From positions 1-64,000 of the IMG/VR virus record IMGVR_UViG_3300009506_000014: 64,000 nucleotides of DNA; one strand, 5' to 3'. Positions within the stretch are counted from its first letter, which is position 1. Every line of letters starts with the position of its first letter. A program made the translations under genes and the position numbers. Source of the stretch: a virus. Shown piece after piece: positions 1 through 64,000 of this stretch. The notes under the pieces were generated by a model. The model saw nothing but the letters and a program-made list of their open reading frames with translations. It had not been told where the DNA came from and ran no database searches.

Positions 1-250
1 GAGTCACCAAGTATAAGTCCAAGTGCTTCGGAGTCACCAAGTATAAGTCCAAGTGCTTCGGAGTCACCAAGTATAAGTCCAAGTGCATCTGAGTCACCTT
101 CAGTGTCTCCTTCGGCTTCGGAGTCACCAAGTGTGAGTCCGAGTGTGTCTGAATCTCCAAGTATCTCACCGTCAGCTTCGGAGTCACCCTCGATATCACC
201 AAGTGTGTCTGAATCTCCGAGCTTAAGTCCAAGTTCATCTGCGTCACCCT
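1..250 (+). repeat. 30-bp tandem repeat encoding ESPS[IV]SPS[AV]S
   Basis: gagtcaccaagtataagtccaagtgcttcg at 1-30 and 31-60, with degenerate in-register copies to about 250; changes are mostly synonymous or conservative. Confidence 0.95.
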
Positions 251-333
251 CATTGCCATTTTTAATTGTTATTTTAGTGGAGAGAGGATTTTTGCGTGGG
301 GCGTCACGTGGTTTAATGAGAGGGGCTGCTTAA
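1..333 (+). CDS. Ser/Pro-rich repeat protein, 3' part (begins upstream of window); probably virion-associated
   Basis: Frame 1 is open from base 1 (ESPSISPSAS repeats) to TAA at 331-333, which overlaps the next ATG; lies in the structural module. Confidence 0.75.
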   Translation, partial: ESPSISPSASESPSISPSASESPSISPSASESPSVSPSASESPSVSPSVSESPSISPSASESPSISPSVSESPSLSPSSSASPSLPFLIVILVERGFLRGASRGLMRGAA

Positions 334-1379
334 TGAGTTTATTTCAAAGACAATATAATGATGAGTGCAAAATAGTATTTCCATTAGTCACAGCAGGGGA
401 TACCGATTTTGATAAAACACCTGTAACATTTGAAGTGGGTGACATACAAATATCAAAAGATGGTGGAGCATTTGCCAACACTGTGAATTTGCCTACTTAT
501 TTGGGAAGTGGATTATATGTGCTTGTCCTTACAGCTATAGAAAGAATATGTGCTTTCTCGACTGTCACTATTATAGACCAATCTGGCTCTAAGTGGGAAG
601 ACCAAGCTTTGATGATACAAACTGCTCCAGTGACAGCTTTAATAAAAACCATTACATTTCCATTGATAGAGTATGGACAGTCATCATATAATCAAAATCC
701 AGCAACATTTGAAGTGGGTGACATACAAATATCAAAAGATGGTGGAGCATTTGCCAACACTGTGAATTTGCCTACTTATATTGGCAATGGTGTTTACAAA
801 CTTGTCCTCACCACTGAAGAGCGTAATTGTGAGTGGAATGTCATTGCTATCATAGACCAATCTGCTCCACAGTGGGAAGACCAAGCTGTCACAATAGAGC
901 CTATGACAATCGTTGCTTCATATCCAACTACAAGTGACGCCTTTGCTCATACCCCTGCTCAGATATTGGCAACATATTTACAGACATTGGGTTCTGTCAC
1001 TGCTCCAAGTGTCGGGGGAAGCTGGCCTATATTTGTAAGTTCATTACCGGATGGTAAGGATGTCCCGGCGAATGCTGCATGTCTCTTTGATACAGCCCCG
1101 GTGAAAGAGGGACGTTTAATGGCAGGGGCGGTCATTTTGAAATATGGAGTGGAGTTATTTTTGAGAAGTAGTGACTTATCTACAGGATGGCAGAAAATAA
1201 ATGCTTTAGCTCTTGACATAGATGCCATTAAGAGAACGCAGGTCACAGTGGAGTCGAATGATTACAGAATAAATAATGTTGTAAGGATAGGCAGTATTGC
1301 TTGTCTTGGTCAAGAAGAAGAGACACGGCGGTATGTCTTCAGTTTGAATCTGTTAGTAACAATGAAAGAATTAGTTTAA
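333..1379 (+). CDS. Putative tail terminator/'minor capsid' protein with a duplicated N-terminal domain
   Basis: Directly upstream of the tail tube gene; C-terminal ~150 aa resembles tail-completion proteins (…CLGQEEETRRYVFSLN); N-terminal 93-aa domain occurs twice. Confidence 0.55.
   Translation: MSLFQRQYNDECKIVFPLVTAGDTDFDKTPVTFEVGDIQISKDGGAFANTVNLPTYLGSGLYVLVLTAIERICAFSTVTIIDQSGSKWEDQALMIQTAPVTALIKTITFPLIEYGQSSYNQNPATFEVGDIQISKDGGAFANTVNLPTYIGNGVYKLVLTTEERNCEWNVIAIIDQSAPQWEDQAVTIEPMTIVASYPTTSDAFAHTPAQILATYLQTLGSVTAPSVGGSWPIFVSSLPDGKDVPANAACLFDTAPVKEGRLMAGAVILKYGVELFLRSSDLSTGWQKINALALDIDAIKRTQVTVESNDYRINNVVRIGSIACLGQEEETRRYVFSLNLLVTMKELV
425..779 (+). repeat. Identical 76-bp direct repeat (425-500 and 704-779)
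   Basis: aacatttgaagtgggtgac…gaatttgcctacttat twice, 279 bp (93 codons) apart. Confidence 0.95.
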
Positions 1380-1388
1380 TGAAAGGAA

Positions 1389-1838
1389 ATGTCTATGGCA
1401 AGTGAAAGAATTGATGATGGTTTTTCTACGACTATCGCCTTCGCTGCTTTGGCAAGTGGGACGTCACTTCTCTTTTGGGAAAAAGAAGTGACTCCCCCCG
1501 GTGTTCAGGGTGGTGGTGAGAACGACACTACAACCATGAGGAACAGTGTGTGGAGAACCAAAGCTCCGAAGCAATTGAAAACCATGTCGCCGATGTCCTT
1601 TGTAGCAAGTTATGACCCATCTGTGTATGACCAGATATTGACATTGATTCAGGTTAATACACAAATAACAGTGACATTTGCCGATGGCTCGACACTGGTA
1701 TTTTGGGGATGGCTTGACGAGTTCACACCTGGGCCGTCAACTGAAGGTGAACAACCTACAGCGACATGTACAATTATTCCGAGCAATCAGAATAGTTCCA
1801 AGGTGGAGACAGCCCCGGTGTTGACCCCGGCTGCATAG
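1389..1838 (+). CDS. Major tail (tube) protein
   Basis: 149 aa, beta-rich, followed by chaperones and tape measure; RBS GAAAGGA. Confidence 0.8.
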   Translation: MSMASERIDDGFSTTIAFAALASGTSLLFWEKEVTPPGVQGGGENDTTTMRNSVWRTKAPKQLKTMSPMSFVASYDPSVYDQILTLIQVNTQITVTFADGSTLVFWGWLDEFTPGPSTEGEQPTATCTIIPSNQNSSKVETAPVLTPAA

Positions 1839-1858
1839 TCACGTGAAAAACCGGACAA

Positions 1859-1932
1859 CGCTGATTTTAGCCCTGAAAATGCTCAGGGCGGTATCAAACA
1901 CCCTTCAGGGTGTTTTCGGGGCTGAATCAGCG
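1859..1932 (+). promoter_or_regulatory. Long intergenic stem-loop between tail tube and chaperone genes
   Basis: cgctgattttagccctgaaaa pairs with ttttcggggctgaatcagcg; alternative inner hairpin aaacaccc-ttca-gggtgttt. Confidence 0.6.
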
Positions 1933-1989
1933 GCGTATTAGCTGGAATCGTAATGAATAGAGCAGAATAAAATGGAAAGGAATGTCAAA

Positions 1990-2442
1990 ATGAGTAAAAA
2001 CAATGGAATAATGGAATTTTCTCTTGTATTAGAGGAAAGAAAAGTCAAGATGTCCGACAAAAATGGTGACGTTAGGGTTTACACAATCCGAGAGCTTGAT
2101 GGTCTAAAGCGTGACAAATATATGAACAAGATGAAAGAAGTCACGATTGTTGAAAAAGGTGAAGTCATTGGATTTAAGACTTTTGAAGGACTTCAATCTT
2201 CTCTTTTATCAGCATGTTTCTATGATGAAGATGACAAGCTTGTTAGTGAAGCCATCATTCAAGCATTTCCATCAAGAGTTTTGGGCCAACTGTACGAGAT
2301 AGCTCAAAAGCTGAGCGGTCTTGAAATAAAAGAACAAAAAGTCAAGTGCCCGGAGTGTGGACATAAGTTTATTCCTAAGAAAAAGGATAAAGAAGAAGGT
2401 AAGGATAAAGAAGAAGGTGACGATGAATCAAAAAACGATTGA
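1990..2442 (+). CDS. Tail assembly chaperone (gpG-like) with CxxC zinc-ribbon insert
   Basis: Between tube and tape measure genes; start taken at ATG 1990 after GAAAGGA; CPECGH motif. Confidence 0.8.
   Translation: MSKNNGIMEFSLVLEERKVKMSDKNGDVRVYTIRELDGLKRDKYMNKMKEVTIVEKGEVIGFKTFEGLQSSLLSACFYDEDDKLVSEAIIQAFPSRVLGQLYEIAQKLSGLEIKEQKVKCPECGHKFIPKKKDKEEGKDKEEGDDESKND
2430..2436 (+). promoter_or_regulatory. -1 programmed frameshift slippery site A AAA AAC
   Basis: tca aaa aac gat tga; a -1 shift reads K-K-R-L-T-G-E-R into the 2439-2777 ORF, the classic gpG/gpGT arrangement. Confidence 0.8.
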
Positions 2443-2777
2443 CAGGGGAACGCTATCAGTGGTTTCGATTGGCTGATAGATTAAAGTGCCCCGTCCAGTT
2501 GTTACAGTTTTATACGTCATCGAAAGATTTTAACGATTGGCAAGTTTATATGGACATGGAAGTTAATGACTTCCATCGTGAAGACCATTATCTTGCACAG
2601 ATAGCAGCTTGTGTATTGAATGCAATACCAAGCAAGAATAAAAAGGTAATTGGAATTGATGACATGCTCATTAAGTTTGTAAAAGAAGAAAAAGAAAAGA
2701 AGCTCAAAGGCAGGGACAAAATGAATGCTGCCAAGCGTTTCTTTATAATGGGTGTGGGATTGAAATCTAAAGGATGA
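2439..2777 (+). CDS. Tail assembly chaperone frameshift extension (gpT-like)
   Basis: Only a weak TTG start; reached by -1 frameshift; precedes tape measure. Confidence 0.75.
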   Translation: MTGERYQWFRLADRLKCPVQLLQFYTSSKDFNDWQVYMDMEVNDFHREDHYLAQIAACVLNAIPSKNKKVIGIDDMLIKFVKEEKEKKLKGRDKMNAAKRFFIMGVGLKSKG

Positions 2778-2781
2778 CATA

Positions 2782-5514
2782 ATGTTTGGATTAAGCCTTG
2801 GTAATTTGTGGGTGCATCTTGGAATGGATGCGTCACAGTATGAAGCTCAAATGAAAAAGTTTGAGAAGTCACTTCAAACGTCTGCCCGGCGTATGGAGTC
2901 ATTCGGCAGAAGCATGACTATGAAGGTGACCGCTCCTATAATTGGTCTTGGTGCAGCCGGTGTCGCTTCGTTTGCAAAGTTTGACGATGCAATGACAAAG
3001 TCAACTGCTATAATGATGGACATCACACCAAGGATGCGAAAAGAAATGGAGAAGACAGCAAGGCAGATATCCGGGAATTCTGTCAAGTCAGCAACCGAGC
3101 TTGCAAAAGCTTATTTCTATCTCGCTTCGGCGGGACTTAATGCACAGCAAAGTCTCGAAGCTCTACCAGTAGTGGAAGCGTTTGCAGTGGCAGGAGCATT
3201 CGATATGTCACGAGCTACAGACTTATTGACAGATGCTCAATCGGCTTTGGGATTGACAGTAAAAGATTCAGCACAGAACATGAAGAACATGACAAAGGTT
3301 GGGGACGCTCTTATTGCTGCCAATACTCTTGCCAATGCAACGACCGAACAATTTTCGGCAGCATTGACAACTGAAGCAGGTGCAGCAATGAAGCAATATA
3401 ATATTGACTTGAATGAGGGTGTCTCTATCCTTGCTGCTTATGCTGACCAAGGTATAAAAGCTGAACATGCTGGCTCATTATTCGGCAGGATGTTACGATT
3501 GACAATCAAGGGATTTAATGACAATCGACAGGCATGGAGACAGTTTGGTGTGACAATTGAAGACACAGAAAAGAAAAGACTACGACCGCTCGCTGATATT
3601 ATCAGGGAAATGACAGTTAGATTAAAAGACCTGTCACCTACTCAGAAAGCAGCCACACTTGAAATGCTTGGTTTTCAGGCAAGGTCACAACAAGCAATTC
3701 TGCCATTATTGGGATTGGGTGACAGAATAGCCGAGTATCAGGAGAAGCTTGAAGGTCTTCAGGGTGTCATGGCAAAACTCCGAGAGCTTCAGATGCAATC
3801 CTTTTTATCAAAGATGAAAGCGGTATGGAATCAGGTTGTCAATATGGCTGAGTCAATAGGCCGTCTTCTTGCTCCGCGTGTAGAGAAGTTTGGGACACTC
3901 CTTAGTTGGATAACAGAACAATGGGAAAAGATGAGTGAACCTACGCAAAGACTTATTGTTGACATGGCGTTGCTTGCCGCTTCCATTGGCCCTATGGCTC
4001 TTGTGATGAGCAAATTGACATTAGGAGCGTTTGCATTAGCCAAGGGACTTATGGCTTCAGCCGGGGCTGCTGGTATTTTACAAGTGACTCTTGGAAGTGT
4101 AGTAGCTGCTATTGCTGGATATAAAATAGGGACATACCTTGAAGACCAGTTTAAGTGGATATCGTTTGCCGGGACTTTTGCTATAGAATTAATAATGAAA
4201 TCTTGGCTATCAATGAAGTACACGTTTCAATCTGTCATTCTACATATCAAAATAAGTTGGGGCAAGTTTGTTGCATGGTTGAAGGACACAACAGCCGACG
4301 CCATCTTGAAAATATCTGATGGTTTGGAAAGATTGGAAAAGGTGACAGGTAAGGATTTAGGACATGGCCCTCTTCTTATAATGGCTCATGGTATGAAGCA
4401 GGAAGCAGCTTCGGCAAAAGCACAGGTAGAGGATGTGACAAAGGATTTGGAGAATATGAAAAAAGATATGGAAGAGCAAGTCTCTACTTACTCAAAGGCT
4501 TTTGATGAGGCGTATATAGAAATAGACCAAAAGTTTCTAAATAAAAAGAACCAACAAAGTAAAATGGAAGTCCCACAACTTGTTGGGGTGAAAGAAGCAT
4601 TGGAGAAACAGAGAAAAGCCCTTGAAGACCAATTGCGGTTGATGGCTGAGCAAGGGAAAATATTAAGTGACAATCAACAGGCTGTTCAGGATATGCTTGA
4701 TACATTGGATGCCGAAAAAGAATTGATAGGCAAAACGAATGACGAACGTAAAAGAGCAGTAAAGCTTATCGAATTCAAAAAGGCTGTATCAAAGTTATAT
4801 GCTGAAGATACGAAAGAATATTATGATATGGTGACTCAATATGAGCAAAAACTTTTGGAGATAGGAGAGCTTCAAAGAAAAGCTGATAGATGGGAGTCAC
4901 TTAAGCGGTGGGCTGAGGAAGCCGCCGATGTCTATGGCAATATGATGGACTTGGCGGCACAGACGCTTGAAAATCTGTCCGATGAGCTTACAGATTTCTT
5001 TATGACAGGACAGGCTAATTGGAGAGAGTTTGGACGTGTGGCTCTGAGGGAATTGACAAAGATATTTATAAAGATGGCAATGATTAAAATGCTTGAAGGG
5101 GCTATGGGTGCAGGTAGTTGGTTAGGTTCGTTGATGGGCAAAGGTGGGACACAGCAAGTAGGTGTCCCTATGGGCACATACCAGAACACAACCTATGCAG
5201 CTTTGGGCAGGGCATTCAGTCAGGGTCGTGTTGTCCCTATGGCTCTTGGTGGCATATTCGATTCACCAGCGTTTGTCCCTATGGCGAATGATAGATATGC
5301 TCATGTTGCTGAGAAAAAACCTGAAGCGTTTGTCCCGCTCGAAAGGAATTCCCAAGGGAAGCTCAGTGTCAATACAACTGGGGCAAATCCGCCACCAGTT
5401 GTCAATGTTAAGAATTATAATATCTTTGACAAATCAGAAATTGTAGGAGCAATGGACTCCCGCGAAGGTGAACATGTCATTCTCAATGTATTGAAAAGGA
5501 CAGGAGTAATATAA
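2782..5514 (+). CDS. Tail tape measure protein
   Basis: 910 aa, Ala-rich helical TP901-type core (…LASAGLNAQQSLEALP…), hydrophobic middle, coiled coil. Confidence 0.95.
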   Translation: MFGLSLGNLWVHLGMDASQYEAQMKKFEKSLQTSARRMESFGRSMTMKVTAPIIGLGAAGVASFAKFDDAMTKSTAIMMDITPRMRKEMEKTARQISGNSVKSATELAKAYFYLASAGLNAQQSLEALPVVEAFAVAGAFDMSRATDLLTDAQSALGLTVKDSAQNMKNMTKVGDALIAANTLANATTEQFSAALTTEAGAAMKQYNIDLNEGVSILAAYADQGIKAEHAGSLFGRMLRLTIKGFNDNRQAWRQFGVTIEDTEKKRLRPLADIIREMTVRLKDLSPTQKAATLEMLGFQARSQQAILPLLGLGDRIAEYQEKLEGLQGVMAKLRELQMQSFLSKMKAVWNQVVNMAESIGRLLAPRVEKFGTLLSWITEQWEKMSEPTQRLIVDMALLAASIGPMALVMSKLTLGAFALAKGLMASAGAAGILQVTLGSVVAAIAGYKIGTYLEDQFKWISFAGTFAIELIMKSWLSMKYTFQSVILHIKISWGKFVAWLKDTTADAILKISDGLERLEKVTGKDLGHGPLLIMAHGMKQEAASAKAQVEDVTKDLENMKKDMEEQVSTYSKAFDEAYIEIDQKFLNKKNQQSKMEVPQLVGVKEALEKQRKALEDQLRLMAEQGKILSDNQQAVQDMLDTLDAEKELIGKTNDERKRAVKLIEFKKAVSKLYAEDTKEYYDMVTQYEQKLLEIGELQRKADRWESLKRWAEEAADVYGNMMDLAAQTLENLSDELTDFFMTGQANWREFGRVALRELTKIFIKMAMIKMLEGAMGAGSWLGSLMGKGGTQQVGVPMGTYQNTTYAALGRAFSQGRVVPMALGGIFDSPAFVPMANDRYAHVAEKKPEAFVPLERNSQGKLSVNTTGANPPPVVNVKNYNIFDKSEIVGAMDSREGEHVILNVLKRTGVI

Positions 5515-6527
5515 TGGCTTATGAAATAGGAACAGCAAGTGACTATAAAGATTTGCTGAATCGTCTGAGATTGTTTTTAGTTGACCCAACGAGAGCAGTT
5601 GCTTCAGCAGGGACAGGTATTGATGAAATTGACCCTATGCCCTCAAACGAAGTTTGGACAGTTAAAAGCTTCGATACCAACTATGACAGTGACAATGGTT
5701 ACGAATTAATTCTTCAGGGACAAGGTGTTAATAACAGTGAAGAGATTTATGTTGGTATTCAAACATATTACAATTCAGGTGACGATTATTATAATTGGCG
5801 TTTGCAAGGCTATACAGGTTATTCAGCTTTGGCAGATTTTGACACACAGCCGGGGGCAATGACAGATGCCCCTAATTATAATCCAAAAGTGTGTCTCTGG
5901 AATAGCACAATTCCTTACTGGTTTATTGGTAATGGACGGCGGTTTGCAATGATAGCGAAAGTCTCCACTGTTTATGAATGTCTCTATATGGGATTTTTGC
6001 TGCCTTATGGAATACCAAATCAAATTCCTTATCCACTTGCTATAGGTGGCTCTTCGGTTGGTTATGAATCTGATGCTAAAAGATGGTCAGGACTTGCTTA
6101 TGAGCATAGGAATTATTATGATACGTCACATGATGGTGGAAGCAGGTCTTGTTTCCGTATTCTTAATAATGCCACTTGGCTTGATGTCTATAACTATTTG
6201 AACACTGACATAGCTGGTTCTTCCGTCAGTCCAGTGGGAACGTGGCCTTATTATCATAGTCCCTATACAACGACAGGGTATCCTTGGAATGTGTGGTGGG
6301 AATTAATACAGCAAAATATTGATGGTAGCTATCCTCTGTTCCCGGTTGTCATTCATGGTTCGTCACCTGAGATAAATATTTACGGAGAGTTACAAGGAAT
6401 TTATGCTTTACCGGGACATGGTTTGGCTGCTGAGGATGTAATACAGATTGATGGTGTCAATTATGTAGTGGCACAGAATGTCCACAGGACGGACACGCAC
6501 GTATATATGGCAATGAAATTGGAGTAA
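5514..6527 (+). CDS. Virion structural protein (YuA/phiJL001-like tail module)
   Basis: MAYEIGTA start, aromatic/Gly-rich, directly after tape measure. Confidence 0.7.
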   Translation: MAYEIGTASDYKDLLNRLRLFLVDPTRAVASAGTGIDEIDPMPSNEVWTVKSFDTNYDSDNGYELILQGQGVNNSEEIYVGIQTYYNSGDDYYNWRLQGYTGYSALADFDTQPGAMTDAPNYNPKVCLWNSTIPYWFIGNGRRFAMIAKVSTVYECLYMGFLLPYGIPNQIPYPLAIGGSSVGYESDAKRWSGLAYEHRNYYDTSHDGGSRSCFRILNNATWLDVYNYLNTDIAGSSVSPVGTWPYYHSPYTTTGYPWNVWWELIQQNIDGSYPLFPVVIHGSSPEINIYGELQGIYALPGHGLAAEDVIQIDGVNYVVAQNVHRTDTHVYMAMKLE

Positions 6528-6532
6528 ATAAA

Positions 6533-7612
6533 ATGTCTTATCAAACAGGAACGTCAACAGGCCCGAAGGATTTGTTGGATAAACTCAGGTTGTTTTTAAT
6601 AGCCGATGGCTGGACAGTTAATATGTGGGCAGATGATGACTCTTCGTATGAATCTGGTTGGTCTGGTATAGATGGTGACGGCAAAAGACTTCATGTTCAA
6701 ATGGTTGCTGGTTCTGGTGGCCCTACGATGTATTTCAATTTTCGGGCTGTCACAAGAGGTATTGTTTTTGATGACTATCACACAACATCTGTTCAAGTTG
6801 GGGGTAAATATTATTCTGAGATTACCGGGATTGGAATGTATGGTTCAACTGGTTATAATGGTGGTGAGAATTGGGACAACCAACCGGGACATCCTACGAA
6901 TGGAAGTAGTCAATGTTGGGGTTGTGCCATAACAGAATTATCAACAACCGCCATTCCAGCTTATTACTTCTTCAGTGACGGATATACAGTTGTAGTTGTT
7001 GTTGAATATGAGAGTGGTAAATATCAATGGCTGTGTTTTGGCTGTCTTGAAAAAGCCGGGGCGTATACAGGGGGACAGTTCTTCTTTGGTTCTCTTAGCT
7101 CTGCTGAAGCAACTTATGATATACTTTATGATAGTCCGAATGGGATAGGTATAGGATTCTTGTCACATTATTACACGGCGTCATTATGGAGAGGTCATGG
7201 TGCTGTATATGTTGACATGGATTCATCGGCAGGATGGAGAGCTTTGGGATATGAAGGAAGTGAAGCAACAGGATTTCAAGAGACATTGAGAGTGCCGGGA
7301 TTTTCACCAAGTTATGTAGGTTTGACATCTGGTTATTATAGAAATACTCTTTTGACGAGTATGCTTGTAAGGTCACCAAACTTTTATAATTCTCTTTCTC
7401 CATTTTCCCGGATATATATTTTGGGTAAGAGGTCAAACAATAATTATTCTGTATTAGGACAGCCAAAGAGTCTCCGCATGATTAATCCACAATATTATGA
7501 TGCGGCTGAGGAAGAAGTATTAGGTAGTGACACATGGATGATATTTCCACAACATGATAAAGATAATGATGTAGATGCAAGACAGGGGTTTGCAGTTAAA
7601 AAGGTGACATAA
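6533..7612 (+). CDS. Virion structural protein (paralog-like of the preceding gene)
   Basis: MSYQTGTSTGPKDLLDKLRLFL resembles the N-terminus of 5514-6527 (KDLLNRLRLFL). Confidence 0.7.
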   Translation: MSYQTGTSTGPKDLLDKLRLFLIADGWTVNMWADDDSSYESGWSGIDGDGKRLHVQMVAGSGGPTMYFNFRAVTRGIVFDDYHTTSVQVGGKYYSEITGIGMYGSTGYNGGENWDNQPGHPTNGSSQCWGCAITELSTTAIPAYYFFSDGYTVVVVVEYESGKYQWLCFGCLEKAGAYTGGQFFFGSLSSAEATYDILYDSPNGIGIGFLSHYYTASLWRGHGAVYVDMDSSAGWRALGYEGSEATGFQETLRVPGFSPSYVGLTSGYYRNTLLTSMLVRSPNFYNSLSPFSRIYILGKRSNNNYSVLGQPKSLRMINPQYYDAAEEEVLGSDTWMIFPQHDKDNDVDARQGFAVKKVT

Positions 7613-9294
7613 TGGCAACCTATAATGGAACAGGTGATAATGATTTTTTATGGCCGGATGATGTCCCGGCGTGCTCTGATAGTATCCTTGATAACTCACC
7701 AACATCATTGACATTCAGTGTTCTTGATATAGATGAGATATCGGCGGTTATATCGGGGACAAAGGTAAGTAATCTTCCTGTCACTGAAAGGGAAATGCCA
7801 CAAGAAGGTAGTGAGAGGGGAAGTTTTAGGGATGATTATTATTACCGAATACATGTTGACCCGTTGGTAATTGCGTTTGGTGCTATATTGTCACCTGAGA
7901 ATAGAGAAGTCATTGTATGGAATGCTTGGTTCTCACAAAAGTCATGTACGTCAATTGATGAATCAAATCCTACTGAGTATCAATTGACGGGGGACTCAGC
8001 CCCATTCAATCTTGATGCTCTTGAATTAATAACATACGATATAGATGTCACTGAGGAAGGTTCGTCGGAATTCACAGCAACAATAACTTTTGATTTTGGC
8101 ACAGAGACACCAACAATTACTTTGTCCGGGACACGAGTGATTACTTTCGTTTGGTATCCACTTTTAGCGGTGACAGAAACATTGGAATGGTTGACACAGA
8201 TTATAAAAGGTAAGAGTGGTAAGGAGCAGAGGATTTCAATTCGCAGGATACCGAGACAGGGATTTGAAGTCCCTGTATATTTTGATGATGAGCAGACACA
8301 AGCCAAGTTTGAAGCTGCTTTATTTACATGGCAAAAGAGAATGTGGGGTGTCCCGGTATGGGCTGAGGCTGTAGAGCATTCAGGGACAATTAGTGCTGGT
8401 TCTACTTCGATAACTGTTGACACAACCTTTGCTGATTTTCGTGATGACAGTTTGGCAATTATATATGTGGATGAGGACAATTATGAAGTTGTCAAGATAT
8501 CCACAAAGACGGATAGTTCATTGACTCTTGAAGTTGAAACACAAACTACATTTACTGGTGACAAACTTATAATTCCGCTCAGAGTCGCCAATATGATTAA
8601 GCCAGTGACTATGAGACAGCATCCTGATGGTTTTGCTTATATGGAATGTGATTTTCTTGTCACTATAAATGAGCTTCTTACTGGCTTTGTAGCAGATGAG
8701 ACATATAATGGATTGACAGTTCTGACTGAAGCGACATACGTTGAGCCTGCTGTTGATTATCAATCTGATGCTGACATTCAATTTTCAGACAGTGGTTCTG
8801 GCCCGTTCGATGTATTTTCTGATAGTGACTTTAATGTCTTTACACAGTCACATTTATTTAAGAATTGGACAAAAGAAGAGTGTTGGAATTTCAGATTATT
8901 TTTGCATCATCTATATGGAAGGCAAGTTGCTGTATATAGCCCAACCTTTAAGAAGGACATGGAATTGACACAGACTATAGGAGCAAGTGACGTTAATTTT
9001 AACATTGCTAATATTGGACTCGCTAATAATATGGGTGTCAATAATTTGAGAAAGCACATTGCTTTTATATACCCGGATGGGACAAAGTATTACCGAGAGA
9101 TTACCGGGATTGTGGAATCAGGAAGTGAAGAGATAGTCACCATTAATAGTTCTTTTGGATTTGAAATTAAGGTTGGTGACTGTGAGATTAGTTTCTTAGA
9201 TAAGTATAGACTTGCGAATGACAAGGTTTCTATTAAATGGATAGAGCCTAATCATAATGAATGTCTCTTAAATTTTGTGAGAATTGAAGAATGA
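7612..9294 (+). CDS. Virion structural/tail-tip protein
   Basis: LEWLT…EQRISIRRIPRQ motif typical of distal-tail proteins in this module. Confidence 0.7.
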   Translation: MATYNGTGDNDFLWPDDVPACSDSILDNSPTSLTFSVLDIDEISAVISGTKVSNLPVTEREMPQEGSERGSFRDDYYYRIHVDPLVIAFGAILSPENREVIVWNAWFSQKSCTSIDESNPTEYQLTGDSAPFNLDALELITYDIDVTEEGSSEFTATITFDFGTETPTITLSGTRVITFVWYPLLAVTETLEWLTQIIKGKSGKEQRISIRRIPRQGFEVPVYFDDEQTQAKFEAALFTWQKRMWGVPVWAEAVEHSGTISAGSTSITVDTTFADFRDDSLAIIYVDEDNYEVVKISTKTDSSLTLEVETQTTFTGDKLIIPLRVANMIKPVTMRQHPDGFAYMECDFLVTINELLTGFVADETYNGLTVLTEATYVEPAVDYQSDADIQFSDSGSGPFDVFSDSDFNVFTQSHLFKNWTKEECWNFRLFLHHLYGRQVAVYSPTFKKDMELTQTIGASDVNFNIANIGLANNMGVNNLRKHIAFIYPDGTKYYREITGIVESGSEEIVTINSSFGFEIKVGDCEISFLDKYRLANDKVSIKWIEPNHNECLLNFVRIEE

Positions 9295-10145
9295 GTTATG
9301 ACAGTGACGAAAAATCAGTAGCATCAGGGCAACCTGTGGAGCTTTATTTGATATCGGCAGAAACGGGACAGACATGGAGATATAATACGTCACCAGAAGG
9401 AGTGATAATAAACTATGCAAGTCACGATTACATCCCGGAGAATATTGAGAGACAACAATACAAAATATCTGAAAAGAGTTTTCTTAATGACCTTGAAATT
9501 ATTTTTGGCAGAGATAATGAATTCATTTTGCAGTTTGTCTCCGCTCCAATTGAGGGACGTGTGAATCTGACTGTTATAAGAGGTCATGGCTCTAACTATG
9601 TGACATTCTGGCGTGGACAGATGATATCAATAACATTCGACACGAACGGAAAAGGGAAGTGTAAATTCAGTCCAAATATTTCTTCGATGCCGAGAATAGG
9701 AAAAAGAAGAAGAGTGTCACGTTTATGCAATCATGTTCTTTTCAAAGCCGGGTGCAATTTGAATGACTCTGCTTATAGAGTTCCTGGGACATTGAGTAAT
9801 ATAGACGGACTTGATTTGACATCTTCAGTTTTTAGTGGATATTCAGACGGCTATTTCCAAGGTGGTAAAATATACATAGGGACAGCAAAGAGATTAATAA
9901 CAGCACATACAACAGATACTATAACTATTGATAGGGCTTTCCCTGATGATGTTGTTGCTGGAAGTAACTTTGATGCCTATCCCGGATGTCCTCATACACC
10001 AACTGCTTGTATTGCATACGGGAATATTATAAACTATGGGGGTAATCAACATTTACCCCTTGTCAATCTGTTTGAGAATAGTATTGACTCAATGTCTGGT
10101 TCAAATGAAATAACTGTCATTATGGATGGTATTATTAGAGGATGA
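9291..10145 (+). CDS. BR0599/DUF2163-family tail-tip protein (gpL-like, Cys-liganded)
   Basis: CNHVLFKAGC and YPGCPHTPTAC…NYGG motifs. Confidence 0.8.
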   Translation: MSYDSDEKSVASGQPVELYLISAETGQTWRYNTSPEGVIINYASHDYIPENIERQQYKISEKSFLNDLEIIFGRDNEFILQFVSAPIEGRVNLTVIRGHGSNYVTFWRGQMISITFDTNGKGKCKFSPNISSMPRIGKRRRVSRLCNHVLFKAGCNLNDSAYRVPGTLSNIDGLDLTSSVFSGYSDGYFQGGKIYIGTAKRLITAHTTDTITIDRAFPDDVVAGSNFDAYPGCPHTPTACIAYGNIINYGGNQHLPLVNLFENSIDSMSGSNEITVIMDGIIRG

Positions 10146-10152
10146 CATTAAA

Positions 10153-28491: not shown

Positions 28492-29817
28492 CTACTTTTT
28501 TCCTTTCTTGCTCTTACCCCCTTTCTTTTTCTTATCCGATTTCTTGCTGGATGACTTCTTGTCCTTGGACTTCTTATTGCCTTTTCTCTTGTTCGACTTA
28601 TCAGGGATATCATCGTCGTCGTCATCCGGTTCAAAATCGTCGTCGTCATCGTTGTCATCATCATCGTCGTCGTCATCGTTGTCATCATCATCGTCATCGG
28701 CGTCATTGTCATCATCGTCGTCGTCATCATCATCATCATCGTCGTCGTCATCGTCATCGTCTTTTTTCTTCTTTGACTTTGATGACTTCTTTGATTTCGA
28801 TTTCTTCTTGTCATCATCATCGTCATCGTCATCATCGTCATCATCGTCATCATCGTTGTCGTCATCATCATCATCGGCGTCATTGTCATCATCGTCGTCG
28901 TCATCATCATCATCGGCGTCATCGTCATCATCATCATCATCGGCGTCATCGTCATCGTCTTTTTTCTTCTTTGACTTTGATGACTTCTTTGATTTCGATT
29001 TCTTCTTGTCATCATCATCGTCATCGTCATCATCATCGTCATCATTATCTTGACTTTCAACGATTTCAAGGAATTCCTTTTTCAATTCCTTGTAGTCTGG
29101 TTCGATGAGAAGAGCATCAAGGTCGTGAGCCATTTCAAGCATTTCTTCCTCATCATAAGGTTCTTTGCGTGACTTGAAGTTGATATCGGTGACTTCCAAG
29201 AATGGCTGTCTACCAATTTTCTTTTCTTCAAGCAGGAGTTTCAAAGTAGAGCCATTTTCGGCATCGGCAAATTCCCGAAAGTTGTCATCTTCATCAGCAT
29301 TAGATATACGACTTGCCAAGAGCTTCCCAAAATTGTGATAGGAAATATCCCAAACGTGACATGGACGCCGTTTGGTTTTCTTATCGGGCTTGTCGGCATG
29401 GTCAACAACATTCCACAACTGACGATGTTTTGTGTATAGTGACTTGAAGAATTCATCATCGGCATCCGGGTCACGTGCCATTTTGTCACGATGGTCGCAA
29501 ATTGGACACTTCCCTTTTTCAAAACTTTGCCTTGCACAGACTACGTATTTCTTATTGTTTACAGGGCCGATGACATGCACCCAATAAGAACGCACACAGG
29601 CTTTGTCCCCCTTTTCCCCGTCCGGGTTATATCCCTTGATAATATAACTCAGGATGTCAATTCTTACTTTGCCTTCCTTCGGGTCAAACATTTTGACACC
29701 TTCAGGCAGAGCAAGCGTTGTACTCTGTGCCCCGGAGAGACATCTATCAACCATACGGTCAACAAATGATGCAGAGCTTTTTTTCTTTTTCTTTTTGTCT
29801 TTACTCTTTTTCGACAT
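28492..29817 (-). CDS. Probable ssDNA-binding protein (gp32-like) with very long Asp/Lys low-complexity tail
   Basis: H…C…CPICD zinc motif of gp32-type SSBs; adjacent to RecA; acidic tail. Confidence 0.65.
   Translation of the reverse strand: MSKKSKDKKKKKKSSASFVDRMVDRCLSGAQSTTLALPEGVKMFDPKEGKVRIDILSYIIKGYNPDGEKGDKACVRSYWVHVIGPVNNKKYVVCARQSFEKGKCPICDHRDKMARDPDADDEFFKSLYTKHRQLWNVVDHADKPDKKTKRRPCHVWDISYHNFGKLLASRISNADEDDNFREFADAENGSTLKLLLEEKKIGRQPFLEVTDINFKSRKEPYDEEEMLEMAHDLDALLIEPDYKELKKEFLEIVESQDNDDDDDDDDDDDDKKKSKSKKSSKSKKKKDDDDDADDDDDDDDADDDDDDDDDDNDADDDDDDNDDDDDDDDDDDDDDDKKKSKSKKSSKSKKKKDDDDDDDDDDDDDDDDDDNDADDDDDDNDDDDDDDDNDDDDDFEPDDDDDDIPDKSNKRKGNKKSKDKKSSSKKSDKKKKGGKSKKGKK
28600..29050 (-). 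repeat. GAY (Asp) trinucleotide tract with 198-bp internal duplication
   Basis: KKKSKSKKSSKSKKKK block identical at about 28761 and 28959, embedded in poly-Asp. Confidence 0.9.
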
Positions 29818-29943
29818 ACTTTACTCCTTTCGTGTCATTGACAATTCTTTTTTATAAATGCGTCTGCTTTGTATAGGGCAATCTTGCCCCACTTCACACA
29901 GAAGTAAACAGCAAACGGTGACATTATAAATATTAAAACTATT

Positions 29944-30456
29944 TTAAGCATTTTTCTTTTTTCGTTTCTTGGCTTTGAAAGCTCTGCTTGCCAATGTCTC
30001 GTCAACAAGTTTGCTCATATCCCCCGGTGTATAAGGGACAGAATAATAAGATTGACCATGCAACTTGATGGCATTCTCAATCATATCTTTACGTTGGTAT
30101 AGGGCACTGATAGCAATAGATAACATCCTATATATACTTGCTGCCTTGTGGTAATCATCCAATGCCTCTTGGTATAAGGGACGCAATTGAACAGCATGAG
30201 AAACAGTTGTATCAGTGACTTTATCAATGCCATACCTCTCAGGGTCTTTCCTTATCTTTGTTGACAGTTTAGCTTCCACCTTTTTCAACTGAGCCTTGGC
30301 ATCATTCATGTCATCCTCTGCTGCTCTTTGCTGTGACGCATAGTGCAGGAACAGTTTTGGCTGGACAATGCACTCATCGACTAATTCGTTAGGGTCGATT
30401 TCAAGCAACGGCCTAAGCTCTTTTTCTGATTTCATTGTAATTTTAGTTTTCTTCAT
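29944..30456 (-). CDS. Helical protein, possible UvsY-like recombination mediator
   Basis: Coiled-coil character; next to SSB and RecA. Confidence 0.45.
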   Translation of the reverse strand: MKKTKITMKSEKELRPLLEIDPNELVDECIVQPKLFLHYASQQRAAEDDMNDAKAQLKKVEAKLSTKIRKDPERYGIDKVTDTTVSHAVQLRPLYQEALDDYHKAASIYRMLSIAISALYQRKDMIENAIKLHGQSYYSVPYTPGDMSKLVDETLASRAFKAKKRKKKNA

Positions 30457-30473
30457 TATTTATTCCTTTTTAT

Positions 30474-30507
30474 TATTATAGCAGTAACTACCAAAATAGT
30501 GACCAAC
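30474..30507 (-). promoter_or_regulatory. Putative phage promoter TTGGTCAC-N18-TATAAT
   Basis: Minus strand ttggtcactattttggtagttactgctataat; same layout at 36830-36861. Confidence 0.6.
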
Positions 30508-30510
30508 AAA

Positions 30511-31467
30511 TTATTCGTTATTGAATATTATACGAAAACATGCTGCCGAAAGCCCTGCATTGCTTGAATAAAAGAAAGTGTCCGAAAATTCATCAATTAC
30601 TTTGTAAGCTCTTTTAACAACTTGGGGACGTTTTGGATTCAATAGAATTTTGTTTGCGTATGATAGAGCTATCTGTCTTAGTATCTCTACCTCTTCCTTT
30701 GTGATATCACTAAGCATAGAAGCAACCTTTTTCCATGTCACTATAGGTTTGGATTTGTTGTCATCAAATACCAGTGTTCTCACAATGTCAATAGCTGCCG
30801 CCCGAACATGCTCTTCCTCTATGGCTTCCATCATTTCATCCTCTGTCTCCAAGTCTTTAACTTGATTCAAAATGACAAGAGCCTGCCTTGGTGAGCCGTC
30901 CGACGCCTCAATGATTTTGTTGATTAGTCTGTCAGCATTCTTGAATTTAAGTGACGCTTTATATATCATCTTATTAATCACCTTGAACATATCAGAGTCA
31001 CTCAATGGTTTGACAATAAGCTCAGTGCTTCTCGTGATTATAGCTCTGTCCATCTTTTCTTTGTGTGTTGTGCAAAGCATAAAGTAAACATGCTCCGGGG
31101 TATCTTCAAGTAGTTTGAAAGCTGCACTCTGAGCGTCACCAGTGAGCTTGTGACACTCATCAATTACAAATACTCGGATATCACCTTTGAATGGAGCTTG
31201 TTCAACTTTGGATTCGATAGCCCTGATGTCATTGACTCCCCTTTTACTTGCTGCATTAATTTCTTCGTAGTCAATAGCAGCACAGCCGAGTTTCTTCGAT
31301 ACAATCCTTGCCAGTGTTGTCTTGCCACAACCCGAAGGCCCGGTAAAAAGAATGGTATGAGGGACTTGATTTTTCTTCACCATTGCTTTTAGCTTCTTGA
31401 CAGTTTGTGGCTGTCCAATGACATCCGAGAATTTCTTTGGTCTGTATTTTTTGTAAAGCTCCTTCAT
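30511..31467 (-). CDS. Clamp-loader AAA+ ATPase (DnaX gamma/tau-like)
   Basis: LYKKYRPKKFSDVIGQ, GPSGCGKTT, IDECH, TRS, DGSPR. Confidence 0.92.
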   Translation of the reverse strand: MKELYKKYRPKKFSDVIGQPQTVKKLKAMVKKNQVPHTILFTGPSGCGKTTLARIVSKKLGCAAIDYEEINAASKRGVNDIRAIESKVEQAPFKGDIRVFVIDECHKLTGDAQSAAFKLLEDTPEHVYFMLCTTHKEKMDRAIITRSTELIVKPLSDSDMFKVINKMIYKASLKFKNADRLINKIIEASDGSPRQALVILNQVKDLETEDEMMEAIEEEHVRAAAIDIVRTLVFDDNKSKPIVTWKKVASMLSDITKEEVEILRQIALSYANKILLNPKRPQVVKRAYKVIDEFSDTFFYSSNAGLSAACFRIIFNNE

Positions 31468-31560
31468 GTTATCTCCTTATAATAAAAGTGAAATATAGTG
31501 ACAGTATTTGAAGACAATGAAAAAGAAAATCCTTTTTCAAACTAAAGAAGTATCTTTTAA

Positions 31561-32955
31561 TCATATTTTAATCTCCTTTTTGTGATACCATGACATTCCG
31601 GGTGGTGACGCTTCGGCTTCAATTTCCAATGGTGTGATTATGAACCCCCAATGCTTTTGCAAGTCAACGACCATTATCTGATAGGCAAGCTCTAAGAAAT
31701 CCTTCAGTTCCTTTTTGAGTATGTCTCCAACTATACTATCATGTATCTGTCCTATTAATAATGACTTCATTTTATATTTACGCATCATCTTTTCAAGCCT
31801 GATTAGCGACCATAAGAGACAATGAAAACATACTGATTGAACCGGGGTATTAATGACTTGGTTTCTATCGAAGTAACCGTGAACAGTAAAACCGCTCAGG
31901 ATGTCAATAGCACAGGTCTTCAAATATCTTTCATAGTGACTATCTTTCCACTGGTTATAAACCTTAAACTTTTTATTCCAAAAATGGTCTTCAACTTTCT
32001 CAATGTGATGTTCAAAGTCTTCGTAACTATCAATTCCTTTTTTCTTCAGATGCTTTCTTAGTGACTTGCCGTTTCGGGTGTGTAGCTTTAATTTTGTTAT
32101 GTTTTCCCACAGAGCCGATGCACAATTGCCAAAATAGTCACCATAGAATTGAGGGAATACAAAATTATTCTTGCCACAATATCTTATAATCCCTGCTCTC
32201 TTTTTATCATCCTTGTCATTTTCTATGGGAATTAGCTCTTCTTTCGGCAGCTTGAAACATTGCTGTGCCATGTCACGATGCAAGTCTTTTCTTTTATCAT
32301 ATAGATAGTCAATCATAACAGGGTCTTTATGATACCATGTCGCTCCATTGACTTCTATACCACCATAATCAAGCTCTACAATCTGTCTCTTACTCGACCG
32401 GGGGACAAAGCATTGCCTTATAAGCTCATTCATCATCGGGATTCTTATAGGCATGTTTTGAAAGTTTGGATGGTCACTACTACTTCGATGAGTAATGACA
32501 AGGTGAAGATTGAAAAAAGGATGAATAAAACCGTTTGTCACTTCACGTCTTATTCCCTTCAAATATGTATTGCAAGCCTTCTTTAATTTTTCAAGCTTCA
32601 GGAACATCTTGACATAAGGCTCACGGATTTGCATCAAGGCATGTTCATCGGTTTTTACTCTATCAGTCTTTGTCAATTCCTTTGCTTCATATCCCATAAT
32701 ATCAAAAAGAATATGTGCAAGTTGGGGACGTGAGCCTAATTTTAATCTTCGACCATAATACTTTTCAAGTTTATGATAGACTTCCAGCTTTTTCATCTTG
32801 GTTGTCAACTTCTGCATTTTAAGCTCAGTGCTATCAATTGCATCTTCAAGGTATCTTGTGTCAATACATATACCGTTTGCTTCAATGCGTGACAAGGTCT
32901 TTGAGCCTTCAAGCATTAATTTCCGAGCATCTTGTGTTGTGGCTTTTATTATCAT
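31561..32955 (-). CDS. Family A DNA polymerase, polymerase domain (split gene)
   Basis: THRSSSDHPNFQN, motif A LDYGGIE, motif B RYCGKNNFVFPQFYG, motif C QIHDS. Confidence 0.92.
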   Translation of the reverse strand: MIIKATTQDARKLMLEGSKTLSRIEANGICIDTRYLEDAIDSTELKMQKLTTKMKKLEVYHKLEKYYGRRLKLGSRPQLAHILFDIMGYEAKELTKTDRVKTDEHALMQIREPYVKMFLKLEKLKKACNTYLKGIRREVTNGFIHPFFNLHLVITHRSSSDHPNFQNMPIRIPMMNELIRQCFVPRSSKRQIVELDYGGIEVNGATWYHKDPVMIDYLYDKRKDLHRDMAQQCFKLPKEELIPIENDKDDKKRAGIIRYCGKNNFVFPQFYGDYFGNCASALWENITKLKLHTRNGKSLRKHLKKKGIDSYEDFEHHIEKVEDHFWNKKFKVYNQWKDSHYERYLKTCAIDILSGFTVHGYFDRNQVINTPVQSVCFHCLLWSLIRLEKMMRKYKMKSLLIGQIHDSIVGDILKKELKDFLELAYQIMVVDLQKHWGFIITPLEIEAEASPPGMSWYHKKEIKI

Positions 32956-33524
32956 ATATCTATAAGTTTGAATTTTTCTCTTGTTGACTTTGAAAAAGGA
33001 TTACAATGTTTATGGTAGAATGTAGCGACACGTGGTGGGTGATTTGTTCTTATTCCTATAAAGACTCTTTTTACCACATCATAAGTTTTTGGATTTGGAT
33101 TGGGCATCATAAGTTTATGATATATTATAAAAAGTCCCCCCGGTCTTAAAAACACATCAGCCTCTTTCGTCCACTTACTATATTTTAATTTTGGTGTCCC
33201 GTAGACATCCTTTGATTCTTTATTACTATATGGCGGGTCGGCAAGTATAATATCAAAACTTTCTTTTCTCTTTTTTAGATGTCTTGATAATTCGTGTATG
33301 TCGCAACATAGTTTTGGTTTAACAAGTGGTCTTATATCAACTCGATATCCTATCTTACACATACCACAAAAGAGACTCAAAACTTTTGCATTTCTATCCC
33401 TTAATATATTTCTTGCTAATCTGATAAGTCTCTCTTCAGCATATAAAGGCATTCCACCTTTATATGAATCTTTTTTTGGTCTCGGCAATACCCAAGCGAT
33501 ATTTTTACATTTTAAGTTTATCAT
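32952..33524 (-). CDS. Putative amino-DNA methyltransferase
   Basis: VLSLFCG and ILADPPY motifs. Confidence 0.7.
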   Translation of the reverse strand: MINLKCKNIAWVLPRPKKDSYKGGMPLYAEERLIRLARNILRDRNAKVLSLFCGMCKIGYRVDIRPLVKPKLCCDIHELSRHLKKRKESFDIILADPPYSNKESKDVYGTPKLKYSKWTKEADVFLRPGGLFIIYHKLMMPNPNPKTYDVVKRVFIGIRTNHPPRVATFYHKHCNPFSKSTREKFKLIDI

Positions 33525-33527
33525 CTA

Positions 33528-33764
33528 TTATTTATCAACTCGGCATTCTTTAAGAAGAGTAAATATATATCTGCATAAGGTGAAAATATCATTACATGTC
33601 ATTGTTTTAGTTGCAAATTTTTTATTCTTCACAAGCTTATAAAGTATCGCTGTACTCCTGAATAAGCTTTCTGTCTCATCTTCTATTTTCTTGCAAAGCT
33701 CTTCAAACTCTTCCGGTGACATATTATCGGTATCAATTACTTTTCTAATCTTCTCTGTCGCCAT
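33528..33764 (-). CDS. Hypothetical protein
   Basis: 78-aa ORF between the two polymerase halves. Confidence 0.55.
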   Translation of the reverse strand: MATEKIRKVIDTDNMSPEEFEELCKKIEDETESLFRSTAILYKLVKNKKFATKTMTCNDIFTLCRYIFTLLKECRVDK

Positions 33765-34987
33765 CGTTCAAATCTCTCCAATTCATCCTCTTGAAATTTT
33801 TGTACTTCGGAAGTCACTCTACTATCGAGTCCACCATATAACAGTAAATCCCTCATATCCAATTCATGTATCCTGTTATATGGTGACTTTCCTTTTTGTT
33901 TCAGATAAGGTGCTATATGCTCATCGTATATTGGCAAGCCTAACTTTGTGAATGCCTGAAAGTTTAATGATGTCACACCGGGTCTGCTATCAAGTATATG
34001 TGCTGTCACCATAGTATCCCAATACCAGTTGTTAGCATCCTTACCAAAAGCGTATCTTGTCCATCGTGACTCAAACTTTATGTTTTGGGCAATCTTTCTG
34101 GCTCTGTTTCTTACCATCTTGAAAAAAGGCTCTTTGACAATATCAGCAAACGGGAAGCTTATTGTCTCCAAGTTGTTCACGCAGACGGAGCAGGTGACTA
34201 TCTCGGCCTTTTCCCTTTCAGGTTTGAGGCAGTTTGATTCATAATCATAAGTAATCTTGTTTCTCTTGTTGTCAAAGTCTTTGGCGATAACTTTCAAAAG
34301 TCTCGCTGCCTTTGACGGATTTGTCAATATCTCAATCTGGCTTTTATAGTCCGGGACTTCCCGGAATGGTTTTGATTTAAGCCTTATTGCTCTTTTGATG
34401 TCACGCACAAACAATCTATTCAATGCCTTGTTGCCCTGCCTGAGTAAATAAGCAGGGTGATAGGTGGGACATATCCAAGCATTCAATCTTTGGCATGGTA
34501 TTTGGAAACTGGCCCATTGACCTATCTTTAAGTCACGCTCTCTGTCTTTGTAGAGCATTCCTATTAATGATTCTACAGCTACACCCCCAAGTAATATGAT
34601 GACATTCGGTTTGAATGTCATGATTTCTTTTACAATATTTGGTCTGCAAGCTTCTATCTGTTCTGTTTTGGGTTTATCGTTAAATGGTGGTCTGCAAGTC
34701 ACGGCATTTGTTCTTCGACAATCTCGGTCGAAGTCAACGCCATGATTGTCAAGAACATATCTGAGCATTTGTCCTGATTCACCTACAAGCTCCAAGCCCT
34801 GCTCATCCTCTTCTTTGCCCGGAGCTTCAGCAATAAAAAGAATCTTCTTTTGTCCCTTGCCATGTGGTTTCATGCATGGTGACAAACATTTCTTATAGAG
34901 CTTACAGAGTCCGCACTTGGCTACCCTGTTCTCCTGTAGCTTGTCACTCATACCCATTTCGGATTTTGAAAAGAAAGCTTTTCTCAT
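33737..34987 (-). CDS. Uracil-DNA glycosylase (family 4-like) fused to 3'-5' exonuclease; N-terminal part of split DNA polymerase
   Basis: CGLCKL, AEAPGKEE, TNAVTCRP, TYHPAY; Exo motifs YDYE, NIKFE, YGGLD. Confidence 0.88.
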   Translation of the reverse strand: MRKAFFSKSEMGMSDKLQENRVAKCGLCKLYKKCLSPCMKPHGKGQKKILFIAEAPGKEEDEQGLELVGESGQMLRYVLDNHGVDFDRDCRRTNAVTCRPPFNDKPKTEQIEACRPNIVKEIMTFKPNVIILLGGVAVESLIGMLYKDRERDLKIGQWASFQIPCQRLNAWICPTYHPAYLLRQGNKALNRLFVRDIKRAIRLKSKPFREVPDYKSQIEILTNPSKAARLLKVIAKDFDNKRNKITYDYESNCLKPEREKAEIVTCSVCVNNLETISFPFADIVKEPFFKMVRNRARKIAQNIKFESRWTRYAFGKDANNWYWDTMVTAHILDSRPGVTSLNFQAFTKLGLPIYDEHIAPYLKQKGKSPYNRIHELDMRDLLLYGGLDSRVTSEVQKFQEDELERFERWRQRRLEK

Positions 34988-36009
34988 TTCTTTTTCTTCT
35001 TGACTAAGTGCAGGGCTGAGACATATACAAAATTCTCGCCTGTCACTTTTATTAATCTTTTTGTTACCTCACAACTATCAAATCTTTCAACAATCTGACT
35101 CAATTGTGCAGGATGTATTTTGAATTTTATTGTGTCACCTTTGTAGCTTGCCTTTTTTGCTTCCTTGTATATGCCCCGGTCACCTTTACCTGTAACGATA
35201 ACCTTGCCCATTTCAAGTGTCACAAAGATTTTATTATCCTTTTCATCCAGTTTATCCGAAGCAAAAATCTCTGCACGTTCGGCTGTCTCTTTGATTCCTT
35301 TCGGCAGGATTGTGACTTTGCCCCTCTCTTTCAAGACCTCATCTATCTCCGGGAATGTCTCTTTATATCTCCGGCATGAGAACACAAGCCCTGTCTGGTT
35401 TTTGAATGACACCCATGTATCTGTAATGCCAATGTGTGTCATGTTCAGGGTCACAACAAACTTAACTGCTTCACGCTTAACACTCACATTCTCTTTTATT
35501 TTTGTGGACACTTCATACCTTGCAGCTTCATATCCGTCACAAGCTTCTATATGCTCAGGTGTAATATGAATAATGGTTGCTGTCCCTACAGCGTTCTTTG
35601 CTGTTGTTGCACACTGCTGGACAAGATTTAATCCATCAATGAAATTACCATCAAGCTTGTGCCACTTTGTTGCCACATCAAGATTTTCTTCGATGGGAAG
35701 CAGGAGCTTCCGGGTGACTCTAATACTGCATCTTTTGTTCCTGCCTTTTATCACAAGCTTCTTTTTATCCTCAATGTCAATATCAAGCTCGTCTTCTGTC
35801 AACTTTCTGAGAATGCTCAGAAACAACCGGGCCGGGACAGCAGCTTTGATATCAAGGCTACATTTCATAACACATGCAATCTCTTCGTTGTATGTCATCA
35901 CCATGCCATCCTTAAATACAAAACAGGTGGACTGTTCCACATCATCACGTTCTGCCAATCCAGCAAAAACAGAATCAAGCTCTTTTAATAAATCTTCACG
36001 TTTCACCAT
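34984..36009 (-). CDS. Sliding clamp (DNA Pol III beta-like)
   Basis: 341 aa three-domain pattern, EACDGY…A, ETFPEI motifs; in replication cluster with clamp loader. Confidence 0.7.
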   Translation of the reverse strand: MVKREDLLKELDSVFAGLAERDDVEQSTCFVFKDGMVMTYNEEIACVMKCSLDIKAAVPARLFLSILRKLTEDELDIDIEDKKKLVIKGRNKRCSIRVTRKLLLPIEENLDVATKWHKLDGNFIDGLNLVQQCATTAKNAVGTATIIHITPEHIEACDGYEAARYEVSTKIKENVSVKREAVKFVVTLNMTHIGITDTWVSFKNQTGLVFSCRRYKETFPEIDEVLKERGKVTILPKGIKETAERAEIFASDKLDEKDNKIFVTLEMGKVIVTGKGDRGIYKEAKKASYKGDTIKFKIHPAQLSQIVERFDSCEVTKRLIKVTGENFVYVSALHLVKKKKK

Positions 36010-36032
36010 GTCACTATTCCTTTATAAAAAGT

Positions 36033-36119
36033 GTTGGCTCTGCGTCTTGGAGAGGGTGATGAAAAGCCTTTTGCACAGCAAGCCATAGCGAACAAAAGGG
36101 TATGTCACGCAGAGCCAAC
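36033..36119. promoter_or_regulatory. Intergenic stem-loop
   Basis: gttggctctgcgt pairs with acgcagagccaac (13 bp). Confidence 0.55.
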
Positions 36120-36132
36120 GAGAAACAAAATG

Positions 36133-36783
36133 TCACGATTTGAATTGTTTTTTGCCTTTCTTGGTAAACTCAAATCGTCCCTTGGCTGTCTTCCTTGCAC
36201 GCCCGGCAGCAATGAGCTTATTCAGATAGTGGTAATAAGAGCCTGTCTCCATGCCAAGGGCTTTGAGAATATATTTGTAGGACAGGGGCTTTTTTGCTTT
36301 AGCCAAGGTAACATTAATCTTATGATAATTTGTTGTCATCTTTTCGCCAAAAGCATCTGTCTCTACCTTCGATTTCTTCTTGGGTGGTGACTTCTTGGTC
36401 TTGGTTTTGGTTTTTTCTTTCTTTGACTTTTTGGTTTTTTCTTTCTTCTCTGCCATTTCTTCTTGTCCTTTCTTTAATTGCTTATCAAATTCTTTTTGTT
36501 CGGCTTTGTCTTTTTCAAACTCGGCCTTTGGAATACGTAATTTAATCTTAGTGACATTATCCTCATCTGCATTGTCAAAGATTTCCTGAATTACTTCATC
36601 AAGCTCTTCATCCCCTGTCCCTGTCTCTTTGCCAAGCCACTGCGGAAGCTTTGCAAGTTTTCTTTTCAGTTTCTTGTTGCTCCAATTTGCCGCATCTTTT
36701 ATATGCAACGCTTCAAAGATACGCAAGGCAATTTTTTTCTTTACTCTAACAATTTGCTGCTCAGCCATAATTAACACCTTCAC
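36133..36783 (-). CDS. Lys-rich protein with possible C-terminal winged helix
   Basis: Basic linker, then LSYKYILKALG…YLNKLIAAG…GRF. Confidence 0.5.
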   Translation of the reverse strand: MKVLIMAEQQIVRVKKKIALRIFEALHIKDAANWSNKKLKRKLAKLPQWLGKETGTGDEELDEVIQEIFDNADEDNVTKIKLRIPKAEFEKDKAEQKEFDKQLKKGQEEMAEKKEKTKKSKKEKTKTKTKKSPPKKKSKVETDAFGEKMTTNYHKINVTLAKAKKPLSYKYILKALGMETGSYYHYLNKLIAAGRARKTAKGRFEFTKKGKKQFKS

Positions 36784-36829
36784 TTTCTTTTAACTTAATT
36801 TGCTTGTATCTGGACATTAAACTCATTAT

Positions 36830-36861
36830 ATTATAGTCGGCTGTCCAAGAAACGTGACCAA
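36830..36861 (-). promoter_or_regulatory. Putative phage promoter TTGGTCAC-N18-TATAAT
   Basis: Minus strand ttggtcacgtttcttggacagccgactataat. Confidence 0.6.
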
Positions 36862-37050
36862 AATAATTTTATCTGCCAAGGAAATTTTTCAGCTTGGTTG
36901 CTATCTTCATCACACTGTCAATCTGTGTATTCCATCTTGTGTTCATAGCAACGGCTTTAATAAGGGGAAGTGACCTTCCTTCTGTCACTAACTCTTCAAC
37001 AAATTCCCGAACGGTACGCCTATGGATATTGGCTTTTTCCTTTTTTGGTA

Positions 37051-37479
37051 TCACTTTGTTGTCCCTTCCATATATTTCTTTGCTTGCAGATTCATCCAAA
37101 CACGCTCCCACTTATCCCTTGTCTCTGTGCCATACTTCCCATCCGCCTCAATTGGATTCTCAGGTTCAAGCTCGTTAAGCTTTTTCTGAATGTCAATCAG
37201 GTTTGGGAATTCAAGAAACACTGCCCTCATATCTTTTACGTATGTCACTTTGGCATTACTTATTGCTACAAGAGCAAAAGCAAGAGCTATAAACAACACC
37301 ATAAGAAGACAAACGATTTCTCCTCTTGTCACTTTTCCTTTACCATAGAATTTTTTGTAGATTCTGCTTTGTCCTTCTTTTCTTAATTTTGCAAACATCT
37401 TATCTGCTTCCATAAAAAGTTTGTCCCCCTCTTGAAACAACTTGTCTACCTCATTAAATAATTCTTTGTCACTGCTCAT
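37051..37479 (-). CDS. Membrane protein with a partial peptidoglycan-binding-like motif
   Basis: One hydrophobic segment; IQKKLNEL…ADGKYGTET. Confidence 0.5.
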   Translation of the reverse strand: MSSDKELFNEVDKLFQEGDKLFMEADKMFAKLRKEGQSRIYKKFYGKGKVTRGEIVCLLMVLFIALAFALVAISNAKVTYVKDMRAVFLEFPNLIDIQKKLNELEPENPIEADGKYGTETRDKWERVWMNLQAKKYMEGTTK

Positions 37480-38891
37480 TTTGTTTCCCTTTCAAAAAGA
37501 CAACTTTTCACAGCCGGATTTCCCACAGTGAGACATCCGGCGACATGGACACAAGCCATAGGGTCGAAGTCTTCCTCTCTCAATACTACCCAATTCAGCC
37601 TGTAAAGTCCAAGTCTTTTTTCCTGCTTTGTTCTATTGATTCCAACCATACCTGTGACATGGGCAAGCTTTCTCTTATCGTTGCTGAAGTGTTTCATGCC
37701 TATGGTCTTTGAAGTGTAGCTTGCTGCATCGGATTGTGTAGCGGTCACAACCAAGCAGTGTAGCTCCTGTGACATCCTACGCATCTGTTTCCAAGTTTCA
37801 TCTATTCTGTCCCGGCCATCGAACCCATAATAATTCATATCAAGAATATCGGCGTAGTCAATAATTATAATATCAGGATGCCAACCATTATTAATCCAGC
37901 CTTGTGACATACTCTTAATCTGATTCACATTGATAGATGAGTTAGGGTGTGTTGATACTTTGAGATAGCTATGCTCTGTCCCCATCTTCCTCTTTTGTAT
38001 GGTCTGCATAGCCTTCCAAGCTTTACGCCATGACAAATATTTTTTACTTATCCGCTCTTCGTGTTTAACCTTGGCTATGCCTTTGCGTGACTCTGGTTGC
38101 TTTATCCTTATGGGATACTCATAGGTTTTCGGCTTGATAGGTTTCTTTGCACTTCGGATGCAGAACCGCTTGACCAATTGACGTTCAGACAGGTCACCCA
38201 CTTCAAAGAACGCCACTCTTCTTTTCTGAAGCATTGCCCTGTATGCAAGGTCAATCAACCACCAAGTCTTTCCTCTTTTCTCCGGGCCTAAGAAAGAAAT
38301 AAAACCGTCACGCTCCAAGGCATGTCCGAAAAACTTTCCAAGTGCCCCCGGATACTGCACAAGGATTTCACTTTGATATTCAAACGCTTCCCGGATGACA
38401 TCGGGATTCTGAAAAAGGTCTATCCCCCTGCCCATTCCGATATCAATTGTTCGGTAAGCTTCTATCTTTTGAATTGCTGTGTCAACTTCCCCATCACTTA
38501 TATCATCTTCGATGTCATCAATCATTCGGCTGAGCTTGACTGAATTGAAGTAATGCCTTGCAATATCAAGAGCATAATCGGCATTGATGTTTTCCTGTAG
38601 CTCTTCGTACTCGTCACTTAACTCACTCAGGAAGCTTGCCAAGTGCTTAATCAAATCCTTATCTTTTTTCTTCAAGCTCCAACGCTCAAATATCTCTTCG
38701 ATTTTTGAGCCGGGGGCTTCATTGTATTTGTTGTAATAACGAACACACCATTGACATATCAGGTTAGCTGCGGTACTCTGAAATAAGTCACGGCTGTAAT
38801 ACGTTGCGATGTTTGACAATACATACTTATCAACAATCATCGCAATTAATACTTTTCTTTCTTTATTGTCAACTTTCTTTTTTATCTTCAT
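37476..38891 (-). CDS. DnaB-like replicative helicase
   Basis: GPEKRGKT, IIIDYADIL, VVTATQ. Confidence 0.9.
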   Translation of the reverse strand: MKIKKKVDNKERKVLIAMIVDKYVLSNIATYYSRDLFQSTAANLICQWCVRYYNKYNEAPGSKIEEIFERWSLKKKDKDLIKHLASFLSELSDEYEELQENINADYALDIARHYFNSVKLSRMIDDIEDDISDGEVDTAIQKIEAYRTIDIGMGRGIDLFQNPDVIREAFEYQSEILVQYPGALGKFFGHALERDGFISFLGPEKRGKTWWLIDLAYRAMLQKRRVAFFEVGDLSERQLVKRFCIRSAKKPIKPKTYEYPIRIKQPESRKGIAKVKHEERISKKYLSWRKAWKAMQTIQKRKMGTEHSYLKVSTHPNSSINVNQIKSMSQGWINNGWHPDIIIIDYADILDMNYYGFDGRDRIDETWKQMRRMSQELHCLVVTATQSDAASYTSKTIGMKHFSNDKRKLAHVTGMVGINRTKQEKRLGLYRLNWVVLREEDFDPMACVHVAGCLTVGNPAVKSCLFERETK

Positions 38892-39044
38892 AAATACCCC
38901 TATAAATACCCCTGTTTTTTAACATCCCTGTAAATAGCCATTAAACCTATACCCAAATATCCTAAAATGAGCCAATTCCAGCCCCACAGAGCCACGAACG
39001 GACTCATTTTAGTACAATGGTAGCCCCTGCCTGATTTTCGGGCC

Positions 39045-40274
39045 TCAGACGGCCTTGTGGAGCTTTTTTTGGTATTGCTTCCAGAGCATTCCATCCCCGG
39101 AATAATCTTCGGATATTTCGGCACATTGTTTTTTGAAATAATCACAATCCACTTTCCATATATATGTTGACAGGTTTCCACTCCATGATTCCCAATTGAT
39201 AATCCGCTTGTGGATATCTGTCAAGTATTGAATTATATATTCCTGCGGTTCATGTAAAGAATCTTCAAGGTGACTGGCAAACATCCGGGTCTGTTTCTTC
39301 AGCTTGTCCTGTAGCTCTGAGTTTGCTTTCAGAAATGCCCGGTAATTCTTAAGAGACTTGGCAACCACTTCAGGCAATTGGCTTGAAGCTCCTTTGGGCC
39401 AAGATAGGTCATCAACTTCTTTCAAGACTATTCTTGCTGTTTTTGTCAACTTGATTTTCTTGACACTTCTTTTCTCTTTGTCGATTCGCATTACATTCTC
39501 AATCATCAGAAACTTGTCCCGGAATGAGATTGCCGAAAAGACATTGGGCACATATCTCTTACCATAATTTTTACACAGCCAGTTCAGGACAGTTTTTATT
39601 CTATCCTTATCAGCACCATCGTCACGGTGAAGCTTCCTGAATTGGCGATGCCACATTTTAATATCTGAGCTTTTGCCGGGACTGATTTTTAACTTGTTGG
39701 CGATGTTGATTCTCTTGTGTAGTCTATTGGCACACTTCCTGTAAAATTTTTCGTTGGACGTCATCACTCTCTCTGTGTCCAACCCTGATGGATTGGACGT
39801 AAGCATTTGTTTATTATTACTATAAGCATTTAAGATACCAGATACCCCTTTGGGTAGTGTATGGCGAATGGGGTATCTGGATTTTTTATGTGAAGAATGC
39901 TGATTTATGTCCTTTGGGACGCGTTTTTGCTCTAATTTTCCAGATACCCCTTTGGGTAGTGTATGGACATAATATTTTACCTTAATATAGTGTCCAATTA
40001 TCCTGTTTTCCGTATCTCTTTTTTTGACATTTTTGATTAGCCCTATATCAATTAATTTCTGCTTGTATTTAGTCACAGTGTCTTTCTTCCATTGCAGTGC
40101 GTTTGAGACATAAGAAGTAGTCACTTTTGGTTGGTTTGTTCTCTGCCAAATAGCAGTATAGTAATAGAAGATATAAAGAGCAATCAAGCGGTCGGGCCTG
40201 TCTTCTTTAAGCAGTATATCCATTGTGGCCTTTGGCAATACAATCGGTCTAAATTCTATGTCATCCGTGACCAT
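39045..40274 (-). CDS. Putative replication initiator
   Basis: N-terminal winged-helix-like region, internal DNA repeats, upstream of helicase. Confidence 0.65.
   Translation of the reverse strand: MVTDDIEFRPIVLPKATMDILLKEDRPDRLIALYIFYYYTAIWQRTNQPKVTTSYVSNALQWKKDTVTKYKQKLIDIGLIKNVKKRDTENRIIGHYIKVKYYVHTLPKGVSGKLEQKRVPKDINQHSSHKKSRYPIRHTLPKGVSGILNAYSNNKQMLTSNPSGLDTERVMTSNEKFYRKCANRLHKRINIANKLKISPGKSSDIKMWHRQFRKLHRDDGADKDRIKTVLNWLCKNYGKRYVPNVFSAISFRDKFLMIENVMRIDKEKRSVKKIKLTKTARIVLKEVDDLSWPKGASSQLPEVVAKSLKNYRAFLKANSELQDKLKKQTRMFASHLEDSLHEPQEYIIQYLTDIHKRIINWESWSGNLSTYIWKVDCDYFKKQCAEISEDYSGDGMLWKQYQKKLHKAV
39838..39966. repeat. Iteron-like repeats (candidate origin)
   Basis: 27-bp direct repeat ccagatacccctttgggtagtgtatgg at 39838-39864 and 39940-39966; inverted ggggtatctgg at 39870-39880. 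Confidence 0.7.
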
Positions 40275-40283
40275 GAATAACTC

Positions 40284-40724
40284 CTAAATACCTAAATTTT
40301 CTGTCTCTATCACTGGTGGATATGTTGGATTTTCAATACATAGATTTATCATCCAATCAATATTATTCATTCTGTATTTTGGTAATTCATTGATACTAAA
40401 AATAGCAGTAATCTGTTTTGTGTCTTTTTTTGTCAGGATAGAAAATGTCTGTAATGAAGTTGAAAAGATAAAAACAGTACCTCCGGGACAAATCATAGTC
40501 ATTTGGTGTTTCCAATTAAAATATTTTCCAAATCCTATTTCCTCTTCTGATTCTCTTTTCATTGCTTCATGTGGTGTCTCTTCTTCTTCAATGTGACCAC
40601 CAATACCATTCCATCGGTTTTGCATCCAAGGGCATGATGCTTGTTGAAGTAAAACTTTTTTATTGTTTTTATCAAATAAAAATCCTAATACGTAATGCTC
40701 TCTTCTCATGGTGACTCCTTTCAA
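40284..40724 (-). CDS. Nudix hydrolase
   Basis: GGHIEEEETPHEAMKRESEEEIG Nudix box. Confidence 0.9.
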   Translation of the reverse strand: MKGVTMRREHYVLGFLFDKNNKKVLLQQASCPWMQNRWNGIGGHIEEEETPHEAMKRESEEEIGFGKYFNWKHQMTMICPGGTVFIFSTSLQTFSILTKKDTKQITAIFSINELPKYRMNNIDWMINLCIENPTYPPVIETENLGI

Positions 40725-40735
40725 TTTATAGATTC

Positions 40736-41083
40736 CTAATGTACTAAGAATCTTGCATTTTCTATATTATGCTCTATGGCATATTTGGCAAACTCCATCA
40801 AAGTTTTTATTGCCCTCTTGACATTACCCTCAGTTGGATTCCAGTAATCACTTCTATCAACATCGTCAATCAATGTATCATATACCATCTTTAATATTGT
40901 GTGACCTTGCTGTGCTGTCAATCCATTAAGCTGTTTGAAATCAAAATGAATAGCATAATTATATGTCACATTAAGCTCAGCCATTTTATGACCACCAACT
41001 ACCTGTGTCCCACCTTCCTGTCTAATTACATCTGTCTCAATTACTTTTTCCGTATTATTGACTAAGCGTATCCACCAACTCAT
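40736..41083 (-). CDS. Hypothetical protein
   Basis: LNVTYNY…YWNPTEGN pattern; RBS GGAG. Confidence 0.6.
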   Translation of the reverse strand: MSWWIRLVNNTEKVIETDVIRQEGGTQVVGGHKMAELNVTYNYAIHFDFKQLNGLTAQQGHTILKMVYDTLIDDVDRSDYWNPTEGNVKRAIKTLMEFAKYAIEHNIENARFLVH

Positions 41084-41099
41084 GTCATTCTCCTTCCTC

Positions 41100-41978
41100 T
41101 TATAAGTGAAGTAATTTTTTTATTCTGTTTATTTCTTTGTGACTTGCAGAGCCTAAGTCTTTTGAGTCAAGTTCTATGTTATATGTTTCCCCCCGTCTTT
41201 CACTAAGCATACCAAAGAGCTTTGCAGCCATTTTCTGACTTTCTCTGTCACTATCAAAACATATAGCTCTGATAGGATAGTGTGTCATTCGGTTTACCTG
41301 TCCAATCGTCAAGGCAATACCAAAAGTAGCAACAGCCCCCGGCCCGAAACGCCATACATCAATCGGCCCTTCAGTTATGAGTATAGCGTGACGTGCTGCA
41401 TCTTCATTGTAAAGTAAGGTCTTGTGCCTTATCAATTCCTGTTCAGGCTTTGCACTGATATACCGTGACCAATTATCTTCAAGGATGGAACGGCTTGTCC
41501 ATGATACGATTACACCCTGTGATATTATGGGAATGAATAAACTCTGTGACGTTTTCTCATTTGTTTTCTTGATACCCTGAACCTCATACAATTCAGATAT
41601 TATCTTTGGCTTCAGGTCACGTGACCTGATATAATCCTTATGTGATTTTCTTAGGGGGCAAACACCTTTAGGATATAAAAGCTTTGTCCCGGTAAGCTTT
41701 TGTTCAGGTATCCGCCTCACTTTGTCAAGTTGTTTAATCATCGCATAGCATTCCCTCGGTGACATTTGGGTGTGGGCAACCAAGGCATCTACAATAGAGT
41801 GCCTGCCACAATGCCAGCAATGAACAAAGTGACCACTAATTGAATATCCCATGTGATACTTCTTTGTTCCAAGCCCACAAAAGGGACAATCGAATTGAAT
41901 CCATCCCGGCGTTGTATGATGGTGACCTTCCGGGGCTGTTTCAATATTAATTTGGGTTAGTAGTTCCTTGAAATTCAT
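41100..41978 (-). CDS. DNA primase
   Basis: CPFCG…CWHCG zinc finger; TOPRIM ITEGPID and FDSD. Confidence 0.85.
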   Translation of the reverse strand: MNFKELLTQINIETAPEGHHHTTPGWIQFDCPFCGLGTKKYHMGYSISGHFVHCWHCGRHSIVDALVAHTQMSPRECYAMIKQLDKVRRIPEQKLTGTKLLYPKGVCPLRKSHKDYIRSRDLKPKIISELYEVQGIKKTNEKTSQSLFIPIISQGVIVSWTSRSILEDNWSRYISAKPEQELIRHKTLLYNEDAARHAILITEGPIDVWRFGPGAVATFGIALTIGQVNRMTHYPIRAICFDSDRESQKMAAKLFGMLSERRGETYNIELDSKDLGSASHKEINRIKKLLHL

Positions 41979-42270
41979 TTTTAATCCTTGTCAATGTATG
42001 TATTCTGCTTTCACTATTCTCTCTCTCTTCTATAAGCAAGGCAAGTATTAATTTCAAGGTTTCTATGTCCCCGGATGCCGATGCTTGAAATGTACTTTGT
42101 TTGACATTTATAACAACTGAGCAGCAATCCTCTATAAGAGCATAGGCGTCCTCTTTTAAGGGACAGCGTCTTGCCAAACCTAAAGTCTGGTTTTTCATTA
42201 TGTTTATTTCATTCAGTATGTCTCTTACTAATTCATTAATCAATTTTTTCTGTTTATCATTCGAGTACAT
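41947..42270 (-). CDS. Hypothetical protein
   Basis: 107-aa ORF overlapping both neighbours. Confidence 0.5.
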   Translation of the reverse strand: MYSNDKQKKLINELVRDILNEINIMKNQTLGLARRCPLKEDAYALIEDCCSVVINVKQSTFQASASGDIETLKLILALLIEERENSESRIHTLTRIKNEFQGTTNPN

Positions 42271-43256
42271 TTTGTTTCTCCTGTCACTTTTATTTTTTTT
42301 TCTATTCTCTTCTTGGTTATCTTAACCAAGTCACTTTGTTTTAAGGGTAGTTGTGTATCCTCTTCAGGAATGCCGATGAATTTGAGTACATCTTTTATCT
42401 TCAATGTCTCCATGCAGTATTTGTAGAGTTTTGGATGGGTGAATTTCATAAGGTCAAATCTATTAGGTCGATTTTCCAAGTGAATTCCAAAACAACAGAA
42501 AATACATCCAGTATGATTGACACCTGTGTCATATACTGAACAATAAGGGACATTAAATTCTTTTATATAATCAAGAATATCTTCACTTCTCCAAAAGGCT
42601 AATGGTGTGCATCTTGGTATGGGTAGGTGACTTTGATAACATCCATTCTCCATATATTCTTTCATTCTTTTATTGCTGTCACAAGCCATAGTTCCTACAT
42701 AACTTGCTCGTTTTGTTTCTTTATAGAATTTTAGAACAGGAGCAATCTTAAGAACGTGACAGCACCGCTCTGAAATTTTGAACGGAGAATCAATCATATA
42801 TCTCCATTTTTCGGGAAGCTTACCAAACGAACCACGTTCGTCACCATATAGTGTTTTGTTCCTGTGTTTTTCGCTTGTGCCGGGACTCTTTAAGCGTCTG
42901 AGAAGGCTCGCCACCATTTTGCTTATAACAGGGTAGCCATGTTTTTCAATAACTTGTTTGAATGACATCTTTGGACGAAGAGTAATTACATTATCAATAG
43001 TCTTTACAAACTTTGTTATTTCAGGATATTCTAAACCAGTGTTGACAAATACTGCTGGGACATCTGGAAATAATTCTCTCACAAGGTTTAGTAAAACAGT
43101 TGAATCCCTTCCACCTGAGAATGCAACATATACATTGCCATTATATTTTTTATACCAATGTATAATACGATTGTGACTCATTTTGATTTTCAATTCCAAT
43201 GGATAATTCTGACGCTGACGCAAAGTATCATTATTGACTTTCAATTCCTTAGCCAT
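42240..43256 (-). CDS. PAPS-reductase-family (PP-loop) protein
   Basis: AFSGGRDSTVL, NTGLEYPE, RCCHVLK, TGCIFC. Confidence 0.88.
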   Translation of the reverse strand: MAKELKVNNDTLRQRQNYPLELKIKMSHNRIIHWYKKYNGNVYVAFSGGRDSTVLLNLVRELFPDVPAVFVNTGLEYPEITKFVKTIDNVITLRPKMSFKQVIEKHGYPVISKMVASLLRRLKSPGTSEKHRNKTLYGDERGSFGKLPEKWRYMIDSPFKISERCCHVLKIAPVLKFYKETKRASYVGTMACDSNKRMKEYMENGCYQSHLPIPRCTPLAFWRSEDILDYIKEFNVPYCSVYDTGVNHTGCIFCCFGIHLENRPNRFDLMKFTHPKLYKYCMETLKIKDVLKFIGIPEEDTQLPLKQSDLVKITKKRIEKKIKVTGETKCTRMINRKN

Positions 43257-43462
43257 ATAAAGCTCCTTCTTTTTATAATGTCCATCCTTGTTTTGTCTCT
43301 ATCCTTCAGAGCAGCTATTCATAAAATTCTCAATGACTTCTTTCATTGATTTGTTTCGTTTTGCACAGTGGGCTTTGAAATGATTTTTGACTTCCGTTTT
43401 AACACCCCGGATATAGATTGTGCTTGTTCTGTGTCTCTTAGGTATCTTTGTTCTTCGCATTG

Positions 43463-44842
43463 TTATGTCCCTTTCAGTATTTCTTCTTCAAGTTTATTCC
43501 ATAGATTGAATTGCTGTGACTTTCTGATTTGTTTGCCATCCATTATGGCTTGGATGATTTTTTGTTTTTTATGTAAGAGCTTGCAGAGCTTGACTTCGAT
43601 TGTATCGAATGCAACAAGATAGAAGATGTCAACATTATAATTCTGTGTGATTCTGTGAATCCGGTCTTCAGCTTGAAGATGGTGTCCCGGAACGAAGTCA
43701 AGCTCAGCGAATGCAAGATTGTTGGAGCGTGTCAAGGTTATTACTGTCCCGGCGGCTTTAATATTGCCAAAGAAATATTTGGTCTTTTTGTCACTTTGGA
43801 ATTGGTCAACAATCTTTTTGCGTTTCTTCGATGGAGTAGAGCCATCAAGCAGAACGGCATTCTTTTTGAAGTGACGGTATAAAGGTTGCAACATGACTTT
43901 TCTATGTATGCCAAAAATGACAAGTTTCTCATTTGGATTTTGTTCACTGAATTGCTCAATCCATTTTATGATTGACTTCAACTTTCCTTTGGCTGTGAGT
44001 CTCCGTAGATATCCAAGCTGTGTAATCTTTTCGGCCTTCTTCGCTCTTCTTGCTTTATCGGGTGACTCTGATTTTAGCCAACTAATGAAGTCTCTTGCTG
44101 CTTTGTTATAGGTTGCTCTGTTGTCGATGTCAAGCGGAATAACGTGACGTACTTTTGGTGGTAGCTCGTGAAGCACTTCTGTTTTTGTACGGCGTATGCC
44201 TACGTATTGAGTAAAGAGCCTGTGGAGTTTCTTGGTGTGTGATGCACCTGAGTAATCCCATCCCCAAGGTTTAAGTCTCGGCTTGCAGAATTCCCAAGCA
44301 AAGGAATTGAAACTTGGGAACAGGTCGGGACGTACCAAGTTAAAAGCGGTAAATAATTCTGAAGGTCGATTGACCATAGGTGTCCCGCTGGTTGGTAGTA
44401 TGTTATCATAATCGTGGTGATTGACAAGTCTGCGTACCGCTCGTGTTCTGCCTGTCCCTCTATTCTTGATGTATTGGCATTCATCGAGAATAAGTGACTT
44501 AACATTTTTGAGCTTCTTCAATTCAACAGTCCAATATTTGAGTATATCGTAATTGATAATTAAAAGGTCAGGTATGTATGTCAATAGGTTCTTAAGTCTC
44601 TCTGGTTTTCTTCCATAGAAAATCTGTGAAGTTAGTTTGGCGTGGTCACGGCCTACGCTTTCCCATACATGCTTTGCTGTAGCAGGACACACCACTAAAG
44701 CAGGAAGTTCTTTTGGATGTCTTTTGAGCCAGTCGATAACTTCGACAGTCTTGCCCAAACCCATGTCGTCACCGATAAGGGCTGTACCTTGAAAATGAGT
44801 AATACACCGAACACATTTTTTTTGGAAATCATATAATTTCAT
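43463..44842 (-). CDS. SNF2-family helicase
   Basis: GDDMGLGKT, LDECQ, SGTP, QAEDRIHR. Confidence 0.92.
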   Translation of the reverse strand: MKLYDFQKKCVRCITHFQGTALIGDDMGLGKTVEVIDWLKRHPKELPALVVCPATAKHVWESVGRDHAKLTSQIFYGRKPERLKNLLTYIPDLLIINYDILKYWTVELKKLKNVKSLILDECQYIKNRGTGRTRAVRRLVNHHDYDNILPTSGTPMVNRPSELFTAFNLVRPDLFPSFNSFAWEFCKPRLKPWGWDYSGASHTKKLHRLFTQYVGIRRTKTEVLHELPPKVRHVIPLDIDNRATYNKAARDFISWLKSESPDKARRAKKAEKITQLGYLRRLTAKGKLKSIIKWIEQFSEQNPNEKLVIFGIHRKVMLQPLYRHFKKNAVLLDGSTPSKKRKKIVDQFQSDKKTKYFFGNIKAAGTVITLTRSNNLAFAELDFVPGHHLQAEDRIHRITQNYNVDIFYLVAFDTIEVKLCKLLHKKQKIIQAIMDGKQIRKSQQFNLWNKLEEEILKGT

Positions 44843-45341
44843 TTGTCACCGTCTTACTTAACGAGTCCATGTTTTTATTGATTTTGCGTCTGCCCCATCC
44901 TTGGGCAAGTAAGTGTGACCTAATTCCGGTCTTTGAAAGTGTTTTTATATCCCCCGGTGTTTCAAGTATAAGTTGGATAATCGTTTTACAGTCATTGTTC
45001 AATTCATCCATCAATTCCATTATACGACTGTGCTTTGTTGTTGTCTTTCTTTCTTGTGTGTGTATAAGCTCTAATTCCTTCCGCTTCTTTTCTTTTCGAT
45101 ATAGGTCACGTAGAGCTTGTGTGACACATCTGTGAAGATAAGTTGTGAATGCCCCTCTTTTGGGATTGTATTTATTTGACTTAATGACTTTGAAAAAAGT
45201 TAGGTTGGCTTCGGCTATTAAATCATCAATGTCAATGTCGCCCGGAATAAATGACCAAGCTATCTGTTTTAGCATTGATTCATAATTGTGATATAATGTT
45301 AAAGTTTTAGTTTGTGACTTCATATCTTTCTGCTCCATCAA
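44829..45341 (-). CDS. Sigma-70 region-2-like transcription factor
   Basis: DIDDLIAEANLTFFK…YNPKRGAFTTYL…LRDLYRK. Confidence 0.75.
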   Translation of the reverse strand: MMEQKDMKSQTKTLTLYHNYESMLKQIAWSFIPGDIDIDDLIAEANLTFFKVIKSNKYNPKRGAFTTYLHRCVTQALRDLYRKEKKRKELELIHTQERKTTTKHSRIMELMDELNNDCKTIIQLILETPGDIKTLSKTGIRSHLLAQGWGRRKINKNMDSLSKTVTNEII

Positions 45342-45483
45342 AAATAATATAAGGCTTAGAAATATGTACTATGTTATATTGTTTAGCTTTGTATGCAAGA
45401 GAAAAATTTTGGATTTGAAGTTTTTTTAATTCGTTTGCTCAAAAGATTTTAAGAAATCCAAACAAAGTGACAGCTTAATTTTT

Positions 45484-46227
45484 TTATTGAGGGACATTAA
45501 TCGGCATAAGCTGTCCAAACCTAAAAAGGTTATCCATCTGAAGCATTGGATTTCGATTTCTGATTTGATAAGCATATAGACAACAAAGTTGATAGGCGGA
45601 AAACATACCGCCCCGGTTTTCTTTTTCACAAGCTTTGTATATATCTCTTATGTCATTCCAAGTAATGAGTCTTGGTATAGTGGATGCGTGTAATAATATA
45701 GTTTCTATTCTATTTGAGATATCTGTATCGTAGAATTTACGAGAAGTATCAAAGACACGTGACAGCATAATTCTTATGGTGTTCACTCTGTCATTTATTT
45801 CTTCTTTAGTATCCTGTCCTTTAGTGTGTTTCATCTTTTCAAGTCTATAGAATACCAAGCCCAAGCCTTCAGGTAGGCAGAGACTAACATCATCTGTGGT
45901 TCTTACACCAACATAGAAAGATGTACTTCTCTTCATGGAATTGTTTGTTGTCAATCCCAATGAGAAATGTTCACTTGGTCGTGACGCTCGTTTTGCAGCA
46001 AATGACCAAGAGCCTGTGAAGCTTTGTCCTGTATCATCAACACAAAATACCGTATCCAATACTGCCCAATTTATGTCATTAATACAATCTGTGACAGTTT
46101 GGGCAAGTTTTGAATGCTTAATGCCCTGCCAATACTTTCCGGCGTTTGTTGGTTTTGTAAGTTTGATTGATTGAAGGTCGCTGATATTGTCAAAGACCTT
46201 ATATTTTTTTGATTCAATAAATAACAT
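45484..46227 (-). CDS. Hypothetical protein (possibly DUF932-like)
   Basis: 247 aa with AAGGAG RBS; weak motif resemblance only. Confidence 0.5.
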   Translation of the reverse strand: MLFIESKKYKVFDNISDLQSIKLTKPTNAGKYWQGIKHSKLAQTVTDCINDINWAVLDTVFCVDDTGQSFTGSWSFAAKRASRPSEHFSLGLTTNNSMKRSTSFYVGVRTTDDVSLCLPEGLGLVFYRLEKMKHTKGQDTKEEINDRVNTIRIMLSRVFDTSRKFYDTDISNRIETILLHASTIPRLITWNDIRDIYKACEKENRGGMFSAYQLCCLYAYQIRNRNPMLQMDNLFRFGQLMPINVPQ

Positions 46228-46380
46228 GATTGACTCCTTAAATAAAAATGGGGTGGGACTAATTATGCTTTGTGACCTGTTAGCGAGATTAAGTAACTAA
46301 GCGGATACTTCGGATTGAAGCGTAGAAGGTTACAGGTCACTTCACATAAGAAGGGGGATGTCCCACCCGGTTGAAATGCT

Positions 46381-46632
46381 TTATGATTTTTGTCTTCTTA
46401 ATTCTGTGACGTAGGCTTGAGACACAATGGTGAATTTGGAAGCGGAGACATCAACAAGCTCTCCTGTGTCCCATAATCTGATAATGTATCTGATGAAATT
46501 ATCATTGGTAAGAAGCACCCCGGCAATCTCTCCAGTGACCATATCTTCACCGGCAATCTCTCCAGTGACCATATCTTCACCTTTGAAAAGGACATTCTCA
46601 CCTAACAGTTTCGTTTGGATTGATTGTGACAT
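46381..46632 (-). CDS. Hypothetical protein with 10-aa tandem duplication
   Basis: Start ATG 46632 after AGGAG; GEDMVTGEIA twice. Confidence 0.55.
   Translation of the reverse strand: MSQSIQTKLLGENVLFKGEDMVTGEIAGEDMVTGEIAGVLLTNDNFIRYIIRLWDTGELVDVSASKFTIVSQAYVTELRRQKS
46521..46580. repeat. Perfect 30-bp tandem duplication
   Basis: cggcaatctctccagtgaccatatcttcac twice. Confidence 0.95.
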
Positions 46633-46870
46633 TTTTTCTCCTTTTCTTTTCTCTTTGCTTTGCGGCATGTTCAGCTTTAAGAGCTTGCCAATATAAAGCA
46701 TCGGTTGTCAATACGTATTCTTTTTTACAGCCCTTTGCACGAAAAGCTATTATATTGGGACGCCTTAGAGTGACAATCACGTTCCTGAGCTTCCCTGCTT
46801 CACGCACAAATCCATAGGTAATGCGTGTGACGTCATTCCTCAGAGCGGTCGCCATCTTCATCCTTTCCAA
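46598..46870 (-). CDS. Hypothetical basic protein
   Basis: ORF in early operon. Confidence 0.5.
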   Translation of the reverse strand: MERMKMATALRNDVTRITYGFVREAGKLRNVIVTLRRPNIIAFRAKGCKKEYVLTTDALYWQALKAEHAAKQREKKRRKNVTINPNETVR

Positions 46871-47159
46871 TGAGTTTGTAAATTAATGTTGCTGCATAGT
46901 CACCGTAATTCTTTTTAATAAAATCATGCAGACTTAGTATCTGTTCCGGGTTAATCCACTTATCAAAAGCTACAATGTCAAAACCTGTCAGATTTCCAGT
47001 CCAGAAGTCACTTAATGGTCTTTTGAAGTATCGTTGGAATGATTCGTGACAGGTTAAATATCTGTGACGTTCCCGGTATGCAAAGTCAACAACTGTTTTA
47101 CAATCTTTAAGTTTTTTAGGCTTGCTTAATTTAGCCATAGGTGACACCTTTCTGCCCAA
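46833..47159 (-). CDS. Hypothetical protein
   Basis: ORF in early operon. Confidence 0.5.
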   Translation of the reverse strand: MGRKVSPMAKLSKPKKLKDCKTVVDFAYRERHRYLTCHESFQRYFKRPLSDFWTGNLTGFDIVAFDKWINPEQILSLHDFIKKNYGDYAATLIYKLIGKDEDGDRSEE

Positions 47160-47421
47160 GTAGTTTTTGGGCTAATGAGATTTTTATATTTGGTGGAAGT
47201 GACGCAAAATCATAACACCTACCTTTGGCATAGGCACGTGCTGATATACAACAGCCGTCACCGATAGGAACAATTCCTGCTAATGCACAGGAAGCTGTCC
47301 CGGCCTTGAATGATAGACCGGGACAGATATTATGCTTACCATATTGAGCTATGCCTATAGGGCACATTGCACTAAGGCAGCAATAGCCACAGCGACAGCA
47401 TGGGAATGGATAGGTGGTCAT
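47131..47421 (-). CDS. Small Cys-rich (Zn/Fe-S, YkgJ-like) protein
   Basis: CCRCGYCC…CP…CP…C…GCC. Confidence 0.55.
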   Translation of the reverse strand: MTTYPFPCCRCGYCCLSAMCPIGIAQYGKHNICPGLSFKAGTASCALAGIVPIGDGCCISARAYAKGRCYDFASLPPNIKISLAQKLLGQKGVTYG

Positions 47422-47472
47422 TATGTCCCTTTCTATATGGGGTTAGGCTGGTAGCCTGAGTCACTAATAATT

Positions 47473-48129
47473 CTAAGATTCGCACAAAGGTTTTCGATAT
47501 TGTAAAGGTACATGATTTTTAATCCATGTTTTAAGCTGTTTGAAATGCTCTTGCTGTCTGTGTTTAATGTCCCAGTCTATTGTGTCGCGTGCGGCCTCTA
47601 ATAGTCCAGATTCTTTATGGTCATAGCCATAAAAGCCCCAACAGCTATCGCCCTCGTTTCCATCTGGACATTCTATTGTATACCCATAAACCGAACCGGA
47701 TAAATAATCGTTGTAAAGCTGGACATTGTTTTCAGCCGATTCGATAAGTCTTTGACGGATTTTCTTAGTGAAGTAAGACTTGCCGTAAAATTCTTTTAAC
47801 CATTGCCGGTCTATTAAAATATATCCCACTTGTCCAGAATCCCAGGGACAATTAAAAGGATATTCACGGCCAAGACTTAAAGCAATGCCAGAATGGTCAT
47901 ACATGAACAAAGGCAATAAAATACTATTTGTCTCTTTGGCATATTTTTGACATTCTTCGGGTGAACCGTGACCATTGCCGAATCGTTTGGAATTGCCAAG
48001 GTCATAGCGTGTATGCCAACAGCAAAATTCATGGTTGCCGTCCCATTCTGTTAAGGGATTGCAAGGACTCATATCTGGATGAATATTGATTGTGTAGTTT
48101 TTGTATTCGATTGTTTCGTATGTTTCCAT
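47473..48129 (-). CDS. Hypothetical early protein
   Basis: PLFMYDHSG…WDSGQVG…YLSGSVYGY…SCWGFYG pattern recurrent in phage/ICE early genes. Confidence 0.7.
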   Translation of the reverse strand: METYETIEYKNYTINIHPDMSPCNPLTEWDGNHEFCCWHTRYDLGNSKRFGNGHGSPEECQKYAKETNSILLPLFMYDHSGIALSLGREYPFNCPWDSGQVGYILIDRQWLKEFYGKSYFTKKIRQRLIESAENNVQLYNDYLSGSVYGYTIECPDGNEGDSCWGFYGYDHKESGLLEAARDTIDWDIKHRQQEHFKQLKTWIKNHVPLQYRKPLCES

Positions 48130-48163
48130 GATTTATCGTACCTTTCTGTCACTATAGTTGTGA

Positions 48164-48361
48164 CTATTTTCGTTTGGCTCTTCTCATACATATATATGTA
48201 ATGGTTTGTCTATACACTCTTACTCCGGCGAATGTTCTTGCAAATCTCATGGCTGCTTCCTCACAGGTATAAACATTGTCACCGGACATATAATGGTAAT
48301 CGGAAAAATGTTCCATGACATCTTCAAATGTGACTATTGTTAGTTTAAGTGGTTCGTTCAT
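48164..48361 (-). CDS. Hypothetical protein
   Basis: GAGG RBS, 65 aa. Confidence 0.5.
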   Translation of the reverse strand: MNEPLKLTIVTFEDVMEHFSDYHYMSGDNVYTCEEAAMRFARTFAGVRVYRQTITYICMRRAKRK

Positions 48362-48549
48362 TTTATTATCCTCTCATGTAAATAGATATAAGAAACAGTC
48401 AACACAATAAGGCATTGTGACTGTCTCCGCTCAAAAAATATCGGATGGGTGACTACTCTTTCATTGAAACTCAGGGGGAGTATCAGCCCCAAGGACGTAA
48501 ATTTCAACTACTCAATCCGTTGCACCCATCCGTGTCACCTTTCTTGATT

Positions 48550-49908
48550 TTATGCTGCTAATATGCTTGTGTTGTTTGCATCAAACATTACTGTTTTACC
48601 AAACGGTAATTTTCTATCTTTCGTTTTGGTCACCCAAAGAACCGGATAGCTCGGTTCGCGTTCCGGGAATGTTCCGTATGTATCGGTGAAGTATATTAGA
48701 CAGGCCGGGGTGAGTCCCCTCTTCTGTACTCTTTCAAATACAGGTCTGAAATCTGTCCCACCATATATTTGTTTTGGATTCGGTTTGATGGGAAGGTCTG
48801 AGGTTCTGTATGTCTCTTCGTTTGTTATTTGGTCGTCACAATATATCAGTTGTACCGTTGTATCGTAGGCTGATAATATCTGTGACACTTCCTTCAGGAA
48901 TATGGCAAGTTGAATCTCATCAATACTTCCCGAAGTATCTACTGCAATGACTATCTCAGGTAACTCATCCGAACAAATACCGGGGACATATAAACCCCTT
49001 TGTAAATAGTTTCGGTCAGGGACTTCCCACATATAGTCATTACGTGCATTCGTTTCTACGAAGTCCCTCAGTATCACATACCAAGGCAAAGGTGGATTTT
49101 GAATCTCTTCAACAGCCCGGTCTAAACTTGGGAATGCTTGACCTTTTTTCTGAGCAGCTTTATAAGCCATCGTGACAGCTTGCTGCCATTGAGCAAGCTG
49201 CTCTTTTAGGTCACTCTCATCAAGGATGTCAGCATCTTCAACACCACCACAACCACCGGGGTCGGGACAGGTATTGGTATCATCATCACACATGCCGGAA
49301 TCGGAGTCACCATCTTGCTCGTCTTGGTCTTCATCTTCATCTTCAGGTTCTCCGTCACCTTCTTCTTGTTCTTCTTCGTCTTCTTGTTCTTCAGGTTCTC
49401 CGTTATCCTGACCGCTGCCGGACTGTGACTCGTCTGAGCTTTCCTGCTCTTCTTGTTCTTGTTCTTTTTGCTCTTGCTCTTCCTGTTGTTTGCGTTCCAA
49501 GTCACTGTATATCTCTTCTGCTGTCATTCCTCGGTACATTGAATCATACAAACAACCTTCAATGAGCTTGAAGCCAGCGTCACTGAGTATCGGATTAATG
49601 GCATAATCGGTAGCCATATTCCAGAGATATGTATCCCGGCCATTCCTTCTCAGGTGAGTCCCCATAGCACAGTGCATTACTTCATGGGCAAGAACAAACT
49701 GCACCCTATCATCATCAAGTGACTCAATGAATCTCGGATTGTATTTAATACGCTTGCCATTAACGCAAGCTGTTTCGATTGAGACATCTTCGAGAAGTTC
49801 TAATCTCATGGCAAGATGTCCCCAAAAGCAATGGTCGAGAACAAGTCCCAACCTTTGCTGAATAATTCTCAACATCTGTTTGGTTTGTTTTTGTGTTGTA
49901 GGTGACAT
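48550..49908 (-). CDS. DUF2201-type metallopeptidase-like + vWA protein
   Basis: HEVMH (HExxH), acidic linker, MIDAS DTSGS, GGTDF, YFTD; start at MSP after AGGAG. Confidence 0.88.
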   Translation of the reverse strand: MSPTTQKQTKQMLRIIQQRLGLVLDHCFWGHLAMRLELLEDVSIETACVNGKRIKYNPRFIESLDDDRVQFVLAHEVMHCAMGTHLRRNGRDTYLWNMATDYAINPILSDAGFKLIEGCLYDSMYRGMTAEEIYSDLERKQQEEQEQKEQEQEEQESSDESQSGSGQDNGEPEEQEDEEEQEEGDGEPEDEDEDQDEQDGDSDSGMCDDDTNTCPDPGGCGGVEDADILDESDLKEQLAQWQQAVTMAYKAAQKKGQAFPSLDRAVEEIQNPPLPWYVILRDFVETNARNDYMWEVPDRNYLQRGLYVPGICSDELPEIVIAVDTSGSIDEIQLAIFLKEVSQILSAYDTTVQLIYCDDQITNEETYRTSDLPIKPNPKQIYGGTDFRPVFERVQKRGLTPACLIYFTDTYGTFPEREPSYPVLWVTKTKDRKLPFGKTVMFDANNTSILAA

Positions 49909-49922
49909 TTTATTTCTCCTTT

Positions 49923-50969
49923 TTATGCAGCACCCTTGAAGAGCATTTTCGGGTGGTCGGTGACCCACTTGATGTAGGCTTTGGTTTCTCTTACTTTGGG
50001 ACAGGCAGTGTCAATACCTGCAACGAAAACTGCTGCGAAGTCAATCTCCATACGCTCAAGGTACTTGAAGATATTCTCGGCGTTTGCTTTGGTTGCTTTG
50101 CTGAGCAGAGTTGTGACTATTGCCCACTTTGCATCGGGGCTGCTTGGGACAGGTTCTTTAGTCGGGTTCTTCAGGATGTTTTCAAGATTTGGCAGTGACC
50201 TGTAAACTTTAAGGAAGCCACAGAATGCTACGGCTGCTGCGTGACCTACTGCACCTTCTATCACTGAGAATTTATCAACGCCAAGTTTCAACCAGTCACT
50301 TACTGCTTCCCATTGCCTTGGTGACGGATGGTTTACAATATCCATTGTCCCTTCCTCAGTGGCAAGTAGTTCAGGCATCCAGTTTATGAAGCTGATAACT
50401 TCCATTGCAATGTCATGCTCATAAGCCCATACTACCCAATCCTCTTTTTTAACGGCAAGCTCAATAATCGTTTTGAACCGTGACTTCACTGGCTCAATCA
50501 TCCCGGAGACATGAGCAAAGTCTTGTTTGCGATTCGTACAAGCAATGAACACTACATGGGGACTGATGTTTTTGCCGTTGCTTCTTATCAACTGCATAAG
50601 TGACGCTTGGGTTGCTGGCGGAGCTTGGCCCATGTCATCAATAAAGTATATGGTAAGCTTCTTTGCATCCTGAGCAGCTTCGAGATTTCCGAAGGGGACA
50701 AATCTGGCTTTGACTTTGCCCTTTTCATTTATGATAGCCCCAAGTCCCTTGTAATCAATTGGGCTATCGTGGACGGGTGTGGATATGATAATGTCACATT
50801 TCAGGGCTTTGCGTACAGCTAAAACGACATCTGTTTTACCAATGCCGGGCATCCCGGTAATCAGTACAGACATCTTGTTGGGGACAGCAATCATTAAAAG
50901 ATTGAAAAGCTCTTGTGGGGACATTGTTGATGTTGTATCGGTACTTGAATTTGAATAGTTAGGTGACAT
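49923..50969 (-). CDS. MoxR-like AAA+ ATPase
   Basis: GMPGIGKT, FIDD, ACTNR, KSRF, PSPRQWE. Confidence 0.88.
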   Translation of the reverse strand: MSPNYSNSSTDTTSTMSPQELFNLLMIAVPNKMSVLITGMPGIGKTDVVLAVRKALKCDIIISTPVHDSPIDYKGLGAIINEKGKVKARFVPFGNLEAAQDAKKLTIYFIDDMGQAPPATQASLMQLIRSNGKNISPHVVFIACTNRKQDFAHVSGMIEPVKSRFKTIIELAVKKEDWVVWAYEHDIAMEVISFINWMPELLATEEGTMDIVNHPSPRQWEAVSDWLKLGVDKFSVIEGAVGHAAAVAFCGFLKVYRSLPNLENILKNPTKEPVPSSPDAKWAIVTTLLSKATKANAENIFKYLERMEIDFAAVFVAGIDTACPKVRETKAYIKWVTDHPKMLFKGAA

Positions 50970-51029
50970 TTTGTTTCTCCTTTAGGATAGTGTGACAGGA
51001 ATCATCCCGTCACACGGTTGTTGGTTTGA

Positions 51030-51911
51030 TTAAAGTTCGATACCTGAAGAATTGATTTTCTTCATAATTTCTTTTGCTGATTTGACAGCCTTGGCTCTGT
51101 CACTTTTACTCTCTCTCAAATCTATCGGTTTGAGATTTGCAAGCTTGGCAATGACTTCGGTTCTGATTTTATCAAGGTTATCGTCACCGATGAAATCCAT
51201 CTTGGGGACTAACTTGCAGAAATCGGCAAGGTTGGTAATCAAAGAGTCACGGAATATGGCTTTGGGGTCACTCAAGGTCTTTTCAACCTTGCCAATTAAA
51301 TCAGCCAGTTGATTCCAAAGGTCACTCATGGCTTTCTGTGTCGCTGCATTGATGCTGGCTTCAACTTTTGCTTTAATCTCTTCGGCTTCTTCAGAGCCAA
51401 CATCGACTCTGAAGTCATTGACATCGGGCATCGGGTAGATATCCTGATGTACTGCAAATTTGTCACGAAGTTCAGAGACACTTGGAATGTAGCCTTCATA
51501 ATCTTTCCAAAGTGACCCAAAATCTTTTTTTCGGTTTTCAATGATAGTTGGAAATCTTTTCAAAAATGCTTCGACCGCTTTGTTGTAGTCATTGACAACT
51601 GAATTCATTTTTTCTCGGTATTCCATAAACATCTTACTTGGCAGAATCCGAACACCGCCATCCATCCAAGGCAGTGTTAAGTTTGTCCACGTGTATCGAA
51701 TTCGTGTCCTCAACTCAGCGACAGGTTTAAGCTCGGTCTGAGGGATGAGCTTATCAATCCAGTGACCAACATCATTAGTTGCATTCTTAGCTATCACGAC
51801 TTCCCTTGTGACCTTCTTGTTCTTCTTTGCTCCGCTCCAATAGCTTACTCTGATATGTGTAAGCATTGCACGTTCACTTAATCTACTTGATTTTTTTGTT
51901 TTAGGTGACAT
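51030..51911 (-). CDS. DUF3150-like protein
   Basis: TLPWMDGGVRILP…Y…PS…LRDKF pattern; usual neighbour of AAA/vWA pair. Confidence 0.6.
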   Translation of the reverse strand: MSPKTKKSSRLSERAMLTHIRVSYWSGAKKNKKVTREVVIAKNATNDVGHWIDKLIPQTELKPVAELRTRIRYTWTNLTLPWMDGGVRILPSKMFMEYREKMNSVVNDYNKAVEAFLKRFPTIIENRKKDFGSLWKDYEGYIPSVSELRDKFAVHQDIYPMPDVNDFRVDVGSEEAEEIKAKVEASINAATQKAMSDLWNQLADLIGKVEKTLSDPKAIFRDSLITNLADFCKLVPKMDFIGDDNLDKIRTEVIAKLANLKPIDLRESKSDRAKAVKSAKEIMKKINSSGIEL

Positions 51912-51990
51912 TTTGTTTCTCCTTTTAAGGAATGGGACAGACAGGATTATCTGTCCCGGTTAATGTTGTTAGGTGACAATTTTATGTTTG

Positions 51991-52356
51991 TTACTGATGT
52001 GCCCCGCAGTAGTCACAGACTTTAACACCATAGCCAACAAACTCATCACATCGTTTGCAGTTATATTGTATCCATCCACAGTGGTGACATGTTTCTTCTG
52101 TAACATCAATGTGTCTCTCACAATGGGCACACCGATGAGTTTCCAGTGCAAGGTTGTGTAATTCATTTTCATTGAATCTTACATACTCATAAAGTCCCCG
52201 TTTGGTGGAGACTTCAACTCGGTCGGGACGTCGTTTCCAAGTTTTGGGCTTGCCGATGACTTTGTACTTGGCAGGTGACCCATCGGCGTTTTCTAATATC
52301 AGGTGATAAAGGATTTGTCCATACTTCAAATTTTTGGCTTGTTCTAAAGTAATCAT
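51991..52356 (-). CDS. Hypothetical protein with C-terminal double zinc ribbon
   Basis: Four CxxC motifs; GGAGAAACAAAATG start. Confidence 0.6.
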   Translation of the reverse strand: MITLEQAKNLKYGQILYHLILENADGSPAKYKVIGKPKTWKRRPDRVEVSTKRGLYEYVRFNENELHNLALETHRCAHCERHIDVTEETCHHCGWIQYNCKRCDEFVGYGVKVCDYCGAHQ

Positions 52357-52395
52357 TTTGTTTCTCCGTGACTAAGGGTTGGTATTGACATTTGT

Positions 52396-52692
52396 TTATT
52401 TGATTGTAACTTTGTGACCTTTGTTGAATGTGTAAGTTAGTGTGCCCGGCTTGTGACCCTCGACAGTGTTGATTGTGCATTGCACCGTAAACTTTTTGAC
52501 ACAGTGAAATTTCTTATCGACAGTAACCTTCGGGTTGTGTAATTCTGTACACCAGTGACAGTTTCCAGCGAGTCCCCGTCTAATCCAGCCGATTGCTGAA
52601 TTAATCCAGAAAGCATCAACTTTGTTGTGACGTAGGAAATCCGTTATCTTTTCGATATTTGACATTTTATCAATTTGTTTTTTAGGTGACAT
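52396..52692 (-). CDS. First early gene, hypothetical
   Basis: Start at AGGAGAAACAAAATGTCACC. Confidence 0.6.
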   Translation of the reverse strand: MSPKKQIDKMSNIEKITDFLRHNKVDAFWINSAIGWIRRGLAGNCHWCTELHNPKVTVDKKFHCVKKFTVQCTINTVEGHKPGTLTYTFNKGHKVTIK

Positions 52693-52791
52693 TTTGTTTC
52701 TCCTGAAAATTGGTGGTTGGTAATCTAATAAGGAACGCACACATGCACGCACGCATTATGCACGCACGCACACGCGAGACGTGACATTTAA

Positions 52792-52831
52792 GCCCTTGTA
52801 TCGGAGTCGAACCGATGAGCCGTTCAAGGGC
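52792..52831 (-). ncRNA. tRNA-like minihelix (acceptor-like stem plus T-arm) in the early leader
   Basis: Minus strand GCCCTTG-AACGGCTC-ATCGG-TTCGACT-CCGAT-A-CAAGGGC. Confidence 0.55.
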
Positions 52832-53165
52832 ATTGAATATTTTGTGGTGACTTTCGCTTTGTCGGATTTTAGCATCCGTTTTAACTTGCCGCCCTGCATC
52901 GCAGTGACGACCAACGAGTATTGCTTCAGGGGCTATCGACTATCATCAGCATAGCTTGACGCTTGGTACTTGTGGGACATCCGATTATCGCAACCGTATG
53001 TGCTTCAACGCTCCTGCGAGCGTGACCTTCTGCATCCGTTTCAGTGACTTCTATTTTTTACTCCGGCATTCCAATTTTCGATTTTGGCCCTGAGCTTGAA
53101 AACCACCTTCCCGGCTTCGTTTTGCATCATATTATTAACTTTTCAATAACATCTTATTTATACAT

Positions 53166-53209
53166 ATTATCGTCTAAATAAGACTAAAAATCAAGTAAAA
53201 TCTTGTCAA
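53166..53209 (-). promoter_or_regulatory. Overlapping sigma70-type early promoters (leftward)
   Basis: TTGACA-N17-TAGTCT and TTGATT-N17-GATAAT on the minus strand. Confidence 0.6.
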
Positions 53210-53307
53210 TATTATAAAATAGTTGAAAATCGCTGTTTTTGGCCTAAAAACCGGGCTTTTTGGCATAAAAAAATATTGGACAAATTAATACAACGGATGT
53301 TATATGC

Positions 53308-53336
53308 TTGCAATCGTGACTCGTTTGTGATATACT
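53308..53336 (+). promoter_or_regulatory. Sigma70-type promoter toward the terminase operon
   Basis: TTGCAA-N17-TATACT. Confidence 0.6.
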
Positions 53337-53339
53337 ATT

Positions 53340-53540
53340 AAAAATAATCGTTGTTTTTAGGCTAAAAACACGGTTTTTCGGGTATCCACCCCCGAAAAGT
53401 GCCCTGAAAATGCGGTTTTTTGTGTCATTCTTAGTCACAATACCCCATTTTTGGCCTGAAAATGCGGTTTTTGGCGTCACAAGTCCTGTTTTTGGGCTGA
53501 AAATGAAGATTTTAGGCGTCACAAATAGAAAAGTCACGTA
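53340..53540. repeat. Phased A/T-tract repeats upstream of terS (candidate pac region)
   Basis: ctgaaaatg…tttt…gtca three times (about 53404, 53456, 53497). Confidence 0.55.
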
Positions 53541-53566
53541 TCAGCATATATGGAGATAGGCTGAAT

Positions 53567-54343
53567 ATGGCAAAAAAGAAATGGAGTGACAAGTTAGTAA
53601 TCAAGGCGTATGAGTACGCATACGCGGGACTTCGCAACGGTCAAATCGCAAGGACATTTGGCATCAGTAAAAACCGTTTTGCCGATTGGAAAAAGCTTCA
53701 TCCTCTTTTTGCTTATGCTCTGAAACGGGCAAGAAAAAAACGTGACAAGGAGAACGGCGAGTCAATGAGTTTTCGTGACTATGTATATCAGCAACTTCCT
53801 GACAATATACAGAAAGTATGGGATGAAGTCACGGAGCTTGATGAAGCGGAATCCGGTCAAGCTGCCATTGAAGCTCTTTTGTCACAACACGGAAAACGAG
53901 TCAGACAAAATATATTTGTTCATGCTATGGTGTCATCAAATTTCTCGCTGAGCCAGTCACTTAAAAGGGCCAATATAAGTAAAGCAACTTTGGACTATTG
54001 GAAAAAGAATGAGCCTGAGTTTGCTGTCCTCATCGAAGAGCTAAACTGGCATAAAAAGAATTTCTTTGAAGACCACTTGGCGACATTGGTTGCTGGTGGT
54101 GATTCTGCCGCTACGATATTCGCTAACCGTTCTTTCAATGCAGACCGGGGCTATGGAGATAAGCAAAGAGTTGATGTCAATGTGAATGCACAGATTGAAA
54201 CGTCAACACCATTATCGCTTGAAGAGCTTGACTTGCCCCCGGAGCTATTGAAACAGATTTTAGACCATATACGTCATAAAAAGATTATCGAATCCAAGGT
54301 AGTCACGGAAAAGAAAAAACTATTGGAAGCAGGAGCGGCATAA
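53567..54343 (+). CDS. Terminase small subunit (putative)
   Basis: Two HTH-like segments; RGYG motif; upstream of large terminase. Confidence 0.7.
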   Translation: MAKKKWSDKLVIKAYEYAYAGLRNGQIARTFGISKNRFADWKKLHPLFAYALKRARKKRDKENGESMSFRDYVYQQLPDNIQKVWDEVTELDEAESGQAAIEALLSQHGKRVRQNIFVHAMVSSNFSLSQSLKRANISKATLDYWKKNEPEFAVLIEELNWHKKNFFEDHLATLVAGGDSAATIFANRSFNADRGYGDKQRVDVNVNAQIETSTPLSLEELDLPPELLKQILDHIRHKKIIESKVVTEKKKLLEAGAA

Positions 54344-54360
54344 TTATAAGGAGTCACGAA

Positions 54361-54633
54361 ATGTTCAGGACAATTAAAAGATGGCTCGGCATAAAACGGC
54401 CTGAGTATTATATCAGGATTGTAACTGCTATGGTCACGATTGAAGTCAAAGCAGAAAGTAAAAACGACTTGGATTATTTGGTCACGGAGCATCTGGACAA
54501 GCTGGTTCTAAAAGCAAAGGAAGTTGCTCAGGATGTCATTGCCGAACAAAAAAGCGTATGTGCAAAAGAAGTTAATAAAAGTATGATGTTGTCAACACCA
54601 ATAAGAAGTGGAATTACTACGGGCAGAGCATGA
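54361..54633 (+). CDS. Hypothetical protein
   Basis: AGGAG RBS; stop overlaps terL start. Confidence 0.6.
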   Translation: MFRTIKRWLGIKRPEYYIRIVTAMVTIEVKAESKNDLDYLVTEHLDKLVLKAKEVAQDVIAEQKSVCAKEVNKSMMLSTPIRSGITTGRA

Positions 54634-56186
54634 AAGATAAAATGACACGTAGGGATTTACTTAAAGCCGGGGCTATGGCTGCCATTGGAGTGGGTGTCTC
54701 GTCACTTTCAGAGGAAGATAAGGCTTTAAGCAGTAGTCTTTCCGTCACGGAGATAGATGCAATCCGAGCCTATACGAGACAGTCCTTTTACGGCTTCGTC
54801 CAAGAATTTTGGGATACTGTCATTCCTGAAAGTCCCGTATGGAATTGGCATATTGAATACTTGTGTAATGAATTGCAGTTTATTGCCGAACGTGTGTTTG
54901 AGGGACTTCCAAAGCTTTACGACCTTGTTATTAATATAAGTCCCGGTAGTACCAAGTCAACGATATGCAGCATCATGTTTCCTGCATGGGTGTGGACAAG
55001 AATGGCGTCAGCCCGAATTATTTGTGCATCGTATGCTTACAACCTTGCAATGGATTTGTCTCGTAAGAATCGTGACGTTGTATTATCTGAAAGGTATCAA
55101 GCGTGTTTTCCTGAATTACAACTACGTGACGACCAATCGGCAAAGAGCTATTTCATTAATCGGCTTGGCGGTTCAAGATATTCGGTTGGTGTTGGTGGCT
55201 CTGTGACAGGTCTGCACGCTCATTTTCTTTTTGTTGATGACCCATTAGACCCAAATGAAGCTGTCTCTGAAGCGGATTTGAAAACAGCAAACCGATGGAT
55301 GAAAGAGACACTACCCACGAGAAAAGTCAACAAGCTGATTACGCCTACAATTTTAATCATGCAGAGACTCCATCAGGATGACCCTGCACAGAATATGATT
55401 GACAGGGCTGAAGAGGGTGGAGCTAAAGTAAGGCATATATGTCTCCCCGGCGAATTGACAGAGGATGTCAAGCCAAAAGAGTTAAGAGCCAAATATGTTG
55501 ACGGCTTGATGGATGTAAACAGGTTAGACCGACAAGTGCTGAAAGAAATGTATGTCGCCTTGGGTGAGTATGGATATGCAGGGCAGATATTACAACGTCC
55601 TGTCCCGTTAGGCGGTGGTATGTTCAAGACCGACAAAATCAGAATAGTCGATGCTCCCCCTTGTAAAGTCATAAGATGTATTCGATATTGGGACAAAGCA
55701 GCGTCACACAACAAAGGGGCTTTTACAGTTGGGGCTTTATTATGTGAAGATGAAAAGGGATGCACAGGGATACTTGACATACAAAGGGGACAATGGGGTT
55801 CATACGAAAGAGAGTCACATATCTTGTCTACTGCACAGTTGGACGGGAAAAAAATTAGGATATGGATAGAGCAGGAGCCGGGCAGTGGTGGCAAGGACTC
55901 GGCAGAATATACAATAGGAAGTCTCCGGGGCTTCAGGGTGTTTGCTGAGAAAGTAGGGGCTTCAGAGGGCAGTAAGCAATTAAGAGCAGAACCGCTTGCG
56001 TCACAGGTCAATGCAGGAAATGTTTGGATGATACGAAGTGACTGGAATAAGGAATATATCAGTGAGTTGTCATTCTTTCCATTCTCAAAATACAAAGACC
56101 AAGTTGATGCGTCATCGGGTGCTTTTAACAAGTTGACAAAGAAACGAACAAGAATTGGTGGATATGGTAGAAGAAAAGGAACATGA
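54630..56186 (+). CDS. terL: Terminase large subunit
   Basis: WNWHI, ISPGSTKST Walker A, FVDDP Walker B, MQRLH, YWDKA, KDQVDA nuclease motifs. Confidence 0.93.
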   Translation: MKDKMTRRDLLKAGAMAAIGVGVSSLSEEDKALSSSLSVTEIDAIRAYTRQSFYGFVQEFWDTVIPESPVWNWHIEYLCNELQFIAERVFEGLPKLYDLVINISPGSTKSTICSIMFPAWVWTRMASARIICASYAYNLAMDLSRKNRDVVLSERYQACFPELQLRDDQSAKSYFINRLGGSRYSVGVGGSVTGLHAHFLFVDDPLDPNEAVSEADLKTANRWMKETLPTRKVNKLITPTILIMQRLHQDDPAQNMIDRAEEGGAKVRHICLPGELTEDVKPKELRAKYVDGLMDVNRLDRQVLKEMYVALGEYGYAGQILQRPVPLGGGMFKTDKIRIVDAPPCKVIRCIRYWDKAASHNKGAFTVGALLCEDEKGCTGILDIQRGQWGSYERESHILSTAQLDGKKIRIWIEQEPGSGGKDSAEYTIGSLRGFRVFAEKVGASEGSKQLRAEPLASQVNAGNVWMIRSDWNKEYISELSFFPFSKYKDQVDASSGAFNKLTKKRTRIGGYGRRKGT

Positions 56187-56187
56187 C

Positions 56188-56388
56188 ATGGCAAAAACAA
56201 TGGAGCAGAAAAATAATGTCCCGGACATTGGGGAAGTGCTTTACACCATTTTGGCAAATCAAGTGACAATTTTGGATTTATTAAAATGCTTCCATCGTCA
56301 CGATATAAATGGTATGAGTGAAATAAGTCAGCAGTTAATAAAGATGGACAGAACATCAAGAGACTTATTGAAAAGAATGCAATTATGA
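56188..56388 (+). CDS. Hypothetical protein
   Basis: Short ORF coupled to terL. Confidence 0.5.
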   Translation: MAKTMEQKNNVPDIGEVLYTILANQVTILDLLKCFHRHDINGMSEISQQLIKMDRTSRDLLKRMQL

Positions 56389-56942
56389 AAAATGACAAGA
56401 TAAAACGAAGAAGTTTTTTGCAAGGTCTTGCAGCCATTGTGACAACTGGGACTTTGGTAAAAAAGACCGAAGGCAAAGTGACAGAGCAGACGAAGACGAA
56501 AGAAATATTGCCGCCACCTTCATTTGCCCCAACTTACAGAGAAAATAAACCAGCGGAACACACAGAGCTTATGCCACCTATATGTATAAGTAGATGTGAG
56601 TTAAATGAGGGAGAGACGAGGTTGACATTCCGGGCTGGGGGACAGGAGTATTATATCTATCCTGATAAGATAGAAATGACATATCATTCATATTCAAGAC
56701 AAGTGACTCCAGATTATTGTGTTGTCAATTCTCCGGGATATATGGGGACAATGATAGTAAAAGGTTGGTTTGGTGGTGGTAGTCCCGGTGTGTGTATTGA
56801 AGATATGATAGGGAGAAGTGGTGACCTTGTTATTCGCAAGCTGGAAGAAGGTCACGAGTTTATTTGTAAAGCTTCGTTGGTTGAAGTTAGGATAGAAATT
56901 AGTCGATTAGTCACGGAGTTAATATTTTATATATATCAATAG
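56385..56942 (+). CDS. Hypothetical protein with twin-arginine-like N-terminus
   Basis: IKRRSFLQGLAAIVTTG. Confidence 0.6.
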   Translation: MKNDKIKRRSFLQGLAAIVTTGTLVKKTEGKVTEQTKTKEILPPPSFAPTYRENKPAEHTELMPPICISRCELNEGETRLTFRAGGQEYYIYPDKIEMTYHSYSRQVTPDYCVVNSPGYMGTMIVKGWFGGGSPGVCIEDMIGRSGDLVIRKLEEGHEFICKASLVEVRIEISRLVTELIFYIYQ

Positions 56943-56956
56943 GAAAGGACATTAGT

Positions 56957-57256
56957 ATGGAAAAGAAAATTGAACGGCGTGGATTTCTAAAGGGACTTAC
57001 CGGGGTGATAGCTGGAATTACAGTCGGTGCAAAAGCCGCATCTGTCACACCAACAAAAGAGCCTACAATTAGAAGTCCCGAACCAGCAGAAGAGTTTGAT
57101 GATGACATTTGGAATAAACTTGCAGAAGAGTTTGATGATGACAGTTGGATTAAACTTGATGAAGCAATTATTAAACATGGACGTGAACTGCTACAAAGAG
57201 TGATGGCCGGAAAGAGTCACAGTCGTTTCAAATCAAGAATACCAAAAAGGAGATAA
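56957..57256 (+). CDS. Hypothetical protein with twin-arginine-like signal
   Basis: IERRGFLKGLTGVIAGITVGAKA; internal 36-bp tandem repeat at 57086-57157. Confidence 0.6.
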   Translation: MEKKIERRGFLKGLTGVIAGITVGAKAASVTPTKEPTIRSPEPAEEFDDDIWNKLAEEFDDDSWIKLDEAIIKHGRELLQRVMAGKSHSRFKSRIPKRR

Positions 57257-57260
57257 ATAT

Positions 57261-57794
57261 ATGCTGACAAGAAGAAGTTTATTTAGAAGAGCCGGGGAAG
57301 CCATAGCCTATGTGACAGGCTGGTTATATATGACAAGCGGAGCAAAGCCGAAAAAGGAAAAAGCAGCAGAGCTTCCACAGTACAAAAGTTTTATCAGTAA
57401 CAAAATTTATGTCCCACCATTTGAAGTGACTGATAAAGATATTGTGGATTGTTTGGTCTATGCCAATTATCAGTTTAATCAATGGCTTAATTGTGGATTT
57501 GACAAACGTCATGAAATGCCTGTTCTTTATATGTCACAAAGATTCTATGACAATATGTGCCTATTGTACATTTCCAGATGGCCCAACCGGGCTATTTCAG
57601 ATAGTCACGTTATGGAATGCAGACATGAAGGTAATTTATGGGGACTTCAACAGGTTTTCAATTTGGATATAGAGATTGTCCCGGATGGTGTGATTGATTG
57701 GGGTGATGGCCCGGAATATAGTTGTTTCCTTACTTGTATTTCCTGTGAAGGGACAGCACAATCAAGAAATATGAAATATAAGAAAATAGATTAG
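57261..57794 (+). CDS. Hypothetical protein with twin-arginine-like N-terminus
   Basis: MLTRRSLFRRAG; AGGAG RBS. Confidence 0.55.
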   Translation: MLTRRSLFRRAGEAIAYVTGWLYMTSGAKPKKEKAAELPQYKSFISNKIYVPPFEVTDKDIVDCLVYANYQFNQWLNCGFDKRHEMPVLYMSQRFYDNMCLLYISRWPNRAISDSHVMECRHEGNLWGLQQVFNLDIEIVPDGVIDWGDGPEYSCFLTCISCEGTAQSRNMKYKKID

Positions 57795-57804
57795 GAGTCA
57801 CGAT

Positions 57805-59409
57805 ATGGCAAAAAAGAAGAAAAAGGGTAAAGTCACGGCTAATACGGATGCCGAAGTTACTGTCATTAAGCCAGAGGATGTAGTAGCCAACAGTGTCCCG
57901 GCTGAAGTGCTTCAGGCAAGAGAAAGACGTATAGCATTCAATCAGATGATGGCAATGCAGTTGGCAGGAGTTACTGGCAATACGGCATTGATGAGCAGAC
58001 AAGCTTTACTGAGTGCATTGAATACAGAACGTGACTATAACTTCGAGTGCGGATATCCTGACGTATTAATGACAAAGCATTATACGGAAATGTTTGGGCG
58101 TGAAGGTATAGGCAAACGAGTTGTCACGGTTTATCCCGAAGAGTGCTGGTCACAACATCCTGAAATCAACGAGAATGAAGATGAAAGTGACGAGACAGAA
58201 TTCGAGAAGGCAGTAAAAGACCTTGTCAAAGATTTGAGACTTTGGGAATATTTGGAACGAATTGACATCTTGAGCGGTGTCGGTCGTTTTGGTGTCCTTT
58301 TGCTCGGTATTGATGACGGGATGCCACTTGATAAGCCACTTCCCGGTGTCAATGACATAACAGGTGAAATCACTCCGCAGGGTGAAAGAAAGCTCTTGTA
58401 TCTCAGGCCGTTTGATGAGGGTTGTGTACGTGTTGACAGGAAGGTGATTGATACTACGTCACCAAGGTTTGGGTATCCGATGATGTATGATATAACCTTC
58501 CGTGACTATGATACTGTTAGCGGTATTGTAGAGACACATCTGAAAGTTCACTGGTCACGAGTGATTCACATTGCGGATAACAAGGAAGTCTCTGAGATTT
58601 ACGGTGTCCCGCGTATGAAGCCTGTGTATAACAGACTTGTTGACGTTCGGAAGCTTCTTGCTGGCTCAGGTGAAATGTTCTGGAAGGGTGGATTTCCCGG
58701 TTATGCAATGGAGATAAACCCGGACATTCAAGACCCTGAAATAGATGTTGACTCTGTGAAAGAAGAGTTTCGGAATTATTCTGAGGGACTTCAGAGATAT
58801 CTGGCTATTGAGGGTGTGAGTGTCAAGAGCTTGCAACCACAGGTAGCAGACCCGGTTGGTCACTTTACCACACAGGTCAAGGCTATAGCAATGACAATCG
58901 GTGTCCCGTACAGAATCTTCATGGGTTCTGAGGAAGCCAAGCTTGCCAGTAGTGAGGATAAGTCAACATGGAATGAACGCAAGAAAAGACGGCGAGAGAA
59001 TTATTTGTCACCTTGCGTTGTCCGGGCGACACTTGATAGATTGCAGCAAATCGGCGTATTAAAGGAAGCCGAATATGAAGTCAATTGGCCTGACCCGGAG
59101 ACACCAAACGATGACGACATTGCCAGTGTTGCTCAAAAGGTGTCGGATGCCCTGAGCAAGTACACAGCAAACGATGTGGAGACAGTGATGCCACCACTGG
59201 AATTCTTCACTAAGGTTCTGAAGATGTCACAGGAAGAAGCTGAAGCGGTAGAGGAAGCCCGGCAGAAACATAATGAAGAGCTTGACCAAGAACGAGAGGA
59301 TGACTTGGCACAAAGAGAGCAGGATGTCTCTATTCGTGAAGAGACATCACGTAAGAACGAGTTGAAAAACAAGATGCAAGATAACAGTTGGACTAAGGAT
59401 GGGGAATGA
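57805..59409 (+). CDS. Portal protein (DUF1073-like)
   Basis: R…IGKRVV…P, SGVGRFG, VHWSRVIH, IGVPYRIFMG; between terL and minor head gene. Confidence 0.85.
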   Translation: MAKKKKKGKVTANTDAEVTVIKPEDVVANSVPAEVLQARERRIAFNQMMAMQLAGVTGNTALMSRQALLSALNTERDYNFECGYPDVLMTKHYTEMFGREGIGKRVVTVYPEECWSQHPEINENEDESDETEFEKAVKDLVKDLRLWEYLERIDILSGVGRFGVLLLGIDDGMPLDKPLPGVNDITGEITPQGERKLLYLRPFDEGCVRVDRKVIDTTSPRFGYPMMYDITFRDYDTVSGIVETHLKVHWSRVIHIADNKEVSEIYGVPRMKPVYNRLVDVRKLLAGSGEMFWKGGFPGYAMEINPDIQDPEIDVDSVKEEFRNYSEGLQRYLAIEGVSVKSLQPQVADPVGHFTTQVKAIAMTIGVPYRIFMGSEEAKLASSEDKSTWNERKKRRRENYLSPCVVRATLDRLQQIGVLKEAEYEVNWPDPETPNDDDIASVAQKVSDALSKYTANDVETVMPPLEFFTKVLKMSQEEAEAVEEARQKHNEELDQEREDDLAQREQDVSIREETSRKNELKNKMQDNSWTKDGE

Positions 59410-59412
59410 CAC

Positions 59413-60258
59413 ATGGCAAATTATGACCCGTCACGAACAGCAGGACTTCGCCGCAGGTTTGTAGGCCAGATGAACAAACGCTTCCAGAAAGTCAATCGGG
59501 AAATCAGGGAATTTCTTGTCAAGGATGATGCGTTTGGATTGACAGCCCCGGATAGTCCCTTGATTATCCAACAACAAGTCCCCTATCGTCAATACCAGTT
59601 CTTGACAAATCCGCAGAAAACGGCAGCATTCCGAAAGTGGCTACAGGATAGAATCAATGCCGGGATTCTAAGTGTTGACGTGAAGGGTAAGCCTTGGACA
59701 GCCGAATATATTGACTCTGCATACAGGAAGGGAATGACACGAGCATTTATTGACACACTTCCCCCGGCTAAAGCTGGCTCTTATGATTTTTTCATGGGTA
59801 GTAAAAAAGAGTTTTTGCGTCAAGCATTTATGCAACCGGAAATGCTGAGTAAAATTGAATTATTGTCAACACGTGCTTTTGAGAATCTTAAGGACATCAC
59901 TACTTCTATGTCGGCACAATTAAACAGGATTCTTAGCGATGGATTGTCACATGGTCATTCCCCGGAGAAGATAAGCAGGGCAATGGCTAAACAGATAGGC
60001 AAGCTGTCACGGACAAGAGCAAGAGTATTGGCCCGTACTGAGATTATTAATGCTCATGCTGAGGGACAGCTTGATGGATTTGAGAAATTAGGAATAAAGA
60101 AAACACAATTAAGAGCAGAGTGGTCAACGGCAGGGGATGACATTGTATGTCCTCAGTGTGGGGCTATGGAAGGTGAGACTTTCTCCATTGATAAGGCAAG
60201 GGGACTTATTCCTTTACATCCGAATTGTCGTTGTGCATGGATACCATATACAAAATAA
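59413..60258 (+). CDS. Minor head protein (SPP1 gp7/Mu gpF family)
   Basis: ARVLARTEI…CPQC…PLHPNCRC. Confidence 0.92.
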   Translation: MANYDPSRTAGLRRRFVGQMNKRFQKVNREIREFLVKDDAFGLTAPDSPLIIQQQVPYRQYQFLTNPQKTAAFRKWLQDRINAGILSVDVKGKPWTAEYIDSAYRKGMTRAFIDTLPPAKAGSYDFFMGSKKEFLRQAFMQPEMLSKIELLSTRAFENLKDITTSMSAQLNRILSDGLSHGHSPEKISRAMAKQIGKLSRTRARVLARTEIINAHAEGQLDGFEKLGIKKTQLRAEWSTAGDDIVCPQCGAMEGETFSIDKARGLIPLHPNCRCAWIPYTK

Positions 60259-60270
60259 AGAAAGGAAAGA

Positions 60271-60414
60271 ATGGTAATGGTAAGAGCAAGAGAACAAAAG
60301 CCAATTACAGTAAGCTGTCCCTTGGGCATTAAGCGTAAATGTCTCGGCAGCAGGAAATATAAACGATTTGTAAAGAATGCAATCTTGATAAGACCTAAAA
60401 GAAAGGCGGTGTGA
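60271..60414 (+). CDS. Small basic protein (47 aa, below ORF-track cutoff)
   Basis: AAGGA RBS; MVMVRAREQK…RPKRKAV. Confidence 0.4.
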   Translation: MVMVRAREQKPITVSCPLGIKRKCLGSRKYKRFVKNAILIRPKRKAV

Positions 60415-60415
60415 C

Positions 60416-60490
60416 ATGGGATGTGGTGGAAGTAAAGGTGGCGGTGGGCGTCGTAAAGGTGGTCGTCGCAAAGGTGGCAAGCGAAAATGA
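60416..60490 (+). CDS. 24-aa Gly/Arg/Lys peptide
   Basis: MGCGGSKGGGGRRKGGRRKGGKRK; AGGCGG upstream. Confidence 0.5.
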   Translation: MGCGGSKGGGGRRKGGRRKGGKRK

Positions 60491-60504
60491 GTATTTCTTA
60501 ATCG

Positions 60505-60567
60505 AACCTTGTCACGGATTGTTTGATTTCTAATTTGAAGGGGCAATTGCTGTGACAAGGTTTTTTA
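60505..60567 (+). terminator. Stem-loop with T-run
   Basis: aaccttgtcac pairs with gtgacaaggtt, then ttttt. Confidence 0.55.
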
Positions 60568-60579
60568 CAGAAAGGACAG

Positions 60580-60843
60580 ATGATGTCAAAGAAGAAAAAG
60601 AGCAATAGGAAACAATCCGATGATGTGTATGTTTATCTCAGAGCCAAAGGCTCAAATACTGTCATCAGCAAGAAAAAGGTGACAGGAATGAATCCCAAGC
60701 AGATTGAACATGCTATGGTTGACTTGATGAGAAATCAAACCGTAGAAGTGCCGAGCTACGTGGATGACACTGAGGCTTTTGAGCTTTTGGGAATGGGTGA
60801 CGTGAAGCGTAGGGAAGGGCCAAGAATTATATTACCGGGATAA
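60580..60843 (+). CDS. Hypothetical protein
   Basis: AAGGA RBS; resembles next ORF (YVDDTE/FVDDSE). Confidence 0.55.
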   Translation: MMSKKKKSNRKQSDDVYVYLRAKGSNTVISKKKVTGMNPKQIEHAMVDLMRNQTVEVPSYVDDTEAFELLGMGDVKRREGPRIILPG

Positions 60844-60846
60844 TGT

Positions 60847-61035
60847 ATGAAAATATATATAAGAAAATGTAGTGACAGGTCGATTGTTAATGAGATAGAT
60901 GTGACAAGTAAGACCGAATTACAGATTGAAATGTTGTTGCGTAATGCCTTAATGAATATTGACAGTACAGAGCAATTTGTTGATGATTCAGAGGTACATA
61001 AGAAAAAAATTGAGGAAAATAAAAATTTTTTTTAG
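60847..61035 (+). CDS. Hypothetical protein
   Basis: Paralog-like of the preceding ORF. Confidence 0.5.
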   Translation: MKIYIRKCSDRSIVNEIDVTSKTELQIEMLLRNALMNIDSTEQFVDDSEVHKKKIEENKNFF

Positions 61036-61248
61036 GTGACTATGTCTCGGCGTAAAATCAGCACAGAACAGCTTCATTATGCAGCTTCCTTGATTGTAAA
61101 GGCAATGGATGAAGGGCTTTACGGCGAAATTAAGTTTAAGTTTGAGGATGGAATAATTCAGCGTGGATGGTACACCGATGTGTCCATTCCCCCAAAGGTA
61201 ACAAAAAAAGTTGAAATTCCATTTGACATAGCGGATATTGTTCAATAA
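61036..61248 (+). CDS. Hypothetical protein
   Basis: YGEIKFKFEDG small-domain pattern. Confidence 0.5.
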   Translation: MTMSRRKISTEQLHYAASLIVKAMDEGLYGEIKFKFEDGIIQRGWYTDVSIPPKVTKKVEIPFDIADIVQ

Positions 61249-61272
61249 TATTCTATGCGTGAAGTATCTGGC

Positions 61273-61310
61273 AAAGGAGCTTCCCCGTTGGGCGGAAGTT
61301 CCTTTTTTAT
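61273..61310 (+). terminator. Rho-independent terminator-like hairpin
   Basis: aaaggagcttcc…ggaagttccttt followed by T-run. Confidence 0.6.
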
Positions 61311-61347
61311 TTCCCCCGAAAACTGTTCAGTGACAAAGGATTGGATT

Positions 61348-62916
61348 ATGAGCAAGAAATCTAAGAAATCAAAGATAGTGACTAATGAGGTTAATACCAA
61401 GAAAAAGGGTATCCCTCAACTCTTAGTCAGTAACCTTATGCCCACAGATGTAAGGCACGCCGAATTGGAAGGTCGTGACCATATTGTTGTCCCTATGATT
61501 ATGCTTGTTGAGGGTGTCCATGAGGGCAGTGGTGGCCCATTGCTTTATACCGCCAATGAAATGTCAAAGACTCCTATTTCATGGAATCATAAACCTATTG
61601 TTGTCTATCATCCACAGGCCAATGGGGAATTCATTTCAGCAGCAGACCCGGATATACTGTCACGCCGAAAGATAGGTGTTGTGCTTAATACTCGGTATGA
61701 AGAGACAGAGCATGGGCCGGGACTCAAAGCTGAAGCATGGCTTGAACCGGACAGGATAAAAATGATTGATGAGCGGATAGGGACAGCACTTGAAAATGGG
61801 CAGATGGTCGAATTGTCAACAGGTTTGTATGTTGATATTGAGCCAGTAGAAGGGGACTGGAAGGGTGAACATTACGATGCAGTCACTTCCAATCACAGAC
61901 CAGACCACTTGGCTATATTACCGGATGTCAAGGGTGCTTGCTCTATAGACGATGGGGCGGGACTTCTGAGGGTGAATGCTAAAAATAAGTCACTGCGTAT
62001 TGGCAGGCTTTGGGCTGATATGTATTTTGAAAAAATGCAAGCAGCCGGGATTGACACAGATAAACTTCATGCTCTTGAAATGTCACACGACAATATAAGG
62101 TCACTTATTCAGTCGGCCTTGTTTGAACGCAATGACATGTTCTGGATTGAAGAGGTTTATGATAACTTTGTCATTTATGAAGATGGTGGCAAGTTATTTA
62201 TGCTCGGCTATTCAGAAAAGGATGGACAGATTCAACTGGATGACATACCTGAAGAGGTCGTTCGTGTCATCGAGTATCGTACTACGGCAGGAACATACGT
62301 AGGTAATAAGTTAGAGACATTTATACGAAAGGAAATTAATATGGACAAGAAGCAGATTGTTGATGCTCTGATTTCCAACGAAAGTACCCAATGGACAGAA
62401 GACCACAGGGACTTTTTGATGGGACTTGATGAAGAGAAATTGAAACTCTTTAGTCCCGTTGCGAATGAAGAGCAAGATGCTGATGACTCTGCTACTGACA
62501 ATGCTGATGATAGTGCCGATAATTCCCAAGGGGATGACAAACAGGTGGAGAAACCGGCGGCTAATCAGCAAAAGACTGTCGAGCAGTTCATCAACAACGA
62601 TGTCCCGGCTGAATACAGGGACATGTTGAGGTCGGGACTACAAGCCCACAAAAACGCCAAGGCAACACTGATTACAAAGATTATGACTAATCAGAATAAC
62701 ACCTTCAGTAAGCAGCATCTTGAAATGAAGGATTTGGCGGAGTTGACGGCACTGGCGAAGCTGGCCGAAGTCCCGGAGCAGAGTCACACGGTTCAGAATC
62801 ACATACCGCTCTATATCGGACAGGGTGCAATTGCCAATGAGTCCGCATCTGGTGACGGTGTTGATGAAGAGCCGCTCGGCCTCCCTCAGATGAATTGGAG
62901 TCAACAGGATAACTAA
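61348..62916 (+). CDS. Prohead protease/scaffold (DUF2213-like)
   Basis: VVYHP, ELSTG, PDHLAILP…GACS motifs; acidic scaffold-like C-terminus; start reassigned to ATG 61348. Confidence 0.8.
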   Translation: MSKKSKKSKIVTNEVNTKKKGIPQLLVSNLMPTDVRHAELEGRDHIVVPMIMLVEGVHEGSGGPLLYTANEMSKTPISWNHKPIVVYHPQANGEFISAADPDILSRRKIGVVLNTRYEETEHGPGLKAEAWLEPDRIKMIDERIGTALENGQMVELSTGLYVDIEPVEGDWKGEHYDAVTSNHRPDHLAILPDVKGACSIDDGAGLLRVNAKNKSLRIGRLWADMYFEKMQAAGIDTDKLHALEMSHDNIRSLIQSALFERNDMFWIEEVYDNFVIYEDGGKLFMLGYSEKDGQIQLDDIPEEVVRVIEYRTTAGTYVGNKLETFIRKEINMDKKQIVDALISNESTQWTEDHRDFLMGLDEEKLKLFSPVANEEQDADDSATDNADDSADNSQGDDKQVEKPAANQQKTVEQFINNDVPAEYRDMLRSGLQAHKNAKATLITKIMTNQNNTFSKQHLEMKDLAELTALAKLAEVPEQSHTVQNHIPLYIGQGAIANESASGDGVDEEPLGLPQMNWSQQDN

Positions 62917-62986
62917 CCTGTAGATGATGAAGAGATAACTGTTTGTGACATAAAGATAAAAGTATAATTAACGAAAGGAAAAAATT

Positions 62987-63439
62987 ATGGCGAACCGAAT
63001 TCATTCCAAAGGTGATTGGAGACATGAGGAAGCCAGTGCTGGTGCAGCCGGTATCTATCCGGGAATGCTTGTCATGCTTAATAGTGCCGGGGCAGTTGTT
63101 GTGCATGACACCGAAGGCGGCAATGCTGAATGTGCTATTGTTATGGAAGATGCTCTTCAGGGCAAAACGGTGGATGACGTTTATACCAGTGGTGAGATTG
63201 TCTTCTATGGAATTCCTGTCACTGGGGCTGTCTTCAATGTATTGCTCGAAGCCGGGCAAACTGCTGTCATTGGCTCTAAGTTGATTAGTGCTGGTAATGG
63301 CAAGTTCAAAGTTGATACTGATGTTTCCAGTGGTGTCACAATTGGTGGCAGGGGACGTATGCTTGTCACTGAAGAGGCTTTGGACTTATCGGCATCGGGT
63401 TCTTCAGACACCCTTATCGCTGCACGAGTCATTGTGTAA
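62987..63439 (+). CDS. Head decoration/capsid accessory protein
   Basis: 150 aa Gly/Ala/Val-rich between protease and capsid genes. Confidence 0.65.
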   Translation: MANRIHSKGDWRHEEASAGAAGIYPGMLVMLNSAGAVVVHDTEGGNAECAIVMEDALQGKTVDDVYTSGEIVFYGIPVTGAVFNVLLEAGQTAVIGSKLISAGNGKFKVDTDVSSGVTIGGRGRMLVTEEALDLSASGSSDTLIAARVIV

Positions 63440-63524
63440 TTAGGCGATTGTTAAATTGAATGTCATTAGCTTCCTTTGCCAGATGCGAATGATAAAAATT
63501 TGAAATCAATGAAAGGGAATAAAA

Positions 63525-64000
63525 ATGGAACAAAGTTTTATACTCAATGGCATTGCCAACGGGACAGTCGCCCAAAAATTACTTGCGGTGAATGGTGACC
63601 CAAGAGCCTTGCGTCCATTTGTGGGCAGGGATGGGAGGTCACGCATCGACGTTAATATCGCTGGTAAGGAAAGAACGATTGTCACCAATGCCACAGCCAC
63701 GCTTCGCAAGGAAGATTGGATTCACCTTGACGAAATGATTGTCAAGGTAGCACGGGCAAGACTCAGGGCGGTTAGTGATATCGTGGGTGCTGGCTTGACA
63801 TATAACATGCCGAATGGCATGGCTCATACGGTTCTGCAAACTGAGCGTATGGGTGACATCAATGATGCTTCTATCAGCATGGATGGGCTGAGACAAGGCC
63901 CGGATGACAGGCCGGAATTCGATATTCAGAATTTACCGTTGCCTATCATCCATAAGGACTTTCAATTCAGCCTTCGGCAGATATTGGCGTCACGCAATGG
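63525..64000 (+). CDS. Major capsid protein, 5' part (encapsulin/linocin-like HK97 fold), truncated by window end
   Basis: MEQSFILNG…NATATLRKEDWIHLD…LPLPIIHKDFQFSLRQILASRN, open to 64000. Confidence 0.85.
   Translation, partial: MEQSFILNGIANGTVAQKLLAVNGDPRALRPFVGRDGRSRIDVNIAGKERTIVTNATATLRKEDWIHLDEMIVKVARARLRAVSDIVGAGLTYNMPNGMAHTVLQTERMGDINDASISMDGLRQGPDDRPEFDIQNLPLPIIHKDFQFSLRQILASRN

Follow-up and report, generated by a model that had tools for sequence, protein, structure and literature searches.

Four genes within a run of six in the packaging region of this uncultured phage, one of which encodes the large terminase subunit (TerL), begin with leaders that resemble twin-arginine (Tat) signals, and the same genome carries a gene for a TatA-like protein. 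The Tat pathway is the host system for cofactor-containing and other folded proteins, and TatA is the Tat subunit that cells need in large excess. A phage with its own TatA and with such leaders on its sole TerL and on three neighbours suggests a deliberate use of the host's folded-protein exporter; we thus lean towards the reading that the four N-termini are genuine Tat-type targeting signals and that the phage uses the host Tat pathway on purpose. The DNA analyzed (the window) comprises the first 64,000 nucleotides of a 77-kb virus record, and the features on which the argument rests are the following.

22340..22513, minus strand: TatA/E-family subunit (PF02416), 57 aa from a GTG start or 55 aa from an ATG at 22507
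53567..54343, plus strand: terS, small terminase subunit (phrog_309, E = 2.5e-14)
54361..54633, plus strand: orf90, a leaderless ORFan of 90 aa in the terS-terL interval, whose stop overlaps the TerL start codon
54630..56186, plus strand: TerL, large terminase subunit, 518 aa (phrog_38, E = 7.7e-76)
54630-54710, plus strand: Tat-like leader of TerL, residues 1-27 (n-region MKDKMT, then RRDLLK, h-region AGAMAAIGVGV, and SLS followed by EED)
56155..56388, plus strand: orf77, a leaderless small ORF of 77 aa in the terL-orf185 interval, no family match
56385..56942, plus strand: orf185, an ORFan with a leader, whose start overlaps the orf77 stop (ATGA)
56957..57256, plus strand: orf99, with the most canonical leader of the four (TIGR01409, 16.5 bits for the whole protein and 19.1 for the leader alone)
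57261..57794, plus strand: orf177, with a weaker leader followed by KPKK; member of a small family beginning M-x-x-R-R-S
57805..59409, plus strand: portal protein (PF06381, E = 8e-26; phrog_146, E = 4.7e-67)

Tat-like N-termini on TerL and three neighbouring genes had been proposed in the initial annotation, and all four are present in the sequence as quoted there: TerL (54630-56186) starts with MKDKMTRRDLLKAGAMAAIGVGVSSLS, orf185 (56385-56942) with MKNDKIKRRSFLQGLAAIVTTGTLVKK, orf99 (56957-57256) with MEKKIERRGFLKGLTGVIAGITVGAKA and orf177 (57261-57794) with MLTRRSLFRRAGEAIAYVTGWLYMTSGA. The same annotation described the three smaller ORFs as following TerL; they do lie downstream, but not directly, as the leaderless 77-aa ORF (56155-56388) is placed in between. 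A motif of the (S/T)-R-R-x-F-L-K kind was found near the N-terminus in 4/4 leaders, being TRRDLLK in TerL (residues 6-12), KRRSFLQ in orf185 (residues 8-14), ERRGFLK in orf99 (residues 6-12) and TRRSLFR in orf177 (residues 3-9); the last three proteins have 185, 99 and 177 aa. All four also appear to share the same anatomy, with a basic n-region, RRx(F/L)(L/F) and an h-region of 10-15 residues rich in Gly, Ala and Thr, which in orf177 includes a Glu. The ends are mostly AxA-like, with small residues at -3/-1 (AKA in orf99, SLS in TerL, SGA in orf177); by inspection, the small-x-small end is AKA followed by A in orf99, the clearest case. Plausible candidates are SLS before an E in TerL and SGA before a K in orf177, and the end of the orf185 leader is indistinct. 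Basic c-region residues are found in 3/4 leaders.

Compared with the described classes of Tat substrates (PMC13673990), the leader anatomy as a whole is what one expects of a Tat signal and not of a Sec signal or a transmembrane anchor. Canonical Tat signal peptides (TIGR01409 / PF10518; TorA, SufI) have a basic n-region, a (S/T)RRxFLK-type motif, a weak and short h-region and an AxA-like end, and a basic c-region is common to both; what sets the present case apart is the cargo, since one predicted leader is located on a cytoplasmic ATPase-nuclease and the others on ORFans of a head-assembly block. When whole proteins were compared with TIGR01409 (cut-off 16.7 bits), TerL scored 16.3, orf99 16.5 and orf185 12.1 bits and orf177 gave no match, thus all fell below the cut-off, and whole TerL reached 18.1 bits on Pfam TAT_signal PF10518 (cut-off 22.7 bits). 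When the leaders were scanned alone, TerL (21.8 bits, the highest of the four) and orf99 (19.1 bits) were above 16.7 and orf185 (15.2 bits) stayed under it. The orf177 leader alone had no TIGR01409 match, which makes it the weakest of the four; the same null result was obtained for the leader of L032, a TerL homologue described below.

A scan of the whole 77-kb record, which looked near start codons for RR together with a hydrophobic stretch free of charges, recovered these four genes; its other matches were antisense or internal ORFs only, with no other credible gene. The background, taken from 10 near-complete related phages, was 2 credible and 2 doubtful leader starts in 944 crude genes, against 4 in 95 genes here (Fisher p = 0.003 to 0.0009 for 2-4/944), and the chance of four marked genes falling within six consecutive genes is ~3e-4. 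Both clustering and enrichment therefore disfavour a chance resemblance.

TerL scored 46.1 bits on TIGR01630 (cut-off 41.65) and keeps all 107 positions conserved in at least 95% of the family, including Walker A K109, Walker B D203/D204, D355 and D490/D493. Its matches in genomes are distant and distributed over several phyla, and none was obtained among PDB sequences; a second terminase was looked for in the genome and not found, leaving TerL as the sole terminase. The phrog_38 match begins at residue 26 and family conservation sets in at F56; the leader thus precedes the enzyme proper as an addition, and does not result from a start mis-called within it. That the leader sits on the real TerL, as had been supposed, is further supported by its ATG, which is coupled to the upstream gene through the ATGA overlap with the orf90 stop. 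Met16 lacks a spaced Shine-Dalgarno of the kind preceding other genes of this phage. With 11-15 residues rich in Gly, Ala and Ser, the h-region AGAMAAIGVGV(SSLS) lacks the length and the hydrophobicity for the stable membrane span that a Rieske-type anchor needs. TerL contains 9 cysteines, near the family maximum (the median being 5), and so shows no cysteine depletion that would hint at adaptation to an oxidising periplasm. To our knowledge, terminases are treated as strictly cytoplasmic, and we know of no role for them outside the cytoplasm.

The TatA-like protein scored 31.4 bits on PF02416 (gathering threshold 21), covering profile positions 2-52 of 53, and 37.1 bits on TIGR01411 (TatA/TatE subfamily), below the cut-off of 53.9; it is a diverged member, placed in the Pfam PF02416 family only. 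By inspection its layout, FGFAEIAVICLIGILVFG-RQLP-KVISGTTKTIKEFRKGFKE, comprises a Glu-containing transmembrane helix, then an FG hinge and LP, and last an amphipathic helix that ends in EFRKGFKE. The gene is located in the early replication gene block, on the minus strand and 32 kb from the candidate cargo genes. Among 40 related phage records, of which 19 were 90% complete or more, none had a TatA above threshold; a word-based protein search returned only the query itself, searches of viral contigs and genome contigs gave no relatives, and there was neither a tblastn match in 50,697 GenBank phage records nor a PHROG family. The only match to TatC (PF00902) in the phage scored 13.5 bits, below the cut-off of 25.1, and lay in an alternative frame of a Ser/Pro-repeat gene; as the phage encodes no TatC it must rely on that of the host. 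We assume a Tat system in the host of this phage; no tRNAs were found in the phage genome. The protein resembles stand-alone or substrate-linked TatA paralogues (E. coli TatE; B. subtilis TatAc; TatAd with PhoD) in that it is short, of the TatA/E type and not accompanied by a tatC, while candidate substrates are present in the same genome; paralogues already described have substrate preferences (PMC13673990). It differs in being phage-encoded, 32 kb from its candidate cargo and below the TIGR01411 cut-off. The predicted TatA, which the initial annotation did not draw upon here, strengthens the link of the leaders to the Tat machinery, its co-occurrence with a leader-bearing TerL being seen in one genome, as the other such TerLs come from contigs of 1.4-5.6 kb, apart from one of 44 kb. 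One relative without TatA also encodes a Tat-leader protein, hence a phage TatA is not required for having one.

An alignment of TerL homologues, to see whether the extension is conserved, had been proposed in the initial annotation. Similar leaders are present in at least three other homologues; nothing before F56 is conserved in the family. The leader-bearing homologues (52-56% identical) fall on separate tree branches and display RR(E/D)LLK (P0060 and P0122, the latter from the 44-kb contig), RRKFIK (L032) and RREFIK (L125); well-supported branches of the TerL tree force at least three changes in leader state, and four separate TerL lineages have a complete set of RR, h-region and AxA-like end. 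The leader ATG of L032, like that of L125, overlaps the end of terS, so that start-stop overlaps at the leader ATG occur in three phages. The L032 leader ends in ALA-D-M, immediately ahead of the point at which leaderless homologues start, a bolt-on design in which a Met is retained right after the leader (our TerL has Met16), while the leaders of P0060 and L125 have no internal Met for bypass. Another homologue, P0002 (66% identical), has an N-terminus of equal length in which KK replaces RR and the FLK motif is absent, and which looks like a decayed leader. The closest homologues are P0001 (83% identical) and P0002/P0121; P0001 starts with a Leu inside the leader region, and its gene call may be cut off. 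Elsewhere in the family some N-termini carry an extra domain of ~130 aa and others Cys4 zinc ribbons. Queries with the P0060 and L032 TerL proteins gave no related contigs of greater length for leader-bearing TerLs.

The initial annotation put forward three possible roles for the leaders: tethering of packaging to the membrane, engagement or blockage of the Tat translocon, and a mobile leader captured by terL. For the last of these, recent copying is unsupported, as the only DNA similarity among the four leader-coding stretches is that imposed by the motif and their Arg codons differ. However, leader-bearing TerLs are scattered over the tree, which fits repeated gain, or many losses.

In most relatives terL directly abuts the portal gene according to a gap survey, so orf77, orf185, orf99 and orf177 represent a 1.6-kb insertion; in many relatives both flanks of terL, the terL-portal and the terS-terL junction, are hot spots for insertion. 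Neither Pfam nor PHROG gave a match for orf90, orf77, orf185 or orf99, and a search of 160 related loci gave no relatives of the small ORFs. A NapD- or TorD-like chaperone was considered for orf90 or orf77 and discarded, as no family matched and the Atlas models were of low confidence. For orf185, the sole match among 5.8 billion proteins was orf185 itself, and its AF2 model (pLDDT 33) had no usable fold. In its mature part, orf99 carries the acidic motif EEFDDD(I/S)W(N/I)KL twice, and its C-terminus is basic. Three remote homologues of orf177 were detected (P0127-P0129, E = 1.7e-5 to 6e-4), which start with MLNRRS or MMINRRS followed by ..LPFLGFLK, R4 and R5 being invariant in the family; the family alignment had no match in viral or genome contigs. 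The core of the low-confidence orf177 model (pLDDT 54.6) matched mostly HK97-fold capsid and encapsulin chains (Z of at most 5.7), and hhalign revealed no similarity to the phage's own capsid protein.

If the leaders act as Tat signals, the phage TatA/E-type subunit would be made from the early minus-strand gene block and would join the TatC(B) receptor of the host; late in infection, four proteins of the head and packaging module would then be brought to this receptor by their RR leaders. The products of orf185, orf99 and orf177 would most likely be exported folded into the envelope. As for TerL, which has to be in the cytoplasm to package DNA, the leader would most likely direct some of the TerL molecules to the membrane and its Tat receptor, where they could be either docked or exported as surplus, while TerL engaged with terS, DNA and procapsids would remain inside the cell. 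Each of these steps, from binding and export to cleavage and benefit for the phage, is inferred, as is the choice between a TerL that is docked, exported or bypassed.

A bolder version, which we put forward tentatively, would have the packaging enzyme deliberately sent to the Tat translocon, either to organise packaging or a TerL pool at the membrane by docking, or to remove free TerL or use it in the envelope, for instance as an extracytoplasmic nuclease or to keep it from cytoplasmic sensors that recognise terminases, as those of the Avs type do; TatA and the three RR proteins, one possibly on a capsid-fold piece, would belong to the same phage-run export module. Class III Tat substrates, the Rieske proteins, have uncleaved RR signal anchors (PMC13673990), and an N-terminal RR signal could likewise leave TerL attached to the membrane. 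Nevertheless, the TerL h-region is too short and weak for this, and Rieske proteins have their globular domain on the far side of the membrane from the cytoplasm, a location in which DNA packaging by a terminase would be impossible.

It is also conceivable, though we regard it as unlikely, that only the three small proteins are Tat substrates and that the TerL N-terminus is a partner-docking or tolerated add-on that resembles a Tat signal and could bind terS, the portal or a chaperone. The N-terminus of this family is a hot spot for add-ons (the ~130-aa domain, the zinc ribbons and the lack of conservation before F56), export brings no obvious gain to a cytoplasmic enzyme, and the Cys count of TerL is high. 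Yet it is the TerL leader that ranks first of the four on TIGR01409 when scanned alone, the arrangement of RRxF/L(L/I)K, short h-region and AxA recurs in at least three other TerL lineages, and three more such leaders adjoin it in a phage with TatA.

Rather improbable, in our estimation, is an origin of the TerL leader as a side effect of gene fusion, in which accessory Tat-leader genes inserted near terS, terL or the portal gene and a deletion fused a leader in frame, the outcome being nearly neutral through inefficient export or bypass from an internal start. The insertion hot spots on both sides of terL, a relative that encodes a Tat-leader metzincin-like protease just upstream of terS, the Met right behind the L032 leader, Met16 of our TerL and the KK-bearing N-terminus of P0002 are all in line with such a history. 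It accounts poorly for RR, h-region and AxA-like end being intact in four separate lineages, for the P0060 and L125 leaders without an internal Met and a Met16 without a spaced Shine-Dalgarno, and for four leaders with no DNA similarity indicating recent copying.

We give little credit to the module being a membrane-permeabilising or lysis-timing device, in which RR proteins that cannot be transported, such as procapsid-bound TerL, would jam the translocon and TatA assemblies would depolarise the membrane. TatA assemblies destabilise membranes and a transient depolarisation has been proposed for the transport of some substrates (PMC13673990), and a non-exhaustive search for lysis genes identified no endolysin, with a weak holin-like match (phrog_1129, E = 0.006) beyond the window; against this, tatA is placed in the early replication block, far from the leaders, and a candidate holin and a lipoprotein are encoded elsewhere in the genome. 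Chance resemblance or mis-called starts, with leaders that are not made or have no function, is very improbable, for although whole-protein HMM scores are sub-threshold and motifs as short as these signals are poorly informative, it is disfavoured by the statistics of clustering and enrichment, by three phages with start-stop overlaps at the leader ATG, by an orf177 family in which RR is invariant and by the presence of a phage TatA.

Targeting of the four proteins to the host Tat machinery thus remains the reading that we prefer. In our literature search no paper came up that deals with terminases bearing Tat signals or with a TatA encoded by a phage, and a 2026 Tat review makes no mention of viral Tat components. 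A phage with its own TatA and Tat leaders on its sole terminase and three neighbours would point to something new, possibly a host export machine under viral control or a packaging step that serves location or disposal, and a terminase tag that arose in several TerL lineages adds weight to it. Standard Tat reporter assays in laboratory strains allow a direct test of the idea, which could also account for the TatA genes of uncultured phages.

The four Tat-like leaders (n-region, RR motif, hydrophobic h-region and c-region) lie in the plus-strand head and packaging module of a 77,155 bp IMG/VR virus record rated complete by CheckV; the window covers bases 1-64000 of it. The genes of this module and a TatA/E homologue encoded elsewhere are as follows:

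22340-22513, minus strand: TatA/E homologue, 57 aa (Pfam TatA_B_E)
53567-54343, plus strand: terS
between terS and terL, plus strand: orf90, a 90-aa ORFan
54630-56186, plus strand: terL, leader-bearing
after terL, plus strand: orf77, an ORF of 77 aa
56385-56942, plus strand, between orf77 and portal: orf185, 185 aa, leader-bearing
56957-57256, plus strand, same interval: orf99, 99 aa, leader-bearing
57261-57794, plus strand, same interval: orf177, 177 aa, leader-bearing
57805-59409, plus strand: portal
after the portal, plus strand: MuF-like head protein

Both record ends (73431-77155 of the whole record, G000; window 1-200) fall within tandem Ser/Pro-repeat coding sequence, an ORF of >1240 aa running off the end; thus the record's "direct terminal repeats" may belong to the repeat gene instead of marking true genome ends. 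The region L174:2416-3260 (G000 65815-66659) holds a possible lysis pair: the gene of a 110-aa protein that weakly matches a holin (phrog_1129, E = 0.006) and, after it, that of a 171-aa protein whose Sec signal is of the lipobox type (LVGC); no endolysin was identified.

The four N-termini quoted in the initial annotation match the sequence exactly. A scan of all 77 kb for start codons with a nearby RR and, after it, a hydrophobic stretch free of charges returned these four genes, all remaining matches being antisense or internal frames. With the same detector, ten near-complete related phages gave two credible and two doubtful matches in 944 genes, versus 4 of 95 genes in the present phage (Fisher p 0.003-0.0009, gene counts from a crude gene call), and the chance of four marked genes falling inside six consecutive ones is about 3 in 10,000. 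Scored as whole proteins against the curated Tat-signal profile TIGR01409 (cut-off 16.7 bits), TerL (16.3), orf99 (16.5) and orf185 (12.1) all stay below the cut-off, as does TerL against Pfam TAT_signal (18.1 vs 22.7). When the first 40 residues alone were used, TerL (21.8) and orf99 (19.1) exceeded the TIGR01409 cut-off, orf185 (15.2) remained under it and orf177 gave no match. The h-regions are short and enriched in Gly, Ala and Thr, the putative -3/-1 positions are small (AKA, SLS, SGA) and three of the four c-regions carry basic residues; measured against the described classes of Tat substrates (PMC13673990), this predicted anatomy is typical of a Tat signal and not of a Sec signal or a membrane anchor. 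The coding DNA of the four leaders is similar only in the motif and uses different Arg codons, which does not support recent copying among them.

The phage TatA matches Pfam TatA_B_E over the whole profile (31.4 bits, cut-off 21) with the expected helix, hinge and amphipathic helix, and falls below the TIGR01411 subfamily cut-off. Its gene overlaps both neighbours, a coiled-coil ORF on one side and the gene of an SbcD-like metallophosphoesterase (22500-23474) on the other; after the coiled-coil ORF comes an ATPase piece resembling the C-terminal part of SbcC/Rad50 (21271-21852). TatC is not encoded by the phage, a lone weak match lying in an alternative frame of the repeat gene. Among 40 related phage records, of which 19 are at least 90% complete, no TatA scores above cut-off. 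A tblastn search of 50,697 GenBank phage records gave no match to the protein, it falls in no PHROG family, and the protein and contig collections searched contain no close relative. The co-occurrence of TatA with a leader-bearing TerL is known from this one genome. We found no literature report of terminases with Tat signals or of a TatA carried by a phage, a 2026 Tat review being likewise silent. A related complete phage lacking TatA (G025, locus L063) encodes just upstream of terS a 213-aa metzincin/serralysin-like protease with the Tat-like leader MVTRRTFINLSAAALVGMGLVPA (L063:4054-4695; G025 16447-17088, minus strand).

Comparable N-termini occur in three further TerLs among the best 120 homologues (53-83% identical) and some 160 fetched loci: P0060/P0122 (MAKAKINRR(E/D)LLKAGAVAGLGG), L032 (ITRRKFIKKAVITIPTTSALA, then D-M) and L125 (MNRREFIKTATVVTAISKA); nothing is conserved before F56. 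The leader ATG overlaps the end of terS in L032 and L125, and in L032 the leader stops right before the Met at which leaderless relatives start. A FastTree of TerL cores places the four leader-bearing TerLs on separate branches, with at least three state changes forced by well-supported branches. The TerL of P0002/P0121, 66% identical to ours, begins with an equally long N-terminus, SRKKPSDASLAGAAGVLV, with KK where ours has RR and the FLK motif gone, which by its sequence may be a decayed leader. The N-terminus of the family generally attracts add-ons, among them a domain of ~130 aa (P0014, P0024, P0028 and others, in TerLs of 613-621 aa) and Cys-rich zinc-ribbon-like extensions (P0094, P0117). 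A docking peptide unrelated to Tat is an unlikely account of the TerL extension.

No related locus contains a counterpart of orf185 (an ORFan), orf99 or orf177. The portal gene adjoins terL directly in most relatives, and several relatives hold other inserts at that spot, making the junction an insertion hot spot. Four loci (L007:7770-8675, L016:8715-9623, L022:3000-3905, L024:5567-6469) carry there a conserved ~300-aa gene with a metallophosphoesterase-like DRHWDNP motif, alongside small membrane proteins. Orf99 has a duplicated acidic motif (EEFDDDIWNKL/EEFDDDSWIKL) and a strongly basic C-terminus (KSRIPKRR). Three remote relatives of orf177 (112-123 aa) all have M-x-x-R-R-S at the start and a short LPFLGFL stretch after it; R4/R5 are invariant, so the leader is a kept feature of this small family. 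The AF2 model of orf177 is of low confidence (pLDDT 54.6 overall, 65-81 in the core); in an unbiased comparison with 48,161 PDB representatives HK97-fold capsid and encapsulin chains made up about 40 of the 50 best rows, at Z of at most 5.7, below the usual noise ceiling, over residues of about 54-167, and hhalign detected no similarity to the phage's own capsid protein. The modelled protein may combine a Tat leader with a fragment of the capsid fold, or the matches may be noise. We consider it improbable that the TerL extension is a near-neutral product of fusion to a leader from an accessory gene nearby. That it forms part of a membrane-permeabilising device seems quite improbable. The short h-region of TerL speaks against a stable anchor of the Rieske type.

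TerL is the sole terminase of the genome. Of the 107 positions with a conservation of 95% or more across the 120 homologues it has lost none; Walker A K109, Walker B D203/D204 and the acidic residues of the nuclease are among them. As F56 is the first conserved position and most homologues begin ~25 residues ahead of it, the leader is an add-on of ~27 residues together with a Ser-rich linker. The start codon of TerL shares bases with the upstream ORF's stop (ATGA), and internal Met16 lacks the spaced AGGAG-type site found ahead of other genes of the phage. The leader probably belongs to TerL, and chance or a mis-called start is very improbable. The nine cysteines (family median five) give no sign of TerL adaptation to life outside the cytoplasm.

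On balance we lean towards reading the four leaders as true Tat-type targeting signals that would work with the phage TatA and a host TatC(B). Because cells require TatA in large excess and TatA paralogues can prefer particular substrates (PMC13673990), a phage copy could raise or redirect export capacity. Export is probable for the three small proteins. As for TerL, we infer that part of the pool would be brought to the translocon, there to be held or exported, while the packaging-active enzyme would remain in the cytoplasm.
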